Below are positions 1 to 64,000 of a stretch of DNA of 64,000 nucleotides, one piece after another. A model generated the notes under the pieces. That model had not been told where the DNA came from. It saw only the letters and a program-made list of their open reading frames with translations, and did not search any database. The translations under genes and the position numbers were made by a program. How positions within the stretch are numbered: position 1 is the first letter of the stretch; each line of letters opens with the position of its first letter. The DNA lies in sequence record NC_019405.1; one strand, 5' to 3'.

Positions 1-2
1 CG

Positions 3-3000
3 GCGACCGCCGCCACCGGAGCCTTCACGGGCCTGCGCAAGGCGCTCAACGTCCTGCCCGGCGTCGCCCTGGCGGGGGCCGTCGCCCTGGCGATCTTCGG
101 CAACAGCATCACCAAGCTGAACGACAAGGCCGTCTCGTACAACAACATCGCCGCCGGCGCCCTGGGCACGGTGGGCGACGAGATCGGCAACGGCATGACC
201 GGGCTGATCAACGGCATCCGGGGCCTGTTCGGCGCCCAGCAGAAGGCCCAGGGCACCGGCGACTGGCTGGTGGACCTCTCGGCGACGCTGATCGTCTTCG
301 GCAAGGCCATCTTCACCCTGGCGACCACGCTCGGTAAAATCCTCGGTACGCTGATGGCCAATGTCATCATCCCGTGGATCGAATTGGGTCAGAAGCTGGC
401 GTCGGGCGATCTGAAGGGCGCGGCGGCCAAGTCCGGTGAAGTCCTCATGGGTCAACTGGGCAAGGGTAACCGCGAGCGCTGGGCCGAACTGGGCAAGGAA
501 CTGGGCAAGGACTGGGGCAAGGCCCTGGACTACGCGGGCACGCGCCAATCGATCGTCAATGGCGCCCTGAAGTCGGCGGCCGGCGACAGCGCCGCCCAGC
601 AGGGGGCCAACGCCGCCGAGAAGATGACCGAGGCGGCCCTGGCGCAGATGAAGGCCGCCGACCAGCAGGCCCTCGCCGCCGCCGACCTGAAGGACGCCAC
701 GGCGAACTTCAAGAAGGACCTGGAGCCGCTCAACTTCAACGACCTCTTCAAGCGCGCCTCCGCCCTGGCCGATGGCAGCTTCGCACGCACCGCCGCCGCA
801 TCCAAGCCGGGCGGCGTGATGGCGCCGCCGGCCGTGGCGACCCAGCAAACCGCCGCCGCCGTCAAGGCGACCATCGCCTCGATGGGCGATCGCGTGTACG
901 CGACGGCCGGACAGCACCTCGGTCAGACCGAAACCAAGGACGCCGCGTCCCTGCAAGCCTACTTCAAGGCCAACGGCGTCACCATCGACCCCAAGAAGCT
1001 CTCCTGGTGCGCGGCCTTCGTCAATGCCGTCCTGGCCCAGAACGGGCTCTCGGGCTCGGGCTCGCTGGCGGCCTCGTCCTTCAAGGACTACGGTGACGAG
1101 GTCTCGCGCACCGACGCCCGCAAGGGCGACATCGTCGTCCTCAAGCCTCAGGCGGCGGGCGCGACCGGTCACGTCGGCTTCCTCGACGGCTTTGACCGCC
1201 ACGGCAACGTGCGCGTCCTGGGCGGCAACCAGGGCGCGGCCGGCGGCGGCGGCGTCAACGTCTCGACCTTCGCCTCCAATCAGGTCGTCTCCTTCCGCCG
1301 CACGGGCAGCGGCGGGGCCTCCAACTTCCTGGGCGGCGGGATCACCGAGGCCCAGGGCGAAGAAGGCGGCTCGCGCTACGAGCGCCGGATGAACGCCTTC
1401 AAGGCGCTCGGGACGATCACCGGCCAAGCCTCGCCGGCCGCCGACGCCCTGGCCGACTACCAAGGCAACCTCGAAAAGCTGCGCGACATCATCGTCTCGG
1501 AAGAGAAGCTGATGAAGGACGTCGGAGGCGACGGCCAGTCGTTCTTCAACAAGACGAACCTGGAAGCCCTGGTCGCCGCCCAGAAGAAGTGGAACCGCTC
1601 GATCGTCGAGGCGCTCAACCCGATCGCCAAGGAAGCCCGGAGCCTCTCCGAGGCCAACGACGTCCTGCAACTGCGCGCCAAGGGCCTGTCGCAGGAAGCC
1701 GACTGGCAAGAGCGCCTGACCGAACTGCGCAACTCCGGCATCAATGTCGACCTGATGCAGGACGAGGCCAAGTGGACCCAGTACCTGAACGAGTTGAAGA
1801 AGCAGGGCCTGGAGATCGACGTCAAGGCCCTGCAACTGAAGCCGGACGAACTGCGCTACCAGCAAGGCCGCGCCGAGGCGCTCCAGGCCGAACTCGACCT
1901 GACCAAGGCGCTGAACGACGCCAAGCTGGCGGGCATCGCCCGCACCGGCTCCAGCTACGACCGCACCCTGTCGGGCCTCGTCGCCGGCAAGGGCCGCGAC
2001 GGCGAGACGCTCGATCAGACCCGCCAGCGTCTGGCGGGGTCGGTCGGCAGCGACGGCCGCAACGCGCTGGAGGCCCTGCAAGAGCAGGCCGGCGTGATGG
2101 AAGGCTCGCGCATGGCTGACGTCAAGGCCAGCATGCAGTCGCAGCTTGAGATCATGCGCGAGAGCGCGCGCCTCAACAATACCCAGCGCGGCATCTACGA
2201 CGACTACCGCAACATCCTGGGCGAACTGCTGAACAAGCAGGGCGCCTCGCTGAAGGAACTGCTGGACTCGGCCGACGAGGAGACCAAGCGTCTCGCCCAG
2301 TCGTTCGTCCGCGCCAAGGCGGACTTCGAAAACCCGCCCGGCTTCCAGAAGTGGGCCGACTCCCTGGAGCCGCTGGACAAGCGCCTCCAGGACATCAAGG
2401 CCAACTTCCTCGACAACTTCTCCGGCGGCATCACCGATGCGCTGCTGGGTGAGAAGGTCGACTGGAAGGCGATGCTGCACGACACCTTCAAGCAGATGCT
2501 GCGCGCCCAGGTCGATGAGGGTCTGAAGAGCCTCACCTACAAGCTGCTCGGCCAGGGTGGCGACCAGGGCGCGGCCCAAACCCCCGAAGCCCAGGCGCTG
2601 GTCTCGGCGGCCGATGTCCAATTGCAGGCCGGCAACAGCCTGCAACAAGCCGCCGCGAGCCTGATGCAGGCGGCTCAGACCACCGCGACCGCCGGCGCGG
2701 GCGGCGGCCTGGGCGTGATGACGGGCGGACCCGCGATGGGCGGCCTCGGCAGTCTCCTGGGCGGGGGCGGCGCCATGGGTGGTGGCGGCGGCCTCGGCGC
2801 GCTGGCCGGCGTCCTGGGCGGCGGCGACGGCACGGCGACCAACCCGTTCTCGATCGCCGACTCCATTCTCAAGCCCCTGGTCGTCGACCAGACCGGCGGA
2901 CCGGGCTTCCAGGCGGCGGGCGCTGCGCTCCAGGGCCTGAACATCACCCCGCCGGGCGGCGGCGGCTTCCTGTCGGGCCTGGGCTCGATGTTCCAAGGCG

Positions 3001-3653
3001 GCCTGGGCTCGATGCTGCAAGGCGCCCTGAGCTTCGCCGGTCCGCTGCTGGGCGGCCTGCTGACGGGCGGCAAGAAGAGCCCCAAGACGCCGGCGAGCTA
3101 CCGCATGCCGGGCGGCGTCATCGGTCAGGCGAGCACCAACAGCGTCTCGGGCCGCGTGGTTGGCCCCAAGCAAAACCTGATCGGCTCTCTGGCGAACCTG
3201 GGCTTCCAGTTGTTCGCGGGCGGCATGGGCGGCGGCGGCGGCCTGATGAGCATGTTCGGCATGGGCGGCGCTGGTGGCGCGGGAAGCTTCATTGGCTTCA
3301 AGGAAGGCGGCCTGACGGGCGCGCCGGTCAACCGTTATACCGTCTCCTCGCTGGGCTCGATGTTCGCCAACGCTCCGCACTATGCCGAGGGCACCAGCAA
3401 CACCAAGCTGGCCAACGGCGGCATGCCGGCGATCGTCCACCCGGACGAGGCGGTGATCCCGCTGTCGCGTGGCCGCAACGTCCCGGTGGAACTGAAGGGC
3501 GCCGGCGGCGGAAGCTCGACCACCGTGGTCTCGCCGATCACCGTCTACGCCAACGACGTCGATAGCTTCCGCCCGGCCCAGGCGCAGATTGCCCGCAAGC
3601 AGAACCGCACCCTGCGCCGCGCGGCCTTGCGCAACGCCTCGATGGTCAACTAG
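3..3653 (+). CDS. Tail tape measure protein (5'-truncated by the window edge) with an internal CHAP/NlpC-like peptidoglycan hydrolase domain (TIGR02594-like)
   Basis: The frame is open from base 3 (the ORF track starts it at 171). Long Ala/Gly-rich helical sequence with an internal SWCAAFVNAVL...GDIVVL...GHVGF...VLGGNQ motif; lies directly upstream of the tail-tip genes. Confidence 0.88.
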   Translation, partial: ATAATGAFTGLRKALNVLPGVALAGAVALAIFGNSITKLNDKAVSYNNIAAGALGTVGDEIGNGMTGLINGIRGLFGAQQKAQGTGDWLVDLSATLIVFGKAIFTLATTLGKILGTLMANVIIPWIELGQKLASGDLKGAAAKSGEVLMGQLGKGNRERWAELGKELGKDWGKALDYAGTRQSIVNGALKSAAGDSAAQQGANAAEKMTEAALAQMKAADQQALAAADLKDATANFKKDLEPLNFNDLFKRASALADGSFARTAAASKPGGVMAPPAVATQQTAAAVKATIASMGDRVYATAGQHLGQTETKDAASLQAYFKANGVTIDPKKLSWCAAFVNAVLAQNGLSGSGSLAASSFKDYGDEVSRTDARKGDIVVLKPQAAGATGHVGFLDGFDRHGNVRVLGGNQGAAGGGGVNVSTFASNQVVSFRRTGSGGASNFLGGGITEAQGEEGGSRYERRMNAFKALGTITGQASPAADALADYQGNLEKLRDIIVSEEKLMKDVGGDGQSFFNKTNLEALVAAQKKWNRSIVEALNPIAKEARSLSEANDVLQLRAKGLSQEADWQERLTELRNSGINVDLMQDEAKWTQYLNELKKQGLEIDVKALQLKPDELRYQQGRAEALQAELDLTKALNDAKLAGIARTGSSYDRTLSGLVAGKGRDGETLDQTRQRLAGSVGSDGRNALEALQEQAGVMEGSRMADVKASMQSQLEIMRESARLNNTQRGIYDDYRNILGELLNKQGASLKELLDSADEETKRLAQSFVRAKADFENPPGFQKWADSLEPLDKRLQDIKANFLDNFSGGITDALLGEKVDWKAMLHDTFKQMLRAQVDEGLKSLTYKLLGQGGDQGAAQTPEAQALVSAADVQLQAGNSLQQAAASLMQAAQTTATAGAGGGLGVMTGGPAMGGLGSLLGGGGAMGGGGGLGALAGVLGGGDGTATNPFSIADSILKPLVVDQTGGPGFQAAGAALQGLNITPPGGGGFLSGLGSMFQGGLGSMLQGALSFAGPLLGGLLTGGKKSPKTPASYRMPGGVIGQASTNSVSGRVVGPKQNLIGSLANLGFQLFAGGMGGGGGLMSMFGMGGAGGAGSFIGFKEGGLTGAPVNRYTVSSLGSMFANAPHYAEGTSNTKLANGGMPAIVHPDEAVIPLSRGRNVPVELKGAGGGSSTTVVSPITVYANDVDSFRPAQAQIARKQNRTLRRAALRNASMVN

Positions 3654-3668
3654 CTGTCACCCACGACA

Positions 3669-3683
3669 GTCGTGAATCTTGAC
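3669..3683 (+). promoter_or_regulatory. Repeated phage promoter/operator motif GTCGTGAATCTTGAC
   Basis: Exact copy in the intergenic gap upstream of the DUF2460 gene; its last 5 nt form a TTGAC -35 box. Confidence 0.7.
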
Positions 3684-3736
3684 GTTCCTGGATGATCGTG
3701 GCATCCAGGGACACCTCCTTTCATGGTTAATGCCCG

Positions 3737-4387
3737 ATGCCGAGCTTCCACGACGTCCTGTTCCCCGAGACCATCAGCTACGGCTCGTCCGGTGGTCCGA
3801 AGTTCAAGACCACGATCTTCCAGGCCGACAGCGGCTTTGAGCAGCGCAACAAGGACTGGAGCGACATCCGCTGCGAGTACGATGTCGCCCAGTCGATCCG
3901 CTCGACCGAGGACATGGACGAGCTTCGCGCCTTCTTCATGGCCCGCAACGGCCGCGCCCACGGTTTCCGCTACAAGGACTGGGGCGACTTCCGCCTCAAG
4001 AACCAGTTGATCGGCGTCGGCGACGGCCTCACCAAGGTCTTCCAGATCGTCAAGACCTATACCAGCGTCGCCCACGACGGCACCGAGTACACCTACACCC
4101 GCACGATCCGCAAGCCCAAGTGGGACTCGATCGCCGGCGTCAAGGTCGGCGCCGTGGTCCAGGTCGCCCCGACCAACTACGAGGTCGACTATTCGACCGG
4201 CCTGATGACCTTCGTCACCGCGCCGCCGGCCGACGCCCCGGTCACCATTGGCCTGGGCGAGTTCCACGTCCCCGTCCGCTTCGACACCGACTTCATGGAC
4301 GTCACCCAGGAGTTCTGGATGCGCGAGACGTGGCCCAACATCCCGATCGTCGAAATCCGTGACTGGCAAGAGGCCCTGACGCCGTGA
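3737..4387 (+). CDS. GTA-like distal tail protein (DUF2460/TIGR02217 family)
   Basis: FHDVLFP..ISYGSSGGP.F.T...SG.EQRN..W and FF.AR.GRAHGFRYKDW.D motifs, plus C-terminal F.VPVRFDTD. Confidence 0.88.
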   Translation: MPSFHDVLFPETISYGSSGGPKFKTTIFQADSGFEQRNKDWSDIRCEYDVAQSIRSTEDMDELRAFFMARNGRAHGFRYKDWGDFRLKNQLIGVGDGLTKVFQIVKTYTSVAHDGTEYTYTRTIRKPKWDSIAGVKVGAVVQVAPTNYEVDYSTGLMTFVTAPPADAPVTIGLGEFHVPVRFDTDFMDVTQEFWMRETWPNIPIVEIRDWQEALTP

Positions 4388-6009
4388 AATCCGTCCCCGA
4401 AGACCTGATGGCGCACCTCCAGGAGGAGGTGACCACGCTGGCGACGTGCATCACGATCGTGCGCCAGGACGGCAAGGCGTTCTTCATGACCGACCACGAC
4501 CGGCCGATCAAGTTCGAGAACCAGACCTACGTCCCCTACGACTCCTACCAGCGCACGTCGATCCTGATGTCGTCGGAACTGGAAGTCGACACCGCCGACA
4601 TCACCGCCTTCCTGACCTCGAACGGGGTGACGCGCGACGACGTCGCCTCGGGCCTGTTCGACTACGCCGCGATCAAGGTCCAATTGCTGAACTACGAGCG
4701 GCCCGAGGACGGGGCGATCCTGCTCCGCAAAGGCACGTTCGGCGAAGTGACCATGAACCAGGACGAGACCTTCTCGGCCGAAATCCGGGGCATGACCCAG
4801 GTCCTGACCTACCGGGTCGGGGAGACCTATGCGCCTGAGTGCCGGGCGGACCTCGGCGACCGCCGCTGCAAGATCGGCCTGATGCCGGAAGAATGGCAAG
4901 CCAACAAATACTACGGCCTCGATGCCTGCGTGCTGGGCGAACTCGTCGCCCCGACGTCGTTCGTCAATCCCGTGGTCGTCAACGGCAACTTCGAGGACGG
5001 CGCCCTCAACGCCGTCGTCACCGCGCCGACGGGCTGGGTGGCCTATGGCGATCCGACTAGCCGCTGGGTCTACAAGCACGACTGGTACAACCTGTCGCGC
5101 CCACAGGTCGGCAACCAGTTCATCGCCGCCACCCGCACCTCGATCTCCGACAAGCAGGAAGTCGCGGGCATCTACCAGGACATCAACCTCATTTCCGCCG
5201 GCGTGCCCGCCGCCGCGATCGACGGCGGCCTCTGCCGCGTGCGCTACAAGTCCTTCGCCGCCTGCCTCAACAACCGCGCCCAGTCGCGCGAACGCCTGAC
5301 CTGCATCAAGGCCGACGGCTCGGTGGAGACGATCTGGGACACCGGCGAGATCAAGTACCCCGAGGATCGCTGGATCGCGGTCAACGCCGACGACATCCTG
5401 ATCCCGGCCGGCACGCGTGTCCTGCGCATCGACCTGTGGTCCAAGAAGCGCAGTGTCCACGAGGAGGGCGCGGCCTATGACGGGATCAGCCTGTCGATCA
5501 ACCTGCCGGCAGGCACCGCCGGCAACGCCCATGTCTATGGCGGGGTGATGTTCAAGTGCATCCAGGCGGGGATCAGTGGCGGCACTCAGCCGGCCTGGAC
5601 CAACGAACTGGGCGCCACCTATACCGACGGCACGGTCATCTGGCAGTGCGTGTCCAACTACAAGAAGGTGGGCACGGTCGCCACGGTCGCCTCCAACAAG
5701 TCGTTCACCTCGACCGACATCACCGAGCCGGCCGGTCACTACGACGGCGGCGTGCTCTACTGGGAGACCGGCCGCAACGCCGGACGCGCCCAGGAGATCA
5801 AGACCTGGGCCGCCAACCTCTTCACGCTTTTCCAGCGCACCTACTATCCAATCACGGCGGGCGACCGCTTCGTGGTCTATCCCGGCTGCGACAAGCGCCG
5901 CGCCACCTGCGCCGACAAGTTCCATAATATCCACAATTTCCGCGCCGAGCCCGACGTGCCCGGTCAGGACATCTACTACCGCACGCCCAACGCTCCGGAG
6001 CAGGAATGA
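4384..6009 (+). CDS. GTA-like tail hub/baseplate protein (DUF2163 + BR0599 C-terminus) with an inserted carbohydrate-binding-like domain
   Basis: N-terminal TTLATC..I.RQDG...F.TDHDR, central CRADLGD.RC, C-terminal GCDKRRATCADKFHNIHNFR.EP.VPG. Confidence 0.85.
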   Translation: MKSVPEDLMAHLQEEVTTLATCITIVRQDGKAFFMTDHDRPIKFENQTYVPYDSYQRTSILMSSELEVDTADITAFLTSNGVTRDDVASGLFDYAAIKVQLLNYERPEDGAILLRKGTFGEVTMNQDETFSAEIRGMTQVLTYRVGETYAPECRADLGDRRCKIGLMPEEWQANKYYGLDACVLGELVAPTSFVNPVVVNGNFEDGALNAVVTAPTGWVAYGDPTSRWVYKHDWYNLSRPQVGNQFIAATRTSISDKQEVAGIYQDINLISAGVPAAAIDGGLCRVRYKSFAACLNNRAQSRERLTCIKADGSVETIWDTGEIKYPEDRWIAVNADDILIPAGTRVLRIDLWSKKRSVHEEGAAYDGISLSINLPAGTAGNAHVYGGVMFKCIQAGISGGTQPAWTNELGATYTDGTVIWQCVSNYKKVGTVATVASNKSFTSTDITEPAGHYDGGVLYWETGRNAGRAQEIKTWAANLFTLFQRTYYPITAGDRFVVYPGCDKRRATCADKFHNIHNFRAEPDVPGQDIYYRTPNAPEQE

Positions 6010-6431
6010 CCCGCGACGACATCGTGACCGAAGCGCGCCGCTATGTCGCGCTCCAAACCCCCTGGCGCCATCGAGGCCGCACCGAACGCGGCCTCGACTG
6101 CATCGGGCTGGCCGTCATGATCTTCGAAAAGTTCAACCTGGAGTATATGGACCAGGACGGCTACGCGCGCACGCCCGACGGCGAGAAGTTCGTCGACGTG
6201 ATCCGCCAGCACATGACCCTGGCCGATCCGACGGCGCTCAAGCCGGGCATGCTGCTGTTGTTCAACGACGATGCCCGGCCCTGCCATGTCGGCATCCTGG
6301 CGCGCCAGCACGGACGCCTGACCCTGATCCACGCGACCGCCGACAAGAAGCGGACGGTCGAGGAAGTCTATGACCGCCGCTATGCCGCCCGGTTCCGCAT
6401 GGCCTTCGATTTCCCCGGCGTTGAGGACTAA
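6006..6431 (+). CDS. NlpC/P60 family tail-associated peptidase
   Basis: PWRHRGR...GLDCIGL catalytic Cys motif, HVGI and LIHA; position matches the GTA tail module. Confidence 0.88.
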   Translation: MTRDDIVTEARRYVALQTPWRHRGRTERGLDCIGLAVMIFEKFNLEYMDQDGYARTPDGEKFVDVIRQHMTLADPTALKPGMLLLFNDDARPCHVGILARQHGRLTLIHATADKKRTVEEVYDRRYAARFRMAFDFPGVED

Positions 6432-6433
6432 TC

Positions 6434-9400
6434 ATGGCCGCCGCCATTGCCCTTCCGATCGTCTCCGCCATTGTCAGCACGGCGATCAGCTACGCCTTCC
6501 CGAGCGACGGCCCGCGCCTGCGCGACACCAAGGTCTCGGCCTCGACCTACGGCAATGTGATCCCGGAAATCTACGGGACCGCCCGCGTCGGCGGCAACAT
6601 GATCTGGTCCAAGCCGTTCACCGAGAAGAAGAAGAAGAAGCGGGCCGGCAAGGGCGGCTCCTACTACAATGAGTACACCTACTACTGCGACTTCGCCATG
6701 GCGTTCTGCCGGGGTCCGGTCAAGGAAGTGCGCCGCATCTGGGCCGACGGCAAGGTGATCTACGACACCACCGGCGGCTCGGAGGTGATCGACAACAACA
6801 AGTACCGCTTCCGCTTCTATCCCGGCGACGAGGCGCAGCTTCCCGACAGCCTCATCGTCGAGGACAAGGGCGCCGACTACGCCCCCGCCTACCGGGGTCT
6901 CTGCTATGTCGTGTTCGACGACTTCGCCCTGGCCGATTTCGGCAACCGCATCCCGCAGATCATGGCCGAAGTCTACGCTGGAGACGAAGGCGGCGCGGCG
7001 ATCACCGACATCGTCCCGCTGCCCAGTTCTCCGGTCACCGGCGGCTCCTACCAGCTTGGCCAGATGATGATCGACGCCGACCGGGGCTACTTCTACCTCG
7101 TCGATCCGGTGTCCAACCCGGCGGGCACCGTCCTGCGCCGCTTCCTGCTGGCGAACGGCAAGGAAGACCGTCGCGAGATCGTCTCGATCCCGCAGGCCCA
7201 GTTCCCGCCCTCCGTCTATGACAGCCCTGAGCTAACCTCGGTCCGGGGCGTCACTTCCAAGGGCGAGCTTCTCTGCGTCTTCGGTGGCGTCAACAACTAC
7301 ATGCGGATCGAGAAACTCGATCCCTATTCCTGGCAGTCGCTGGGGACGATCGGCCGCAGTTATCCGTTCGAGGGCACGCCCGAGAACAGCCTGGAGCACT
7401 CCAACACCAACTTCGAGATTTCGCGGGACGAGAAAGGGAATTATCTCTGCCTGACGCTGGGGGTGTTTGGCGAGTACAACATCTTCGACCCGAGCGATAT
7501 GTCGTTCAAGGCCAAGGGCGACATGGCGGGCTGGAACGGACCAGCGACGCCGATGTACATCTGCGCCCGCCAGGGCGGCCCGGCGACCAGCCGCCGGTTC
7601 TACCATGTCACCTATGCCGGCGGGGCGTCCTTGCAGGTGTGCAGCCTGGGCGAGGTGCTCTACAACCATCCGGTGGAGTTCCCCGGCAATTCGCAGACCG
7701 CCACCGCTTGGGCCTTCTGGGACGAAGGCGATCCGGGCGTGGTCTTCTTCTATTCCGACGGCCCCAATCGCTACATCGCCAAGTGGTCGGAATCCACCGG
7801 CGTGCTCGCCTGGAAGACTCAGCTTCGCAACTCCGATCCGTTCTGCGGCTATGGGGTCTATGGTCTGCGCGCCCGGATCAAGGATAACGAGTTCCACTGG
7901 GTCTACAACAAGCACCTGTTCTCGATCAACACCGCCACGGGTCAGTGGATCGACCGGACCTTCGACCAGGACTTCTACAAGAGCGACAACGACAAAACCG
8001 CCGAACAGGTCAACGACGGCGACAAGGGCCTGCTGTTGCCCCGCGACATCTCCGAGGACTATGTCATCTACGATCCGCGCCGCAACATCGTGATTTGCGT
8101 CGGACAGATTCAGGGCCAAAACGGCATCGTCCACGTCGGAGGCTACACGGGGGGCAAGACCTCGGTGGGGGCCATTGTCGAGCGTCTTCTGGTCTCGACG
8201 GGGCAGATGACCTCGAACGACTACGACCTGACGCCGCTCTACGACATCCCGGTCTACGGGTACGGCTACGCCTCCTCGACCGACATTAAGTCGATCATCG
8301 CCGAACTGCGCAACCTCTTCATGTTCGACCTCGTCGAAAGCGACGGTCGACTGGTCGCGCGCGTGCGCGGCGATCAGGACCCTGACGCCGAGGTGCCCTG
8401 GAAGCTCCTGGGCTCCCAGAGCGGCCCGACCCCGGACAAGGCCGACTACTGGAAAGAGACCCGGATGTCGGAGTCCGACCTCCCGGCCTCGATCGACCTG
8501 ACCTATTCGAACATCGATGACGACTACAATCCGTCAACGGCCAAGTCCAAGCGGATCGCCTCGCCGGTGGCGACCATGCTGTCGCGTCAACAGGTCAAGG
8601 CCGAGTGCAACCTCGTCATGGACGCGACCGAGGCCAAGAACCGCGTCAACATCATGCTCTACACCCAGTGGGAGGAACGCACGCAGCACCAGACGGCCCT
8701 TCCCTGGCTCTACGCCAATCTCGACGCCTCGGACCTGATCTCGGTGACCATGGAGGACGGCCGCAACTATTTCGAGCGGATCGGTTCGATCGAGTTCGGC
8801 GCCGACTTCTCCTCGCGCCTGGAAACCTATGGCACCGACAGCGGTGCCTACCTTTCGGACAAGACCGGCGACGGCGGCGGCGCTGGCCGTCCGACCGTCG
8901 TGCCGGCCCCCAAGCCGGTGGTGGGCTTCATCCTCAACACCCCACTGCTGCGCGACACCCACGACAGCGGCGGCAACTTCTCCAACTGGTATAGCGCCAT
9001 CGGCGCGGGCGCGCCGGGCGTGTTCCTCGGCGGCACGATGTTCAAGTCCGCCAACGCCCAGGACTATGTCGATCTCTACCAGGAGCCGGAGAGCGCCGAG
9101 TGGGGCACGGTGATGGGGGCCGTGCCCTCCCCCTCGCACGGCTGGTTCGCGCTCGACTGGGAAACGCGCATCACCATCACGCCGGCGGTCGACTTCTTCG
9201 AACTGGAGTCGATCACCGACGACGAGCTTTGGGAAGGGCTCAATCTCGTGGTGATCGGCGACGAGGTCCTCCAGTTCCGCGACGCGGTCCAGAACGCCGA
9301 CGGCACCTGGACGATCTGGAACCTGCTGCGCGGCCGGCGCGGGACGCAGTATGCCTGCGACAATCACAAGGCCGGCGAGCGGTTCGTGTTCCTCGACGAG

Positions 9401-9910
9401 CGCTCGATCGAGTTCCAGGCCGAGAACCTCGACACCTCGGGCCAGAACCGCTGGTATAAGGCCGTCGGCTCGGGCATGTCGCTGTTCGAGACCGATCCGA
9501 TCCAGATCAACTACCAGCCCCGCGACCTCATGCCCTACCGCCCGGCCGACATCCGTCGGGCGGTCGCGGGCGGAGACGTCACCGTGACCTGGAAGCGCCG
9601 CACGCGCTTCACGGCCACGCTGAAGGACGGCACCGGCGTGGTCAGCCTCAACGAAGGCGCCGAAGCTTACGAGGCCTATGTGCTCGCCGCACCGTACTCG
9701 GGCGACCTGTCGCGTCAAGACGCGCCGACCGCCTACCGTCGCAAATACACCCTGACGAGCCCAAGCTTCACCTACACGGCGGCCGAGCAGACGGCTGATG
9801 GATTTGACGTGAATCTTGACACTCTGCACGTGGTGATCTATCAGTTGAGTTCGGTTGTTGGTCGGGGTTTCCCCGGCGCGCGCTCGATTGAGTCCTGGCA
9901 GGACTTCTAA
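6434..9910 (+). CDS. Large tail-tip/host-specificity protein (GTA g15-like, Phage-tail_3)
   Basis: STYG..IPEIYGTARVGGNMIWS, PAYRGLCYVVFDDF.LADFGNRIP and C-terminal NLLRGRRGT motifs; 1158 aa. Confidence 0.85.
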   Translation: MAAAIALPIVSAIVSTAISYAFPSDGPRLRDTKVSASTYGNVIPEIYGTARVGGNMIWSKPFTEKKKKKRAGKGGSYYNEYTYYCDFAMAFCRGPVKEVRRIWADGKVIYDTTGGSEVIDNNKYRFRFYPGDEAQLPDSLIVEDKGADYAPAYRGLCYVVFDDFALADFGNRIPQIMAEVYAGDEGGAAITDIVPLPSSPVTGGSYQLGQMMIDADRGYFYLVDPVSNPAGTVLRRFLLANGKEDRREIVSIPQAQFPPSVYDSPELTSVRGVTSKGELLCVFGGVNNYMRIEKLDPYSWQSLGTIGRSYPFEGTPENSLEHSNTNFEISRDEKGNYLCLTLGVFGEYNIFDPSDMSFKAKGDMAGWNGPATPMYICARQGGPATSRRFYHVTYAGGASLQVCSLGEVLYNHPVEFPGNSQTATAWAFWDEGDPGVVFFYSDGPNRYIAKWSESTGVLAWKTQLRNSDPFCGYGVYGLRARIKDNEFHWVYNKHLFSINTATGQWIDRTFDQDFYKSDNDKTAEQVNDGDKGLLLPRDISEDYVIYDPRRNIVICVGQIQGQNGIVHVGGYTGGKTSVGAIVERLLVSTGQMTSNDYDLTPLYDIPVYGYGYASSTDIKSIIAELRNLFMFDLVESDGRLVARVRGDQDPDAEVPWKLLGSQSGPTPDKADYWKETRMSESDLPASIDLTYSNIDDDYNPSTAKSKRIASPVATMLSRQQVKAECNLVMDATEAKNRVNIMLYTQWEERTQHQTALPWLYANLDASDLISVTMEDGRNYFERIGSIEFGADFSSRLETYGTDSGAYLSDKTGDGGGAGRPTVVPAPKPVVGFILNTPLLRDTHDSGGNFSNWYSAIGAGAPGVFLGGTMFKSANAQDYVDLYQEPESAEWGTVMGAVPSPSHGWFALDWETRITITPAVDFFELESITDDELWEGLNLVVIGDEVLQFRDAVQNADGTWTIWNLLRGRRGTQYACDNHKAGERFVFLDERSIEFQAENLDTSGQNRWYKAVGSGMSLFETDPIQINYQPRDLMPYRPADIRRAVAGGDVTVTWKRRTRFTATLKDGTGVVSLNEGAEAYEAYVLAAPYSGDLSRQDAPTAYRRKYTLTSPSFTYTAAEQTADGFDVNLDTLHVVIYQLSSVVGRGFPGARSIESWQDF
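9806..9844 (+). promoter_or_regulatory. Internal promoter in the 3' end of the tail-tip gene (motif variant GACGTGAATC-TTGACA, 17 bp spacer, TATCAG)
   Basis: One-mismatch motif copy with sigma70-like spacing; would drive the downstream tail fibre genes. Confidence 0.55.
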
Positions 9911-9982
9911 GCCCCCTTTCCACAATCCCGCGATCCCGGCCTGGGCGCCGGGATCGTCCCTTGTCATAAAAGTCGTGGAACG

Positions 9983-10825
9983 ATGAGCAATACGCCGATC
10001 CTGAGCATCCCCCAGGTTGCCCCCAACCAGAACCAAAAAGAAGACACCATCAACACGGGTCTGGCGATCCTGGAGGCGGCCCAGAACGACGACATCCAGC
10101 TTACGGTGTCGTCGGGCACCTACAATATCACCACCGTTCAGTTCACCCGCGCCTTCCTGCACCGCTATGCGGGTCACACCAACGCCACGGTCGTGGCCGT
10201 CGTCCCCAACACCCCGCGCTGGTTCGCCGTCTCCAATGAAGGCGGCTTCGCGATGGGCCTGAAGGTCTTCGGGCAAACCCCGGTGACGACGATCCAGCCG
10301 GGCAAGATCGTCCTCTTCCAGTCCGACGGGACCACGCTACGGGCGATCTCCGAGGGCGTCAGCCGCATCTTCGACCTCTCCGACGTCGACGGCTCCGACA
10401 CGCCGTCCGACGGACAGGTCCTGGTCTGGAGCACCACGACCAGCCGGTTCGAGCCGGCCGATCTACCGGCCGATGTCGACTTCTGGACGACGGGGGTGAC
10501 CCCCAACGACGGCGTCGTGCTGCGCAAGCTCTTCCTGCGTCCGGTGCGCTTCCTGGCCAACTTCCTGGGCTCGGTCGCCAAGGCGGGCGTCGCGGCGACC
10601 GCCAGCACCGTCTTCACGGTCAAGAAGACCACCGGCGTCACCACCACCACGGTCGGGACCATCACCTTCACGGGCTCCTCGGCCGCCTTTTCGACGGACC
10701 AGGGCAGCGGCGCGGTCACCGTCAATTTCGGGGCCGGCGACGTCATGACCATCACCGGACCGGCCTCGGCCGACGCCACCCTCGCTGACATCGTCGCTTC
10801 CCTCAAGGGCGTCATCCTGCAATGA
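9983..10825 (+). CDS. Tail fibre-associated protein; short paralogue of the downstream fibre
   Basis: Shares N-terminal TPIL..P.VAPNQNQKEDTINT and C-terminal DATLADI...LKG with 10822-15060. Confidence 0.7.
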   Translation: MSNTPILSIPQVAPNQNQKEDTINTGLAILEAAQNDDIQLTVSSGTYNITTVQFTRAFLHRYAGHTNATVVAVVPNTPRWFAVSNEGGFAMGLKVFGQTPVTTIQPGKIVLFQSDGTTLRAISEGVSRIFDLSDVDGSDTPSDGQVLVWSTTTSRFEPADLPADVDFWTTGVTPNDGVVLRKLFLRPVRFLANFLGSVAKAGVAATASTVFTVKKTTGVTTTTVGTITFTGSSAAFSTDQGSGAVTVNFGAGDVMTITGPASADATLADIVASLKGVILQ

Positions 10826-13800
10826 CCGATTACACGCCGATCCTGAAGCTCCCTGAGGTCGCGCCGAACCAAAACCAGAAGGAAGACACGATCAACACCG
10901 CGCTCGCCATCCTGGAGAGCGCGATGAACAACGTGAAGGTCTACACCCTCACCGGCGCGGGGCCGCGCAACCTCACCGAGGACGACTACACGCGCTACTT
11001 CCTGCACCGGTTCTCGGGGCAGACCGCAGCCTATGAGGTCACCGTCCCGGCCGCCCTGCCGCGTTGGTTCGCGGTCGAGAACGCCGGCACGTTCGCCATC
11101 ACCGTGCGTTGCCAGGGGGTCACCGGCGGCCTGCCGTTCGAGGTCCCGCCCGGCAAGATCGGGCTGGCGGTCTCCGATGGCTCGGACGTCCGCACCGTCG
11201 TGCCGCAGTCGGGCATGGGCCTGCTCCAGGACCTCTCGGACGTGTCAGGCGTGCCGACCGACAAGCAGGTCCTGCGCTACGACGCCGCCACCAGCCTGTG
11301 GAAGCCCTCGACCTTCACGATGGCCTTCACCCAACTGACCGACGTGCCGGGCAGCTATTCGGCCCAGCAGGGCAAGCTTGTGGCGGTCAACGCCGCCGGC
11401 ACGGGCCTGGAGTTCGTCACCTCGGCCTCCAACGTCAACGACTTCCTCGATCTCACCGACACGCCCAGTTCCTACGCGGGCGCGGCCGGCAAGACCGTCA
11501 AGGTCTCGTCGGGCGGCACGGGCCTCGTGTTCGGGAGCCCGACCTTCCTGGAGAGCACCGACACCCCGTCCAGCTACAGCGGCGGCGCCAACAAGTTCGT
11601 CCGGGTCAATCCCGGCTCCAGCGCCCTGATCTTCTCGGACGTCAAGCTGACCGACCTCTCGGACGGGCCGGGGACCTATACCGGCTTTGGGGGCATGTTC
11701 CTGCGCGTCAAGAACGACGGTACGGGGTTCGAATTCAACACCGGCTCGGGCGGCCCCGACAATTTCCTCGACCTGACCGACACGCCTGACGCGTACACGG
11801 GTCAGGGAAACAAGGCCGTGCGGGTCAAGTCCGACGTCTCGGGCCTGGAGTTCTATACCCCCAACTTCCTGCTTCTGTCGGACACCCCGGCCGATTATTC
11901 GGGAGCGGCCAACAAGGTCCTGCGCGTCAATGGTGCGGGCAACGCCGTCATCTTCAGCACCTTGGCCTTCCAGGACCTCCAGAACGTCCCGACGGCCCAG
12001 GCCAACAAGTGGCTGCGCTGGAACCCGACGGCTACGGCGCTGATCAACGACACTCCGACTTTCCTGGGTCTGTCGGACACCCCAGCGGCCTATGCCGGCA
12101 ACGAGGGCAAGTACGTCTACGTCAAGGGAGACGGCTCGGGCCTGGGCTTCACCGCGACCTCGGCCAACCTGTCGTTCCTGGAGTTGAACGACACCGTCGA
12201 CACGACCTACGATTCCAAGACCGACATGGTGCCGATCGTCACCATCGTCTCGGGCTCGCCGGTCCTGCAACTGGGCTATTACGCCTTCGCCAAGCTGGCG
12301 GGGGTCAGTCTGTCCTCGCCGACCAACGGGCAAATCCTCGGCTACAACGCCACCTCCGGCCTGTGGACCAACATTGACGCGCCCGAGGGCGGCGGCGGCT
12401 CGATCGGCGTGCCCTCGTATGGGGCGCATCCCTACTGGCGCCTGCTCCTGCATGCCACCGATGGCTCGACCGTCGAGTACGGCATCCAGGAGATCGAGTT
12501 CAAGCATACCAAGACCGGGGCTGATCTGGCCAACGGCGGCACCGCCTCGGCCTCCACGACGGCCGAAGGCTCGCCGGACGGGGCTTTCGACAACACCGTG
12601 GGCGCGGCGTGGTTCTCCTCGACGGCGGCGGATGGCCAGTGGATCAAATACCACTTCACCGCGCCGGTAGATGTGCGCTACCTGACCCTGAAGGGCTCGC
12701 AGTCGCGGCCCAACGGCTCGCCCTCGGCCTTCTCGGTCCAGTACAGCGACGACGACTCGGTCTGGACCACCGCCTGGGAAGTCACGGGGCAGACGGGTTG
12801 GGCGGCGGGCCAGACCCGCGAGTTCCACGCCCCGATCGACCTCTTCTTCACCGATCTCGCCGACGCCCCGCCCAGCTATATCGGACAGGCGGGCAAGGCC
12901 CTGCGCGTCAATACCGGCGAGACGGCGCTGGAGTTCTTCACGCCCGCCACGACGCTCGCGACCATGGGCGATGTCGACTTCACCTTCCCGCCGACCGATG
13001 GGCAGGTCCTGCGCTATGACAATGCGACCGGCAAGTGGAAGCCCTATACCCTGACGTCTGAGGGGCAGAAAGCGGCCTTCCGGGGCGAATGGTCCGCCTC
13101 GGGCGAGAACGTCACCCTGACCTTTGACGCCCTGACCATTCCGAGCGTCCTGTCGCCGGACGCGCCGGGCTGGACGATCGTCGGACAGCCCGACGCCACG
13201 GCCGGCACCACCCAGGCGCTGAAGTCGCGTCCGATCGGCAATAGCGGGCTCTGCTATGTCGAGCAGATCGTCAACTTCGTCGGCGATACGCCGTTCAAGG
13301 TACGCTACAAGGTCTCCTCGGAATCGGTCGACGTCTTCCGCATCCTGGTCGATGGCGCGATCGTACTCACCGACAGCGGCAACAACGGGACGTTCGAAGA
13401 GTTCTCGACCACCCTGTCGGGTACGCACACCATCCGCTACCAGTACAGCAAGGACCCCAGCGTCGCGGTGGGAGACGACTGCGTCTATATCAGCCAGATC
13501 ACCTACAAGAAGACGGCGGACACGCCGTTCATCTATGGTGACACCGTCACCTATTCCGGCAATACCTTCTTCTGCCTGACCGACAACACCACCGAGACGC
13601 CGGGCGTAGGAACCGACTGGTCGATGTTCGGCGGCTCGGGGTCGGGCACTTTTCTGGGCCTCACCGACACCCCGGCCAGCTATTCTGGCCAGTCGCTCAA
13701 GGCCGTGCGGGTCAAGGCCGACGAGACGGGGCTAGAGTTCTACACCGCCGCGACCGGCGGCGGCAGCGGGACGGGCGGCGTCCTGCCCGAGCGCACGCGC

Positions 13801-15060
13801 CTGCATCGCACCACCACCCAGGCGATCCCGTCGGCGACCTGGACCGCTATCCAGTGGGACTCGGAAGTGGAGGACCCGGTCGGGGCCTTCGTGTCGAGCG
13901 CCAATACCCGCATCACCGTCCCGGCCGGCGTCCAGAAGGCGCGGGTGACGGCCTATACGACCTGGAACACCAGCACCACCGGCGCGACGATCGGCTTGGC
14001 GCTGCGCCGCAATGGCGTCGAGATCGGCGCCTCGGGCGGCACCAACATCGCCGCCACCCGGACGGGGTTCGCCGAAAGCCACCTGAACCTCACCTCTGAG
14101 TGGTTCTCGGTCACGCAGGGCGACTACTACGAGGTCTATGTTCTCCAGAACTCCGGCTCCTCCCAGTCTCTGAACGGGCCGGTGTCGAAGTTCGGCGAGC
14201 ACTCCTATGTCCAGTTCGAGTGGGACGTGGGACCGGCGGCCCAGCAGTACGAAGCCCACGCCGCCCACCAGGGCTGGCGCGTGATCGTCACCGAGAGCCA
14301 GACCGACACCTTCGCCACGATGGCGGAACTGAAGTTCTATGATCGGTCCGGAACCCTGGTGCCCACGACCGGCGGCAAGGTCTACGACACCAACTCCCAT
14401 GGGACCTATCCGGCCTCCCAGGCGTTCGACGGCAACACCGCCACCTACTGGTCGTCGTTGCAGCAGACCTCGACCGACCTCCCCGGCGGCCCCGGCTATA
14501 TCTTCGCCTCGGGCGTGGACGTGGGGTCGTTCAAGATCACCACCACCGGCTCGGACTTCAACACCACCAACTCGCCCAAGAACTTCTCGCTGCAATATAC
14601 CGACGACGATGGGGCGTCGTGGAAGACCTACGCGGTCTACACCAACCAGACGGGCTGGGGCGTCAGCGAGGAACGCACCTTCACCGTGCCGGTGGTGGGC
14701 GTGGCGGCGAACGCGCCGGGCGGCGGTGACACCACGGCCGACTTCGGCTCCTTCATCGCCGGCAAGCCCCTGGCCAGCGAGAAGGCGATCCGCTACGTGG
14801 TCGCCACCCCGTTCACGGTCACGACCGGTCTCCACCAGGGCTCGGCCGAGACGGCGGCGACCGCCTCTCGCACGTTCAGCTTCGCCAAGAACGGCGTCGA
14901 GTTCCTTACCGCGACCTTCGCGGCGGCGGGGACGGTCGCCACGTTCTCGGCCAACACCGCCACGAGCTTCGCCGCCGGGGACATCCTGCTGATCACCGCC
15001 CCGTCGACCCAGGACGCCACCCTGGCGGACATCTCCTTCACCCTCAAGGGAATCCGATAG
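10822..15060 (+). CDS. Long tail fibre/receptor-binding protein with repeats and discoidin (F5/8 type C)-like domains
   Basis: 1412 aa; many F.DL.DTP..Y.G...K.V.V...G.GLEF repeats; two domains with AFD(N/G)...(T)W.S and P..F..QY.DD..W motifs. Confidence 0.8.
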   Translation: MTDYTPILKLPEVAPNQNQKEDTINTALAILESAMNNVKVYTLTGAGPRNLTEDDYTRYFLHRFSGQTAAYEVTVPAALPRWFAVENAGTFAITVRCQGVTGGLPFEVPPGKIGLAVSDGSDVRTVVPQSGMGLLQDLSDVSGVPTDKQVLRYDAATSLWKPSTFTMAFTQLTDVPGSYSAQQGKLVAVNAAGTGLEFVTSASNVNDFLDLTDTPSSYAGAAGKTVKVSSGGTGLVFGSPTFLESTDTPSSYSGGANKFVRVNPGSSALIFSDVKLTDLSDGPGTYTGFGGMFLRVKNDGTGFEFNTGSGGPDNFLDLTDTPDAYTGQGNKAVRVKSDVSGLEFYTPNFLLLSDTPADYSGAANKVLRVNGAGNAVIFSTLAFQDLQNVPTAQANKWLRWNPTATALINDTPTFLGLSDTPAAYAGNEGKYVYVKGDGSGLGFTATSANLSFLELNDTVDTTYDSKTDMVPIVTIVSGSPVLQLGYYAFAKLAGVSLSSPTNGQILGYNATSGLWTNIDAPEGGGGSIGVPSYGAHPYWRLLLHATDGSTVEYGIQEIEFKHTKTGADLANGGTASASTTAEGSPDGAFDNTVGAAWFSSTAADGQWIKYHFTAPVDVRYLTLKGSQSRPNGSPSAFSVQYSDDDSVWTTAWEVTGQTGWAAGQTREFHAPIDLFFTDLADAPPSYIGQAGKALRVNTGETALEFFTPATTLATMGDVDFTFPPTDGQVLRYDNATGKWKPYTLTSEGQKAAFRGEWSASGENVTLTFDALTIPSVLSPDAPGWTIVGQPDATAGTTQALKSRPIGNSGLCYVEQIVNFVGDTPFKVRYKVSSESVDVFRILVDGAIVLTDSGNNGTFEEFSTTLSGTHTIRYQYSKDPSVAVGDDCVYISQITYKKTADTPFIYGDTVTYSGNTFFCLTDNTTETPGVGTDWSMFGGSGSGTFLGLTDTPASYSGQSLKAVRVKADETGLEFYTAATGGGSGTGGVLPERTRLHRTTTQAIPSATWTAIQWDSEVEDPVGAFVSSANTRITVPAGVQKARVTAYTTWNTSTTGATIGLALRRNGVEIGASGGTNIAATRTGFAESHLNLTSEWFSVTQGDYYEVYVLQNSGSSQSLNGPVSKFGEHSYVQFEWDVGPAAQQYEAHAAHQGWRVIVTESQTDTFATMAELKFYDRSGTLVPTTGGKVYDTNSHGTYPASQAFDGNTATYWSSLQQTSTDLPGGPGYIFASGVDVGSFKITTTGSDFNTTNSPKNFSLQYTDDDGASWKTYAVYTNQTGWGVSEERTFTVPVVGVAANAPGGGDTTADFGSFIAGKPLASEKAIRYVVATPFTVTTGLHQGSAETAATASRTFSFAKNGVEFLTATFAAAGTVATFSANTATSFAAGDILLITAPSTQDATLADISFTLKGIR

Positions 15061-15270
15061 ATGGCCGATGGGACGGCTCGCGTCACACAGGAGACGGTGG
15101 AGGTCATCTCGACCTCCCCCAAGCCCGTTCGCCTGACCCAGGAGACGGTGGAGGTTATCTCGACCTCGCAGCGTCCCGCCCGTTTGACCCAGGTCACCGT
15201 GGAGGTGATCCGATCGATTGGGATCGTAACGGAACGCCCGCGTCGCCTCATCTTCATGCTCGGAGCCTGA
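15061..15270 (+). CDS. Small tail-associated protein with three tandem R(V/L)TQ(E/V)TVEVI repeats
   Basis: 69-aa ORF abutting both neighbours; the repeat is visible at protein and DNA level. Confidence 0.65.
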   Translation: MADGTARVTQETVEVISTSPKPVRLTQETVEVISTSQRPARLTQVTVEVIRSIGIVTERPRRLIFMLGA

Positions 15271-15271
15271 C

Positions 15272-16360
15272 ATGGCCTATATTTTCGTCGACGGCTGCGA
15301 TAGCGGCAGCGGCTCCACCAATACCCCGATGGCTCAAAAGTGGAGTTGGGCCGTAACCAACACGAGCTACCTCAACTGGGGTGGTACGGGACGCTTCGGC
15401 GGTCAGGCCTACTACGGCGGAGCCACCACACTCAACATCTATGGCGCCGGGAAAGCTTTCCCGCTCACCGGGACGGCGGTGGGCACCGATGAGTTCTTCA
15501 TGGGGTGCAGCCTCTACATGGCCGGCACGGCGAGCGGTGGCTACATCATGGCGTTCCAGAACACGACGCCGGTGCTCGACGGGTCGGTCACCTTCAGCAC
15601 CGGGTCGGCGCCCACCCAGTTGTCGATCCGCCTGACCGGTTCGATGACCCTGGCGATCTATCGAGGCGCGACGCTCCTGGCGACGGGAACCACGGTCCTG
15701 ACGGCGGGCCGGTGGTATCGCATCGAGGCGCGGATTGTGGTCTCCAACACCGGGGTGTTCGATATTCGCCTGAACGGCAATCCCGAGATCACCTTCTCGG
15801 GCGACACTTACGATACGGGCGACCTGGGCGTGCGGCAGTTCTGCATCGTTCCGACCGCCAACACCTCTGCGTCGCTGCGTTTCGACGACATCGTGCTCTA
15901 CAACAGCGCGGCGGTCGAGGGAGAGCCGACGACGTGGCTGGGCGACCTACGGATCGACACCCTGCGACCGACCGCCAACGGCGATGTCGTCAACTCCACG
16001 CCGCTCTCGGGCGCGGCCTATGCGGCGGTCGATGAGGTGGCTATCGATGGCGACACCACCTATACCGAGTCGACCAACATCGGCGACAAGGACCTCTACC
16101 AGCTTGGCGACTTGACCGAAACGCCGCAGACGATCCATGCCGTGGTCGTTACCGCCGTGGCCAAGTCGACGGGTACGACCAATCGGGCGATCAAGCTCAA
16201 GGTCAAGTCGAGCGTCGAGGGCGATAGCGCCGCCAAGACCGTGCCGCTGAGCGCCTATGGAGGCCTGCAAGCGTCGTTCTCTCGCGATCCGGCGACGACG
16301 GCGGCCTGGACCGCGACCGCTGTCAACGGCATGCAGGCTGGCTGGCAGGTCGACACCTGA
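15272..16360 (+). CDS. Virion/tail protein, lectin-like beta-sandwich
   Basis: 362 aa, Thr/Gly/Ala-rich; GRWYRIEARIV...FDIRLNG...FDDIVL pattern typical of concanavalin-like folds; last gene of the tail module. Confidence 0.6.
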   Translation: MAYIFVDGCDSGSGSTNTPMAQKWSWAVTNTSYLNWGGTGRFGGQAYYGGATTLNIYGAGKAFPLTGTAVGTDEFFMGCSLYMAGTASGGYIMAFQNTTPVLDGSVTFSTGSAPTQLSIRLTGSMTLAIYRGATLLATGTTVLTAGRWYRIEARIVVSNTGVFDIRLNGNPEITFSGDTYDTGDLGVRQFCIVPTANTSASLRFDDIVLYNSAAVEGEPTTWLGDLRIDTLRPTANGDVVNSTPLSGAAYAAVDEVAIDGDTTYTESTNIGDKDLYQLGDLTETPQTIHAVVVTAVAKSTGTTNRAIKLKVKSSVEGDSAAKTVPLSAYGGLQASFSRDPATTAAWTATAVNGMQAGWQVDT

Positions 16361-16365
16361 CGAAT

Positions 16366-16404
16366 GTCGTGAATCTTGACATCGGCATATTTCCGGACCA
16401 TAGT
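16366..16404 (+). promoter_or_regulatory. Lysis-cassette promoter with the repeated motif (GTCGTGAATC-TTGACA, 17 bp spacer, CATAGT)
   Basis: Exact motif copy followed by sigma70-like spacing, upstream of the endolysin. Confidence 0.7.
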
Positions 16405-16439
16405 CAAGGTCTTGATTTTCAGCACTTCCGGAATTCCAC

Positions 16440-17081
16440 ATGCGTGTCTCCGACACCGGCCTGAAGCTGATCCAGGCCTGGGAAGGCCTCGGTGACGGGA
16501 ACCCCGCCACGGTCGACCTGGAGCCCTATGTCTGCCCGGCCAAGGTCTGGACGGTCGGTTGGGGGCACGCCCTGAAGACGCCGACCGGTCAGATCATCGA
16601 CGTCGACGTCTTCGGTGCCGCCAGGGCCAAGGTCCTGGCGGCCGAATCCATGCAGCGCAAGTTCGGCAAGGGCGCGATCACCCGTGATCAGGCCGTCGCC
16701 CTGCTGCGCGAGGATGTCACCGGCTTCGAGCGCTCGGTCGACAAGATGATCGGCGCGGCCGGAGCCACCCAGGCCCAGTTCGACGCCCTGGTCTCGTTCG
16801 CCTTCAACTGCGGCTCGGCCAACCTCCAGTCCTCGACCCTCCTGCGCCTGCACAACGCCGGCAAGCGCGCGGTGGGCGACGTGTCGATGTCGGCGCTCTG
16901 CAAGGAGAGCAAGCTCTCCACGCCGATCGGTAACATCGCCGTGGCCTTCTCGCGTTGGAACAAGGTCAACAAGGTCTGGGCGCTGGGACTGTTCCGCCGC
17001 CGGCTGTCCGAGGTCCTGGTCTATGGCGGGCATAATCCCGACGAGGCGGTCAAGGCCGCCCAGGGCTTCAAGGGCTGCTGA
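16440..17081 (+). CDS. Endolysin, GH24 lysozyme
   Basis: IQAWEG...YVCPAKVWTVGWGH (Glu/Cys/Thr catalytic region), QAQFDALVSFAFNCG, and RWNKV...GL.RRR. Confidence 0.92.
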   Translation: MRVSDTGLKLIQAWEGLGDGNPATVDLEPYVCPAKVWTVGWGHALKTPTGQIIDVDVFGAARAKVLAAESMQRKFGKGAITRDQAVALLREDVTGFERSVDKMIGAAGATQAQFDALVSFAFNCGSANLQSSTLLRLHNAGKRAVGDVSMSALCKESKLSTPIGNIAVAFSRWNKVNKVWALGLFRRRLSEVLVYGGHNPDEAVKAAQGFKGC

Positions 17082-17083
17082 TC

Positions 17084-17572
17084 ATGAGCCTGTTCGGTGT
17101 CATCGCCCTGGCCTGGAAGTTCTTCCTCAACCCGGCCGTCATGGGCGTCGTCTTCGCGGCGATCGCCGCCCTGACGGGATTGTGGCTGCTGGGCGGCCCG
17201 GTCCTGTTTTGGAAGGTGGTGCGCGACGCGCGCCTCTGGCTCGTCGTCGCCTGCGCGGCGGTGATCTTCGGCTACGCCCATCTCCAGACCAAGCTCGAAA
17301 AGGCCGAGCAGCGCCTGGAGGAGATCGCCGACCAGAAGCAGGCCCATGACGACGGCCAGGAGGTCGTCAAGAACAACATCAAAAAGCAGGTCAAGCGCGC
17401 CAAGCAGGCGGCCAAGTACCAAGAGGTTATTCACGATGCCCCGACTGGCGAAAAGCTCGACGCGCTCCTCGACGAGTTCGCGCGTGATCAAGGCGGTGCT
17501 GCTCCCGTCCCTGGTGATGCTCAGCCTGACCCTGGCGGCGTGCCAGACCGTCCCGGTCGGGTTCTCCCCTGA
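17084..17572 (+). CDS. Inner-membrane spanin (Rz-like)
   Basis: N-terminal hydrophobic helices followed by a coiled-coil periplasmic region; follows the endolysin and overlaps a lipoprotein gene. Confidence 0.75.
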   Translation: MSLFGVIALAWKFFLNPAVMGVVFAAIAALTGLWLLGGPVLFWKVVRDARLWLVVACAAVIFGYAHLQTKLEKAEQRLEEIADQKQAHDDGQEVVKNNIKKQVKRAKQAAKYQEVIHDAPTGEKLDALLDEFARDQGGAAPVPGDAQPDPGGVPDRPGRVLP

Positions 17573-17825
17573 CGACCTCTATCCCAAGGAACTACGGACC
17601 TGCGCGCCCGCGCCGCAGGTCCCCCCGCGCCCGGCGCCCGGCGCCCCCCGCCCCGAGGACGTCCAGGCCGGCTACGTCAAGGATGACCATCTCGCCGGCG
17701 CCGATTGTCGCGACAAGGTCGAATCCTGGAACGAGCGGGCCGTCAAGTACGAGGCCCAGTACAAGGCCATGAACGCCGGCCCGGTCGGCAAGTTCTTCGG
17801 CAAGCTCAAAGGGCAGAAGCAGTGA
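17436..17825 (+). CDS. Outer-membrane spanin lipoprotein (Rz1-like)
   Basis: Overlaps the Rz-like gene in another frame; lipobox LSLTLAA-C followed by a Pro-rich stretch. The start could be ATG 17436 or GTG 17484. Confidence 0.75.
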   Translation: MPRLAKSSTRSSTSSRVIKAVLLPSLVMLSLTLAACQTVPVGFSPDDLYPKELRTCAPAPQVPPRPAPGAPRPEDVQAGYVKDDHLAGADCRDKVESWNERAVKYEAQYKAMNAGPVGKFFGKLKGQKQ

Positions 17826-18301
17826 CGCCGCCCTGGATCGCCGCGCCGCTGCGGGTCTGCGGGAACTTCTTCCGCTGGGTTCGCCTGACCCTGGACACGC
17901 TCTGCGATCGCCCTGACCACCTCCAGCGCTTGTCGATCATCGGCTCGGGCATGGCGGCCTTCCCGCTGATCATCGGGATCATCGCGATCCTGGTGCATTT
18001 CGGTCTGCACGGGCCGGACAGCGCCGCCGCCCTGGCGACCATCCCGATCATCGGCAACATGGGCTACGGCGCCCTGGCGCTCTACGCCCTCTCCCAGGTG
18101 GCGCTCCTGGGGATCATCAAGGGCGTGCGGCTTTCTGGCCCCGGCGGCGTCAATGTCGAGATCGAGACCACCTCGGGCGATGGTGACGGCCTGTCCGACA
18201 CCCACACCACGATCGTCGAGCGCGGCCGGCGTCACGGCCGCGATCACGATTGTGCTCCCAACCCTCAAGCCGGCTCTGGCGCCGGCGCTATCACGGAGTA
18301 G
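17822..18301 (+). CDS. Putative holin
   Basis: GTG start overlapping the spanin stop; two to three predicted hydrophobic helices and a hydrophilic C-tail; lies in the lysis cassette. Confidence 0.55.
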   Translation: MTPPWIAAPLRVCGNFFRWVRLTLDTLCDRPDHLQRLSIIGSGMAAFPLIIGIIAILVHFGLHGPDSAAALATIPIIGNMGYGALALYALSQVALLGIIKGVRLSGPGGVNVEIETTSGDGDGLSDTHTTIVERGRRHGRDHDCAPNPQAGSGAGAITE

Positions 18302-18306
18302 GGACC

Positions 18307-18480
18307 ATGCGCGAAGGCTTCATGCTGGAAGGCTATGGCGGTCTGAAGATCGGTCCGGGCGGCGGGGCTGACCCGTACACGACCTTGGGCGACGGCGGCT
18401 CGGAAGGCTGCATCCCGGTCAAGGACGACATCGCTCCGGATGGCGGGACCGAGATCATCTCCCCGCACGGCTACGGCTAA
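18307..18480 (+). CDS. Small Gly/Asp-rich hypothetical protein (57 aa)
   Basis: ATG preceded by GGAG; phage-like codon usage; no recognisable family. Confidence 0.5.
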   Translation: MREGFMLEGYGGLKIGPGGGADPYTTLGDGGSEGCIPVKDDIAPDGGTEIISPHGYG

Positions 18481-18503
18481 CACCCTGCGACATAACGTCG
18501 CAT

Positions 18504-18542
18504 GTCATGATCCTTGACAGAACGACGATCTTCGAGTATGGT
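18504..18542 (+). promoter_or_regulatory. Promoter (motif variant GTCATGATCC-TTGACA, 17 bp spacer, TATGGT)
   Basis: TTGACA at 18514-18519 and TATGGT at 18537-18542. Confidence 0.65.
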
Positions 18543-18547
18543 CGCGG

Positions 18548-18840
18548 CTCTTCGACGGCATCCCACCGTCACCTATGGCTCGCGACCCACCGTTCGCAGG
18601 GAGATGCTCGCGACCAAGGCGGTAGCCGGAACGACGCTAGGCTGCAAAGCCAAGCCTCCGGAACACGCAGCAGCCGGCTGGAACGCTAGGCCGTTACGTC
18701 CAAACGGGGCCAGGACCTGTGAGGCGAAAGCCGAAAGGCCCCACCACCCGACAAGGGTTCACGCGTGATGCGGAAGAAGGACGTCAGTCCTGAAGTGTCT
18801 CAGGTGCAGAAGGCCCACCGGTTTCCCGGCGGGCCTTTTT
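18548..18840 (+). ncRNA. Candidate ~290-nt structured ncRNA, family unknown
   Basis: Lies between a promoter and a terminator with no credible ORF; GNRA hairpins GGCT-GCAA-AGCC (18640-18651) and GGC-GAAA-GCC (18723-18732). Confidence 0.45.
18810..18840 (+). terminator. Intrinsic terminator between converging units
   Basis: AAGGCCCACCGG-TTTC-CCGGCGGGCC followed by TTTTT. Confidence 0.8.
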
Positions 18841-18859
18841 CTGGTCTGGGGACAGGGCC

Positions 18860-19660
18860 TTAGTCGACCGCTTCCAGGCGCCGGCGCTTGGGCGCGCTCG
18901 CCGGCAGGGACGGGGCCAGATCGCCGATCTTGCCGACCACCTTGCCGAGGAACACGATCCGCTTGGGATCGACGTCGACATGATCCTTCAAGTCGGCGCT
19001 ATAGACCCGGAACGCGCCACCCTTGGAGGGACGGGTGACGTGCGCGACCTGCATGACCTTGTCCATGCCGTAGACGAACTCGCCGCCGGCGGCGCTGGGC
19101 TCGACATCGCGGCGGACCACCGCCATGTCGCCCGGCTTGAGGCCAGGGGCGAAGTCGTGGATCGGGGCCAGGGCCAGATCGGTCGGCTCGGCCTCGAAGC
19201 GCTCGCGAAGCCAGTCGGGATCGAGGTTCCAGGTCCGGGCGCGCTTGAACTCGCCAAGGCGGCCTTTGAAGGTCACTTCCTCGACCGGGTTGGGCGCGCC
19301 GACCCCGAAGGTGATGTATTCGGGCGTCGTCTTGAGGACGTGGGCGATCTGCTCCAGCACGTCGATGTGCGGCTTGACGCTGTCGGACTCGTACATGATG
19401 TACGCCGTGCGCGCCAGCGGCCGGCGCTCGCCCGCCTGCTTGGGCTCCCAGCCCGGCTTGGTGCTGGTGTCCTTGCGCGAATTGCTCTGTTGGGTCAAGT
19501 AGACCTGCGAGGCCACTTGCTCCTGGGTCATGTCCAGGGCCTTCCGGCAGGCGGTGATCCGCTGCCCGATGGTCTGAGGATGCGCAAGATCGGCATCCTT
19601 GTGGATCAAGGAACGAGCGCGATGGGGCACCATCGGCTTCAGTTCGGCCACGGCTTGCAT
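18860..19660 (-). CDS. XRE-family HTH transcriptional regulator with a degenerate S24-like C-terminal domain
   Basis: IGQRITACRKALDMTQEQVA...YESDSVKPHIDVLEQIAHVLKTTPEYITFG; C-terminal LKPGDMAVV...G.V.G pattern; GGAG RBS. Confidence 0.82.
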   Translation of the reverse strand: MQAVAELKPMVPHRARSLIHKDADLAHPQTIGQRITACRKALDMTQEQVASQVYLTQQSNSRKDTSTKPGWEPKQAGERRPLARTAYIMYESDSVKPHIDVLEQIAHVLKTTPEYITFGVGAPNPVEEVTFKGRLGEFKRARTWNLDPDWLRERFEAEPTDLALAPIHDFAPGLKPGDMAVVRRDVEPSAAGGEFVYGMDKVMQVAHVTRPSKGGAFRVYSADLKDHVDVDPKRIVFLGKVVGKIGDLAPSLPASAPKRRRLEAVD

Positions 19661-19839
19661 TTCGTTCTCCTCCGTCCGTCGGGAACCGCGTCATTCGGTG
19701 TCGGGGTAACACCTGACATTTGCGATGGTTCCACGCCGCAACGTTTCCTTGTCGAAATTGACAAAGAGGGGATGTACACCCTCCTTGGCAACACATCAAG
19801 GCCAGAGATGAAAAAAGTTTGATACTCGACTTTAGGGGG

Positions 19840-20523
19840 TCAGGCGCCCGTCGAGCCGAACCCGCCGGCTCCCCGCTCCGTCTCGTCCAGGCTCTCGACC
19901 TCGACGACCGGCACGATCAGGCACTGTTCGAGGATGATCTGGGCGATGCGATCGCCGGGCTTGATCTCCACGGTCTCTCCGAAGAAGGGCGCGCCGAAGA
20001 CGTCGGCCTGCTTGCCGTGGTGGGTCAGGATGACCTTGACCTCGCCGGTGTAGTCCTCGTCCACCACGCCGGCCAGGACCCCGATGCCCTTGACGCCCAG
20101 GCCCGAGCGCGGCGCGACGCGGGCATAGGTTCCCTCGGGCGCGGTGATCGAGAGGCCCGTCGACAGCAGGGCGCGATCGCCGGGGTTCAGGCGCACTGTC
20201 GTCTCGCCGTCGTAATAGACGTCCAGGCCGGCGGCCTTGGGCGAGCCCCGCGTCGGGAGCTTGGCGGTCTGGGTCAGGCGCTTGACCTTCAGGACCGGGC
20301 CGTCGTGCTTCACCTTGGTCAACCCCCTCGCCTCCTCCCAGGACAGAAACTGGACGTCGCGCGTGAACCGCCCGTAGAGAGCGACGTTCTGATCGACGCC
20401 TGAGCGGACGTCCGCCTCGATGCCGGCGCCCCGAAGGGCGTCGGCGAGGGTGTAGGCCTGCTCAGCTTGCGCAGCCCTTTGATAGAAGACGGTAGCTCGG
20501 CCGTAAAGGTGGGTCGGGGACAT
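19840..20523 (-). CDS. dut: dUTPase (trimeric type) with an N-terminal extension
   Basis: AAGLD, VAPRSGL, GVVDEDYTGEV, GDRIAQ and RGAGGFGSTG motifs. Confidence 0.95.
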   Translation of the reverse strand: MSPTHLYGRATVFYQRAAQAEQAYTLADALRGAGIEADVRSGVDQNVALYGRFTRDVQFLSWEEARGLTKVKHDGPVLKVKRLTQTAKLPTRGSPKAAGLDVYYDGETTVRLNPGDRALLSTGLSITAPEGTYARVAPRSGLGVKGIGVLAGVVDEDYTGEVKVILTHHGKQADVFGAPFFGETVEIKPGDRIAQIILEQCLIVPVVEVESLDETERGAGGFGSTGA

Positions 20524-20540
20524 TATTTTCGGGCCTCTGG

Positions 20541-21974
20541 TTAACGGGGGATGTCGAGGTGATCGGCCAGGGCGTCGGCGCCGCCAATGAAGGCTTCCTC
20601 CTCGCCGGCCGCGTCCAGCAGGAAGATCATCGGCGAGGTGTTCCAGGTCGGGTGGCCCCAGTTCTGGCGGACGTCCTCGAACTTGGCGCGGCGGTCCTCG
20701 TCGCTGGGCTGGACGGCGTCATAGGGGATGCCCTCACGATCCAGGTAGGCCTTGGCCCGGTCGCAGTGCGGGCAGTTGGCCTTGGTGTAGACCCGGTATT
20801 CCGGCGCGCCGGCCGGCGCGGTGACCGCCACCTCGTCGAGGCGCTTGACCGACCAGTAACGCGGCGTCTCGGGGATCGCGCAGACGCCCTCCTCGGCGCA
20901 GCCGTCGTCCTCCAGAGGCGGCGTCCAGACCGGGCGCTGAAGGAAGCTGAACGCCCGTTCCCAGCCAGGGATTTCGCCCTTGCCGTACTCCGTCGAGCGC
21001 TGCTCGAAGAAGTTGGTGTGGGTCGGGGCGTTCATGATCCAGTCGAGCCAGTCGAACGGATTGTCCTTGACGCCGTAATTGGGCTTCAAGCCCAGTTGCA
21101 GCAGCCGGCGGTCGGCGATGTAGCGGATGTACTGCTTGGTGTCCTCGGGCGTGACGCCCTCGATCTGGAGCTTGCGGAACTTGCCCGAGCGGCGCTCGGC
21201 GCGGTTCTTCGCCGCCGGCTTGGCCTCGGACATGTCGGGGGCGATCGCGAAGGCCTGATCGATGAACGCGTCTTCGAGATCGACCATGGCGCGGCAGGCG
21301 TCATAGATGCGCTTCTTGGTCTCGTCGTTCCAGGAGCGCGGGTGCTCCTTGATCAACTCGTGCAGGAGCTTGATCATCGACTCCACGTGATGGCTCTCGT
21401 CGCGGATCGACCACTCGACGATCGTGGTCATGCCCTTCATGCGATTGCGACGCTGGAAGGACATCAGCAGAGCGAAGGACGAGAAAAGCTGCATCCCCTC
21501 GCCGAAGGCCGAGAACACGGCGATGTCGACCATCAGGTCGGCGATCGAGTTGCCGCTGTCCCGATTGAACATGTACTCGTGCTTCTCGCGCATCGCCTCG
21601 TAGTCGAGGAAGGCGCGGAACTCGACCTCGGGCAGGCCCAGGGTGTCGATCAGCGTCGAGTAGGCGTCGATGTGGTTGGCCTCGGCGGCGATGAACGCGC
21701 CCAGCATCATCCGCACTTCCGGGTGCGGGAAGCGCGGGCCGTACTTCTCGAAGTAGCCGCGCGCCACGTCGACGTCGGCCTGGGTGAAGAACCGGAAGAG
21801 TTGCGTCAGCAGGGACTTCTCGTCCGGCGTCAGCTTCTCGTTCCAGTCCTGGATGTCCTGGTCCATGGGGGCTTCGTGCGGAAGCCAGTGCATGGCCTGC
21901 ATGGTCTTGTAGGCCTCGTAGGCCCAGGGGTAGACGAACGGCTTGTAGTAGTCGCGGGACTTGAGCAGGGACAT
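20541..21974 (-). CDS. nrdB: Class I ribonucleotide reductase beta subunit fused to a C-terminal glutaredoxin domain
   Basis: FFTQADVDV, EANHIDAY, EGMQLFSSF, RDESHH and NFFEQR iron-site motifs; C-terminal VYTKANCPHCDRAK...TSPMIF...FIGG. Confidence 0.93.
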   Translation of the reverse strand: MSLLKSRDYYKPFVYPWAYEAYKTMQAMHWLPHEAPMDQDIQDWNEKLTPDEKSLLTQLFRFFTQADVDVARGYFEKYGPRFPHPEVRMMLGAFIAAEANHIDAYSTLIDTLGLPEVEFRAFLDYEAMREKHEYMFNRDSGNSIADLMVDIAVFSAFGEGMQLFSSFALLMSFQRRNRMKGMTTIVEWSIRDESHHVESMIKLLHELIKEHPRSWNDETKKRIYDACRAMVDLEDAFIDQAFAIAPDMSEAKPAAKNRAERRSGKFRKLQIEGVTPEDTKQYIRYIADRRLLQLGLKPNYGVKDNPFDWLDWIMNAPTHTNFFEQRSTEYGKGEIPGWERAFSFLQRPVWTPPLEDDGCAEEGVCAIPETPRYWSVKRLDEVAVTAPAGAPEYRVYTKANCPHCDRAKAYLDREGIPYDAVQPSDEDRRAKFEDVRQNWGHPTWNTSPMIFLLDAAGEEEAFIGGADALADHLDIPR

Positions 21975-22027
21975 GAAGGGGTCTCAGGAAAAGGAGGGAA
22001 GGGGAGGATGAAGGGGCCGCCGGCCCC

Positions 22028-24835
22028 TTACCCCTCACATGCCAAGCAGTCGGACGAGGCCGTCGGATTGAGGGCCAGCATCGCGGCCTCCTCGGCGGAG
22101 CCCTCGGTCACGGGCTCCTCGGCGAACTCGATCTTCTTGCGCTCGACCTTGGCGTTGGTGTTCTCGGCCCGCTTGGGGGTCGACGAGCGCAGGTAGTAGA
22201 ACGACTTGACGCCGGCGCCCTCGCCCCAGCCCAGGAAGTGGAGTTCCGAGAGGTACTCGGCGTCCGCGTCGTGAGGCACGAAGACGTTCAGGGACTGGCC
22301 CTGACAGATCGACTTGGAGCGGTCGACCGCCAGGGTCACGACCCAACGCTGATCCATCTCGCGGGCGGTCCGGTAGACCTTCAGGAGATGCAGGCGCTCG
22401 GCTTCCGGCATGGTCACGCCGTGCTCGGCCAGGAACTCGGGCGTGAAGTGCTGGATCGAACCCTCGGCCGCGACGATTGACTTCCAGACCGCCTCGGTGT
22501 TCAGGCCCAGTTCACCCAGGCGCTTCTTCAGCCAGCGGTTCTTGACGGCGAACGAGCCCGACAGGGTCTTGTGCAGGAAGGTGTTGGCCGGGATCGGCTC
22601 GATCGACGGCGAGGTGCCTCCGCAGAGGATCGAGGACGAGGCGTTGGGCGCCACGGCCAGCTTGTGGGCGAACCGCTCGCCCGTGCCTTCCATGTCCGGC
22701 GCCTCGCCGCGCTCCTTGCCCAGCAGCAGGGAAGCCGCGTCGGCCTGCTTGCGCATGTGGGCGAACAGTTCCAGGTTCAGCCGGCGGGCGGCGTGACTCT
22801 CGAACGGGATGTCCAGCATCTGGAGCAGCGAGTGGAAGCCGAGCAGGCCCAGGCCCACCGACCGTTCGCGCACGGCGCTGTAGGCGGCGCGGTGCATCTC
22901 GTCCGGCGCGTTGTCGATGAACACCTGGAGGCAGTTGTCCAGCATGCGCAGCAGGTCTTCGATGAAGGTCGGGTGATCCCGCCACTCCGGCCACTTCTCG
23001 GCGTTGACGCTGGAGAGGCAGCAGACGGCGGTCCGCATCTTGCCGAAGATGTCGCGGCCCGAGCCCAGCATGATCTCCGAGCAGTTGCCCGTCAGATAGC
23101 CGTTGAAGACCAGACGGTGGCGCAGGGGCTCGGTCGCGCAGAAGACGTCAGCCTTGTGCGCGAGCGGATGGACGTCGGCGACCGTCGCCGCCAGGATCGA
23201 GGCCACCCCGATCGCGGCGTCGCGCGGCTCGATCGCGTGGGCCAGGACGATGCCGCGATCCGACAGATAGGCCACATCCCACTCGGCGAGCGAGAAGGCG
23301 CTGACCGTGTCGGTCAGGCGGATGCGCGGGTGCAGGCCGGACTCGATGGCCATGAGGCGCATCTGGCGGATCAGGTCGACGTCGGTCGAGCCCACGGTCA
23401 GCCAACGCACGCCGTCGATCTCGACCCACTCGCCGGCCGCGTCCAGGGCGCCGGCCAGCCACGTCAGGCGGCGTTCGACGGTCCAGGCGAATGGCACCAC
23501 GCCGGGATTGATCACCTGCGGGTCAAAGCGCAGGGTCGTGCCGTGCTCGTCGCCTTCCAGGTTGGTCGACAGCGTCGACAGGCGCTTGAGCACCTCGCCC
23601 GGCAGGCTCGCGGGCACGAAGGCCGACAGCCGGTTTTTGTCGTCGAAGCCGGCGAAGGTCGTCCACCCGGCGGCATAGGCCTGCTCGATCGGCGGCGTCG
23701 CCTCGGCCAGCCCCTCGATCACCGGCGCCTGGGCCTTGGCCAGCACGGTCCCGAGCTTCAGTTCGCCGGCCCGCACCTCCACGCCGTCCTGGGTGTAGAA
23801 CTTGTGGTAGGGGGTGCAGTCGAGATAGTCGCCGTCCTCGAACCAGACGCGCACCAGCGAGGCCTTCTCGTCGGTGGGGTTGGTCTGCTGGATCAGGACG
23901 CGGCTGAATTCCTCGCCGTTCCAGACGTCGTGGTATTCGCCCTTCAGGGCCTCGATCGGCAGGTGGCCGTTGCGGGTCAGGATTTCGGTCTCGCCGGTCA
24001 CGCAGAGGTTCGACTGGCGGACCTTGAGGCCGAGCTTCTTCTGCGCCTCGGGGAAGTGGCGGTTGGAGGTGTCGATGAAGTGGATGTAGGGCTCGCCCGT
24101 CTGCATCCGCGTCTCGATCAGCAGGCGCCACAGTTCGCGCGCCCGCTCGACGCGGATCACCTCGCCGGTCTTGGGCGAGCGCAGGGCGAACTCGGTGTCG
24201 TCGCGCACCGCGATCATGAACTCGTCGGTGACGTTGACGGCGTTGTGCAGGTTGGTGATCTTGCGGTTCTGGTCGCCGCCAGTAGGCTTGCGGGCCGTGA
24301 TGAACTCGCGGATTTCCGGGTGGCTGATGTCCAGATAGACGGCGTTGGAGCCCCGGCGCGTGCCGCCTTGGCTGACGGCGAGAATCAGGCGATCGTCCAC
24401 CGCCATGAACGGGATCACGCCGGTCGACTGCGAACCCTTCGAGGTCTTCTCGCCCAGGCCGCGCAGGGCGCCGTAATAGGAGCCGATGCCGCCGCCCATC
24501 GACGAGAGCCAGATGACCTCGTCATAGTGCTCGGAGATCGACTCGCGGCTGTCCTCGATCGCGGTGAGGAAGCAGGAGATCGGCAGGCCGCGCGCGGACC
24601 CGCCGTTCGACAGCAGGGGCGTGGCGAACATGAACCAGAGGTTCGAGACATAGTCGTAGAGCCGCTGGCCGTGCTCGGCGTCATCCGCGAAGGCCGCACT
24701 CGCGCGCGCGAAGGCCTCCTGGGGCGAGCTTTCCCCAGGCAGCAGATAGCGTTCACGGAGGGTCTGAAGGGTGAAGTCGTCGAGCAGGGCGTCGCGGGTG
24801 AGATCGATCTTGATTTCGGAGGGTGCGACAGCCAT
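22028..24835 (-). CDS. nrdA: Class I ribonucleotide reductase alpha subunit, interrupted by an intein
   Basis: FMFATP, LPISCFL, QGGTRRGS, TGEPY, QSNL-[intein]-CSEI, LAVAPNASSS, KSFYYLRS and C-terminal CLACEG redox pair. Start ATG at 24835 chosen over the ORF-track start. Confidence 0.95.
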   Translation of the reverse strand: MAVAPSEIKIDLTRDALLDDFTLQTLRERYLLPGESSPQEAFARASAAFADDAEHGQRLYDYVSNLWFMFATPLLSNGGSARGLPISCFLTAIEDSRESISEHYDEVIWLSSMGGGIGSYYGALRGLGEKTSKGSQSTGVIPFMAVDDRLILAVSQGGTRRGSNAVYLDISHPEIREFITARKPTGGDQNRKITNLHNAVNVTDEFMIAVRDDTEFALRSPKTGEVIRVERARELWRLLIETRMQTGEPYIHFIDTSNRHFPEAQKKLGLKVRQSNLCVTGETEILTRNGHLPIEALKGEYHDVWNGEEFSRVLIQQTNPTDEKASLVRVWFEDGDYLDCTPYHKFYTQDGVEVRAGELKLGTVLAKAQAPVIEGLAEATPPIEQAYAAGWTTFAGFDDKNRLSAFVPASLPGEVLKRLSTLSTNLEGDEHGTTLRFDPQVINPGVVPFAWTVERRLTWLAGALDAAGEWVEIDGVRWLTVGSTDVDLIRQMRLMAIESGLHPRIRLTDTVSAFSLAEWDVAYLSDRGIVLAHAIEPRDAAIGVASILAATVADVHPLAHKADVFCATEPLRHRLVFNGYLTGNCSEIMLGSGRDIFGKMRTAVCCLSSVNAEKWPEWRDHPTFIEDLLRMLDNCLQVFIDNAPDEMHRAAYSAVRERSVGLGLLGFHSLLQMLDIPFESHAARRLNLELFAHMRKQADAASLLLGKERGEAPDMEGTGERFAHKLAVAPNASSSILCGGTSPSIEPIPANTFLHKTLSGSFAVKNRWLKKRLGELGLNTEAVWKSIVAAEGSIQHFTPEFLAEHGVTMPEAERLHLLKVYRTAREMDQRWVVTLAVDRSKSICQGQSLNVFVPHDADAEYLSELHFLGWGEGAGVKSFYYLRSSTPKRAENTNAKVERKKIEFAEEPVTEGSAEEAAMLALNPTASSDCLACEG
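23084..24004 (-). mobile_element. Intein (~307 aa) with a degenerate LAGLIDADG homing-endonuclease region
   Basis: Begins CVTGETEILT, has the block B motif LDCTPYHKF, ends HRLVFNGYLTGN with Cys as +1 residue; internal YAAGWTTFAG and WLAGALDAAG. Confidence 0.92.
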
Positions 24836-24918
24836 GGGGTCTCGTTCTCGCGTCGAGGCGCGATGCGTTAAAAAGCCCTGAGAAATCAGGGCCTTAGATT
24901 GACAGCAAAGGATGGTTA

Positions 24919-24956
24919 AGATAGCCTGAGGGGTCCCGAAAGTCAAGATTCACGAC
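24919..24956 (-). promoter_or_regulatory. nrdA promoter with the repeated motif (GTCGTGAATC-TTGACT, 17 bp spacer, TATCTT)
   Basis: Reverse-complement exact motif at 24942-24956 with canonical spacing. Confidence 0.72.
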
Positions 24957-24997
24957 ACTCGTGGACCCCTCAAAGATTCCTTGACAGCCCCTCGGAT

Positions 24998-25249
24998 TTA
25001 CTCGTCGGCGAACTTCATTCCGGCCGCCTGGAGGATGTCCTTGGTATTGCAGGGCTTCCCATCCAGGAGGAAACAGAGGCGGGTTTCGCGGACCCGATCC
25101 CCCAGCGCGGCGATCGCGCGTTCGAGGACCGTCATCCCATCGCCGAGGGGAGCGATCAGGGCTCCGGTCTCGCGCGGGAGGCGAGGGCCGCTGCCCTTCG
25201 CCTCCTTCGGGGTCTTGCTCCGCTTACCGGACAACGCCAGCCACCCCAA
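24998..25249 (-). CDS. Hypothetical protein (83 aa)
   Basis: Co-oriented ORF in the operon with typical codon usage. Confidence 0.55.
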   Translation of the reverse strand: MGWLALSGKRSKTPKEAKGSGPRLPRETGALIAPLGDGMTVLERAIAALGDRVRETRLCFLLDGKPCNTKDILQAAGMKFADE

Positions 25250-25571
25250 CCACCGCCTGGAACTCGGCCAGGGCTTGGTCGACGTCGTGCCCGGCGGCGA
25301 TCTTCGCCGAGAGGTCCGCGACGGCGGTATTGACCCGGTCGAGTTCGGCCTTGAAGTAGTCCGGGGTCTCCTTCAGGATGTTGACCAGCGCCAGGGTGAC
25401 GATGTCGACCACCGGGATGCGGATGGTCTCGCCGTCGGCTTCGTTGAACGAGGCCAGCGACAGGCCGATGGTGAAGCCGCTCGGATTATCCGGCGTCTCG
25501 GTCAGGGCCAGGACCGCTTGGGCGAGCGAGCGCTCTTCTTGGACCTGGATGTCTTCAGTGGGGGAGGTCAT
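25224..25571 (-). CDS. Hypothetical protein (115 aa)
   Basis: Co-oriented ORF, AGGA RBS, overlaps its neighbours. Confidence 0.65.
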   Translation of the reverse strand: MTSPTEDIQVQEERSLAQAVLALTETPDNPSGFTIGLSLASFNEADGETIRIPVVDIVTLALVNILKETPDYFKAELDRVNTAVADLSAKIAAGHDVDQALAEFQAVVGVAGVVR

Positions 25572-25860
25572 GGGATTCCTGCTGCATGAGGAGGGTGATG
25601 CGGTTGACGGCGTCGACTTCGCTGATCGGCCCGGCCTTCAACAGGGCGTCGATCGTGTCGGCGATCACCCCCTGCTGGTCGAGAGTCATGATCGCGAGGC
25701 CGTAGAGCAGCGCCTGGGACGCGTGGCGCCGGACGCTCGGGGTGGTGTGGTGGATGATCAGGTCGGCCTCGGCGCGGTCCCCGCTGGCGGGCACGAAGGC
25801 CGAAAGCGAGAATTCCGGGGCCAGATCGTCCGGGATATCGAGAGGGGCGGGGGAGGACAT
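25555..25860 (-). CDS. Hypothetical protein (101 aa)
   Basis: Co-oriented ORF downstream of a motif variant at 25899-25913. Confidence 0.65.
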   Translation of the reverse strand: MSSPAPLDIPDDLAPEFSLSAFVPASGDRAEADLIIHHTTPSVRRHASQALLYGLAIMTLDQQGVIADTIDALLKAGPISEVDAVNRITLLMQQESHDLPH

Positions 25861-25927
25861 GCTCGGCTCCGGTGATGTCGTGTCTCCTGACGATTGATGT
25901 CAGGATTCACGACATCGGTCAACAAGG

Positions 25928-26887
25928 TTAATTCGCCGCAGGGGCGTCCCAGACGGCTTCGCCCGGCACGAACTTGCGGAACTGCTGGAAGCCCCGGAAA
26001 TTGCCCTGGTGCGCCTTGGTCAGCGCGGCGCCCGGACGGGCGGCGCGGGCTTGGTGCTCCAGCGGCGAGGCGTGGACCGGCTGGGAGGCGGCCAGCTTCA
26101 GGAAGGTCCCGACGTCACGGGTGATCGAGGCCTTGGAGCCGTCGAAGTCGCGGTAGCTGGCGCGCGCGCAGCGCGACGCCGACGAGACGATCAGGAGGCG
26201 GTCGATCTCGGAGACCTCGCGCAGATTGACGAAGGCGAAGTCGATCAGGCCCAGATTGTAGTCGGCCTGAGCCCGCTCGTTGCGCAGGAAGCGCGAGATC
26301 GTGTCGATGTCTTCTTCCAGGTTGATGAACGGCAGGTGCCATTCGCCGGGCCGCAGCAGGCGCGGGGTCTGGGCATACAGGTCCGCCTTGATCCGCCGCG
26401 CCAGGGTCTGGATTTCGTCCTGGGCGCCGGCGTCGTCGCGCAGGGTTAGGAAGTTGATCCAGTCGGTGGCCGAGACCACGACCGAGATGTAGCCGAACCA
26501 TTCGGTGGCGCGGTTGACCCACTGCTTATGGATGTTGAGGCCGCCTTCCCCGCGCGGCAGGCCTAGCTTGGCGACGCCGGCGCGCACCGCGTCCGCCATC
26601 TCCATCCAGATCGCCTCGGCCGCCTCCTGGTCGGCGTTCGACAGGTAGTCGCCCGGCTGCATGCCCGGCTTGTTCTCGCGGAACAGCGGCACGTAGGGCT
26701 CGTCCAGCAGCATCTTCTTGAGCGGGATGGCCCGGCTCGACGAGGCGTTGCGGCTGAACACCCGATGGGTCATGAAGTCAGCGTGGACCATGCGCGGGTA
26801 GCGCAGCAGCAGGCTGTCCAGGCGCTTGCCGTCCTGGGTGATCGACGCGGCCAGCGGCGTCGTTTGAACGAAATCGAGGGTCGGCAT
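25928..26887 (-). CDS. thyX: FAD-dependent thymidylate synthase
   Basis: THRVFSRNASSSRAIP signature, WINFLTLR, SASRCARASY and HASPLEHQA. Confidence 0.9.
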   Translation of the reverse strand: MPTLDFVQTTPLAASITQDGKRLDSLLLRYPRMVHADFMTHRVFSRNASSSRAIPLKKMLLDEPYVPLFRENKPGMQPGDYLSNADQEAAEAIWMEMADAVRAGVAKLGLPRGEGGLNIHKQWVNRATEWFGYISVVVSATDWINFLTLRDDAGAQDEIQTLARRIKADLYAQTPRLLRPGEWHLPFINLEEDIDTISRFLRNERAQADYNLGLIDFAFVNLREVSEIDRLLIVSSASRCARASYRDFDGSKASITRDVGTFLKLAASQPVHASPLEHQARAARPGAALTKAHQGNFRGFQQFRKFVPGEAVWDAPAAN

Positions 26888-26890
26888 GGG

Positions 26891-27427
26891 TCAGTCCTGG
26901 TCGGCGTCGAGCACGATCATGGCGATCGCGTTGTGGAGATCGTCGATCCCCCGGTCGTTGGTGATGGTCCAGTCGGGGACGATCAGGTCCATCTCCAGTT
27001 CGGAGGCGTGCTGGGAGGCGGCGTCCTTGGTGACCTTGCGAGGGTCCTCGACGCGGATGATCCGGCCCTTCAGCGCCCGCACGGCGGCGGCCTCGTTCAG
27101 GAAGCGGCAGTCCGAGCAGACGACATGGCTGTAGCCGCCGGCCGCCCGCTTGAAGGCCTCGATCCAGGTGTCCGACTCGTAGGAGCGGAACATCTCGGTG
27201 CCGATCTTCTGGAGGATGTCGCGGGGGCTCTTGAAGGGGTAGCGGTCCAGGACCGTCTCCTTGAGCACCGGGTCCGACATTTCGAGGTCGGTCACGCCAT
27301 AGGCGATCTTGGCGATCTCCCGCAGCGGGTCGGCGAAGTTGATGTGGCGGTAGCCGGCGGCTTCCAGGCGGCGGGCGGCCGTCGTCTTGCCGTGCCCGCG
27401 CTTGCCGGTGATGGCAATCAGGTCCAT
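26891..27427 (-). CDS. Deoxynucleoside monophosphate kinase
   Basis: IAITGKRGHGKTT P-loop, FADPLR, PRDILQKIGTE, SDCRFLNE and HASE motifs. Confidence 0.9.
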   Translation of the reverse strand: MDLIAITGKRGHGKTTAARRLEAAGYRHINFADPLREIAKIAYGVTDLEMSDPVLKETVLDRYPFKSPRDILQKIGTEMFRSYESDTWIEAFKRAAGGYSHVVCSDCRFLNEAAAVRALKGRIIRVEDPRKVTKDAASQHASELEMDLIVPDWTITNDRGIDDLHNAIAMIVLDADQD

Positions 27428-27436
27428 GGGGTTCTC

Positions 27437-28771
27437 CTAGCGAAGGATGGTGAGGGTCTTGGCCGCGCGGGTGATGCCCGTGTAGAGCCATTTGTCTTCG
27501 TCGGCCCGGAAGCAGCCGCTTTCGTCGATCAGGACGACATCGTCCCACTGCGAACCCTGGCTGGCATGGCAGGTGATGGCGTAGGCCCAGTCCGCGACGA
27601 TCGAGCTTTTCAGCGCCCGCCAAGCCTTCTGCTCAGGCGCGGTGTAGCCCTTGTTGGTGCGCGAGAAGTGCTCCTCGAACATCCCCTGGAACATCGTCTT
27701 GTCGTGGTACTCGACGCCGTTCTCGTCGCTGAACGAGCCCTGGAACGTCGCGTCGCCATGGGTGAACTCGACCGACTTGAGCGAGGTCACTTCCGTGCCG
27801 TTGGTCAGGTCCGGGTTGTCACGGACGTTCTTGCGGATGATCAGCGGCTCGTTCTTCTGCGGCCCCACGCGCTCGCCGGGGTATTCGACGTAGCCGAATT
27901 CCGAGCGAAGCTGCTGGTTGACGTTCCACCGGGTCTTGTTGCGGCCGACGATGAACTGCGGGCGGTCCTCGAAATCGAAGACCTCCTCATATTCGGCGCG
28001 GCGCATGACTTTCACCCCGCTGCCGTAGTCGCGGAACGGCAGGTCCTTGCCTTCGCGCGCCAGGGTCGACAGGTGGATGATCGGATTGTCCTGGGCCTGC
28101 CGGTGGATTTCCGACAGGAAGAAGTCCGGATCATTGGCCAGCAGGCCCGCGTCGTCCTCGACCGGCGGAAGCTGACCAGGATCGCCCATGGCGAAGATCG
28201 GCACCCCGTATTCCATGAGGTCGTCGGTCATCCGGCGCCCGACCATGGACGCCTCGTCGACGACGATCAGGCTCGCCAACTGGATGGCGCTGTCGGGGTT
28301 CAGTTGGAAGTTGATCTTGTCCTCGCGGTAGGCCGCGCTGAGTTCGGCCTCCAGACGCTTGATCAGCTTCTTTTGCGTGAAGATGTGCTGGTCCTTGTCC
28401 GGATCGCCGCCTTCCATGGCGCAGATGTAGAGCGCTTCGCTGAGCGCTTCCCGGTGGTTTTCCAGGTCGGTTTCGAGTTGTGAGATCGGGGCCGGCTTGG
28501 CGCGGTAGATCGCCGAGTGGATCGTGCCCGCGTTGGTGTTGGCGTAGCCCTGGGCCTTCAGCTTGGTCCGCATGACCTTGGCGGCCTTGCCCGTCGGAGC
28601 GACGAAGGCCACGGTCTCGGGCGCGATGCCGAGGCTGTCGAGAATGAACGGCAGGATGGTGGACTTGCCCGAGCCGGCGAAGCCGGTCATCGTCGTCAGG
28701 GGTTGCCCGTCCTTGATCTTTTCGACAACGACCTTGCGGGCCGTGTCCTGTTGTGCGCTGAGCGTAGTCAT
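27437..28771 (-). CDS. RecD/Dda-like SF1B DNA helicase
   Basis: GFAGSGKS, APTGKAA, IVDEASMV, GDPGQLPPV, YAITCHASQGSQW and YTGITRA motifs. Confidence 0.92.
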   Translation of the reverse strand: MTTLSAQQDTARKVVVEKIKDGQPLTTMTGFAGSGKSTILPFILDSLGIAPETVAFVAPTGKAAKVMRTKLKAQGYANTNAGTIHSAIYRAKPAPISQLETDLENHREALSEALYICAMEGGDPDKDQHIFTQKKLIKRLEAELSAAYREDKINFQLNPDSAIQLASLIVVDEASMVGRRMTDDLMEYGVPIFAMGDPGQLPPVEDDAGLLANDPDFFLSEIHRQAQDNPIIHLSTLAREGKDLPFRDYGSGVKVMRRAEYEEVFDFEDRPQFIVGRNKTRWNVNQQLRSEFGYVEYPGERVGPQKNEPLIIRKNVRDNPDLTNGTEVTSLKSVEFTHGDATFQGSFSDENGVEYHDKTMFQGMFEEHFSRTNKGYTAPEQKAWRALKSSIVADWAYAITCHASQGSQWDDVVLIDESGCFRADEDKWLYTGITRAAKTLTILR

Positions 28772-28796
28772 CGGAGACTTTCGGACGAGACGAGGG

Positions 28797-28823
28797 AACC
28801 CGCCCGGACGCGCCGGGCGGGTT
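28797..28823 (-). terminator. Strong hairpin downstream of the SSB-like gene
   Basis: AACCCGCCCGG-ACGCG-CCGGGCGGGTT perfect 11-bp stem; the U-tract is weak. Confidence 0.5.
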
Positions 28824-28844
28824 GGTCGAAGGGATCAGGAGCGC

Positions 28845-29924
28845 TTAGAAGCGACCCCGGCCGCGCGAGGCGCGTTCGGTGCGCTCCTCGCCTTCGTCCT
28901 CGTCGTCGCGACCCCGGCCGCGCGTCGGACGCTCGTCACGCTCGTCCTCCTCGTCGCGGCTGCGACGGGCGGGGCGCTCGTCACGCTCCTCGCGGTCGTC
29001 GTCGCGGCTGCGGCGAGCCGGGCGCTCGTCTTCCTCGTCGCGCGAGCGACGGGCCGGACGTTCGTCCTCATCGTCACGGCTGCGGCGGGCGGGACGCTCT
29101 TCCGGTTCGTCGTCGCGCGCGGCGCGGCGGCTCGAACGCTCTTCGCGCTCCTCCGGCTCGTCATCGCGGCTGCGGCGGCTCGAACGCTCTTCGCGGTCGT
29201 CGTCACGCGAACGACGGGCCGGACGCTCGTCCTCGTCGTCGCGGCTGCGGCGCGAGCGCTTGTCCTCGACGGCCTTGGGCTTGTCGTCGTAGTCGTCCGG
29301 CGTGCCTTCCAGCAGCGCGGCCAGTTCCGTCTCCGGCATCCAGCGCACGATCTTGAACTTCGGCGCGTACTTGGTGACCTTCCGGCCGCCCTTGGTCTTG
29401 CCCTCGAAGGGGTTGGAGTCCAGGGCGATGATCGGCACCTCGCCGGGATGGTTGCGGAAGCTGTTGCCGAAGTCCTTCAGGAACGCGGCCAGCGCCCGGC
29501 GCTTGGAGACGTTGTTGGCCTGGAAGACCATCTCGACGTAGGGCTCGTCGATCAGACGGAAATCGATCGTGTACTGCTCGACCGGGCCGTCTTCCTCGCC
29601 GTAGGGACCGTGGTCCGGCAGGCTGTTCTTCGACGGCTGCGGGCCGTCTTGCAGGGCGACCATTTCTTCGTAGACGACCTTGCCGTCCACCCAGATCACC
29701 CAGCCGCGCTTGTAGGAGCGCAGGTTGGCGGCCATTTCGGTGCCGTTCTTCAGCGGCTCGTCCTCGGCGCCGTAGGAGTACGTGCCGTCGTTGCCGTCGA
29801 ACTTCATGAAGGCCTTGCCGTCGCCGCCGCCCTTGAGGTTGTTGGCCTCGTTGGCGATCGCGGCGTAGAAATCGTCCTGGCTGGCCAGATAGCCGCCGGC
29901 CGAACGCGTGGTGAGTTCACCCAT
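28845..29924 (-). CDS. Putative single-stranded DNA-binding protein with a long R/D/E repeat tail
   Basis: N-terminal ~200-aa domain (FMKFDGNDG...GWVIW...Y.P.FKIVRW) of the kind found next to phage PolA genes; C-terminal ERPARRSRDDED repeats. Function inferred from context. Confidence 0.6.
   Translation of the reverse strand: MGELTTRSAGGYLASQDDFYAAIANEANNLKGGGDGKAFMKFDGNDGTYSYGAEDEPLKNGTEMAANLRSYKRGWVIWVDGKVVYEEMVALQDGPQPSKNSLPDHGPYGEEDGPVEQYTIDFRLIDEPYVEMVFQANNVSKRRALAAFLKDFGNSFRNHPGEVPIIALDSNPFEGKTKGGRKVTKYAPKFKIVRWMPETELAALLEGTPDDYDDKPKAVEDKRSRRSRDDEDERPARRSRDDDREERSSRRSRDDEPEEREERSSRRAARDDEPEERPARRSRDDEDERPARRSRDEEDERPARRSRDDDREERDERPARRSRDEEDERDERPTRGRGRDDEDEGEERTERASRGRGRF
28860..29260 (-). 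repeat. Tandem coding repeats (E-R-P/S-A/S-R-R-S-R-D-D/E-E)
   Basis: About ten imperfect ~33-39 nt units within the SSB-like CDS. Confidence 0.85.
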
Positions 29925-29951
29925 TTGCTGATACCTATTTTCTGTGGGGTT

Positions 29952-30013
29952 CCTCGGAGGCGCGAGTGCCTCCGAGGCTGTTACTAGGACTAGGCTTAGA
30001 CTAGGCTAGGACT
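29952..30013. repeat. Perfect hairpin plus tandem CTAG(G) repeats in the leader of the SSB-like gene
   Basis: CCTCGGAGGC-GCGAGT-GCCTCCGAGG followed by ACTAGG ACTAGG CTTAG ACTAGG CTAGG ACTGG. Confidence 0.75.
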
Positions 30014-30036
30014 GGTGGAAGACTTCGTAAGTTGAG

Positions 30037-31173
30037 CTACTCCTCGTCCGCCTTCTGAGCACCCTTTTCAGAGATGTTCAGGCGACCGTGGCCTTCGCCT
30101 TCCCTCATGTAGTCTTCGATGTTGAGACCATTTTCCGCCAGCGCTTCGCGAACGGCGCTGGTGTCGAGGGTCTTGCGACCCTTGATCCACGAGATGGAGG
30201 CCTTGATCTTTCCGTCTGCCGACTTCGCGACCCGGACTCCGGTGTTGTGGAACCACTGCTTCAGAGCCTCCGAAGCAGCCTTGTGTCCCACTTCGGCCGC
30301 CTTTTTCGCAGCCGAGGCGCACCGCTCCTCGGTCACAAGGCGTTCGAACTCTTCCAGGATCGGCGCGGGCGTCGTCTTCGAGTTGGCCTCGCCGCTCGTG
30401 GGGGTGGATTTCTTGGTCGTCTGGGCGCAGGCGACCTTGAAGGGGCAGTAGGTGCAGGAGCTATCGATCTTGCCCTCGGCCATGACCTCCGACGGGTCCG
30501 TGATGGCGAAGACGTCGTGCGCGCGCTGCATGGCGACGTCGAACACCTTCTGGTCGAAGGGGACGACGAACACCTCGATGTCGTCGAAGAACGAGGCGTC
30601 GATGTAGATGATGACCGCGTAGTTGGGCCGCCAGGACGAAAGCTGACGCGTCAATCCCATCTGGACGATCGTCTGGCCCCTATGGATGCTCTTCTCCTCC
30701 TTCAGGTTCACCCGAGGATCGATCGACTTGATCTCCAGGTTGAAGCAGTTGGAGGGGTGCTCGACGTCCTTGCGCGAGCCGCCCAAGGAGGCGATGCCGT
30801 ACTCGGCCAGGGCGTCGTCGTCGGCATAGATCACCAGACCGTCGGGCGTGGCCGACAGGGGCGCTTCGGGCGAGATGAGGGTCCGCTGGTTCGCGCCGCC
30901 CCAGATCAACTGGGCGTCGCGGGTCAGGTTCTCGGTGATCCACTTCACGCCGGGCTCGACGAAGTAGTTTTCGATCAGGTCGCCGCGTTGCAGCGCGCCC
31001 CAGGACTGCTCGTAGTCCGGGTCCTTCGGGGCGCCGTGCTTGGCGAACCACACCTTGCGCAGGCACCCGAACGCCTCCGAGGCGCCGACCGACTTGCTGC
31101 GGTCGTGCTTCCACACCTTCTGGTGGGCCTCGACGTATTCGTTAAACCCGGATTTGAAGTTGATCGCAGCCAT
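30037..31173 (-). CDS. Cas4-like PD-(D/E)XK exonuclease with an Fe-S cluster
   Basis: GASEAFGCLRKVWF, RGDLIE, ATPDG, LEIKS, Q..VQM and CTYCPFKVAC (four-Cys arrangement). Confidence 0.85.
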   Translation of the reverse strand: MAAINFKSGFNEYVEAHQKVWKHDRSKSVGASEAFGCLRKVWFAKHGAPKDPDYEQSWGALQRGDLIENYFVEPGVKWITENLTRDAQLIWGGANQRTLISPEAPLSATPDGLVIYADDDALAEYGIASLGGSRKDVEHPSNCFNLEIKSIDPRVNLKEEKSIHRGQTIVQMGLTRQLSSWRPNYAVIIYIDASFFDDIEVFVVPFDQKVFDVAMQRAHDVFAITDPSEVMAEGKIDSSCTYCPFKVACAQTTKKSTPTSGEANSKTTPAPILEEFERLVTEERCASAAKKAAEVGHKAASEALKQWFHNTGVRVAKSADGKIKASISWIKGRKTLDTSAVREALAENGLNIEDYMREGEGHGRLNISEKGAQKADEE

Positions 31174-31324
31174 CGCGCACCGTCACATTTCTCTGGTATC
31201 GTGACTTGGGTTCATCCAGGGTCACGAGCCTGGGGCGCGGCGCGCTAGGGGCGATCGAGCTTGCTACGCAGCCAGATCAGGAAGGCGGCCCCGATGCAGC
31301 CGGCGGCGATCCAAAAGAGGTCGG

Positions 31325-31954
31325 TCACGCGGCCTTCTCCCGCATTTTGGCCGCGACCATGTCTTCCATGGCGTAGTAGCAGCGCTGGGTGGCGAGGACA
31401 TCGGCGATGGCGGTGTGGGCGTCCTCGAAACCCTCGCCGATGAGATGCTTGTGGAGGTCGATCAGCTTGGGCTTGCGATAGCCGCCCTGGCGGGCCGGCA
31501 GCTTCATCAGCGGCATGCCGGCCAGGATGGTGTCGAACATCGCCTTGCCAGCGAACGGATCGGCGTCCGGGCGCCCCAGGACGCGCCGCACGACGTTGGT
31601 CATGATCTTGTTATCGAACGAGACATGGTTGTGGCCAACGACCACGTCGGCGACCGCGACGAGGTCGCAGAAGGCCTCGATGACCAGCACCTCGGTGATC
31701 CCGATCTGCTCGGAAAGCTCGGGGCTGATCCCGTGGATGGCGGCGGCCCCACCCTTGCCGTCCTTGCCGACGGTCCAGTCTTGCAGCACGTTCGCCGGGA
31801 CATCGCCCAGGCGCAGGATCATGTCCAGGCGCTGCATTTCCTTGCGTTCCGGATTGGCCAGGATCGCGCCCAGTTGGACGACGCGAGGCTGTTCGTCCAG
31901 GGAGCGTTTGCTGTCCGGAAAGCCGGTGGTTTCGGTGTCGTAGAAAAGGATCAT
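31325..31954 (-). CDS. DEDDh 3'-5' exonuclease (DNA pol III epsilon-like)
   Basis: FYDTETTG, VGHNHVSFD and AHTAIADV motifs. Confidence 0.9.
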   Translation of the reverse strand: MILFYDTETTGFPDSKRSLDEQPRVVQLGAILANPERKEMQRLDMILRLGDVPANVLQDWTVGKDGKGGAAAIHGISPELSEQIGITEVLVIEAFCDLVAVADVVVGHNHVSFDNKIMTNVVRRVLGRPDADPFAGKAMFDTILAGMPLMKLPARQGGYRKPKLIDLHKHLIGEGFEDAHTAIADVLATQRCYYAMEDMVAAKMREKAA

Positions 31955-32002
31955 CGGGCGATCTCGTTCGGGAGTGTCTTGTTAACCAAGTTCCGTATGG
32001 GT

Positions 32003-32017
32003 GTCAAGATTCACGAC
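32003..32017 (-). promoter_or_regulatory. Repeated motif/promoter upstream of the DEDDh exonuclease
   Basis: Exact GTCGTGAATCTTGAC on the - strand; TTGACA, then 16 bp, then TTAACA. Confidence 0.68.
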
Positions 32018-32025
32018 ATAGAAAG

Positions 32026-32700
32026 TCACGAAGCACGACTCACGCCCTGGGCTTTGATGATCTCGTAGATGCGCTGGGCCGACAGGCTGTAGGCCTCGGC
32101 CAGTTGCGCCACCGGCTCGCCCTTGGCGTAGCAGTCGGCGATCTCGGCGTAGAACCGCTTCTTGGCCTCCTCCCGGCGCAGCTTGGCGTCGGGGGCGTGG
32201 CGGTCGATGAAGCGGTAGATCGCGATCCGGCTGACCCCGTAGTCCTTGGCGATCAAGGGCACGGGCGCGAAGGCGGCGTAGCTTTCGATGATGTCGGCGG
32301 CGTGGTCGGCGAGGGCCATGGTGTTCTCCAGGAGGGCGAGAGCGCGGTCGATCACCACCGCCGCGCGCTTCGAGGGCTGTTTGGTCAGGAAGCCGCAGCG
32401 GCGGCCGGCGGCGTAGGGCGGCTCCAGCCCTTCGCAGAGGTACTGGTCGGCGGTCGGGTCCGCGCGGTAGCCGCCGGCGGCCTCAAGCCACCAGTGGGTC
32501 CCGCCATCGGGGTCGCGTCCGACCATCGGCCGCCAGCCGCCGTCCCAACCGTCCAGCAGATGCCAGAGCGCCTCGGAGGCGACATAGCAGTGCCCGGCGG
32601 TCGGGTTGGAAGCCGTGTACGCGGAACGATAGGGCTCGTGCAGAAGCTCGGGTGTGAGGCTCTTCTGGACCGCGATAAGGGTTTCGAGCGGCGCCTGCAT
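32026..32700 (-). CDS. Hypothetical protein with a C-terminal tandem HTH-like region
   Basis: Start overlaps the polymerase stop; C-terminal IAKDYGVSRIAIYRFI and LAEAYSLSAQRIYEII look like HTHs; internal RBS+ATG (MALADH) may be a second start. Confidence 0.65.
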   Translation of the reverse strand: MQAPLETLIAVQKSLTPELLHEPYRSAYTASNPTAGHCYVASEALWHLLDGWDGGWRPMVGRDPDGGTHWWLEAAGGYRADPTADQYLCEGLEPPYAAGRRCGFLTKQPSKRAAVVIDRALALLENTMALADHAADIIESYAAFAPVPLIAKDYGVSRIAIYRFIDRHAPDAKLRREEAKKRFYAEIADCYAKGEPVAQLAEAYSLSAQRIYEIIKAQGVSRAS

Positions 32701-34946
32701 CAGTGCGTCTCCGCCCAGGTGCGGCCCCACTTGACGTCGACATCGACCGGCAGGCGGAAATCGAACCGTTCACCGGCTTCCTTCGCCGCGTCGACGATGT
32801 TGCGACGGCAGATTTCCTTGATCGCCGGATCATCGCGCACCGCCACCTGCATTTCGTCGTGGACCCAGGCCAGGACGGCGTAGTCACCGTGCCAGCCGTG
32901 GACGAGCCCGTCGTCTTCGTTGAAGGTCTCGAAGTTGACGCACCAGCCCTTGGCGATCGTGGCACCGGCGCCCTGGAGCTTGGTGTTGAGGGCCGAGTGC
33001 TTGGCCCGGACGAAGAGATGGCGACCGTCGAGGGCGTCGACATAGCCGCGCTTGGCTTCGCGCTGGACGGACTTGACCACCTGTTGCAGCGCCGGGATGC
33101 GCGTCATGATCCGCCGCCGCATTTCCGCGCCCAGGGCCTTGGCCTTGGCGACGTTCATGGTCAGGGACGGGTCGACGGTGCAGCCCAGCTTGTAGTCCTG
33201 GGCGCCGTAGATCATGGCGTAGATGAAGGTCTTGGCGGTGTCGCGCGACTCCATCTCCATGGCCGCTTGGTGGACGCCGTGGACGTCGCCGTCGAGCACG
33301 ATCTTGCCGTACTGCCCGTTGTCGAACTCCGCCATGAAGTGGGCCAGACAGCGCAGTTCGATACCGGCTTGGTCGGCGCCCATCAGGGTCCAGCCCTCGG
33401 GGACGTAGAAGAGGTCGCGGCAGTCCCAGCCGTGATCGCCCTCGCGGCCCTTCATCAGGACCTTCTTGGTGACCACCTCGCCCTTTTCGTTCAGGGTGAA
33501 CTCGCCCTCAGGCGTCAGCACCGGGCGGCCCCGGATTTGCTTACCGTCCGGGCCGAGCAGCGGAATCGTCTTGGCCTCGTCCTTCCACTGCGGCGGCGAC
33601 TTGAAGACGACGCGCGGGACCTGAGCGATGTTGGGGTTGGAGTGCGAGGCCCGGTTGGTCACCGTGCCCCCGACATTGACGCGGCCGTGAATCTTGCCGT
33701 CGCCGTTCCACTCCTCGCACTTGACCAGCCAGCCGTTCTTGCCGTCGACCAACTGCCCCAGGCGCTTCTTGTAATAGAAGATTTCCGCCAGGGTCTCGCA
33801 GATCGGGATCACCAGCTTCTTGGTGTTTTCGTCCTCGGCCTTGGCCAGATCGCGCAGCACCTCGTCGTCCAGCACCGGCGAGCCGGTTTCGGTGAACTCC
33901 TGGGGTTGCCAGCCATAGACCTTGGTCAGGCGGTCGATGATCTGCGGACGCGAGTTCGGGTTGAACGGCGTCAGCTTGACCGGGCAGAAAGCCGCGCCGG
34001 CGGTGCGGTCGCCCTTCATCGGGTCCTTGTACTTGACATCGCGCGTTGGGACCGTCACCTCGGCCCAGTGCTCGCGGCTGTCGTCCTCGCCGAACTCGGG
34101 GCGCGGCTTGTAGGCGACCTGCTCCTTCTCGGGCTTGCCGGTCTCGGGCGAGGTGTAGGTGGTCGACTTGTGGCGCTTGAGCCACTTGCCCGGCACCCAC
34201 CAGGAGCCGAAGTGCGCGATCGCCTCGTCCGACATCCTAGTGTGGGCGGTGCGCAGTTCCTCTTCCAGGCGCCGCGCCCGCTCGCGGTGGAACGGGAAGC
34301 CGTTGCGCTGCATCCGCTCCATCATGTCGTGGATCATGTGTTCGAGCGTGATCGCGGTCTTCGACCACGGCCGGCTCTCGATCTTGCGCCACAGGGCCTC
34401 GGTGACCTCGACGTCCTGGATCGCGTAGTCTTCCATGTCCTGATTCCAGGACCCCCAGACGTAGCGGCTGATCTCGGCCTTGTCGGTGATGCCCTTGGCC
34501 TTGGCCTCTTCCTCGGCCACGTCGGCGTAATCGCCCTTGGGGAAGCCCAGGCGCTGGCCCCAGGCGCCCAGTTCATGCGACCCGATATAGCCGCCCCACA
34601 GGTCGCCGCGCTTCCACATCCGGAAGTCGTCGTCCTTGAGGTCGGCGAACAGCATGCGCGTCATCACCAGGGTGTCGCGGATGATCCCCTGGGGATTGAA
34701 CTTGTCGCCGTAGACCTTCCACAGGGCCTCGCAGTCGAAGCCGATGATGTTGTGACCGATCAGCATGTCGGCGTCGTTCAACATCGCGACGCCTTCGAGG
34801 ATGTTGTCCTCGCGCTTGTTGCGGTGGAAGACCCAGCGCTGACGGGTGTCGGCGTCCTTGATCACCAGGATGTGGATGCGCGTCAGTTGCAGCAGCAGCC
34901 CATCGGTTTCCAAGTCGAACAGGAGCCGGCGCTTACGGAGCTTCAT
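32700..34946 (-). CDS. polA: Family A (T7-like) DNA polymerase with a 3'-5' exonuclease domain
   Basis: FDLETDG, GHNIIGFD, YAIQDV exonuclease motifs; GADQAGIELR (motif A), RDTAKTFIYAMIYG (motif B), WVHDE (motif C). Confidence 0.96.
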   Translation of the reverse strand: MKLRKRRLLFDLETDGLLLQLTRIHILVIKDADTRQRWVFHRNKREDNILEGVAMLNDADMLIGHNIIGFDCEALWKVYGDKFNPQGIIRDTLVMTRMLFADLKDDDFRMWKRGDLWGGYIGSHELGAWGQRLGFPKGDYADVAEEEAKAKGITDKAEISRYVWGSWNQDMEDYAIQDVEVTEALWRKIESRPWSKTAITLEHMIHDMMERMQRNGFPFHRERARRLEEELRTAHTRMSDEAIAHFGSWWVPGKWLKRHKSTTYTSPETGKPEKEQVAYKPRPEFGEDDSREHWAEVTVPTRDVKYKDPMKGDRTAGAAFCPVKLTPFNPNSRPQIIDRLTKVYGWQPQEFTETGSPVLDDEVLRDLAKAEDENTKKLVIPICETLAEIFYYKKRLGQLVDGKNGWLVKCEEWNGDGKIHGRVNVGGTVTNRASHSNPNIAQVPRVVFKSPPQWKDEAKTIPLLGPDGKQIRGRPVLTPEGEFTLNEKGEVVTKKVLMKGREGDHGWDCRDLFYVPEGWTLMGADQAGIELRCLAHFMAEFDNGQYGKIVLDGDVHGVHQAAMEMESRDTAKTFIYAMIYGAQDYKLGCTVDPSLTMNVAKAKALGAEMRRRIMTRIPALQQVVKSVQREAKRGYVDALDGRHLFVRAKHSALNTKLQGAGATIAKGWCVNFETFNEDDGLVHGWHGDYAVLAWVHDEMQVAVRDDPAIKEICRRNIVDAAKEAGERFDFRLPVDVDVKWGRTWAETH

Positions 34947-35991
34947 GGAGCACCTTGAGGATTTGATCGCCGATCCAGTCCACCATCGGGACGATCAGGC
35001 TGTTGCCGACGATGGTCCGGCGCTCGGTGTCCGAGAGTCCTTCGATCGCGGTGTGGCCGACGGGCATGCCCATCAGGCGCTCGTACTCGGACACGGTGTG
35101 ATTGCGGATGCGCCAGTCCTCGCCTTCCTTGACGAGCAGCATGGCGACGCTGGAGCCGCCGCCGGCCGTGCGCAGGCAGTTGGCGATTACGCCGCGCTCT
35201 TCGATTTGCTGGTCGGGGCGTCCGCGAACAGCGAGGGATCGAGCCCGTGGGACAGGGCGGCCGTCAATTCCGGCGACAAGGTCCGACCGGCTCGGATCGC
35301 GTTGTTCAGGAGGGTCAAACGCCGGGACGGGCTCATGTACAATCCGGCGGGGATCGATTCCGGAGCGTCGAGTACACGCGACAAGCACAAGCCGGGGGCG
35401 GGACTGGGGGATTCCGAACTGGGGACCGTCGAAGACCGTCCAGGCGATCGCGCGGCGCGGTCCCAGCACATAACCACAGTCCGGCCACCGATTCCCTGCC
35501 GCGTCGTCATCACCTTCGAGCTTTCCGTAGGGATAGAGGGGTTCTCGCTCGCCGGCGAGGCGTCCGAGGAATTGTCCAAAGGCGTTGTCCTTGTTGGAGA
35601 GGAGCTTGACCACGTTCTCGAAGCAGAAGATCGGAGGATCGACCTCGTCGATCACCCGCAGGCCCGAAAGGGTCAGTTGTCCGCGCGGGTCGGCCAGACC
35701 CAGGCCCTTGCCCGCCTCGCTCCACGGCTGGCAGGGGAACGACGCCCACAGGACGTCGACCTTGCCCTCGTGGGGCGTGCCGTCGATCTGTTCGAGGTTC
35801 CCGAGGTTCGGGACGGCCTTCCAATGCGTCTCCAGGAGACGGATCGGGGCCGAGGCGATCTCGCTGAAGAAGCGGGCCTTGCCGCCCTTCTTCTCCCACG
35901 CCACCGAGGGGACGTCGGCGCCGGAGCAAAGGGTCGCAAAGACCCACGGCGTGACGCCGGAGGCGTCCGCAGGGGAGGGGTTCGGGGACAT
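34933..35991 (-). CDS. C5-cytosine DNA methyltransferase
   Basis: SFPCQPWS catalytic motif IV, FENV motif VI, QSRPRL motif VIII, ERLMG and GNS motifs; motif I is atypical (LCSGAD). Confidence 0.88.
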   Translation of the reverse strand: MSPNPSPADASGVTPWVFATLCSGADVPSVAWEKKGGKARFFSEIASAPIRLLETHWKAVPNLGNLEQIDGTPHEGKVDVLWASFPCQPWSEAGKGLGLADPRGQLTLSGLRVIDEVDPPIFCFENVVKLLSNKDNAFGQFLGRLAGEREPLYPYGKLEGDDDAAGNRWPDCGYVLGPRRAIAWTVFDGPQFGIPQSRPRLVLVACTRRSGIDPRRIVHEPVPAFDPPEQRDPSRSDLVAGIDGRPVPRARSLAVRGRPDQQIEERGVIANCLRTAGGGSSVAMLLVKEGEDWRIRNHTVSEYERLMGMPVGHTAIEGLSDTERRTIVGNSLIVPMVDWIGDQILKVLHEAP

Positions 35992-36046
35992 GGCTCTATG
36001 GTTAACGGATGTCGTGAATCACGTCAAGAAATGTCGTCAACGACGA

Positions 36047-36835
36047 CTACTCTTGAGGGGCGGCGGGCCGTTGCAGGCGCGCGTGCATGGCCTCGATCTC
36101 GTCGTCCGACAGGGGCCGGCGGCCCGTGGTCTTGACCTCGCCACGCCAGATGACGTCGGCGAGCTTGAGGAACGCCTTGGCGAGCTTCTGCTTGTCGGTG
36201 TGCCCGATCGCGCGCTGAAGGCCCTCGGGCCAGCGCGGCGGCAGGGCGTAGAAATACATCAGCCCCGGCCGGGTCCAGACGTCGACGGCGAAGTCGCCCG
36301 CCTGCCGCTTTCCCACCGCGAACGACTGGTCGCCCAGCATCGCGACGTTGTTCTCGTCGTAGTAGCCGATCCCCAGCCTGATCTTGTCGATCTCGCTGTC
36401 ATAGGCCAGCCACAGGCAGCGCCCGTCGCCCAGCGGGACGTTCTCGATCTCCCAGTCCTGGGGATGACCCCAGACCGCGTCATGGGCCTCGCGGATGGCG
36501 TCGGCCAGCATGCCGGTGATCGTCTTTGGCGAGACCGAATCCCCAACCACCAGGAACGAGCCCGGCTCGATCTCCAGGGTCTTGTCGACCCCGAAGTGCT
36601 CGGCCAGCCGCCCGGCCTTGAACGAGAAGCCCTCGCGCTCGATGCGGTCGGCGATCTCGTAGGCGAACCCCGGCTTGAGGTTGAGGGTCATGACGTGCGA
36701 GACGTTCAGGCCCGAGGCGGATTCATGGCCCAGGCCGATTTGGATCGAGTGGGTCTCGGAGGTCACCAGGGCGTAGAGGAAGCCCCCGGAGGGCCGGGTC
36801 GGATAGGCGACCCGGCGAGAGAAGAGGAGGGTCAT
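36047..36835 (-). CDS. Hypothetical protein (262 aa)
   Basis: Co-oriented ORF with phage codon usage; no family recognised. Confidence 0.65.
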   Translation of the reverse strand: MTLLFSRRVAYPTRPSGGFLYALVTSETHSIQIGLGHESASGLNVSHVMTLNLKPGFAYEIADRIEREGFSFKAGRLAEHFGVDKTLEIEPGSFLVVGDSVSPKTITGMLADAIREAHDAVWGHPQDWEIENVPLGDGRCLWLAYDSEIDKIRLGIGYYDENNVAMLGDQSFAVGKRQAGDFAVDVWTRPGLMYFYALPPRWPEGLQRAIGHTDKQKLAKAFLKLADVIWRGEVKTTGRRPLSDDEIEAMHARLQRPAAPQE

Positions 36836-36845
36836 GGGACCTCGC

Positions 36846-38549
36846 TTACAGGCGCCAGTGGCGGCCGTTGAAGGTGATCAGCGCCCGCTTGCCATTCGGG
36901 TACTGCACGCAGTGGGTATGCGCCCAGGACGAGGGGCCGGTGTTGTAGCCCATGTCCAGCTTCGAGGTCGTGCCGGTGTTGTAGGCGCTCTCGAAAATGC
37001 CGGGCGAGTGGGTGTGACCGAACGTCACCTTCGGGCCGATCTTGGCGAACTGCTGGATGTTGCCGCGCGAGCCGTTGGCGCCGTTGTGGCCGTGGTTGGA
37101 GTGCTCGACCCCACCGACGACGCAGGTCTCGTCCTCGCGCAGGAACTTCACGCCGTTGCAGTTCCAGACGTCGAAGGCGTTGGTCATCACCTCCTCGAAG
37201 ATCGAGAAGTTCTTCTCGCCGGTCCGGATCGAGGCGTAGACCGCCCGCTGGCAGGAGAGGAAGAACTCGGCGTTGACCGGGTCGGCGCGGTAGTCGGCCG
37301 TCTTCAGCCACTTGTTGAGCGCCAGATCGTGGTTGCTCTCGACCACCGTGACCTTCGAGTCCGGCGCCTGCCGGCCCAGGATGGTCAGGAACATCGCCAC
37401 CTCGCGCAGTTCCTGCTCGACGCTTTCAGAGCCCTTGACATAGAGCCGGAAGCGGTCGTGCGGATCGGCGATGTTGTGGTGGTTGCGCGCCCGGAAGTCG
37501 GACACGTCATGGACGAAGATGTGCTCGGGCCGCAGGACGTCGATCATCGACGGCGTCGCCACGCTGCCCCACACTCGGCTCCCGTCGGCCGAGCGTTGCT
37601 CGGTCGGGAAGAAGCCGAAGGTGGCGGCCGAGACCTCCGGGTCGATCTGGGCGACGTGGATGTCCCCCGGCGTCAGGCAGGACACGCGATGGCCCTCGGT
37701 CACCACGCCGTCCTTGACGAACACGTCCAGATCATAGAACGACCCGTCGGTGTCGCCCAGCAGGTGGCGGCAGAAGAACTTGCCGTCCTCGTCGACCTCG
37801 ACCAGCACCGCGCCCAGTTGGTGGTGGAAGCTGGCCTTGATCCCGGCCTTCTTCGGCACGTAGTTGGGCTTGGTGACCGCGCCCGTCGTCATGATCTGCT
37901 TGGACGGGGTGTGCTTCATCGTCGGGACGCTGACGAGTTGCACCTTGGCGTGCGGGAAGATGCCCCAGCGCTCACGGGTGTAGGAGTGGAAGCCCGACAG
38001 CGGGTTCTCGGCCGTGGGGAGGGTGTTCATCTCGCCGCAGAAGTCGATCCGGTCGGCGATCCGGACGCGCTCGGCGACGAGATATTCCATCACCCGCTTG
38101 TGGAAGAACGCCGCGTGCTTGGCGTGATCCTCGAACAGGCGCTTGGAGTAGGTGAAGCCGGCGATCATGATCTCGCACGGCGCGTCCTGGCGCAGGTGCT
38201 CGGCATAGGCTTCCAGGTTGTCGACGAACCCCTCGTGGATGTGCGTCGAGTCCTGGGCCGAGGACAGGATGAACCGCCGGCGCCCGGTGGTCTCGTCCAC
38301 CGTCACAGTCCGCGCGGCCGGGGCCGGGCGGTGCGACAGCGGGTCCTTGCGCATCGAGTAGAGCCGGTTTTGCAGGGTCGTGCGCTTGACGCTGTACTTG
38401 CGCGAGAACGCCCGTTGACCGCCGGCCTTCTTGACCATCGCGTTCAGTTCTTCCGGGGTCACCGAGTAGATGTCGAAGGGACCCTCGGCCGGCAAGGCGT
38501 CCTTGGGCTTCTTGCCCGCCTTGGAAGCGTGTTCGAACTCAGCCGGCAT
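36846..38549 (-). CDS. Calcineurin-like metallophosphoesterase with an N-terminal HTH-like segment
   Basis: PGDIH, VHDVSDF, ESNHD, NHGH and GHTHS metal-binding motifs. Confidence 0.75.
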   Translation of the reverse strand: MPAEFEHASKAGKKPKDALPAEGPFDIYSVTPEELNAMVKKAGGQRAFSRKYSVKRTTLQNRLYSMRKDPLSHRPAPAARTVTVDETTGRRRFILSSAQDSTHIHEGFVDNLEAYAEHLRQDAPCEIMIAGFTYSKRLFEDHAKHAAFFHKRVMEYLVAERVRIADRIDFCGEMNTLPTAENPLSGFHSYTRERWGIFPHAKVQLVSVPTMKHTPSKQIMTTGAVTKPNYVPKKAGIKASFHHQLGAVLVEVDEDGKFFCRHLLGDTDGSFYDLDVFVKDGVVTEGHRVSCLTPGDIHVAQIDPEVSAATFGFFPTEQRSADGSRVWGSVATPSMIDVLRPEHIFVHDVSDFRARNHHNIADPHDRFRLYVKGSESVEQELREVAMFLTILGRQAPDSKVTVVESNHDLALNKWLKTADYRADPVNAEFFLSCQRAVYASIRTGEKNFSIFEEVMTNAFDVWNCNGVKFLREDETCVVGGVEHSNHGHNGANGSRGNIQQFAKIGPKVTFGHTHSPGIFESAYNTGTTSKLDMGYNTGPSSWAHTHCVQYPNGKRALITFNGRHWRL

Positions 38550-39222
38550 AGAGAAGCTCCGGTTTGGCGCTGACCGGCTTGGACCAATCCCAGACGTACC
38601 AAGCATAGGCGAAGCGCGGGGCGCCCTTGGTGCCGGCGATCCAGCGAGGGCGGTGGCGAAGGGTGACCTTCGCGGTGAAGGCGGGGTGATCGAACAGGTC
38701 CTTGCGCGAGCGCGCGGCGTCCCATTCGTGGCGGCAGAGGAAGGCGACGAGGCCCTGATCGGCCTCCATCAGCGACAGCGCGTGGCGCGCGGCGCGCTCG
38801 GCGTCCTTGCCGTAGGGCGGGTTGGTGATGATGGCGTCGGGACGCGGTGGCAGCGGCGTGGGCTTGCGCTCCTCGCCCTTCTCATCGACGATCGTTTCGG
38901 GCCGGGCCTTCAGCGCGCCCAGGCGGTCGAGGTCCGCCGGCGTCAGTTTGAAGAAGTCCTCCACCGCGTCCACCTCGAAACCCTCGTAGCGGTGGATGTC
39001 CGTGGAGAGGACCTCCTGCACGAAGGGCTTGAGCGGCGTGGCGATCGCGCCGTTGCCCGCGAAGGGCTCCCAGGCGAAGAACGGGGCGAAGTCGTCGCCC
39101 AGGGCCTCGATCAGGGCGTCGAAGGCCGGCCGAGGAGTCGGGTAAAAGTCCAGCGGGGTCCTGGCATATCCGGAGGCGCCCAGCATGGAGGGGTCTTTGC
39201 GACCAGCATCGGAGAGAGACAT
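38539..39222 (-). CDS. Amino (N6-adenine/N4-cytosine) DNA methyltransferase-like protein
   Basis: DFYPTP, WEPFAGNGAI (motif I) and ITNPPYG (motif IV). The start could be 39222 or 39240. Confidence 0.82.
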   Translation of the reverse strand: MSLSDAGRKDPSMLGASGYARTPLDFYPTPRPAFDALIEALGDDFAPFFAWEPFAGNGAIATPLKPFVQEVLSTDIHRYEGFEVDAVEDFFKLTPADLDRLGALKARPETIVDEKGEERKPTPLPPRPDAIITNPPYGKDAERAARHALSLMEADQGLVAFLCRHEWDAARSRKDLFDHPAFTAKVTLRHRPRWIAGTKGAPRFAYAWYVWDWSKPVSAKPELLYAG

Positions 39223-39254
39223 GGTCGTGAGGGATGTCATGGTTAACGAAGGGT

Positions 39255-39299
39255 GTCAAGATTCACGACATTGACTGTCGTGAGCCACCACGCTAGACA
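39255..39299. promoter_or_regulatory. Divergent promoters sharing the repeated motif
   Basis: Motif on the - strand at 39255-39269; + strand TTGACT (39271-39276), 17 bp spacer, TAGACA (39294-39299). Confidence 0.68.
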
Positions 39300-39300
39300 G

Positions 39301-39585
39301 GGGGCTACGGGCCGTCCTCCTGCGTTAGCCCCGCCGCCGCGCCTTCCAGGCGGCGAAGGTCGGGACGGAGCCGAAGGCGAGCCGGCCGAGGCAGCGGTTG
39401 GTGAGCAAAAGGAGAACCCGGCGAGCGGCGGAAGGCGTCGTTGACGCCCTCGGACTCGTCAAGCACGTGGTGATGCCGGAAATCACCGCGATCGCGCGGA
39501 CGTCTGGACGTTGCTAGGCGTAAGGCAGGCCTGCCGAGAAGTGGAAATGGCCGGGGCGGGCGGGACTTGACCTCGTCCGCCTTTC
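39301..39585 (+). ncRNA. Candidate ~285-nt structured ncRNA A
   Basis: Follows the promoter above; ends in the hairpin GGCGGGCG/CGTCCGCC plus TTT; no credible ORF. Confidence 0.4.
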
Positions 39586-39595
39586 CGCCTAAGCT
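39567..39595 (+). promoter_or_regulatory. Promoter TTGACC, 17 bp spacer, TAAGCT
   Basis: Canonical spacing; the -35 box lies in the loop of the upstream terminator-like hairpin. Confidence 0.6.
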
Positions 39596-39601
39596 TCCCT
39601 C

Positions 39602-39963
39602 ATTGCAGGCGCAGCACCGCCCTTCGCTAACGGCCCCGAGGGGTACGCAAGGGCTAGAAGCCTTGCCTGGGACAGGACTGCCTCTGATCCAGGAACGCCC
39701 TGGGCCGCGTAGCGCCCATGACGCGAACGCCGGCCGAGAATGGGCGACTAGGCGTGACGGCGGCCAGAGGCCGCAGCGACATTCCAAGCTCGATAGAGCG
39801 ATCGGCGGGCCGGGGCGAAAGCCCTGTTTCGAGAGCCAGGGCAACCCGTCATAGGTCCTGGTCGGGCGACGAGGCAGCAAGTCCCGCGAACGGAGCCTCT
39901 GAGGTGGCGTCACCAAGATGCAGCAGACGCAAAAAGGCCCCGATCGCGAGATCGGGGCCTTTT
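39602..39963 (+). ncRNA. Candidate ~350-nt structured ncRNA B
   Basis: Bounded by a promoter and a strong terminator; GGGC-GAAA-GCCC (39813-39824) and other short hairpins; no credible ORF. Confidence 0.45.
39931..39963. terminator. Bidirectional intrinsic terminator
   Basis: AAAAAGGCCCCGATC-GCGA-GATCGGGGCCTTTT. Confidence 0.85.
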
Positions 39964-39968
39964 CATGT

Positions 39969-40057
39969 TGGAGCTTCGGGAGGGACTCGAACCCTCATAG
40001 GTGTTCCCACCAGCAGAGATTTGCAATCCCGCGCCTAACCTCTCAGTCCACCGAAGC
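39969..40057 (-). tRNA. tRNA-Cys(GCA) with a long (type II) variable arm
   Basis: Acceptor GCTTCGG/CCGAAGC, U73, encoded CCA; anticodon loop TT-GCA-AA; T-arm GAGGG-TTCGAGT-CCCTC; variable hairpin GGTG-GGAA-CACC. Confidence 0.88.
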
Positions 40058-40059
40058 AC

Positions 40060-40235
40060 AAAAGGACCTCGACGCCCGAAGGCCCGAGGTCCGATCCGTA
40101 ACCAGGGGAGGGCCGTAGCTGTCCCCTGACCCTGAACGACAGGTGGCGGGCTTGGTCGTCATCCCGTCAGGCTCGCGGCGCCGCTCGCCTGACCCGCCGA
40201 TATGCCACGAGGGCAGTGATCCGCAGGTCCCCATA
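40060..40235 (-). ncRNA. Candidate ~175-nt structured RNA upstream of tRNA-Cys
   Basis: Internal TCAGGC...GCCTGA hairpin (40167-40192) and a terminal UUCG-capped hairpin (40064-40092) with a U4 tract just before the tRNA. Confidence 0.3.
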
Positions 40236-40241
40236 AATAGC

Positions 40242-40276
40242 AAAAAGGCCGCGATCCGCGAGGACCGTGGCCTTTT
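40242..40276. terminator. Bidirectional intrinsic terminator
   Basis: AAAAAGGCCGCGATCC-GCGA-GGACCGTGGCCTTTT. Confidence 0.8.
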
Positions 40277-41155
40277 CGTTTTCCGACGGGCTGAGACTAC
40301 ACCCATCAGCAATCCCGCTTCGAGGATTATTCCCCAGGTGCGACCCCAGGTATTCCCTCGACGTCCACCAGACCCCTTGCGGTAGTCCAGTCCGAGATCA
40401 TCGCCGCCGTTCTTGCGCACCCCGAAGGGATTGCGGGTCTGGCGTTTGACCCATCATGGCGAACTACTCGACAGTTCCTTCCCCGCTGGGCTTGCGACCC
40501 ACTCACCGGCGCTAACCGGCTGACGAAGCTCTTCCTATCGACACCTCGCGGGCTTGCGACCCTTGAGATGACTCCGTTACCCGAGGGCCGGAGCATTTGG
40601 CGACTTACGTCCGCCACTGGACCAGTCTTTGCGTTTTTCATCGAAGCGGGGATTGAACCCGCGACCGACAGCTAGGACGGCTGTTGCACTACCACTGTGC
40701 TATTCGCAAACCCACCAAGACGTGCTGGTCCAGTTGTTCCCAGAGCTTTTGACCCCAGAAATGCAACACGCCTCATATCTTTCGCCTTGCGGGCTACTCG
40801 ACTGCTCTTCAGGACCCCGTCTCCCCCGACCTTTCGGCCAGGATGCCCAGCACCCCTCGAACTGAAGCAAAGCTCTTCACCGCGAAGTGTCGAACCCTGC
40901 AACCCAAACGGTTATCCGTACTCCCTAGACGCGCTTGCACGGGATAGTCCGCTTGCGACGGACTGGCGGTTAAAGCCTCGGAGTTACCCCGGCCCCGCCT
41001 TGTCTCCCACGGTCTTCAGGTCTATCCCCTTTTGCAAGAGGCGGCCAGCTTCCCAGCCCGGACCCGTCGGCTTCCTCTGTCCTCTTGCGAGGTCGGGCGG
41101 CCTATGGGAGACCGTCCCTGTCACCCCGTCGCCGGGGCTTTCGTCAGAAGCGACG
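40277..41155 (-). ncRNA. Large (~880 nt) structured ncRNA, GOLLD-like candidate, with an embedded tRNA-like domain
   Basis: Own promoter (41161-41189) and terminator (40242-40276); no credible ORF; many - strand GNRA hairpins (GCAA at 40488-40500, 40550-40562, 40947-40963, 41081-41092; GAAA at 40830-40837). The family assignment is an inference. Confidence 0.62.
40638..40709 (-). pseudogene. Degenerate tRNA-like element (nominal anticodon TCC) inside the large ncRNA
   Basis: D-arm GCAC-AGTGGTA-GTGC, anticodon stem ACAGC/GCTGT with loop CGTCCTA (G33, not U33), T-arm GCGGG-TTCAATC-CCCGC; broken acceptor stem and no CCA. Confidence 0.7.
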
Positions 41156-41160
41156 ATGAC

Positions 41161-41189
41161 GTTCTAGCGACAGCCCACGTCGTCGTCAA
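41161..41189 (-). promoter_or_regulatory. Promoter of the large ncRNA (TTGACG, 17 bp spacer, TAGAAC)
   Basis: Canonical spacing on the - strand, divergent from the tmRNA promoter. Confidence 0.68.
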
Positions 41190-41245
41190 CGACTTTTTAC
41201 ATCCCGACGCGGAATTTTTTCGACAGTCGTGGATGACGACAGTGC

Positions 41246-41274
41246 TTGACATTCTCGTAGACCCATGCTAGGTG
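41246..41274 (+). promoter_or_regulatory. tmRNA promoter (TTGACA ... GCTAGGT)
   Basis: TTGACA at 41246-41251 with a GCTAG -10-like element 16-17 bp downstream. Confidence 0.6.
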
Positions 41275-41275
41275 T

Positions 41276-41658
41276 CGGAAATCGTTGTAATTCGGACAAC
41301 GGAACTGGCGGCAAGACAGGGGTGCGAATCCCCTCGCCTCCACCATCGACGCCCGGCGCTGGGAGTACGCGACTCCTGGGCAGGGAGTGTTACCCTGGCG
41401 GGCTGCGGCCCGAGCCAAAGGTAGCCGGGCGTCGTTGATGGGGGCGACTAGCTTTCGATTGGCGCTCGGGACTGAAAGACGCAACGGTGGGTGACCTCCA
41501 CATCGGCTTGCCGGTGATCGGGTCAGGCAACAGTAAATGTCGCCGCCAATGACAACGACGTCGTGGCTTTCGCCTCGGCTCGTGAAGCCATCGCCGCCTA
41601 ATAAGCGGTAGAGGAGCCCGCCGGGAGCTTGGCAACAGAATCCCGGCAACCCCCTTTC
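41276..41658 (+). ncRNA. ssrA: Circularly permuted (two-piece, alphaproteobacterial-type) tmRNA
   Basis: Acceptor piece with T-arm AGGGG-TGCGAAT-CCCCT and CGCCTCC-A-CCA (ends 41345); intervening stem TCGACGCCCGGC/GCCGGGCGTCG; coding piece begins GGGGGCG (41440) giving a G3.U70 Ala acceptor stem; tag frame AANDNDVVAFASAREAIAA then TAA TAA (41542-41604); downstream GGCAACAGAA motif. Confidence 0.92.
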
Positions 41659-41782
41659 GCAGGCGGGAACACCAACAGGCGATCTGTCGGGCGACCGATT
41701 TCCGATCCGTGTTCCCGTCTTCGAAAGGTGGTCAGGCCTACCCTCTTGGTGTGCTATCCAAGGGTCTGGCCACTTTACAGAA

Positions 41783-41861
41783 CGCGGGGTAGAGGAGTCC
41801 GGTTGTCCTCGTCTGGCTCATAACCAGGAGATCGTGGGTTCAAATCCCACTCCCGCTCCCA
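41783..41861 (+). tRNA. tRNA-Met(CAT), initiator-like
   Basis: CGCGGGG/TCCCGCT acceptor with a C1-U72 mismatch, loop CT-CAT-AA, T-loop TTCAAAT, encoded CCA; only two of the three anticodon-stem G-C pairs of canonical fMet. Confidence 0.88.
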
Positions 41862-41868
41862 ATGCGAA

Positions 41869-42000
41869 CGCCGGCTGTTGAGAACGACGGCGTGACAAGC
41901 TCGGAGAGAACGAGCACTCCAGTCCGGGGTATGAGGCCGGACTAGCGGACGCCGTAGCGATTGCAGGCGTGACACCCGGAGATAGCGGGACCGGCTTTCC
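41869..42000 (+). ncRNA. Candidate multi-hairpin small RNA
   Basis: GCCGG/CCGGC-TTT closing stem, ACGGCGT/ACGCCGT, GCTCG/CGAGC, AGTCCGG/CCGGACT and CCCG/CGGG hairpins. Confidence 0.3.
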
Positions 42001-42087
42001 GAGCCGCATGCTCGGCGCGTAAGACCGCAGGCCTCGGCCATCGGGCAGTGTCAGGGGATGAGGCTAGTCCTCGGCTAACCACCTAGC

Positions 42088-42227
42088 GGTGGAGCTAGGG
42101 CATGCGGTTCGGAAAGCCGGGTTCGCGGTTCGTCCGCTACGAGATGGAGATGTCGCCGGTTCGAGTCCGGCAGGTCCCCCAAAAGGAGGCCTTAGCTCAG
42201 TCGGTAGAGCGCTCCTATCCCACCTTT
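42088..42227 (+). ncRNA. Circularly permuted tRNA mimic, YrlA Y-RNA-like candidate
   Basis: The T-arm GCCGG-TTCGAGT-CCGGC comes BEFORE the D-arm GCTC-AGTCGGTA-GAGC; the acceptor-like stem AGGTCCC/GG(A)GGCCT is closed by a CCAAAA loop; there is no anticodon loop; the ends can pair (GGTGG/CCACC) and finish in TTT. Confidence 0.62.
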
Positions 42228-42312
42228 GGTACGGTGGCTCGACAGGTAAGGCATCGGCCTCATAAGCCGAGGGTTCGTCCCAATCCTGGTTCAAATCCAG
42301 GTCGTACCTCCA
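42228..42312 (+). tRNA. tRNA with CAT anticodon, long (type II) variable arm and U73 (Met or Ile2 uncertain)
   Basis: GGTACGG/TCGTACC acceptor, TCGGC-CTCATAA-GCCGA, variable hairpin GGG-TTCGT-CCC, T-arm CCTGG-TTCAAAT-CCAGG, encoded CCA. Confidence 0.85.
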
Positions 42313-42386
42313 AATAGACGCTTGACCCCCGGCCGCAGGCTGCTAAGCTTCCCCGGTCGGGATCGTCCCGCGTCCTTTCCAAGGTC

Positions 42387-42417
42387 AAGCCCCCGGAGCC
42401 TCGCTTCGGGGGCTTTT
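42387..42417. terminator. Intrinsic terminator at the end of the RNA island
   Basis: AAGCCCCCGGAG...TTCGGGGGCTTTT. Confidence 0.75.
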
Positions 42418-42770
42418 CAGTTCTTGACCACCCGCAGGCGCCGGGCCTCGTTGGCGCGTTCCTCCGCCGCCACGCGCGAGACGTCTTGCAGATGCGCCTT
42501 GGCGATCAGATCGGGCGCGCCCACGGCCCGGAAGGGTACCTTGACGGAAAGGTCGACATAGCGCCGCAAGAGCGGCTCGAACTCCAGACCGCGCGCCTGG
42601 GCGATCCGCGACAATGCGCCGGCGACGATCGCCACGACCAGGACGTTGGTCGGTGTCTCCTTGGTCAGGGTCCAGATGCCCGGTATAGACTGCCCAGGAT
42701 GAAGTTCCTGCCGCGCCACGTCATCGGCGGCGGCGCGGAAGAGGTTCTCGTAAGGGACGTTTTCGAGCAT
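42417..42770 (-). CDS. Hypothetical protein (~117 aa)
   Basis: Start MLENVPYE chosen within the longer ORF-track frame; helical sequence. Confidence 0.55.
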   Translation of the reverse strand: MLENVPYENLFRAAADDVARQELHPGQSIPGIWTLTKETPTNVLVVAIVAGALSRIAQARGLEFEPLLRRYVDLSVKVPFRAVGAPDLIAKAHLQDVSRVAAEERANEARRLRVVKN

Positions 42771-42849
42771 ACGACAACGATAGCGATCTTTTGCCGCCTG
42801 TCTACCCTCTACTCTTGATAGTAGTAAAGCCCCGATTTCAACATAAGAG

Positions 42850-43236
42850 CTAAAGCCGTCCGCCGTAATAGTCCCGCCACATTCCCTCCCAATAGTCGAT
42901 GTGCTTCTCGGTGCAGTCCGGGCAATACCGACGGTCCCGGTTGGGGTCCTCGCCCTTGCCATCCCAGTGGTAGCAGGTCATTGAGCCGACCATCCCCAGG
43001 CGCCAGAACGTCCCGCAGTGTTCGCATCCCCCAAGGGCGATGTTCTGCATCGTCCGGTGGTGGTTCCACTTGCAGAGCCAGTTGAACCAGAGTTCATAAT
43101 AGAGGGCGTCGCGGATGCTGCTGTACTGGGTGAGGCGGACCTGAACGACCTTGCGCCGGCCGTTAGGCTTCAGGTCGCGGTCATAGGTCGGCCTGTAGAA
43201 GACTTTGATCTTCGGAAACCAGCGGCGTTTCTTCAC
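42850..43236 (-). CDS. Hypothetical Cys-rich (Zn-binding) protein
   Basis: GTG start overlapping the helicase stop (GTGA); CEHC and CPDC motifs. Confidence 0.6.
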   Translation of the reverse strand: MKKRRWFPKIKVFYRPTYDRDLKPNGRRKVVQVRLTQYSSIRDALYYELWFNWLCKWNHHRTMQNIALGGCEHCGTFWRLGMVGSMTCYHWDGKGEDPNRDRRYCPDCTEKHIDYWEGMWRDYYGGRL

Positions 43237-45179
43237 GTGTCCATGACCTTTGCGATGTTGTCTTCCTTCTCCTTGGCGGCCTGGGCGATGCGCGCGTCGA
43301 GCGAGCCGTTGGCCACCAGGAAGAAGCACATGATTTTCTCGGCCGTCTGTCCGATCCGGCAGGCGCGGTCCTCGGCCTGCTCGATCAGGGTCGGCGTCCA
43401 GTCCCCCTCGGCGAACGCCACGTCGTGCGCCCGCGTCATGGTGAAGCCTACACCGGCGGCCTGGAGGTTACAAACGATGACCCGGCAGGACTCGTCGTCC
43501 TGGAACTTGTCGACCTGTAGCTGGCGCTTGTTGACGGGGGTCCCGCCATAGATCATCGCCGGATTGTAATCCGCCAGCGCCTCGGCCAGCGCCTTGACGA
43601 CGTCGGAGTGGTAGGCGAACAGGATCAGCTTGTCGCCGCCGTCGAGGAAGTTCTTGACCCAGGGGATGATCGCCGGGAGCTTGGCCATCCCCAGTTCGCG
43701 GCGGACGGCGGCGATCTCCTCGAACAGCACCGCCACGGCCGGCGGCGCGAGCCCCAGCACGGCGGCGGCGTAGTCGAGATTGAGCGCCCGCGAGTTGGGC
43801 TTGTCAGGATCACCGTCCTGTCCCACCGCCTTGTCGAAGCCGTAGCGCTGGGCCGTCTCCAGGATCGACAGACCCAGGCGGATGTCGCGCTGGTCCTCGG
43901 TCTCGTTCTCGCCGGCCAGCACCGTGGCCTCGTAGAGCTTCAGCGCCTGGGAAAGCTCGTCCTCGCGCGCCACGACCTCGCGGATTTCCGGGCTGTCGAG
44001 GAGGACGATCTGGCGGAACTTCGGCGGAAGCTCGGGCAGCACCTCGCGCTTGTTCCGCCGCACCATGAAGGTCGAGCGCAGCCGATAGCCCAGTTCCTCC
44101 AGGTTGGAGGCCCCGGTGAAATTATAGGCGCCGTGCTTGCCGCGCGTGTTGTCGAACCAGCCCTCGCAGTAGCGGTAGCCGAAGTCGTTGTAGCTCTTCC
44201 CCAGGCCATCGGGATCGAAGGCCTTGACGATCGACCACATCTCGATCGGGCGGTTCATCATCGGCGTGCCCGACAGGAACACGCGGCGCTTGGCGTCGAC
44301 CGGGTTGAACCAAATGTCGGCCAGCACCGGCTCGCGGTTCTCGGCCTCGGCCTTCTTGATCTCGGCGGCGTTGGCTTCCTTACGCTTCTTGCGCACCGCC
44401 GCCTTCGAGCGCGCATCCATCTGCTCGCCGCCGAGGATGAAGATCGTGCGCCCGCTGTCGGGGGTCTTGATCGCGTGACATTCGTCGCAGACCAGGAGGT
44501 CCCACGGCTGCTCGTGGATTTCCTTGGAGAAGCGCTCCAGGATGTCATAGTTGATGATCACGACATCGGTCTTAGGCCACCAGCGCGGGTGGACGACCTT
44601 CTTGAAACGCGGCTTGCCGTTCTTGTAGAAGCCGTCGCGCACGGTCTCGCGATAGCGCGTCTCGGCGATCCCGACGCTCAGGCCCTTGCTGCACCAGAGC
44701 AGCCATTCGCGCCGCCAGTTCTCCTTCAGCGAGGCGGGGACCACCACCAGCACGCGGCGGATTTTCTTGATCGCGTTGGAGACGCCGATCGCCTGGATCG
44801 TCTTGCCCAGCCCCGGCGGATCGGCGATCAGGGTGTCGCGCCGCCCCGGCAGGGTGGCGAAGTCGATCCCGGCGCGTTGGAAGGGCTTGAAGTCCCAGCC
44901 TTTGGCCTCGACCGCCTTGGAGATCGGCGGCCAGAAATCGCAGTCGGCCTTGTAGGAGAGCGCCCGGCTGATGTTGGCCAGATGCTCGCGGCGTCCCAGT
45001 TCGTCGAGCGCGTTGGTCTTCCAGACCACGCCGGGCACCGCTAGGGCGACAGCCGGGTTGTGGGTGATCAGCGCCCGGCGGGGCGGGCTCCAGGTGAAGC
45101 CGGCCTCCTGGAACCGCTTGCGGTCTTCCCATTCGGTGACGGCCCAGAAGTAGCCGTCGCGATAGTCGATAAAAGCCAT
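43233..45179 (-). CDS. SNF2-like (HARP/SMARCAL1-type) helicase
   Basis: DPPGLGKT, VVPASL, DECH, SGTPMMN, GVGFTMT and QAEDRACRIGQ motifs. Confidence 0.92.
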   Translation of the reverse strand: MAFIDYRDGYFWAVTEWEDRKRFQEAGFTWSPPRRALITHNPAVALAVPGVVWKTNALDELGRREHLANISRALSYKADCDFWPPISKAVEAKGWDFKPFQRAGIDFATLPGRRDTLIADPPGLGKTIQAIGVSNAIKKIRRVLVVVPASLKENWRREWLLWCSKGLSVGIAETRYRETVRDGFYKNGKPRFKKVVHPRWWPKTDVVIINYDILERFSKEIHEQPWDLLVCDECHAIKTPDSGRTIFILGGEQMDARSKAAVRKKRKEANAAEIKKAEAENREPVLADIWFNPVDAKRRVFLSGTPMMNRPIEMWSIVKAFDPDGLGKSYNDFGYRYCEGWFDNTRGKHGAYNFTGASNLEELGYRLRSTFMVRRNKREVLPELPPKFRQIVLLDSPEIREVVAREDELSQALKLYEATVLAGENETEDQRDIRLGLSILETAQRYGFDKAVGQDGDPDKPNSRALNLDYAAAVLGLAPPAVAVLFEEIAAVRRELGMAKLPAIIPWVKNFLDGGDKLILFAYHSDVVKALAEALADYNPAMIYGGTPVNKRQLQVDKFQDDESCRVIVCNLQAAGVGFTMTRAHDVAFAEGDWTPTLIEQAEDRACRIGQTAEKIMCFFLVANGSLDARIAQAAKEKEDNIAKVMDT

Positions 45180-45230
45180 GGGCGCCGCACGTGGTTAACG
45201 CGCGGACTGTCGCCCATCATGACACTAGAT

Positions 45231-45245
45231 GTCAAGATTCATGAC
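45231..45245 (-). promoter_or_regulatory. Repeated motif GTCATGAATCTTGAC between divergent genes
   Basis: Exact R=A variant, immediately followed on the + strand by a second TTGACC. Confidence 0.68.
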
Positions 45246-45317
45246 TTGACCCAAGGCGTTAACCATGTCACGTTCGCCGCACGGCCGAGAGATCGGCCGG
45301 TCACAAGGAGAACTATC

Positions 45318-45617
45318 ATGACCCTGATCGTCAAGATCATGTCGGGCGAGGACCTGCCCGACACCGCGCCCGAAAAGCGCTTCACCCTCCACGCCGGCGT
45401 CAAATCCTTCCATCCGGTGGTCCAGCCCCCGGAGGCTCCCGGCGGCCACCCCTATTGCTATGTCCGGCTCTACATCGCCGACCCGGTCAAGACCGCCGCC
45501 GTGCCCGGCTTCGTCGAGCATGAGGTCACGGTCGAGGCGCCGGGCAACGTCTACGTGATGAACGAGGCCGGCAAGACCATCGCCACCTGGACCCCGCCCT
45601 GCGGCAAGCCGAACTAG
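45318..45617 (+). CDS. Hypothetical protein (99 aa)
   Basis: AAGGAG RBS before the ATG; isolated + strand gene. Confidence 0.7.
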   Translation: MTLIVKIMSGEDLPDTAPEKRFTLHAGVKSFHPVVQPPEAPGGHPYCYVRLYIADPVKTAAVPGFVEHEVTVEAPGNVYVMNEAGKTIATWTPPCGKPN

Positions 45618-45853
45618 GCCTCGGTCGCTTCCGAACCCGGCGCGTCGTTCCAGGCCGCCGGGTTCTTCTGCCAGCCCATCCGCTCCAGCACGGCTTGGCA
45701 ATTCAGAGGCGCGCTGCCGTCCTTAGGCTCGTCCCCCAGGACCAGGAAAACAAACCGCCGCCCCTTGGGAGCCCGGTAACGCAAGCGCAGGTCCCCGTCC
45801 TCCGAGACGATCTCGCAGGACGTCATATTGACGACTTCACCAGCACGCATCAC
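45614..45853 (-). CDS. Hypothetical protein (79 aa)
   Basis: Overlaps the stop of the upstream co-oriented gene. Confidence 0.5.
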   Translation of the reverse strand: MMRAGEVVNMTSCEIVSEDGDLRLRYRAPKGRRFVFLVLGDEPKDGSAPLNCQAVLERMGWQKNPAAWNDAPGSEATEA

Positions 45854-46422
45854 GCGGCTTCCTTGATTTCCCGAGCCCGCTCGGTCCAGATCATCAGGTC
45901 ATAGTCGGCCGGGCTCATCCCGGCGCGATCGGCCAGCGCCAGGAAGGCCTCCTCCAGCCGCCGATAGACCTTGGCGTTGCCCGGCGTGGCCTTGGGGACC
46001 TCGACCCCGTGTTCGGCCAGATGCGCCAGGATGTGGGTGTCGAGCGCCGCCAGCCGCTGGTTGGGGCGCGAGTGCATCAGGAACATTCGGGCCGTCTTCG
46101 GTCCGACGCCGTGGATCGTCTCGAACTTCTCGACCGGGTCGGCGCGCAGGTCCAGGCCCCAGACGCTCTGGGTGAAGCAGGCCTCCAGGCGCCCGTACTG
46201 ACCGATGCCGAACATCTCCATGTAGCGCCGCAGCTTGTCCTCGTGGATCGCGCACCGCAGCTTGTCGAACGGCGAGCCGCCGGTCATGGCGTAGAGCATG
46301 CGGTCAAGCTTGGCGGCCTGGACGTCGGCGGTCTTGCCCGCGACGATGCAGGAAAACAGCCACCACTCCTCCAACTCGGCGTCGGTGCGGTCGAACTTGG
46401 TGACGTTGCGCGGATCGATCAT
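45850..46422 (-). CDS. HhH-GPD superfamily DNA glycosylase-like protein
   Basis: Helix-hairpin-helix IHGVGPKTARMFL followed by LDTHI with the catalytic Asp, and C-terminal YDLMIW. Confidence 0.75.
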   Translation of the reverse strand: MIDPRNVTKFDRTDAELEEWWLFSCIVAGKTADVQAAKLDRMLYAMTGGSPFDKLRCAIHEDKLRRYMEMFGIGQYGRLEACFTQSVWGLDLRADPVEKFETIHGVGPKTARMFLMHSRPNQRLAALDTHILAHLAEHGVEVPKATPGNAKVYRRLEEAFLALADRAGMSPADYDLMIWTERAREIKEAA

Positions 46423-46901
46423 CAGGGGGCCTTTGCGGCGGTGGTGGTCTTGTACTTCTTGGCGTGGCGCAGCCCCTTCCACGAGGCCTTGTAGCCGTCG
46501 AGGTTGCGCCAGCCGCCACAACAGGGCGCGCCGCAGGAACAGCGCATGTAGGCCTTCTCGGCGTGCCCGCGATTGACCAGGACCTTCATCGCCGAGGCGG
46601 TGTATTCGTCCGGCGTGGGAAAGACCTTCTCGGGCTCGGCCGCCATCTCGATCAGCAGCCGCTTGGGGCCGTCGTTTTGGCACCTGCGGCAGTAGGCGAC
46701 CTCGTCATAGGCCAGGGCCTCGGCCTCTAGCTCGGCCTGGGCCTTGACCTCCTCGACGAGTTCCTCGTAGGTCTGCGCCCCGCTCAGGTAGCGCGAGACC
46801 TCGTGGGTCCTCGGAATCGCCTTGGCGCAGTCCCGGCAGTGGACGGTGTACTGCGCCGTCCAGGCGGCGCGCTCGATATCGTCGAGATCGTAGGCTGTCA
46901 C
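46422..46901 (-). CDS. Hypothetical Zn-finger-like protein
   Basis: CRDC, CRRC and CSC...CC motifs; GTG start overlapping the upstream stop. Confidence 0.55.
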   Translation of the reverse strand: MTAYDLDDIERAAWTAQYTVHCRDCAKAIPRTHEVSRYLSGAQTYEELVEEVKAQAELEAEALAYDEVAYCRRCQNDGPKRLLIEMAAEPEKVFPTPDEYTASAMKVLVNRGHAEKAYMRCSCGAPCCGGWRNLDGYKASWKGLRHAKKYKTTTAAKAP

Positions 46902-47347
46902 AGGTGCGGAGCCAGTTCGCGGTCCATGCGGTCGAGTTCGCCACGCTTGTGGAGTTCGGCGACCCGGTGCAGGGCGATCAGTTTCTGCTCGATATAGGTC
47001 ATGGTCGCGGGCGAACGGGTCGGGAGTTCCGACAGGCCCGTACCGATGCCGTCCGAGGGCCAGACCACGATGCCGCCTTTCTTGACGTGGGCGAAGAGCC
47101 GGCGGAAGTCCTCGTCGATCGTCCGGCACTGGGCGTCGACCGCCACCGGATCGTCGCCGAAGAAGTCGGTGTCGTGCATGCCCGGCGTGCGCTTGGTCGC
47201 CACGCCCACGGCGTTGGGCTCGCCACGCATGTGGCCGGCCTGTCCGCCCATGCCCTTGCGGATCATGTTGTCCCCGAAGACGTAGAGCACGTCGGAATTG
47301 CGGCGCAGGTCTTCGCGGAAGATGCGGTGCTGATAGATGAGGGGCAT
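46898..47347 (-). CDS. Conserved-looking phage protein (YVFGDN...GGQA...RGEPNA.GVATK)
   Basis: Motif pattern I associate with many phage proteins; function not established. Confidence 0.6.
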   Translation of the reverse strand: MPLIYQHRIFREDLRRNSDVLYVFGDNMIRKGMGGQAGHMRGEPNAVGVATKRTPGMHDTDFFGDDPVAVDAQCRTIDEDFRRLFAHVKKGGIVVWPSDGIGTGLSELPTRSPATMTYIEQKLIALHRVAELHKRGELDRMDRELAPHL

Positions 47348-47405
47348 CGAAGCGATCCTTGAAAAGGCGGGGGCTGGCGAACCGGCCCCCTGGAGGTGGG
47401 GACTG

Positions 47406-49034
47406 TTAGGCGCTATGCGCCGCGACATAGGCCTTGGCGTAGGCCTCGCGGTAGGCGGCCTCGTGGACCACGCCCGCTTCGTCGGTGAGGTCCTCGAACG
47501 CCTCGTAGTGGACGCCATTGGAGGCGTCCAGGTCGAAAACGCCGTCGAGCCGGGCCTGCTGGGCGTCGGCGCGGCCGTCGATGTCGCCCACGAGCTTGGC
47601 CCAGGCCGCGTATTGCGCCTCGACCACCGCGTCGAAGGCGGCGATGTAGGCGTTGCTCATCGCCGCCTCGCTGTCGAGCGGCGATTCGGTGACGTCGTTG
47701 TAGCGCTCGCCCTCGAAGCCGTCGAGGATATCGACGATCGCGTCGGCCAACGCGTCCTCGTCGGTTTCGGCCATCGCCTCGGCGATCGCCTTATGGGCGT
47801 CCTGCTCGCCCCAGGTCCGAGCGATGCTCTCGCCCAGGACCGCGTCCTCGGTCGGGAAGCCGTTCTCGTCGAGCACCGGATCGGTGCTTTCGGCCGTTTC
47901 TTCGTCCTCGGCTTCGGGGCCGGGGTCGGTTTGCTCGGCGTCAGCCTTGCCGGCGGCGAAGGCCTCGCCATAGCCGCGCACATAGCCCTCCGAGTAGGCT
48001 TGCCGGGCCGAATCGGGGCCGTCGCTGAGTTCGCCCGGCATGTCGAAAGACGCGTCATACTCCCAGCCGTTCTCGGCGTCGGCGGCCCCGGCCTTGCGAC
48101 CAGCTTCTTCGCCGGCCTTATCCCAGTTGGTCTCGACGTCGTCGAACGACACCGACACCTCGGCGGTGGTCGCGGCTTCCGGCGCCGAGGCCGTCACGGT
48201 CACGCCGTCGGCGGCGGTGGCGTCGGTGGCGTCTTCCGGGTCCTCGACCGGCGCGGCGGCCTTCTCGTCGGCGAAGCGGCGCTCGACGGCGGCCGAGAAG
48301 TAGTTCTTGGCGTCGGCCTCGGGGATTTCAGCCAGCACTTCCATCTTGCAGCAGCGCAGCTTGGCTTGGTTGTAGTCGGTCGGGATCGCCGTCACGTCGC
48401 TCGGATTGATCTCGACGATGATGATCTTGCCAACGCCGTTGTGGAACTGGAGCAGGTAGTCGAACGAGCAGGCGTGCAGGCCACGCGAGCAGAGTGCATT
48501 GCGGTTGGGGTCGCACTTGTCGCGGTCCATCTCGACCGTCGAGCCGATCTTGTATTCGACCGTGCCCGAGTGGTGGTCGAAGAAGTCGGCGCGCACGCGC
48601 TTGAAGGCGTGGAAGTTGCCGTCCGGGGTCAGGGGCAGGCGACCCTTCTCCAGGAAGGCGTAGAGGTCCGCCGCGATCGACTTGTCGGGGTTGAGGTGAA
48701 CCTTCTCGATGAACTTGGTCAGCGGCTCGATGTCGAAGCCTTCCGACAGCACGCGCTTGAAAGTGCCGGCCGCCACGTAGTCGATCACGTGGCCGTCCAG
48801 GCGCAGCCGGTCGCGGTCGTCGAGGATGACGCGCCCGAACGACTGGGCCGCGACATAGGCGGCGACGTCGGCGATCAGGCGGATTTCGTCGATGTCCTGC
48901 GGCACCTTGCGCAGGGCTTCCTCCAGCTTCTTGGCCTGGGCCGAGGCGCGGGGGAACACGCGGTAGCGACCATCGAGCGTGATCGAGATCACGTCGTTGG
49001 TGATCGTCGACGCGATCTTCTTGGGGGTGGTCAT
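47406..49034 (-). CDS. rIIB: rIIB-like protein with an acidic C-terminal extension
   Basis: DLYAFLE...LTPDGNFHAFKRV, CSRGLHAC and KLRCCKMEV motifs; follows rIIA. Confidence 0.85.
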   Translation of the reverse strand: MTTPKKIASTITNDVISITLDGRYRVFPRASAQAKKLEEALRKVPQDIDEIRLIADVAAYVAAQSFGRVILDDRDRLRLDGHVIDYVAAGTFKRVLSEGFDIEPLTKFIEKVHLNPDKSIAADLYAFLEKGRLPLTPDGNFHAFKRVRADFFDHHSGTVEYKIGSTVEMDRDKCDPNRNALCSRGLHACSFDYLLQFHNGVGKIIIVEINPSDVTAIPTDYNQAKLRCCKMEVLAEIPEADAKNYFSAAVERRFADEKAAAPVEDPEDATDATAADGVTVTASAPEAATTAEVSVSFDDVETNWDKAGEEAGRKAGAADAENGWEYDASFDMPGELSDGPDSARQAYSEGYVRGYGEAFAAGKADAEQTDPGPEAEDEETAESTDPVLDENGFPTEDAVLGESIARTWGEQDAHKAIAEAMAETDEDALADAIVDILDGFEGERYNDVTESPLDSEAAMSNAYIAAFDAVVEAQYAAWAKLVGDIDGRADAQQARLDGVFDLDASNGVHYEAFEDLTDEAGVVHEAAYREAYAKAYVAAHSA

Positions 49035-49055
49035 GGTCGTCTCCTTGAGACCGGC

Positions 49056-51179
49056 TTAGCTGAACGCCAGGGTGAGCGGGATGGCCTTGATCAGGCCGGG
49101 CAGGGCCTTGATGCAGGCGGTGATCTGCGCCTCGGTCGAGGCGTGGTTCATCATGTCCAGGTACTTCCGGACCGGATGGTTGTAGTGCTTGTAAACCTTC
49201 TGGTGGCCCTCTTCGATGATCTGGATCGTCTTGCTCTTGGGCGGGGCCTTGTAGGAGCCGTTCTCCTCATAGAGCGACTTGAGGTAGGAGCGCTCGCGCT
49301 CGGTCCACTCGGCGATGTTCGCCGCCAGGAACGGCTTGAGCGCCACGAAGAAGGCCGCCAGCGGCGAGGAGGTCATGCGGCCCAGGGCGTCGTATTCCGC
49401 CGGGCAGTGCTTGACCGCGCGGGTGAAGAACCCGAAGGCCGTCGACGAGGAGGAGAACTTCCCCAGCAGATTGACGCACTCGTCGAGCGTGATCTTGTGC
49501 TTGGCTTGCAGGGCCGCGTCCACGGCCGCGCGCAGCGACGGGATGTTGGCCTCCTCGACGTGCTTCTGGGCGGTCGGCGAGGCGATGTAGATGTGCTTGA
49601 TCCCGAACTTGTTGGCCACCACGAAGGTGTCCTCGGGCTTCTTGCGGTACTGGTCCGACGTCACCCAGGCCACGCCGCCGTCGAGATCGGTCTCGACCTC
49701 GACCACCGCCCGCTGCTCGCCCGCCCGCTTGGCCAGGGCCAGACCCCGGATCGGCGGGGTGTAGACCGCCTGCGGCTTCTTGCCCTCGACCCGGCGCGGC
49801 ACCACGCCGCGCAGGTCATCGATGTCGACCTCAACGAACTTGGCCTTCGGCAGGGCGCATTGCCAGAACTTGGCGGGCTTGTCGAACGCCAGCAGGAAGT
49901 CGCCGGACTTCACCTTCAGCTTCTCCTCCAGGTAGAGGCGGAAGAGCCGGGCCAGACGGCGGGTCTCGCTCTGGCTGAACTCGCTCTGCGTCGAGGCGTC
50001 GCGCGAGGGGTCCATCAGGTCGGAGACGTCGCGGATCACGTAGAAGGTTCGCTCGGCGTCATTGTCGAGCGACAGGGTCTTCTCGATGCGGTAGCCCCAG
50101 CGCTCGCGGTACTGGTCGAACGTGGCCTTGTAGATGCACGACACGCCCGAGAAGGAGATGCTGGAGGTGGTCAGGCCCGTCGCCGGATGGGTCACCGACT
50201 TATTGAGGAACTGAGGCTTGAGCTTGTTGTAGGTCTTGAAGAACTCGACCACCGGCTCGATGTCCTTGACCTTGTCCCAGATCACCATCTCGACCTCGGT
50301 GGTGATCTCGCCGATCTTCTTGATCAGGGCCTCGACCGCGTCGGGCTTGTACTGAATCTCTTCCCGCGACGGGATCGGCTCCACCGTGCCGATCGGCACC
50401 GTGATCAGCCATTTGCGGCCCATGTCGTGCGGCAGCGTCAGCCCACCCTTGTTGGCCAGCGGATAGATCACGCAGCCCTGGCGCACGTTCCAGGTCGAGG
50501 GCAGCGACGAATTCTCATAGGCCGCCCAGGTGCCGTCGGTGGCCTCGAACTGCGGGGTCCCCAGGCCCTGTCCCAGGTCAATGTTGGTGTCGAACATCGG
50601 CGAGTAGCCGAGCGCGACGTTGCGGATCGCCTTCTCGAAGGCGGGGAAGTCCTTGGCCGCCACGCCGACCGTGACGCGCACCCCGACCGGCTCGGCGCAC
50701 TCCTCGGTGCCCTGGAGCATGATCCGGGGCCGCCCGCCCTCGCCGATCGCGGCGGTATAATGACGCACCACGTCGCCGTCATAGCAGGACACCGAGAACT
50801 GGCTGGTGTAGGCGAACGGGCTCTTGGAGCCCAGGCCGAAGGCGCCGACCAGATCGTCGGTCTGGTCCTTGTCCGACTCGAACAGCGTCGAGTAGAGAAA
50901 CATCACCTTCTCGTGGTTCATGCCAACGCCGTAGTCGCGGACGTAGAATTCCGGACGCAGTTCGTTCGGAGCGTGGACGAAGAAGGTGCCCTTGTAGCCC
51001 GAAACCAGTTGGGAGTCGTAGGCGTTGGTGGTGACTTCGCGCACCATCGAGCCGATCTTGTCCGAATAGAGGCCGTCGATCAGCATCCGGAAGGCCTTGC
51101 CGGAGGCCTTGATCGTGAACTCCTGCTCCTCCTCGACCCCGATGGTTTCAAGGATGACGGGCTCGGCTCCAAGACGCAT
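49056..51179 (-). CDS. rIIA: rIIA-like protein (N-terminal GHKL/HATPase domain)
   Basis: LYSDKIGSMVREVTTNAYD, VRDYGVGM, STLFESDK and GAFGLGSKSPFAY motifs. Confidence 0.87.
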   Translation of the reverse strand: MRLGAEPVILETIGVEEEQEFTIKASGKAFRMLIDGLYSDKIGSMVREVTTNAYDSQLVSGYKGTFFVHAPNELRPEFYVRDYGVGMNHEKVMFLYSTLFESDKDQTDDLVGAFGLGSKSPFAYTSQFSVSCYDGDVVRHYTAAIGEGGRPRIMLQGTEECAEPVGVRVTVGVAAKDFPAFEKAIRNVALGYSPMFDTNIDLGQGLGTPQFEATDGTWAAYENSSLPSTWNVRQGCVIYPLANKGGLTLPHDMGRKWLITVPIGTVEPIPSREEIQYKPDAVEALIKKIGEITTEVEMVIWDKVKDIEPVVEFFKTYNKLKPQFLNKSVTHPATGLTTSSISFSGVSCIYKATFDQYRERWGYRIEKTLSLDNDAERTFYVIRDVSDLMDPSRDASTQSEFSQSETRRLARLFRLYLEEKLKVKSGDFLLAFDKPAKFWQCALPKAKFVEVDIDDLRGVVPRRVEGKKPQAVYTPPIRGLALAKRAGEQRAVVEVETDLDGGVAWVTSDQYRKKPEDTFVVANKFGIKHIYIASPTAQKHVEEANIPSLRAAVDAALQAKHKITLDECVNLLGKFSSSSTAFGFFTRAVKHCPAEYDALGRMTSSPLAAFFVALKPFLAANIAEWTERERSYLKSLYEENGSYKAPPKSKTIQIIEEGHQKVYKHYNHPVRKYLDMMNHASTEAQITACIKALPGLIKAIPLTLAFS

Positions 51180-51272
51180 GGCAAACTCCGAAAGGCAGGC
51201 TTGAGTGAATGTGTTGCCGATCCTTCTAGCGAGGCGTTCTGGCTCTGTCAACACACTCCAGCCTGCCGGGAT

Positions 51273-51311
51273 GTCGTGAATCTTGACGTTCCGCGACGCC
51301 TGAGGCATGCT
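51273..51311 (+). promoter_or_regulatory. Promoter with the repeated motif (GTCGTGAATC-TTGACG, 17 bp spacer, CATGCT)
   Basis: Exact motif in the divergent region between rIIA and the + strand genes. Confidence 0.7.
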
Positions 51312-51558
51312 CGTATTCATGCGGAACATCACGGCTGAAGCGACGGGCAAGACCCGCACTTGCACGTCCGAGGATTATCCCTGGCCCCCGCGCGGGTCCG
51401 AGGGATGCGATTGCATGGAAAAGTCCAGCAACCCCAAGCGTGACTTCATGCTGATCGCCGACCGCACCGGTGTAATCGTATGGTACGCGAGGATGACATG
51501 CCCGATTCACGGCCCGAAGATCAAGACGTCGGACGTCGCAACCGAATCCACGACCTGA
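51307..51558 (+). CDS. Small hypothetical Cys-containing protein
   Basis: 83-aa ORF; the true start is probably the downstream ATG at 51320. Confidence 0.45.
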   Translation: MLVFMRNITAEATGKTRTCTSEDYPWPPRGSEGCDCMEKSSNPKRDFMLIADRTGVIVWYARMTCPIHGPKIKTSDVATESTT

Positions 51559-51905
51559 TCGTCGGCGACCCTCGGGAGGACGCCCGCTACGCCCGCAAGC
51601 TCAGTAACCGCGACAAGACGATGTTCGTCTGCGGGGTCCTCAACCATCCCGCCTCGGCCTTTGATCTCGATCTCCCGTTCCCGATCGAGGACTGGATCGC
51701 CTCGGACGACAACTCCCTGGTCTGCGCCGGGCTCTACCTGACCGATCTGCGCCTCCAGTTCTACGAGGCCCTGGCGCCGGCCCAGGACGACGAGCAGGCC
51801 TTCGTCCGCCAGGGCGAGGCCGAGTTCTGGTATCACCGCTTCAACGTCATGATCGAGCGGCGCGCCCACGGCGTGCTGGTCACCGACGGGCGCGTCCTCC
51901 ATTGA
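51498..51905 (+). CDS. Hypothetical protein (~135 aa)
   Basis: GAGGA RBS, phage codon usage. Confidence 0.6.
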   Translation: MPDSRPEDQDVGRRNRIHDLIVGDPREDARYARKLSNRDKTMFVCGVLNHPASAFDLDLPFPIEDWIASDDNSLVCAGLYLTDLRLQFYEALAPAQDDEQAFVRQGEAEFWYHRFNVMIERRAHGVLVTDGRVLH

Positions 51906-52276
51906 GCAGCGATCTGCCTCTCTACGATGGCGCGCTGACGGGCAAGCTTGTCGGCCGCTTCGTGCGCGCCGGGCAGGCGTTCGACGTCGTGCGTCCCGGC
52001 TTCGACGCCCAGGGGATCAAGCGCCAGACCTGGACCCAGATCGTGCATGGCGGCGTTCCCGTCTTCGAGGTCAAGGTCCGCACCGATCTCGACAACGTGA
52101 TCGACCGCTTCGACGAACTGTGGGAGCGTCATATCGGCGAGGACGAGGACCTGCTCGCCCGCGCCTTGGCCTCGGTCAAGAAGGAGCGGACCGCCAAGTT
52201 CCGGGATGGCAAGTCGGGGGTCACGCCGGCCCCGACCGTCCATGACGTCCGCATCCCCACCGCCTATAGCGGTTGA
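51902..52276 (+). CDS. Hypothetical protein (124 aa)
   Basis: TTG start overlapping the upstream TGA. Confidence 0.6.
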   Translation: MSSDLPLYDGALTGKLVGRFVRAGQAFDVVRPGFDAQGIKRQTWTQIVHGGVPVFEVKVRTDLDNVIDRFDELWERHIGEDEDLLARALASVKKERTAKFRDGKSGVTPAPTVHDVRIPTAYSG

Positions 52277-52355
52277 CATTTTGTTGGCGTTCGAGGGTTG
52301 ACAGCCCGGATTTCATGACTTAGATGCCTCCTCGACGACAACGAAGGAGGCTCTC

Positions 52356-52982
52356 ATGCCCAAGCGGATCAAAGGCAAGCGCATCGCCCTGCACCGGGCC
52401 AAGGTGCTCGACGCCGACGAGTTCAACAACCTGATCGAGGGCGTGTCCCGTCGCGAGCACGGTCTGCGTGACCGCGTGCTCTTCAAGCTCTCCTTCTATT
52501 GCGGCCTGCGCGTCGCCGAGATCGCCGGCCTGGAATGGCGCAAGCACCTGTTGGACGCCAGCGGTCGTCTGCGCCCCGCCATCCACGTCACCCACGACAT
52601 CGGCAAAAACTCGGTCGAGCGCTTCATCCCGATTGAAGCCTCACTGGCCGAGGACCTGCGCGCCCTGCGCAAGACCTGCCGCGACAACCGCTTCGTCATC
52701 TACCCCCTGCGCGTGACCATGCGGGGCGGCCCGGAGAAGACCGACGCCAACACCCTGGCGCAATACATGCGCCGGACGTTCCTGGAGTTCGGCCTGGACG
52801 GCGCTTCGTCGCACTCGGGCCGTCGCACCTTCATCACCGACCTCGCGCGGAAAGCGAACCTCGTGGGTTGCTCGCTCCGAGACATCCAGGGCATGGTGGG
52901 TCACAAGCGGATCGAGACCACCGGCAGCTATATCGAGACCAGCCGGCAGCAGGACCAACTCGTCGCCCTGGTCCTGCGATAG
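52356..52982 (+). CDS. Tyrosine recombinase, catalytic domain only (208 aa)
   Basis: GLRVAEI (Arg), SSHSGRRTF (HxxR), VGH and TGSY (Tyr); GAAGGAGG RBS. Confidence 0.9.
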
Positions 52983-52991
52983 GAGGGCGCG

Positions 52992-53405
52992 ATGACCTAT
53001 GTCTGCACCACCGAGACCGACGAGATCATCAACGCCCAGCCCGTCGATCTGGACGCGGCCGAGGCCCTGCTGCGTCCGCGTCCGAACTTCGCCAAGGCCA
53101 GGGGCGTCTGCCGCGAGTGCGGCGCGCCCAAGAACGAACGGCGCCTGGGTGCGGACTTCTGCTCGACCCGCTGCCGCTCGGACTTCCACAACCGGGCCAA
53201 GATCGAGGGCGCGTCGCTGATCCACATCGTCAAGCGCTGGCGGCGCTATCGTCGCCCTGGCGACTTCGCCTTGATGACCAAGATGGCGGATGACCTGATC
53301 CGCGCCGACAAGCTCGCCAACCGCAACTTCTATCCCGACCCGCCGGCCACGGCTCACGCCAAGGTCGTCGCCACCAACATCGCCGGGCGCCGCAAGGCCC
53401 GTTAG
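52992..53405 (+). CDS. Hypothetical Zn-finger protein
   Basis: CRECG...FCSTRCR motif; AGGAGG RBS. Confidence 0.7.
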   Translation: MTYVCTTETDEIINAQPVDLDAAEALLRPRPNFAKARGVCRECGAPKNERRLGADFCSTRCRSDFHNRAKIEGASLIHIVKRWRRYRRPGDFALMTKMADDLIRADKLANRNFYPDPPATAHAKVVATNIAGRRKAR

Positions 53406-53419
53406 TCCAGGAGTACAGT

Positions 53420-53674
53420 TTGACCACACCGAACCAAGCCCCCGTCCACACCGTCGAGAGCGGTGGTCACCTCTTCCAGGTCTATGCGGCCCCGGAGAAC
53501 CACACCCACCGCTACATCGGCTATTGCGACGGGGCGATCAGCGTCAGCGGCTCCAGCGTTGACGTCGTTCTGCGGGCCTTGGTGACCAAACATCCGGCGG
53601 TGCGGCCCAGCGGCGAGGTGATCGATTTCACCGCCTATCGCCTCAAACGCCTGGGCGAGGAATTCGCCGCCTGA
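53420..53674 (+). CDS. Hypothetical protein (84 aa)
   Basis: TTG start with AGGAG RBS. Confidence 0.6.
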   Translation: MTTPNQAPVHTVESGGHLFQVYAAPENHTHRYIGYCDGAISVSGSSVDVVLRALVTKHPAVRPSGEVIDFTAYRLKRLGEEFAA

Positions 53675-53691
53675 CGTCGTGATTTAACACT

Positions 53692-53706
53692 GTCATGAAT
53701 CTTGAC
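53692..53706 (+). promoter_or_regulatory. Repeated motif/promoter upstream of the primase-helicase
   Basis: GTCATGAATC-TTGACA, then 18 bp, then TAGATG. Confidence 0.68.
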
Positions 53707-53765
53707 ACCTGTCGGGATTGGAGGCTAGATGGCTCCCGCCTTTCACCCCCGTCCCGACAGGCTTC

Positions 53766-56700
53766 ATGTCCCACTCTTTCGATTTCCTCGCCGCGCTGTT
53801 CGCGGCGCATGAAGGCCCGATCGCCTTCGAGCACAACAACAAGACCGTCAAGACCCGCGATCCCGCGTTCGTGGAAGAGCACGACGGCGAACTCTATGTC
53901 TCTCCGACGACCCCGGACGGCCGCGTGGCCTTCGTGTTCGGCACGGACCAGGACGTCGACGCCGACGTCTGGGAGGCGTTTCGCCTCAAGCCGACCGTCG
54001 TCCTCTACAAGGAAAAGACCGGCGACATGATCGTGGCCTGGGCCTTCGAGGAGACCCAGGACATCGACGACGTGCGCCGCCTCGCCGAGGCGCTGGGCAT
54101 GGCCGATCTGGAAGAGCCGATCCCGCTGCCCGGCACCAACGGCTGGTCGCTGGTCCGCGCCGAGGAGAGCGACTACTACCTCCTCGACGAGGTCGAGCGC
54201 GTCTATGCCCCGGCCAAGAAGACCGGCTACGACGACCCGCCGAAGAACCGGCAAGAAAATCGGCAAATTTCTGACACGCAATCGGCGCAAGCTTCGGAAA
54301 AGGCTGGCAAAAAAGCCTCTTCCAAGACCGGCAAAAAGACCGGCGCCGACGCGCCGCCGTGGGACGAGGACCTCGGGACCTACGCCGACGCCGTGATCAA
54401 GCGCCCCTATGACGAGGGCGACCCGGCGCTGGCCCAGGAGATCATCGTCTCCGTCGGGGCCAACAGCAAGTCGATGAACTGGCAACCCAAGGCCATGCCG
54501 CTGGGCGCGTTCGTCGCCCAGTTCTGCCAGCACCGCGAGGGCGCCAAGGACGGCGTCTCCTTCGTGCTGGGCGACATGGTGCCGGGCCAGCGCAAGAAGA
54601 CGGCGATCAAGGCCCTCTACGCCGTGGGCCTGGACGTCGACGTGGGCATGTCCTCGGCGGCGATCGACGCGGCCCTGGCCAAGTTCGGGCGCATGGCAGT
54701 CCGCTATACGACCCATTCCCACCTGAAGGCGGTCACCGACGTCAAGAAGGACGTCCTGATCAAGTGGTGCGAGCAGGAAGCCGACGGCGCCGACTACGAG
54801 GAGGACGAGGTCCTCCAGCGCTACTTCCTGGCCAAGGAACTGATGACCCCGGACGTCGCCAAGACGGTCGAGTTCAACGGGACCGAGCACAAGGACGGCG
54901 GCATCATGGTCACCGTCAAGCACGCGCCGATCGCCAAGCACCGGATCATCGTCCCCCTGGCGGCGGCCTTCGACATCTCCAAGGTCGCGCCGACCCAGAA
55001 AGAGGCGATGGACAAGTGGGCCAAGGTCCCGACCGCGCTCGCCCGCGAACTGGGGGTGCCGCTGGACAAGTCGTGCCTGGACCCCTCGCGCCTGTTCTAT
55101 CTGCCGCGCCACGCCAAGGGCAAGCCGTTCGAGATCAGCCTGTTCGGCGGCGACCTGTTCGACTGGAAAAGCCTGACCCTCGACGATCCGTTCGAGGCCG
55201 AGATCGCCAAGCTGACCAAGGGGACCAGCAAGTCCAAGACCGAGGCCGGTCGCAACCTGGGCCGCTGGTCGATGAAGGCCGCCCACGGCTTCCAGGTCGT
55301 CCAGGTCATGGAGGAGCACTGCCCCGACAAGCTGCGCCACCAAGTCTCGGCCGGCTACGAGATCGAGTGCCCGTTCGACGAGCTTCACTCCAACGCTGGC
55401 GACACCGAGGATCGCGCCTGTCTGGCGGTCAACGCCGGCGATGGTCCGAGCGAGTGGTTCACCGTCCGTTGCCAGCACGAGTCCTGCCGCGAGTTCACCA
55501 ATCTCGACATGCTCGGCAAGATGGTCGAGGACGGCTGGTTCGACCGCGACGTGCTCGACGACGAGACCTACAACATCGTCGAGGCCGAGAACGCCCCCAA
55601 CCCGCAGGCGGCCAAGAAGATCGAGAAGGAGGACAAGGCCAAGGAAGCCTATATGCAGGCGATCTTTGACCTCCCCGAATCCGACTTCACCGACGACGAC
55701 GTCGAGAAGGTCCTGCGCGTCTGCTGCGAGGCCAACCTGGGGACCCTGGCCGAGAACAAGGCCAAGGAAGCCCTCAAGGCGCGCCTGGGCGTCACCGGCA
55801 CGGTGATCAACAAGATGTTCAAGGACATGAAGGCCACGGTCGCGCGCGAGCAGAACGCCGAGGGCGCGGTCAAGGACCCGCTGGGCCGCAGCATCTTCGC
55901 CTATGCGGGCGAGTTCAACTTCGACGAGGCCTTCGCCTGCTGCTTCCGCGCGCTGGTCAACACCAACCGCGAGAAGGACCAGCCGATCTTCTCCTGCTTG
56001 CAGGACAAGCCCGTGCGCATGGCTCCCGAGCCGGATGGTCGTCTGAAGTTCACCGAGATCGGCACGGCCGCCTCCATGGGGGCCGAACTGAACGAGCTTG
56101 TCACCTTCGTGCGCAAGAACGAGCAGGGCCAGGGCGCGCGCGGAAGGGTTCCCGACGACGTGGCGCGCCACGTGTTCGAGAAGGCCTACACCCGCCTGCC
56201 GCGCACGCCCGAGATCATGTACACCCCGATCTATACGGCCGAGGGTGACCTGATCCGCAAGCCCGGCTGGTATCAGAACCTCGACATCCTGATGGCCGAC
56301 ATCGGCTTCGACGTTCCGAAGGTGTTCAGCGATCCGACGCCCGAGGAGGTCGAGGACGCCGTGAAGCTCCTGACCGACGAGGTCCTGATCGACTTCCCGT
56401 TCCTGGACTATGACACCGCCGGCAACGAGCGGCGCGAGCCGTCCATGGCCAACGCCCTGGCGATGCTGATCACCCCGTTCATGCGCCGCATGATCGATAG
56501 TTGCACGCCGGTGTTCTTCGTCTCCAAGCCGACGCCGGGCACGGGCGGGACCTTCCTGGGGATGGTGCCGATCATCCTGTTCGACGGCGAGGAGCCGGCC
56601 CCGATTCGCTACACCCAGAACGAAGAGGAAATGCAGAAGGCGCTTTTGGCTTCTCTCATGAATTCAAAGGCTTACCTCTTCTTCGATGACGTCAAGGAGT

Positions 56701-57422
56701 TCAACAACCGGGTGTTGCTGATGGCGATCACCTCGCGTTATATTGGTGGTCGCGTCCTCGGCTCCTCGAAGAACATCGAGATGCCGAACAACTCGATCTG
56801 GATCGCCACGGGCAACAACCCGCTGATCTCCTCGGAAATGGCCCGGCGGGTGGTCGACATCCGCCTCAACGCCAAGACCTCGGACATCCAGAAGCGCACC
56901 TACAAGCACCCCGACTACGTCCAGTGGCTCAAGGCCAATCGCGGCGAGATCGTCCACGCGATCCTCACCCTGATCGCCCATTGGATCAACTGCGGCATGC
57001 CGAAGTTCACGGCCCGCAAGCGCGCGTCGTTCGAGGACTGGTCCGAGAAGGTGGGCGGCGTGCTGATGTGCGCCAACATCGAGGGCTTCCTGGACAACCG
57101 CCGCTCGGTCGCCGCCGACATGGATGAGGCCGCGATCAAGCAACTGGTCCGCGATTGGCTGCTCAAGTGGGGCGAGAAGACCCAGGTCAAGATCGCCGAC
57201 CTGTGGAGCTACGCCTACGACATGGAACTCGACATCGTTTCGGGGGCCAACGACGACCAGAAGAAGGCCCGCTTCATGCGCATCCTTCCAACCCTGGACG
57301 GCCGGACGTTCAAGATGCCGCGCGGCGACTGCATGGTCCGCGCCGGCTCCGACGCCGACGGCAATGTCACCTATCATCTGGAGCGCCTGAGCGCGACGGA
57401 GGAGGTCCTGGAGACTGCCTGA
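53766..57422 (+). CDS. Multidomain primase/polymerase-helicase (AEP/RepB-like N-terminus, Zn-binding region, P-loop helicase C-terminus)
   Basis: LDVDVG...YTTHSH...HRIIVPL...DPSRLFYLP primpol-like motifs; CPF..H...C...C.HESC Zn motif; KPTPGTGGT Walker A, FFDDV, ATGNN and ARRVV. Start set at ATG 53766. Confidence 0.8.
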   Translation: MSHSFDFLAALFAAHEGPIAFEHNNKTVKTRDPAFVEEHDGELYVSPTTPDGRVAFVFGTDQDVDADVWEAFRLKPTVVLYKEKTGDMIVAWAFEETQDIDDVRRLAEALGMADLEEPIPLPGTNGWSLVRAEESDYYLLDEVERVYAPAKKTGYDDPPKNRQENRQISDTQSAQASEKAGKKASSKTGKKTGADAPPWDEDLGTYADAVIKRPYDEGDPALAQEIIVSVGANSKSMNWQPKAMPLGAFVAQFCQHREGAKDGVSFVLGDMVPGQRKKTAIKALYAVGLDVDVGMSSAAIDAALAKFGRMAVRYTTHSHLKAVTDVKKDVLIKWCEQEADGADYEEDEVLQRYFLAKELMTPDVAKTVEFNGTEHKDGGIMVTVKHAPIAKHRIIVPLAAAFDISKVAPTQKEAMDKWAKVPTALARELGVPLDKSCLDPSRLFYLPRHAKGKPFEISLFGGDLFDWKSLTLDDPFEAEIAKLTKGTSKSKTEAGRNLGRWSMKAAHGFQVVQVMEEHCPDKLRHQVSAGYEIECPFDELHSNAGDTEDRACLAVNAGDGPSEWFTVRCQHESCREFTNLDMLGKMVEDGWFDRDVLDDETYNIVEAENAPNPQAAKKIEKEDKAKEAYMQAIFDLPESDFTDDDVEKVLRVCCEANLGTLAENKAKEALKARLGVTGTVINKMFKDMKATVAREQNAEGAVKDPLGRSIFAYAGEFNFDEAFACCFRALVNTNREKDQPIFSCLQDKPVRMAPEPDGRLKFTEIGTAASMGAELNELVTFVRKNEQGQGARGRVPDDVARHVFEKAYTRLPRTPEIMYTPIYTAEGDLIRKPGWYQNLDILMADIGFDVPKVFSDPTPEEVEDAVKLLTDEVLIDFPFLDYDTAGNERREPSMANALAMLITPFMRRMIDSCTPVFFVSKPTPGTGGTFLGMVPIILFDGEEPAPIRYTQNEEEMQKALLASLMNSKAYLFFDDVKEFNNRVLLMAITSRYIGGRVLGSSKNIEMPNNSIWIATGNNPLISSEMARRVVDIRLNAKTSDIQKRTYKHPDYVQWLKANRGEIVHAILTLIAHWINCGMPKFTARKRASFEDWSEKVGGVLMCANIEGFLDNRRSVAADMDEAAIKQLVRDWLLKWGEKTQVKIADLWSYAYDMELDIVSGANDDQKKARFMRILPTLDGRTFKMPRGDCMVRAGSDADGNVTYHLERLSATEEVLETA

Positions 57423-57449
57423 CGGGGGTGAGTGCTCCAGGCCCACGAG

Positions 57450-57480
57450 AAAGGCCCCAGGATCGCTCCTGGGGCCTTTT
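57450..57480. terminator. Bidirectional intrinsic terminator
   Basis: AAAGGCCCCAGGA-TCGC-TCCTGGGGCCTTTT. Confidence 0.85.
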
Positions 57481-57500
57481 GAGTGTCTGAGGCTGGCCGA

Positions 57501-57845
57501 CTAGAGCCAGATGATCTGAGGGGCCTTGCCGCGCTTCCTGACGATCTGCACGAGGCCTTCGGCGACGAGCTTGCCGTACAACCGGTCGAGCGAGGCGGTC
57601 TTGGTCCGGCCTTTGTCCCCGGCTTGCTGGCGCCGCCGCGCCTTGCGGTTCATCGCCTCCCGTCCGTAGGTCATCTCGATCCCGGTCTGGAGGTCCTGGC
57701 GCGTCAGCTTGCCGCTGGCGAGGGCTTGATCGAGCACCTCCACGGCCTCGGGCGGGTACTTCTCCCGCGCGGCCTTCAGATAGGCCGCCTTCTCCTCGGG
57801 GGACAGGGTTTCGACGGGGTCTTGTTCGGGGGTCGGCGCGGTCAT
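57501..57845 (-). CDS. Hypothetical protein, possible C-terminal winged helix (114 aa)
   Basis: GGAG RBS; LDRLYGKLVAEGLVQIVRKRG pattern. Confidence 0.6.
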   Translation of the reverse strand: MTAPTPEQDPVETLSPEEKAAYLKAAREKYPPEAVEVLDQALASGKLTRQDLQTGIEMTYGREAMNRKARRRQQAGDKGRTKTASLDRLYGKLVAEGLVQIVRKRGKAPQIIWL

Positions 57846-57960
57846 GAAAATCTCCAGGCGCGGGAATGTCACCCCTGATGACACACCCAGCACGAGACGT
57901 AAAGTGTTGACAGACGACACTCGCAGCCGGTATTGAACCTCCTGTACGGTAAGGGAAAAC

Positions 57961-58560
57961 ATGATCGACGACGAGTCAGACTGGCAGGAAGGCGAGCTTT
58001 CGCCGCCCCGCGCCCCGATCACCACCAAGGACCTGACGGCCGCCGCCCAGAGCGTCGCCGGCGGGCGCATGGCGGCGATGCGGGCGGCTGGAGAATCCCA
58101 TCGACGCGATTTCCTGATCCTGCGTGGACCGCTGGGCGTTGTCCGGCTCTCGTTCGCGCATGTTCCGGTCCTCCAGGCGCTTTGGCGTGTCTGGGCTCGC
58201 AAGCGGCTCCAGCGGATCGATGATCCCGGCGCCAATCTTGCAGAGATCGGAGCCGAGATGGGTTTGGAGGTCAGCGCGGTCCGCCCGGTGATCACCAGCC
58301 TGCACAAGAACCGACTGATCCGCACGCGCCGCAGCCACCACGGCTGGCAGGGCGTGCGGGCGACCTACTACCCGTCGGAGATCGCCGTCCAGGCCCTGGG
58401 CTTGGCGGAGGTCCTCGGCCCTGGTCACGCCGTCCAGGTGGGGCGTAACGCCTCGGCCTGGGCGAGCCGCAGCCAGACCGAGCCCGGCAACCTGTTCCAA
58501 CACGCCGCGCTGTTGCGGGGCGGGGCTCATGCCAGGGCCTACGATTCGGAGTATTCATGA
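57961..58560 (+). CDS. Winged-helix DNA-binding protein
   Basis: LAEIGAEMGLEVSAVRPVITSLHKNRLIRTRR wHTH pattern. Confidence 0.65.
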   Translation: MIDDESDWQEGELSPPRAPITTKDLTAAAQSVAGGRMAAMRAAGESHRRDFLILRGPLGVVRLSFAHVPVLQALWRVWARKRLQRIDDPGANLAEIGAEMGLEVSAVRPVITSLHKNRLIRTRRSHHGWQGVRATYYPSEIAVQALGLAEVLGPGHAVQVGRNASAWASRSQTEPGNLFQHAALLRGGAHARAYDSEYS

Positions 58561-58561
58561 A

Positions 58562-58978
58562 ATGCCGCAAACCGCGAAAGACCTCAAAGCCGCCGACGTC
58601 CAGCCCGCCGGGGCTAAGGGAAGCGCGCAGCCTGGAGGTGCTGAAGGGGCGACCTCCACGGGTGCGGTCCTTCTGAGCAAGGAGGCCATCGGCCAGATCG
58701 GGGAAGCCCTCGGCGGCCGGACCCATTGGCAGGCCTCGATCGCGCGTCGGGTCGGCGTCTCCAAGTCGCAGATCACCCGCTATCTCAATGGCGATCGCAC
58801 GCCCAACACCGCCCTGGGCGACATCTTCATGGACCTGATCGTCGGGAACATCGAGGAACTGTCCGACCTCCTGAGCACGCCCGGCCTGCCCGAGGCCGAG
58901 GGCGCGGTGGTCGCCGAAGCCCAGCGCCACATCCAACAAGCCGTGCAGTTGCTGCGCGACAAAATCCTGTATTCCTGA
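58562..58978 (+). CDS. XRE-like HTH protein
   Basis: QASIARRVGVSKSQITRYLNGDRTP. Confidence 0.75.
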   Translation: MPQTAKDLKAADVQPAGAKGSAQPGGAEGATSTGAVLLSKEAIGQIGEALGGRTHWQASIARRVGVSKSQITRYLNGDRTPNTALGDIFMDLIVGNIEELSDLLSTPGLPEAEGAVVAEAQRHIQQAVQLLRDKILYS

Positions 58979-58986
58979 GGTCCCGC

Positions 58987-59457
58987 ATGTCCCTGATCGA
59001 AAAGCTCAACAACGACGCCCTGGCCGCCCGCAAGGCGGCGATGCGCAAGGAAGCCGGCGGCGAGCACGCCGTTCTCCTGGCGACGGTCGCGGCGGACGCC
59101 GCCATGATCGCCAAGAACGACCGCCAGAACCCCGGCCGCGACGTCACGGACGAGGACGTCGTCGCCACGCTGAAGAAGCACATCGGCGGCATCGACACCA
59201 CCCTGGCGGAACTGACCAAGCGCGGCCGGTCGGAGGAGGAGCAGTCGCGCTTCATCGTCGAGCGCCGGCGCCTGGAGGCCTATCTGCCCCAGACCCTGTC
59301 GGGCGGCGATCTGACCGACGCCATCCACGCCACGGCCGCCAAGCTCGGCGTCGACCTGCATGTCAAGAGCACCAAGGCGATCGTCGCCGATCTGCAAGAG
59401 CAGTTCCCTGGCCAGATTGATTCTTCGGAAGTCGCGCGCTATCTTAAGAACGTCTGA
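58987..59457 (+). CDS. GatB/YqeY-domain protein
   Basis: LIEKL..D...A.K......DEDVVATLKK......E...LEAYLPQTLS..DL..AI pattern. Confidence 0.75.
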   Translation: MSLIEKLNNDALAARKAAMRKEAGGEHAVLLATVAADAAMIAKNDRQNPGRDVTDEDVVATLKKHIGGIDTTLAELTKRGRSEEEQSRFIVERRRLEAYLPQTLSGGDLTDAIHATAAKLGVDLHVKSTKAIVADLQEQFPGQIDSSEVARYLKNV

Positions 59458-59484
59458 TCCCAGACGAAATCCCAGTCAGAACTT

Positions 59485-59515
59485 AAAAGGCCCCGGAGCG
59501 ATCCGGGGCCTTCTT
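59485..59515. terminator. Intrinsic terminator between converging units
   Basis: AAAAGGCCCCGGA-GCGA-TCCGGGGCCTTCTT. Confidence 0.8.
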
Positions 59516-59535
59516 CTATGCGGGGATCGGAAGCC

Positions 59536-60597
59536 TTACGCCGCTTCCGTCTCGGGACCGTCCTCGATCCAGGCCGCGTAGAGGTCTTCCAGAACCTTGA
59601 CGCGCGCCGGGTCCATGTCGGACGGATCGCGGATGCCTTCGAAGACCCCGTGGCGCGGCAGGTCGTAGTCGCCGGCCAGGGCGTAGCTCATCTTGATGAA
59701 CTGCCCCAGCGGCGGGTTCTCGTAGAACTCCGCCTTCTGCTTGGCGTTGAGCCCCGAGGCGATCCTGGCGACCTTGCCGGGCCATTCAGGGAAGATGACC
59801 AGCAGGCCGCCGGCGATGCCCTTGCCGACCTTGCCGGCCTTGTGGGTCGAGCGTTTGGTGTAGCCGCGCTCGTCGAGCGTGGCCTCGTTAGTGTTGGCCT
59901 TCTCCTCGTAGCGCCCGATGCAGACGCCCTCCAGATCGGCCTTGTCCTTGGCCTTGACGTTGAACCCCTCCAGGACGGTCGAGCGGCCGGGCTTGTAGGG
60001 GCCGTCGATCGCGCAGAAGATCAGCCCCTCGTCGTCGTTTTCGAGGGCCTCATAGAACATCGCCACCGCCTGTTCGGCGGTTTCGAGCAGGCGCTGCTCC
60101 AGGACGATGACCCAGGGCGGCAGGTCCCCTTCCAGCGCCTTGAGGGCGGCGAGACGCTCGGCCTTGCCGCCCGGCGCCAGGAAGTGCTCGAAGACGTAGT
60201 AGCGGATGTCCGGCTCGCCCTCCTGGGTCATGACCGCCGAGGTCGAGCCCCGGAAGTTCAGCTTGCCGTCGGTCAGGATGCCGATTTCGCCATCCAGGCC
60301 GTGCGGCAGGGTCGACAGGAGCCGGCGCACGTGGTGATTGGGGATGTACTTGAGCGAGCGAGTGATCCCGTGTCCGATCTCATCGACCTCGGTCGTCACC
60401 CAGCCCTGCTCCGTATGGATCAGCGCCGCCTCGATCTTGTCGGGATGCACCGGAGAGACGCTGGCCCGCACCCCGTCTTTCTTGAACGAGGCATAGCACG
60501 GGAATTTGATCCGCGCGGCGAACTCGCTCGGCTTGACCGAGTCGGTGTCGGCCAGGGCGATACGGAATCGCTTGTAGGGCTTGAACGGCTTGCTCAT
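59536..60597 (-). CDS. ATP-dependent DNA ligase
   Basis: KKDGVR (KxDG), LDGEI, YYVFE, EGLIF and VKAK motifs; C-terminal OB fold ending PRHGVFEGIRD. Confidence 0.92.
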   Translation of the reverse strand: MSKPFKPYKRFRIALADTDSVKPSEFAARIKFPCYASFKKDGVRASVSPVHPDKIEAALIHTEQGWVTTEVDEIGHGITRSLKYIPNHHVRRLLSTLPHGLDGEIGILTDGKLNFRGSTSAVMTQEGEPDIRYYVFEHFLAPGGKAERLAALKALEGDLPPWVIVLEQRLLETAEQAVAMFYEALENDDEGLIFCAIDGPYKPGRSTVLEGFNVKAKDKADLEGVCIGRYEEKANTNEATLDERGYTKRSTHKAGKVGKGIAGGLLVIFPEWPGKVARIASGLNAKQKAEFYENPPLGQFIKMSYALAGDYDLPRHGVFEGIRDPSDMDPARVKVLEDLYAAWIEDGPETEAA

Positions 60598-61046
60598 CTC
60601 AACTTTCCCTCGATAAGTTTGAGGCCGGGCTGATCCCGGTTCATTTGGTAGACGGCGTAGCGATCGCCATTGAACTCGACGCTGTAGACGGTCATGCCGG
60701 CGTTGAGGCACTGCATCCACATGTTCCGCGTGCCCGGTCCGCCAGGAAAGGCCACGCAGACATCGGCCCCGCTCTCCTTGCGCATCCGGGTGTTGCGGTT
60801 CTTCGGCGCGTCGTCGCCTTCGCCGTCCAGGGCCGGATCGACGGGATAGACCTCGATGCCAAAGCCCCATTTCTCGGCCCAGGCACGGCAGAGCCGGTCA
60901 TAGCCCTCGGCGTCGCCGTCGACCCAGACCATGTCGCGCGGCCAGCGAAGCATCGAGACCAGAGCCGACAGGACCAGACGCGGGGCCTGCTCGACGACCC
61001 CGACCCGGCCGCCGCAGACCACCGCCTTGAACGGATCAGGCTTCAT
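60594..61046 (-). CDS. SLOG-superfamily protein (YspA/DUF2493-like)
   Basis: AVVCGGR, DGDAEGYD and AFPGGPGTRNM motifs. Confidence 0.8.
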   Translation of the reverse strand: MKPDPFKAVVCGGRVGVVEQAPRLVLSALVSMLRWPRDMVWVDGDAEGYDRLCRAWAEKWGFGIEVYPVDPALDGEGDDAPKNRNTRMRKESGADVCVAFPGGPGTRNMWMQCLNAGMTVYSVEFNGDRYAVYQMNRDQPGLKLIEGKLR

Positions 61047-62694
61047 CGCCGAAAATCTCCGGATCGAGCACGTCTTCCTCCATGTCGGTGAACCCCGCCG
61101 CCGAGGTCTGGCGCTCGTGCAGGTTCACCTTCTCCAGCATGATCTCGTCATGGACCCGCGACTGGGTGATGTAGTCGTAATCGACCCGCCGCGCGCCCAG
61201 CACGTTGGGGCGCAGCAAATCCGAATAGCGATGGCGCCCATGCACGCGCCGGGCCTCCTCCAGGAATTCTCGATAGGCTTCGCGGGTGGACGCCGCATGA
61301 GCGCCGGCGGCGTTCAGCGCCTCGACCAGGGGCTTGAACGAGGTCGCCCCGTCGCTCAGGTGGGTGATGTCGTCGAAGAATGGCTCCAGGCTTCCCGCGC
61401 CTTGCGGCCTGATCCCCAGCCATTCCGCCAGCCGCTCCGGCTTGACGTCATAGCACGAGCCGTCGATCGCCCAGGCGCCTTCCTGGGCGTCCCAGGTCCA
61501 GGCGGCGTTGTTGATCGTCGCCAAGACCCCGAAAGCGTCGCAGCGGTTGCGGCCGTCGCGCAGGACGCCGTAGCCGAACTTGGCCTTGCCGAGCATCGCG
61601 GTCCATTCGAGCAGCACCGTCGGTTCGATGTTCAACGCCGACAGATGCTGGGCCAACCGCCGCGTGCTTTCCGACGCCGGGTTGCGGTTGCTCATGACCT
61701 CATATTCGAAGGCCGACCAATCGTCATAGTCCGCGAATCGGTAGTGCTCGGGATAGTCCTCGAACGCGAGATTGGGATCGCCGACGTAATCGAAGGGGTT
61801 GGCGTTCGGACCCCTGTAATGGTAGTCGCGCCCGCCGCCGCCGCCCCGGATCAGCGAGAGGTTGTTGTTGAGCCGCAGGGCGTAGCCGAGTTCGACAAGG
61901 CGGTCCCGGCGATCGTTTGCCCGCCCCAGGGTCTGCTTGTCTGGCACCCAGTAGCCCGTCCACTCGCCCTTCGGACCCCAGATGAAAAGCTGCGCGATCT
62001 CAGGCCGCACATAGCGCAGGCGCGGCTCGGAGTCGGGCAGATAATGAGCCACTTCAGCGCACCTATGCGCCATCTCGTGGACATGGCGCTCGTAGCGGCG
62101 CAGGGCGTCGTTGTAGCGCCCGCCGGAATAGGGCTCGATCATGTTGATGGTCTTCTCGTAATACTGGCCGGACAGCCAATCCATGGCGTACTTCTGATAG
62201 GGGTAGGGCGCGAAGGCCTTGGCCATGTTCTGGGTGATGACGGCCTCGGACTTGTGCATCTGGGCGACGATCTGCTGGAGCCGCGACTTGCCGGCTTTCC
62301 GAGGCGCGACGAGCAGATCGCCCAGGCCCAGAGTCGTGTCCTCGATGATCTTGAGGTCCTTCCAAGTCGTCGCACTCACGCCCCCGGACGGCGAGGCAGG
62401 GTCGACCGCCAGGATCATCTTGCCGATCTTGCCGTCGAGCGCCGCCACGGTCTGCGCCATCTTCGAGAGCGGCAGGCTGTTGTCGAGAGGAAACACTGCA
62501 TCGAGCGTGTCCGTCGGAAACAGCGGCTTGGCGTAGGCGTCCCGCAGCTTCGTAAGCGCTTCCAGGGCCTTGCCGGTCGGGGCGATCATCTGGGCGATCG
62601 CCGTTTCAGGCGGGCGCGCGGTCTTGCCTCCCAGGCCCAGATTGCTCAGAAAGTCCGGCTCAGGCGGAGCGGAGGCGGACGACAGGCTGATCAC
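61036..62694 (-). CDS. Large hypothetical protein (~550 aa)
   Basis: Long open frame with phage-like codon usage; start uncertain (GTG 62694 or ATG 62589), because the ORF-track start overlaps the DUF1643 gene. Confidence 0.65.
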   Translation of the reverse strand: MISLSSASAPPEPDFLSNLGLGGKTARPPETAIAQMIAPTGKALEALTKLRDAYAKPLFPTDTLDAVFPLDNSLPLSKMAQTVAALDGKIGKMILAVDPASPSGGVSATTWKDLKIIEDTTLGLGDLLVAPRKAGKSRLQQIVAQMHKSEAVITQNMAKAFAPYPYQKYAMDWLSGQYYEKTINMIEPYSGGRYNDALRRYERHVHEMAHRCAEVAHYLPDSEPRLRYVRPEIAQLFIWGPKGEWTGYWVPDKQTLGRANDRRDRLVELGYALRLNNNLSLIRGGGGGRDYHYRGPNANPFDYVGDPNLAFEDYPEHYRFADYDDWSAFEYEVMSNRNPASESTRRLAQHLSALNIEPTVLLEWTAMLGKAKFGYGVLRDGRNRCDAFGVLATINNAAWTWDAQEGAWAIDGSCYDVKPERLAEWLGIRPQGAGSLEPFFDDITHLSDGATSFKPLVEALNAAGAHAASTREAYREFLEEARRVHGRHRYSDLLRPNVLGARRVDYDYITQSRVHDEIMLEKVNLHERQTSAAGFTDMEEDVLDPEIFGDEA

Positions 62695-63298
62695 CTCGGA
62701 GATAGAGGGGATGGCGCGGGTGGCCGTCCTTGGACTTCCCGAGGCACTTGACCTCGACCCCGGTGATTTCCGCCTGTTGGACCGCGCCATAATCCTGATC
62801 CTTGAACTCCCCATGCACGCCCCAGGCGGCGATCACGTCGGCGCCGGCGGTCATGGCATATTCGAACACGTGCTGGAGGACGCGGGCGTTCATCGGCCCG
62901 ATCGGGTCCTCGGCCGCCTTCATCGCCGCCGGCGAGGGCGAGCGGAAGGCGAAGAGATTGGCGACGATGATCCCGCCATAGTCATCCCGGCGAGCAAAGC
63001 CCATGCAGCGCCGGATCGTCGGATCGTCCAGCCGCGCCGTCGCGGTCGACGGGTTCAGCATCAGGAAGATCAGCAGCGGCTTGCCAGGGTCCCAGACCCG
63101 CATGAGGAGATAGCGGAAGGTCTCGCACCGCGACAGCAGGGCGGCCTTGATCACGCCATCCTCCACCACCGCGTCGCCGTAGACATCGGTCAGGTCGGGA
63201 TCGAACACGGCCTCCAGCGAGGTTCCGTCCAGGACCTGGAGCAGGCCCTTCCAGGTGGCTTCCACCGCCTCGCCGGTGATCTGGGGTGCTGTCGTCAT
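62660..63298 (-). CDS. DUF1643 family protein
   Basis: FLMLNPSTA...DDPTIRRC..FA...ANLFA.RS, VIAAWG and GHPRHPLY motifs. Confidence 0.85.
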   Translation of the reverse strand: MTTAPQITGEAVEATWKGLLQVLDGTSLEAVFDPDLTDVYGDAVVEDGVIKAALLSRCETFRYLLMRVWDPGKPLLIFLMLNPSTATARLDDPTIRRCMGFARRDDYGGIIVANLFAFRSPSPAAMKAAEDPIGPMNARVLQHVFEYAMTAGADVIAAWGVHGEFKDQDYGAVQQAEITGVEVKCLGKSKDGHPRHPLYLRGDQPVVRLRSA

Positions 63299-63345
63299 TC
63301 CTGACATTTGCCCTGAAACGCCGGGGCCTGTCAACGCTTGAAATC

Positions 63346-63376
63346 AAAAGGGCCGCCCCAGCGGGACGGCCCTTTC
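63346..63376. terminator. Intrinsic terminator-like hairpin
   Basis: AAAAGGGCCGCCCC...GGGACGGCCCTTT. Confidence 0.6.
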
Positions 63377-63596
63377 TCGATCTTGTCGAACTTCGCCGAT
63401 CCGAAACCGGGGCTTCCCGGCGACCGCCTCGGAGTTCGACCTTGTAGCGCCTCTAACGCTTGCCCCGCGTCGCGGCTTGGGAGCACCGAGCCTTGACGCT
63501 GATCTAGTGGGCGGCAGGTGATCGCGGCGGTCATTGCCTCCTTCAAGGGCGAGGCCCTCTCATGCCCGCGCAGCTTAGGCGGCGGCGCGGATCACG

Positions 63597-63980
63597 TCAA
63601 TCCCCCGGATAGCTGGCGCAGACCTCGCGCAGGATAGAGCGCAGCGGCTCGCCCGGCACCGCCAGGGGCTTGAGCTTGCGGCTCTCGTCCCAGGCCATGG
63701 CGTTGGCGTGCAGAAGCCAGAGCACGAAGGCACGCAGGTCCTTGACCCCGTCGGGCAGCGGGATGCCGCGCGCGGTGGGGACGTGGAAGACCCGCCCATC
63801 ATCCGTGTACGCGAGAACCTCGTCGAGCACCGTGGCCCGCTTCTTAGCTTCGGCGAGGACAGCGACACCCTTCTGGAACTCACTGACCTGGATGAGCGCC
63901 CGGCGCTCCTTAGGGAAGTGGGTCTTGGTCCACCAGGAGGGCTTGCTGTTTGAGGACACGGTTACGCTCCAGGAGGGCAC
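63597..63980 (-). CDS. Hypothetical protein (~120 aa)
   Basis: Open frame with phage codon usage; start uncertain. Confidence 0.5.
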   Translation of the reverse strand: MPSWSVTVSSNSKPSWWTKTHFPKERRALIQVSEFQKGVAVLAEAKKRATVLDEVLAYTDDGRVFHVPTARGIPLPDGVKDLRAFVLWLLHANAMAWDESRKLKPLAVPGEPLRSILREVCASYPGD

Positions 63981-64000
63981 GCAGCGAGGGGATGTCGCCG

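Follow-up and report, generated by a model that had tools for sequence, protein, structure and literature searches.

We confirmed that the genome of Caulobacter phage phiCbK includes a complete tmRNA gene of the two-piece type, which is well conserved and specifies a degradation tag of its own. As judged from sequence comparisons, this gene is likely to be a working phage copy of ssrA, whose product would supplement trans-translation of the host during infection. It was examined in a stretch of 64,000 nucleotides of NC_019405.1 (hereafter the window; NC_019405 coordinate = window position + 62,000). The gene is not a discovery, since a published survey had listed it before and its class is both known and common. 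The new details presented here are a probable Val resume codon, the 3' boundary of the gene, a long covarying spacer, longer tags, the absence of smpB throughout the lineage and the cause of the failure to detect the gene in 2012.

Identification of the tmRNA gene

The window was 100% identical to phiCbK (NC_019405, JX100813 and JX163858) over 22 kb, and Karma, Swift, Magneto and the Ccr phages were 97–98% identical to it. An earlier note, made from the sequence alone, had described a two-piece, circularly permuted phage tmRNA at this locus, and both programs used here called one. ARAGORN placed a permuted tmRNA at 41253–41692 (+) with the tag VAANDNDVVAFASAREAIAA followed by two stops, and the Rfam model RF04321 (tmRNA_permuted) matched 41283–41601 with 71.4 bits (gathering score 47, E=1e-11). 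Syntenic phage relatives scored 69–90 bits with RF04321. In contrast, the Rfam alpha-tmRNA model, which had been proposed as a check along with ARAGORN, gave no match at its threshold for phiCbK. With RF01849 (alpha_tmRNA, 50 bits), phiCbK was absent at the gathering threshold, and at a permissive Rfam threshold its top clan member was beta_tmRNA with 32.7 bits. The host gene scored 245 bits with RF01849, and CcrPW (66.8), Bajun (57.4) and Colossus (53.5) were barely above the threshold. The position of phiCbK below this threshold indicates strong divergence from cellular forms. It also explains why the gene was missed in the 2012 phiCbK genome paper (PMC3556154), in which Rfam gave no RNA elements except tRNAs: only the newer and more general model for permuted forms detects the gene. 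ARAGORN failed on RBC63, BL10, RBC8, Rogue and Colossus, all five of which were detected by Rfam. The acceptor piece of Rogue ends in CCACCACCA (locus about 1555–1566) and that of RB23 in CCACCACCAAG (near 1030), each with an extra CCA-like triplet beyond the acceptor end, and this triplet may be the reason for the ARAGORN miss in Rogue.

As to the suggested check of existing catalogues, the gene is already catalogued. In an ARAGORN survey of 18,146 phage genomes by Buchholz et al. 2022, 402 contained tmRNAs (133 unique, 53 of them two-piece); in their Table S1, phiCbK, Karma, Magneto, CcrSC and CcrBL9 are given as “Permuted”. The tmRNA database published in 2025 gives no phage listing in its supplements. 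We found no paper describing the phiCbK tmRNA gene, its expression or its function, and the published phiCbK RNA-seq paper (McLaughlin et al. 2023, PMC10688885) makes no mention of the tmRNA locus. Among the phiCbK-group GenBank records examined, no feature was annotated over the locus except in Caulobacter phage BL64 (PV745554.1, 103147–103480), where a “hypothetical protein” covers it, probably through misannotation. A protein-coding reading of the locus, based on its ORFs or on the BL64 annotation, was rejected, as single-base indels among close relatives (alignment columns 114, 163, 166 and 202) break the frames.

Architecture of the RNA

The gene order is acceptor piece, spacer and coding piece, i.e., a circular permutation. 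The elements are as follows.

41283–41345 (+): acceptor piece, delimited by Rfam alignment and covariation (ARAGORN starts instead at 41253)
41283–41314 (+): 3' strands of helix P2, in the acceptor piece
41318–41334 (+): T-arm, 41318–41322 paired with 41330–41334, 7-nt loop UGCGAAU
41335–41341 (+): 3' acceptor strand CGCCUCC, read from the sequence
41342 and 41343–41345 (+): discriminator A (A73) and encoded CCA, read from the sequence
41346–41439 (+): intervening spacer, 94 nt, presumably excised
41347–41357 with 41424–41434 (+): closing stem of the spacer, 11 bp, with inner hairpins
41440–41446 (+): 5' acceptor strand GGGGGCG, at which the coding piece begins (its first part being 41440–41486); G3 pairs with U70
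41459–41486 (+): 5' strands of helix P2, in the coding piece
41487–41525 (+): pseudoknot PK1, stem 1 41487–41490/41498–41501, stem 2 41492–41497/41520–41525, small hairpin in loop 3
41534–41538 (+): UAAAU motif, directly 5' of the resume codon
41539–41604 (+): tag reading frame, encoding VAANDNDVVAFASAREAIAA, with TAA TAA at 41599–41604
41605–41735 (+): 3' domain of the coding piece, with post-tag helix (41614–41630), GGCAACAGAAUCCC element and long hairpin
41653–41670 with 41711–41728 (+): long 3' hairpin, covarying, 16 pairs, extending past the ARAGORN end at 41692

The acceptor stem, read directly from the sequence, consists of seven pairs including G3·U70. Every feature of the RNA named in the earlier description was borne out: the acceptor piece ends in CCA at 41345, the coding piece starts with GGGGGCG at 41440 and forms a 7-bp Ala acceptor with G3·U70, and the self-pairing spacer between them measures exactly 94 nt. 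The fold of this spacer had a free energy of −55 kcal/mol (z = −3.8), and 1 of 200 shuffled sequences folded equally well. The outer limits given earlier had to be moved. At 41246, taken as the start, a conserved promoter-like box (TTGACA) begins, so that this base is not part of the RNA, and 41658, taken as the end, is too early, since conserved covarying structure reaches about 41728–41735. Because the hairpin at 41653–41728 covaries, the gene extends well beyond both 41658 and the ARAGORN end. The element GGCAACAGAAUCCC (14 nt; sites 41511–41514 and 41633–41646) was near-exact in phiCbK, Colossus and host ssrA despite diverged surroundings, and it may form a further pseudoknot.

Conservation of the fold and the tag frame

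Syntenic loci were collected from Swift, Magneto, BL57, BL10, RBC8, RBC63, Rogue, Colossus, CcrPW, RB23 (Bertelyvirus) and Bajun. We found that the order tRNA-Cys, tmRNA, tRNA-Met, tRNA-Met was kept in Shapirovirus, Poindextervirus, Colossusvirus, Bertelyvirus and Brevundimonas phage Bajun. An explicit fold model, comprising P2, the T-arm, the acceptor stem, the spacer closing stem, PK1 as a pseudoknot, the post-tag helix and the long 3' hairpin, was applied to a 10-sequence alignment from five genera. In this alignment 94.7% of cells were paired, compared with 82% after shuffling (0 of 500 shuffles reached the observed value) and 41–46% when slid by 1–3 columns. Both sides had changed in 37 of 80 pairs (19.4 shuffled, 5–10 slid), and the covariation score was 0.369 (0.154 shuffled, 0.04–0.08 slid). 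RNAalifold found 40 of 104 pairs to be compensatory.

These changes were spread over individual elements. While G3·U70 was invariant in all 10 phages, the acceptor pair 5-68, third from the inner end, showed a compensatory G-C/C-G swap in Bajun and CcrPW. Every cell of the T-arm was paired, with compensatory changes in 2 of 5 pairs; double changes occurred in 10 of the 20 pairs of helix P2 and in half of the 10 pairs of PK1, whose cells were 87–98% paired. Compensatory changes were also found in 8 of 11 pairs of the spacer closing stem across phages, and in 7 of 16 pairs of the long 3' hairpin. With regard to the tag, lengths of 15, 17, 20 (phiCbK) and 21 codons were found. The indels among phage tags were of three, six or nine bases, always multiples of three; all tags ended in [I/L]AA and a stop, and conserved Ala and Asn codons varied synonymously. 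At the level of sequence comparison, the compensatory pair changes, the in-frame indels and the synonymous variation show that both the RNA fold and the tag reading frame have been maintained by purifying selection.

The relatives differed in some other respects. Insertions of ~90–100 nt were seen in the 3' domain, between post-tag helix and long hairpin, of BL57 (locus about 1880–1990) and RB23 (locus about 1290–1390); evidently, this region tolerates large insertions. Sphingobium phage Lacusarx also has a tmRNA, located elsewhere in its genome and not syntenic. A match in Brevundimonas phage Bambus turned out to be a tRNA cluster and not a tmRNA.

Resume codon

The tag frame follows UAAAU, has GUC as its probable first codon and ends with AUC GCC GCC UAA UAA. 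The end in AA with a double stop, noticed earlier, corresponds to GCC GCC TAA TAA at 41593–41604. The first codon had been left ambiguous among 41539, 41542 and 41545, and this ambiguity is real. The comparison covered seven host genes of Caulobacter and, from viruses, about 15 distinct permuted tmRNAs. In ~20 alpha-type permuted tmRNAs, the motif [U/C]AA[A/G][U/C] was located directly 5' of a GCN resume codon. In phiCbK and all its relatives, UAAAU or CAAAU was followed by an invariant GUC. Because it directly follows the conserved UAAAU motif, GUC (Val) at 41539 is most likely the resume codon, in agreement with ARAGORN. We ranked second a resumption at 41542, with GUC as the −1 triplet in the manner of E. 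coli; however, the alpha-type UAAAU context fits 41539 instead. A Val resume codon is atypical, the usual residue being Ala; it is unusual but not forbidden.

Comparison with host ssrA

The host ssrA of Caulobacter crescentus/vibrioides reportedly encodes a two-piece tmRNA as well. Its tag, ANDNFAEEFAVAA, which the earlier note had given for C. crescentus, was recovered by ARAGORN at seven Caulobacter loci. The host comparison was carried out in anchor-based segments; global MAFFT alignment with the host misaligned the host coding piece. Phage and host genes share the permuted order, G3·U70, A73 and the encoded CCA, a UGCGAUU-like T-loop, P2, PK1, UAAAU before the resume codon, a tag with an NDN start and a hydrophobic-AA end, and GGCAACAGAAUCCC after the tag. 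The phage tag keeps both host-like ends around a longer and different middle, as had been pointed out before. The acceptor piece of phiCbK was 66% identical to that of the host and the spacer 26%; segments of the coding piece were 48–56% identical, with 56% for the stretch that starts at the 5' acceptor strand and reaches the resume codon.

Several features set the phage genes apart. The spacer is 81–118 nt in the phage lineage (94 in phiCbK) and 29–30 nt in the host, the tag has 15–21 codons (20 in phiCbK) versus 13 in the host, and NDN is 14–17 residues away from the C-terminus, versus 12. Besides, the resume codon is GUC in phiCbK and GCG in the host, the double stop of phiCbK differs from host ssrA, and the long 3' hairpin is an addition of the phage gene that is absent from the host. 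Synteny, the GUC codon and the long spacer are common to these phages, which suggests that the gene was acquired once, long ago, by the ancestor of the phage subfamily and was not captured recently.

Putative transcription unit

Consensus scans, the alignment, ARAGORN and Rfam identified the following elements around the gene.

41179–41193 (+): terminator-like hairpin and T-run (consensus scan only), probably ending the preceding transcription unit
41246–41251 (+): −35-like TTGACA; CTTGACA is present in all phage homologues examined (alignment)
41267–41274 (+): −10-like GCTAGGTG, 15 nt after the −35 hexamer, a putative promoter element
41783–41861 (+): tRNA-Met (ARAGORN/Rfam), initiator type according to the CcrBL10 annotation; may be co-transcribed
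42228–42312 (+): second tRNA-Met (ARAGORN/Rfam)
42399–42411 (+): terminator-like hairpin after the second tRNA-Met (consensus scan)

A CTTGACA box was located about 30 nt 5' of the acceptor piece in every phage aligned. The housekeeping −10 consensus of Caulobacter is GCTANAWC, which GCTAGGTG resembles. An E. coli-type promoter scan called none, and its −10 rule is unsuited to Caulobacter promoters; the promoter assignment thus relies on the aligned CTTGACA and the known consensus. No terminator-like hairpin was found by consensus scan between the tmRNA and the two tRNA-Met genes, and therefore the three may share one transcript.

Dependence on the host and possible function

No smpB gene had been seen in the window earlier. 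With E. coli SmpB as query, the best match in the window had E = 0.27, and in a tblastn search no Caulobacter or Brevundimonas phage was among the 68 phage records matched, so that the absence applies to the related phages as well. Annotated smpB genes were matched by this query at 100%, which validated it, and its matches went down to about 42% identity. We also found no paper linking phiCbK with smpB. Since the phage has no smpB, host SmpB must serve the RNA; what the phage carries is ssrA without its partner and not a self-sufficient ssrA and smpB module.

For the phage ssrA copy that we consider likely, we infer the following course of promoter use, processing, charging, tagging and benefit to the phage. 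A housekeeping-type promoter of its own would drive the gene, possibly as one transcript with the two tRNA-Met genes downstream. Host tRNA-processing enzymes would cut at G41440 and after CCA41345 and release the 94-nt structured spacer, while the acceptor and coding pieces would be held together by the acceptor stem and helix P2. Host alanyl-tRNA synthetase would charge the RNA via G3·U70 and A73, and host SmpB would bring it to ribosomes stalled on broken mRNAs. Translation would then resume at GUC 41539 and append Ala and VAANDNDVVAFASAREAIAA, the degron ending in IAA directing the product to ClpXP. The likely benefit would be ribosome recycling through a long infection, in which host tmRNA may be lost to RNase R at the G1-S transition and mRNA damage may be high.

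In Caulobacter, the G1-S transition is when tmRNA is degraded, and the cells that phiCbK infects are exclusively those of the swarmer (G1) stage, in which this degradation is imminent. The decay of host tmRNA at this transition may thus be linked to the benefit of a phage-encoded one. According to a review (PMC12320835, citing Hong et al. 2005), RNase R degrades Caulobacter tmRNA, for which SmpB provides protection, and may find an entry point in the two-piece form. [quoted passage not shown] Derived features fixed in the five genera are the GUC resume codon, two to five extra residues from NDN to the C-terminal ClpX site, and a threefold longer structured spacer together with the added 3' hairpin. 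If the gene is indeed adapted in this way, trans-translation would continue in infected swarmer cells after removal of host tmRNA.

To our knowledge, no phage-encoded tmRNA has had its role demonstrated by experiment. phiCbK and C. crescentus form an unusually good test system for this function. The two-piece tmRNA, SmpB, RNase R, SspB-alpha and ClpXP of C. crescentus are well studied, the delta-ssrA strain is viable, and cells can be synchronised.

Alternative explanations

The tags themselves raise the question of whether, given that rescue occurs, the value of the RNA lies in a different degron that changes the speed of decay, the protease or the adaptor. Every phage tag is longer than that of the host, NDN in phiCbK is 17 residues from the C-terminus, the tag starts with Val, the GUC codon is invariant in all phages examined, and the middle is variable while NDN and [I/L]AA are kept. 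A wider gap between the SspB and ClpX sites is also said to have improved delivery of the E. coli ssrA tag, which counts in favor of such specialisation. On the other hand, the middle differs greatly among genera, and this looks more like relaxed constraint than tuning. We therefore consider a specialised tag unlikely as the main value of the gene. One possibility of this kind would be faster SspB-assisted delivery to ClpXP that recycles amino acids. A specialised tag is compatible with a supplementary ssrA copy.

The absence of a phage SmpB means that the RNA must compete with host tmRNA for host SmpB, and it could be imagined to act mainly as an inhibitor or decoy that titrates host SmpB or alanyl-tRNA synthetase and shuts down host trans-translation. 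There is a precedent in mycobacteriophage DS6A, whose molecule, consisting only of the tRNA-like domain, is proposed to inhibit tmRNA (PMC4131195). Such a decoy needs the tRNA-like domain alone, but in the phiCbK lineage PK1, the context of the resume codon, the full tag frame with its in-frame indels, the degron end, the stops and the 3' domain are all conserved, which makes this role very improbable. Least credible of all is a functionless relic, be it a leftover of host ssrA, the remnant of an attachment site or a protein gene as annotated in BL64. Temperate elements often bear ssrA fragments (PMC9004378), and one GenBank record does place a hypothetical protein over the locus. However, the gene is complete, its identity to host ssrA is 48–66% in functional segments and 26% in the spacer, compensatory evolution is evident across five genera, and no integrase is found in the 8 kb annotated around it; as to a protein gene, single-base indels between close relatives break any ORF. 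A working ssrA copy accounts best for the conserved fold and frame.

Related phage tmRNAs

The two-piece phage tmRNAs reported by Buchholz et al. 2022 (OM43 phage Melnitz, pelagiphages, cyanophages and Caulobacter phages) are of the same class as that of phiCbK. Melnitz-type genes have a glutamine riboswitch and Ala-first ANDN...ALAA tags, whereas in the phiCbK lineage the tag begins with Val, the spacer is much longer and Rfam gave no riboswitch match. The mycobacteriophage tmRNAs (Bxz1, Cali, Catera and others; Hudson et al. 2014) are likewise encoded by a phage ssrA without phage smpB among phage tRNA genes; in contrast to the two-piece phiCbK RNA with its conserved tag, they are one-piece. 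The DS6A form (Hudson et al. 2014) is tag-less and thought to inhibit tmRNA, unlike the tagged phiCbK form. The tmRNA gene of Brevundimonas phage vB_BgoS-Bajun (ON529858) is an orthologue in the syntenic position, with tRNA-Cys on one side and two tRNA-Met genes on the other. It encodes a tag identical to that of Rogue and RBC63, VAANDNAPFAVREAIAA and two stops; it differs from phiCbK in its Brevundimonas host, a 118-nt spacer and a shorter PK1. Also, the Bajun tmRNA is annotated in GenBank, in contrast to the Caulobacter phage records.

A scan of IMG/VR with a T-arm and acceptor motif yielded >120 viral contigs, and most of those examined carry permuted tmRNAs. Ala-first tags, for example, ANDNYAPFDFALAA, ANDNVASEDFALAA and AENNTAYEDYALAA, were observed among them. 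Several of these permuted tmRNAs were about 400–470 nt in length, which implies that they also have long spacers.

Other RNAs in the window

The tRNAs near the tmRNA gene are unusually long, i.e., 89 nt for tRNA-Cys (39969–40057, −) and 79 nt and 85 nt for the two tRNA-Met, with enlarged D-loops or variable regions and modest Rfam scores of 34–48 bits. ARAGORN also reported a 96-nt “tRNA-???” at 7516–7611 (−) with the four-base anticodon ccgc. It is located within an opposite-strand ORF of 1158 aa (6434–9910), was not called by the Rfam tRNA model and is probably a false positive.

In addition, a GOLLD RNA (Rfam RF02032) was detected at 40288–40774 (−) as a full-length match with 165 bits (threshold 150). 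It is divergently transcribed ~500 nt upstream of the tmRNA, and the annotated tRNA-Gly(UCC) (40637–40710) is embedded within it. Searches with Rfam at the syntenic site showed GOLLD to be absent in Rogue, BL10, RBC63, Colossus and Bajun, and we found no paper linking GOLLD to Caulobacter phages. GOLLD is known to occur in phage tRNA clusters with an embedded tRNA (PMC6582537), and the phiCbK case fits this pattern. The RNA was found in both phiCbK and BL57 (170 bits), is unannotated in the two records and was overlooked in the 2012 genome paper as well. Since none of the phiCbK-group GenBank records examined includes the tmRNA or GOLLD, the annotation of these genomes needs correcting.

Follow-up and report, generated by a model that had tools for sequence, protein, structure and literature searches.

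A tRNA-like element in the tmRNA-tRNA operon of Caulobacter phage phiCbK groups with the tRNA-like cores of Ro60-linked Y RNAs

The 64,000-nt stretch of record NC_019405.1 analyzed here (the window) comes from Caulobacter phage phiCbK. A tRNA-type fold of about 90 bases was identified on its plus strand (core 42143-42219), with the acceptor end closed and the anticodon end open. By sequence and structure, this element groups with the tRNA-like cores of the Y RNAs adjacent to Ro60/Rsr genes in Caulobacterales chromosomes, phage CcrColossus, and Xanthomonas phages. As a lineage-specific insert, it lies in a tmRNA-tRNA operon, with a conserved phage non-coding RNA on one side and a tRNA on the other. 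The best explanation, which we hold tentatively and at a little less than even confidence, is that the element is an orphan "headless" YrlA-type tRNA mimic acting as a Ro-independent decoy or handle. Its presumed independence of Ro60 is supported by the lack of an Rsr gene, the lack of Ro-helix motifs, and an empty gap at the syntenic position.

The initial annotation had placed a Y-RNA-like tRNA mimic at 42088-42227. This span was too long, and the element proper covers about 42127-42227 (~101 nt); the four helices described within it were all confirmed. The left edge of the insert falls at 42127-42137, the divergence point among relatives, and a small hairpin, GCGG-UUCGU-CCGC (42125-42137), appears in the MFE fold. 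The 5' strand of the closing stem, GAUGGAG (42143-42149), pairs with CUCC(U)AUC (42212-42219) both by inspection and in the MFE fold. These strands are equivalent to the 3' strand of an anticodon stem (positions 39-43) and to about positions 27-31 and slightly beyond, and the Rfam alignment places them on the YrlA closing stem (model 23-26/82-85). The variable-loop equivalent AUGUC follows (positions 44-48; 42150-42154); its A44 and C48 are placed for contact with G26 and G15, and it aligns to the GUC consensus of Rsr-linked Y RNAs. The T-arm GCCGG-UUCGAGU-CCGGC (42155-42171) is evident in the sequence and in the Rfam and clade-model alignments. The loop-closed acceptor hairpin AGGUCCC(C)-CAAAA-(G)GAGGCCU (42172-42192) joins A66-C72 with G1-U7 and C73 with G0 around a CAAAA pentaloop, giving 8 pairs, one of them G.U (G4.U69), and one A.C mismatch (A2.C71). 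U8 and A9 (42193-42194), the D-arm GCUC-AGUCGGUA-GAGC (42195-42210), and G26 make up 42193-42211 in the sequence and the model alignments. The 3' tail CCACCUUU (42220-42227) runs up to the point where the next tRNA begins and RNase P is expected to cut.

Spacing matches a class-I tRNA exactly, including the 5-nt variable loop and G26, and all elbow contacts can form (U8-A14, G15-C48, G18-U55, G19-C56, U54-A58, and G26-A44). Folding of either 42125-42227 or 42138-42227 recovered the tRNA-like structure as the MFE. The MFE z-score is only -0.8; weak folding z-scores are usual among tRNA-like sequences. The acceptor hairpin covers the entire spacer between the arms at -7.3 kcal/mol, a value matched by 97 of 5000 shuffles. 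In a 366-nt context (41862-42227), the thermodynamic fold mispaired the T-arm with upstream sequence; this fold recovered the long helix and the local CCACC/GGUGG hairpin of the upstream region, and it was not counted for or against the element.

YrlA's tRNA-like domain was found in the sequence, in the MFE fold, and in the alignments to two covariance models. The Rfam YrlA model (RF02553) gave the sole meaningful Rfam match, at 29.7 bits (E=2e-4, 571-nt search); this match covered the core only (model 23-85) and lay below the gathering threshold of 69 bits, a threshold that is uninformative for this clade, in which verified Rsr-adjacent RNAs score 30-57 bits. A clade model (R1) was built from 23 Rsr-linked Y RNAs. 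It matched the element at 44.0 bits (E~5e-8 over 372 kb; model 34-108 of 141), and the element was its top non-junction match across the whole phiCbK genome. The best non-self BLAST matches were Y RNAs directly upstream of a TROVE + Ro60-vWA gene in Xanthomonas phages. Y RNAs homologous to the element were present at 16/16 Caulobacterales Rsr loci among the matches listed. CcrColossus, a phage of the same subfamily and host as phiCbK, carries Rsr with an array of about 8 such RNAs; this array is credited to Chen et al. 2014 where PMC12135203 cites that work. The element's T-arm is identical in two Rsr-linked Y RNAs (L020 and L024), and two Asticcacaulis RNAs (L046 and L052) have it with a single T-loop difference, GAA for GAG.

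The closest sequences are the Rsr-adjacent Y-RNA arrays of CcrColossus, of Xanthomonas/Xylella phages (Tabio and others), and of Caulobacterales chromosomes. Their T-arm and flanking GAUGUC/GGUC are nearly identical to those of the element, and the D-arm is the same. However, the full length of these RNAs fits the clade model (38-120 bits); they lie directly upstream of Rsr, and their structure includes an outer stem, a covarying middle stem, and an internal loop of UGGYGYAG/UUCCC, whereas the phiCbK element has the core only, at another locus, with no Rsr. The YrlA RNAs of S. Typhimurium and M. smegmatis (RF02553; PMC4201824) share the order of variable region, T-arm, closed acceptor-like stem, D-arm, and closing stem, keep the tRNA elbow nucleotides including the 15-48 Levitt pair, and have no anticodon; the 7-bp acceptor stem of the element resembles the M. 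smegmatis form. Unlike YrlA, which is in an rsr operon, the element is in a tmRNA-tRNA operon, without the Ro60-binding 5'/3' stem (GNCGAA-type motif) and without a linked or phage Rsr.

Among related phages, the ~101-nt element is an indel: 13 Shapirovirus records carry identical copies, and Poindextervirus phages have none. After ...GGAAAGCCGG(G)TTCGC, the sequences of phiCbK, Magneto, and Rogue part; the near-identical phages Magneto and Swift have unrelated sequence in place of the element, with tmRNA-like GATTCGACGG motifs in the Magneto insert, and Rogue has no insert. At the same locus, Colossus and CcrPW have a T-arm, a closed hairpin, and a D-like element with a compensatory C-G to A-U change. 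The Colossus version is permuted and degenerate, and its candidacy as a full Y RNA was rejected on a weak and forced R1 alignment of 23.7 bits. At this site relatives either have no insert, carry unrelated sequence, or keep a permuted element in degenerate form, and none has two intact tRNAs there, the arrangement that the initial annotation had named as refuting. Absence in Poindextervirus and replacement in Magneto and Swift mean that the element is dispensable in nature. Identity of 100% in 13 phages was considered as a sign of selection and rejected, since the tmRNA, spacers, and tRNAs around the element show the same identity; with all copies and flanks invariant, selection is not demonstrable.

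These patterns bear most on the main rival explanation, that the element has no function and is a relic, either a piece of a Y-RNA gene or some other tRNA-like sequence, brought by illegitimate recombination into a mosaic RNA-gene hotspot and persisting as a harmless passenger in a processed spacer. We regard a relic as somewhat unlikely, while it deserves the most weight among the alternatives. Presence, absence, and replacement among close relatives, the different Magneto insert, and the lack of sequence variation by which selection could be seen all agree with it, as does the lack of both Rsr and a Ro-binding stem in phiCbK. The locus is also mosaic: phiCbK and Ccr10/RBC57 differ in a single swapped patch of the upstream RNA, the rest being 98-100% identical, and the core motif of this RNA is also present within a tmRNA gene of phage Bajun. 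However, all helices and elbow tertiary nucleotides are intact at exact tRNA spacing, some of which decay should have cost, and the domain is neatly sealed by its closing stem. A structured analogue with a compensatory change is also kept at the site in Colossus and CcrPW, and this retained structure is suggestive of function. Similar permuted modules inside the tRNA arrays of other phages are likewise suggestive; a scan of viral contigs for the module pattern returned Karma, these permuted modules, and tandem tRNAs.

The region upstream of the element belongs to another RNA. An outer helix between GGTGG (42088) and CCACC (42220) had been proposed and was refuted by comparative folding. The GGTGG pairs locally with CCACC at 42080-42084 in a variable terminal hairpin within a 26-bp covarying helix (~41987-42012 with 42099-42124), and Ccr10 and RBC57, with an identical module, have a different hairpin and no GGTGG. 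This helix, with compensatory changes at 5 positions, is part of a separate, conserved, unannotated structured RNA (41870-42124, plus strand), which adjoins the element on its 5' side and is present in 30 Caulobacter phage records. The RNA matched no Rfam family, and its motif was found only in Karma and Rogue in the viral-contig scan. A single metagenome scan aimed at more distant versions of the locus yielded only two coding sequences, both unrelated.

The operon, all on the plus strand, contains a permuted (two-piece) tmRNA gene (41253-41692) and tRNA-fMet (41783-41861) upstream of the element, and a tRNA with a CAU anticodon and a long variable arm (42228-42312) directly downstream. The "TTT end" assigned earlier to the element is not a terminator; it is the leader just 5' of this tRNA. 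A terminator-like site is located further on, at 42399-42418; the hairpin with its U-run (~42388-42418) probably ends the RNA operon. The phage invests heavily in translation, with about 30 tRNAs, the tmRNA, and the RtcB tRNA ligase (gp240; Pfam, 3e-124). The element would be co-transcribed with the tmRNA and tRNAs, and its 3' end would arise when RNase P cuts the downstream tRNA free at its 5' end (42227/42228).

This context raises a second alternative, which we judge quite unlikely, that the element is a processing or stability module of the upstream RNA, which recruits RNase P, RNase Z, or the CCA-adding enzyme, or shields the 3' end. The element lies ~2 nt from the conserved RNA with tRNAs on either side; the composite RNA would span 366 nt (41862-42227). 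The 3' appendage is swappable between phages (module, Magneto insert, Colossus element), and a 7-bp acceptor stem is the determinant for the RNase P cut of M. smegmatis YrlA (PMC4201824). Against this, phages without the module already have a tRNA right after the conserved RNA and thus the same RNase P cut, and the 5-nt closure with a paired G0-C73 would probably make a poor RNase P substrate.

The Ro60-binding half of a Y RNA was searched for as the GNCGAA(N)G 5' strand and as the clade form, UGGYGYAG ... UUCCC with a covarying middle stem. No TACTTC, GTTCCC, or GNCGAA was found in 41862-42227. From the D-arm to the next tRNA (42228) there are only 17 nt, an insufficient length for a Ro-binding stem's 3' strands, and the R1 and YrlA matches are restricted to the core; both strands of the Ro-binding stems are absent. 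The Y-RNA reading of the initial annotation therefore stands for the YrlA tRNA-like architecture without an anticodon, and fails for the Ro-binding stems and for a phage Ro60/Rsr partner. The suggested search for a Ro60 gene found none in phiCbK: neither a relaxed tblastn nor an Rsr profile gave more than noise across the complete genome, and Pfam found no TROVE domain in 10 large phiCbK ORFs. A tblastn search with phage Rsr of 50,697 phage records gave 99 matches, including CcrColossus and CcrPW and no Shapirovirus. Where synteny would place the Rsr cassette of Colossus, phiCbK has an empty gap of 380 nt.

A Ro60 partner could still be supplied by the host. Among the matches listed, chromosomal Rsr is encoded in Caulobacter sp. 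Root655, Caulobacter sp. KR2-114, Asticcacaulis, and Phenylobacterium, at ~60% identity to the Colossus protein. A genuine Ro60-partner Y RNA would then use host Rsr through a non-canonical Ro site, which might be, for example, the closing stem with the CCACC tail pairing upstream; the GGUGGAG heptamer at 42088 resembles the UGGYGYAG motif of the clade. This reading is very unlikely. The heptamer hairpin is variable and missing from Ccr10 and RBC57 despite their identical module; the middle stem, UUCNUUCG, and UUCCC motifs are all absent; and the 17 nt 3' of the D-arm count here as well. C. vibrioides is not among the Rsr matches listed, and a literature search gave nothing linking C. crescentus to Ro60. 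Phage Y-like RNAs of another kind, Yrl1 and Yrl2 of Thermus phage phiLo, have been proposed as hijackers of host RNA-processing factors such as PNPase; they are defined by a CGAA bulged stem that binds a phage Ro60, and phiCbK has neither (PMC12135203).

The model scores were compared with those of true tandem-tRNA junctions. In phiCbK, these junctions score 25.3 bits with YrlA and 36.7 bits with R1, nearly as high as the element (29.7 and 44.0), so that scores alone are weak and topology was used instead. What sets the element apart is its closed hairpin and closing stem, together with the lack of a complete tRNA on either side. As the initial annotation had foreseen, tRNA scanners miss the element: ARAGORN and the Rfam tRNA model returned nothing at 42125-42227 and no complete tRNA on either side to which the arms would belong, and these tools and the sequence revealed no complete cloverleaf, anticodon loop, or free acceptor end there. 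Most tandem-tRNA spacers have an encoded CCA and no full-span hairpin; three fold comparably or better (-6.6, -8.9, and -22.6 kcal/mol). The module pattern also recovered 11 true tandem-tRNA junctions in viral contigs. The beta_tmRNA model matched the 17-nt T-arm only, at 8.6 bits; the real permuted tmRNA is that at 41253-41692, and the features of a two-piece or permuted tmRNA were not found at the element.

These controls address the possibility that the element is what is left of two neighboring tRNA genes, with the first gene's 3' half followed by the second gene's 5' half. This is the classic YrlA false positive, of which Chen et al. 2014 (PMC4201824) warn. The junction scores speak for it, core identity of ~75-78% to Y RNAs is barely above the ~68-70% to junction controls, and the CUCCU-AUCCCAC after the D-arm can be read as an anticodon stem strand and loop. 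However, the two "acceptor" strands complement one another across a 5-nt join, giving a full-span hairpin, with no encoded CCA, unlike phiCbK tRNAs, and the "anticodon-stem" strands are also mutually complementary. No flanking tRNA owns these arms, phiCbK tRNAs match neither half beyond the generic arms, and no relative has intact tRNAs at the site. Such an origin is highly doubtful. Derivation from the phage's own tRNAs was also rejected, as no phiCbK tRNA shares the acceptor or anticodon-stem sequences.

The permuted tRNA genes of Cyanidioschyzon merolae and the two-piece tmRNA of Alphaproteobacteria also place the 3' half before the 5' half, as the element does; however, they have a full anticodon loop (tRNA) or a tag reading frame and CCA (tmRNA) and a long excised segment, and the element has a 5-nt loop join and no anticodon, CCA, or reading frame. 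The permuted tmRNA of phiCbK lies 450 nt upstream of the element. The alternative offered by the initial annotation, a truly permuted or split tRNA gene that matures to a working tRNA through an RNase P cut in the acceptor loop and CCA addition (a two-piece tRNA) or through end-joining by phage RtcB and opening of the acceptor loop, is extremely improbable: the neighboring tmRNA is itself permuted and two-piece, the phage encodes RtcB, and RNase P cleaves M. smegmatis YrlA, to which CCA is added (PMC4201824), but the element has no anticodon loop, a loop of 5 nt only, C-A-A-A-A after position 73 with no CCA in register, no evident bulge-helix-bulge at the junction, and an A2.C71 mismatch that fits no obvious identity set. 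The last two points were read from the sequence. No bacterial splicing endonuclease that cuts a bulge-helix-bulge motif is known.

For the favored explanation, a Ro-independent YrlA-type tRNA mimic, a mechanism can be proposed. The RNA is predicted to adopt an L-shaped tRNA body without an anticodon loop and without a free CCA end. Without Ro60, it would be an uncleavable and unchargeable mimic of the tRNA body, which may occupy proteins that read the tRNA elbow or the acceptor-T stack. Most plausibly, it would serve as a competitive decoy for putative host tRNA-directed nucleases, alongside the phage's other translation investments. Hughes et al. 2020 (PMC7790460) proposed the YrlA tRNA-like domain as a competitive inhibitor of an anticodon nuclease, which does not cleave that domain. 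The more specific claim, that phiCbK-type phages use a Ro-independent "headless Y RNA", the effector half of YrlA, as an uncleavable decoy, is speculative and on balance unlikely. Such an RNA could titrate a host tRNA-directed defense nuclease or, in Rsr-positive Caulobacter hosts, could be a dominant-negative competitor for the partner of the host YrlA tRNA-like domain. Natural dispensability, the small score margin, the A.C mismatch, and the T-arm mispairing in the 366-nt fold count against the favored explanation.

The role of the tRNA-like domain of bacterial Y RNAs has been a question since 2014. Known examples are all tied to Ro60, so the two halves have not been known apart in nature. 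A phage with the tRNA-like half only, no Ro60, and a genetically tractable model host would make the partners and function of the domain directly testable, and Magneto and Swift (different insert) and Rogue (none) are natural comparison strains. A headless Y RNA, if true, would offer a naturally occurring separation-of-function allele of YrlA's tRNA-like domain; the decoy or competitor reading, if true, would add a new class of RNA-based phage counter-defense; a relic would still be a clean case of RNA-gene mosaicism in a phage RNA operon. Surveys limited to TROVE-positive genomes overlook such elements, the Rfam YrlA threshold overlooks the entire Caulobacterales/phage clade, and phage tRNA arrays can conceal tRNA mimics that tRNA scanners do not report.

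A tRNA-shaped domain on a longer non-coding RNA, or freed from one by tRNA-processing enzymes, is also seen in mascRNA-type 3' modules and viral tRNA-like structures. These mimics have a free acceptor end, whereas in the element the acceptor is closed and the anticodon end open. A coding explanation was rejected, with only short ORFs present that overlap tRNAs. In RBC57, a 41-aa CDS is annotated on the opposite strand and is probably spurious.

Window positions 41860-42320 correspond to Caulobacter phage phiCbK, NC_019405 103860-104320, with 100% identity. Two "tRNA-Met" genes are annotated in this record, with no annotation between them at the site of the tRNA-mimic module, which sits within an RNA-gene cluster. 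The cluster carries a GOLLD RNA on the minus strand (40288-40774; 165 bits; absent from the record annotation) with an embedded tRNA-Gly in its variable region (40637-40710), a permuted two-piece tmRNA (41253-41692), tRNA-fMet (41783-41861), the 366-nt interval that contains the module, the next tRNA (42228-42312, plus strand), and a terminator-like hairpin near 42399-42418. This downstream "tRNA-Met" has a CAU anticodon, an irregular D-stem and a class-II-like long variable arm; all relatives retain it, and its candidate identities are Met, Ile2 or other.

The element proper spans about 42127-42227. Its T-arm, closed acceptor stem and D-arm were read from the sequence as the initial annotation had described them. 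The order is tRNA positions 39-43 (UGGAG, 42145-49), variable loop 44-48 (AUGUC, 42150-54), T-arm (GCCGG-UUCGAGU-CCGGC, 42155-71), acceptor 3' strand 66-72 (AGGUCCC, 42172-78), C73 (42179), connecting loop (CAAAA, 42180-84), G0 (42185), acceptor 5' strand 1-7 (GAGGCCU, 42186-92), U8 and A9 (42193-94), D-arm (GCUC-AGUCGGUA-GAGC, 42195-42210), G26 (42211), and positions 27-31 (CUCCU, 42212-16). The acceptor hairpin contains one A2.C71 mismatch and one G4.U69 pair, and the closing stem reaches GAUGGAG/CUCC(U)AUC, in agreement with the flank pairing proposed earlier. The tRNA-elbow nucleotides are complete (U8-A14, G15-C48, G18-U55, G19-C56, U54-A58, and G26-A44). The minimum free energy fold of isolated 42125-42227 or 42138-42227 is exactly the tRNA-like structure.

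The best non-self BLAST matches of the module carry no annotation and come from Xanthomonas and Xylella phages of 43 kb. In these phages they form an array of ~5 Y-like RNAs that immediately precedes the gene of a 439-aa Ro60/Rsr protein, in which a TROVE and a Ro60-vWA domain are present. A query with this Rsr against all phage records matched 99 records, including CcrColossus and CcrPW (58% identity) as well as jumbo phages of Brevundimonas, and none in Shapirovirus or Poindextervirus. CcrColossus carries ~8 Y RNAs upstream of Rsr; its Y RNAs and Rsr were previously reported (Chen et al. 2014, as cited in PMC12135203). Among the matches listed, chromosomal Rsr proteins ~60% identical to the Colossus protein were found in Asticcacaulis, two Caulobacter species, Phenylobacterium, and others. 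YrlA matches were present upstream in all 16 Caulobacterales Rsr loci checked (35-57 bits, nearly all full length). When 23 Rsr-linked RNAs were aligned, a well-supported consensus was obtained, with compensatory changes in 21 of 31 pairs. In the consensus, an outer stem is followed by the UGGYGYAG/UUCCC internal loop and a middle stem with covariation; a UUCNUUCG segment then leads to the T-arm, after which come the closed acceptor hairpin and finally the D-arm. R1, a covariance model built from this alignment, matches Rsr-linked RNAs over their full length with 38-120 bits, and does so also for RNAs outside the training set. R1 matched the phiCbK element with 44.0 bits (E~5e-8 over 372 kb), limited to model positions 34-108, the tRNA-like core at window 42144-42219.

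The Rsr-adjacent Y RNAs of this clade, located in Caulobacterales chromosomes (L040-L053, L110, L112) and in the compared sequences L014 and L008, score 30-57 bits, every one below the Rfam YrlA gathering threshold of 69; annotation with Rfam defaults therefore overlooks the clade entirely. The phage Y-RNA arrays, 5-8 per phage, remain unannotated.

The phiCbK element has the structure that defines the YrlA tRNA-like domain and lacks the features that define a Y RNA, namely the Ro-binding stem or motif and a phage Rsr. The tRNA-like architecture of the YrlA interpretation stands and its Ro-related part does not: phiCbK shares the tRNA-like domain with YrlA Y RNAs, whereas their Ro-binding module is missing. 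Motif search and model alignment found no Ro-binding stem or motif, and only 17 nt separate the D-arm from the next tRNA. The "TTT end" noted earlier is merely the leader 5' of that tRNA. A TROVE/Ro60 gene had been suggested as a check, and no Rsr was found in phiCbK by Pfam on ten large hypothetical ORFs or by phage-wide tblastn; relaxed tblastn and profile search of the whole genome gave only noise. At the position corresponding by synteny to the Rsr cassette of Colossus, phiCbK has a gap of 380 nt, with the HTH gene on one side and the lysis genes on the other. That Y RNAs can carry tRNA-like domains is already known, CcrColossus being among the examples. In the literature searched, no description was found of such a domain separated both from the Ro-binding module and from every Ro gene in the complete genome of a model phage. 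If expression and a phenotype were shown, the element would be a natural tool for studying what the YrlA tRNA-like domain does.

Alongside the established topology, family resemblance, missing Ro components and operon context, the following role is proposed. The element would share a transcript with the tmRNA and tRNAs, RNase P would generate its 3' end at 42227/42228, and it would fold as a tRNA body with neither an anticodon nor a free CCA. It may act without Ro60, imitating the tRNA body or serving as a decoy for proteins that recognise it. The decoy idea is plausible because the YrlA tRNA-like domain, uncut by an anticodon nuclease, was proposed as its competitive inhibitor (Hughes et al. 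2020, PMC7790460), and because phiCbK is richly equipped for supplying and repairing tRNAs (~30 tRNAs, tmRNA, and RtcB gp240).

The main rival to the decoy role is that the element is a harmless relic, located at an RNA-gene hotspot prone to recombination. Among phage relatives, its ~101 nt form an indel. Identical copies are present in 13 records, covering phiCbK, Karma, Ccr2, Ccr5, Ccr10, Ccr29, Ccr32, Ccr34, S2L, and RBC57; this identity is uninformative on selection because the flanks are equally identical. Colossus and CcrPW carry a degenerate permuted element at the same locus (L007 905-1064 and L016 1355-1514, respectively). Its parts are a 17-nt T-arm identical to that of phiCbK, a closed hairpin of 9 bp, in which the two phages differ by one compensatory C-G to A-U change, and a D-like hairpin. 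The Colossus-type locus also has an extra T-arm-like hairpin, GGGGG-UUCGAUU-CCCC, and lies far from the Rsr/Y-RNA cassette. Magneto and Swift have an unrelated ~140-nt insert in place of the element. The insert (CcrMagneto L003 ~965-1111; the same in CcrSwift) contains two tmRNA-like GAUUCGACGG / GGUUCGACGGG motifs and has no match to Rfam or R1.

A lesser rival to the decoy role is a processing or stability module for the RNA lying upstream. In Rogue, BL10, RBC63 and their kin, the element is absent and the upstream RNA abuts the tRNA. This unannotated, conserved structured RNA of ~255 nt (41870-42124, plus strand) lies between tRNA-fMet and the module, was found in all 30 phiCbK-like Caulobacter phage records, and has no family match in Rfam. 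In its 5' domain, the motif GGCGUGACA is repeated and two hairpins are conserved; its 3' domain contains a 26-bp helix around GUCAGGGGAUGAGGCUAGUCCYCGGC, a variable hairpin, and GCYAGGG. When the region was aligned from six phages, the 26-bp helix (~41987-42012 with ~42099-42124) showed compensatory changes at 5 positions, enclosing one conserved hairpin and one variable terminal hairpin. In phiCbK, the latter is CCACC-UAGC-GGUGG; it is missing in Rogue, BL10, and RBC63, and Ccr10 and RBC57 have a different variable hairpin yet an identical tRNA-like module. The fold of the full interval likewise pairs GGUGG locally. The alignment and this local pairing contradict the outer helix GGTGG (42088)/CCACC (42220) drawn in the initial annotation.

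The identity of phiCbK to Ccr10 and RBC57 (L002, L015) is 98-100% over the tmRNA, spacers, tRNAs and module and only ~84% in the upstream-RNA 3' domain (41987-42124), a patch that the sequence comparison marks as a recombinational mosaic with helix-preserving changes. A 41-aa hypothetical protein annotated on the opposite strand in RBC57 (L015 1703-1828, minus), over the upstream RNA and the module start, is probably a spurious call over structured RNA. The core motif of the 3' domain (42038-42078) recurs in Brevundimonas phage Bajun (L039 1484-1590). There it lies within the permuted tmRNA gene, in the presumably excised intervening segment that separates the acceptor-piece CCA from the coding piece. 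In both phages, the motif is bracketed by tRNA-type processing sites.

Partnership with a host Rsr is another lesser rival; Rsr genes occur on the related chromosomes, and C. vibrioides is not among the Rsr chromosome matches listed.

The remains of tandem tRNAs are also a lesser rival. In a permissive Rfam search of 571 nt, YrlA was the sole meaningful match (29.7 bits, E=2e-4, model 23-85 of 114). T-arm/D-arm junctions of genuine tandem phiCbK tRNAs were run as controls because tandem tRNAs can mimic YrlA (Chen et al. 2014, PMC4201824). These junctions reached up to 25.3 bits, without a closing stem; therefore, scores alone are weak. With R1, the controls scored 36.7 and 33.1 bits, and core identity to Y RNAs was 75-78% for the element versus 68-70% for the controls. 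What sets the module apart from a junction lies in further features. The 21-nt module spacer is an end-to-end hairpin (-7.3 kcal/mol, equalled by 97 of 5000 shuffles), and in most genuine junction spacers a CCA is encoded and no full-span hairpin is present. Since three of the latter fold comparably or better, the spacer hairpin is supporting, not decisive. The two flanking strands pair mutually, no complete tRNA adjoins the module on either side, and its halves matched phiCbK tRNAs in nothing beyond the generic D and T consensus. Matches to the module DNA pattern in viral contigs fell into two clear groups: 11 tandem tRNAs, where ARAGORN called a tRNA on each side, and 11 others with self-complementary spacers and no tRNA call, one of them directly before an Rsr gene.

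A true permuted or split tRNA, which would share the permuted order, is a lesser rival as well. ARAGORN and the Rfam tRNA model give no call at the module, as had been expected of tRNA scanners. Elsewhere in the window, ARAGORN called a 96-nt "tRNA-???" with a four-base anticodon ccgc within a tail-protein gene (7516-7611, minus strand), where the Rfam search gave no tRNA match; it is probably a false positive.

Permuted YrlA-type modules were also seen within dense tRNA arrays of uncultivated phage contigs (L017 4765-4843, L021 2734-2817, L030 2683-2759, L033 857-947, and L035 7046-7128). The fetched DNA of L017, L033, and L035 contains no ORF of at least 330 aa. The L017 module lies between tRNA-Leu and tRNA-Pro in an array of 23 tRNAs.
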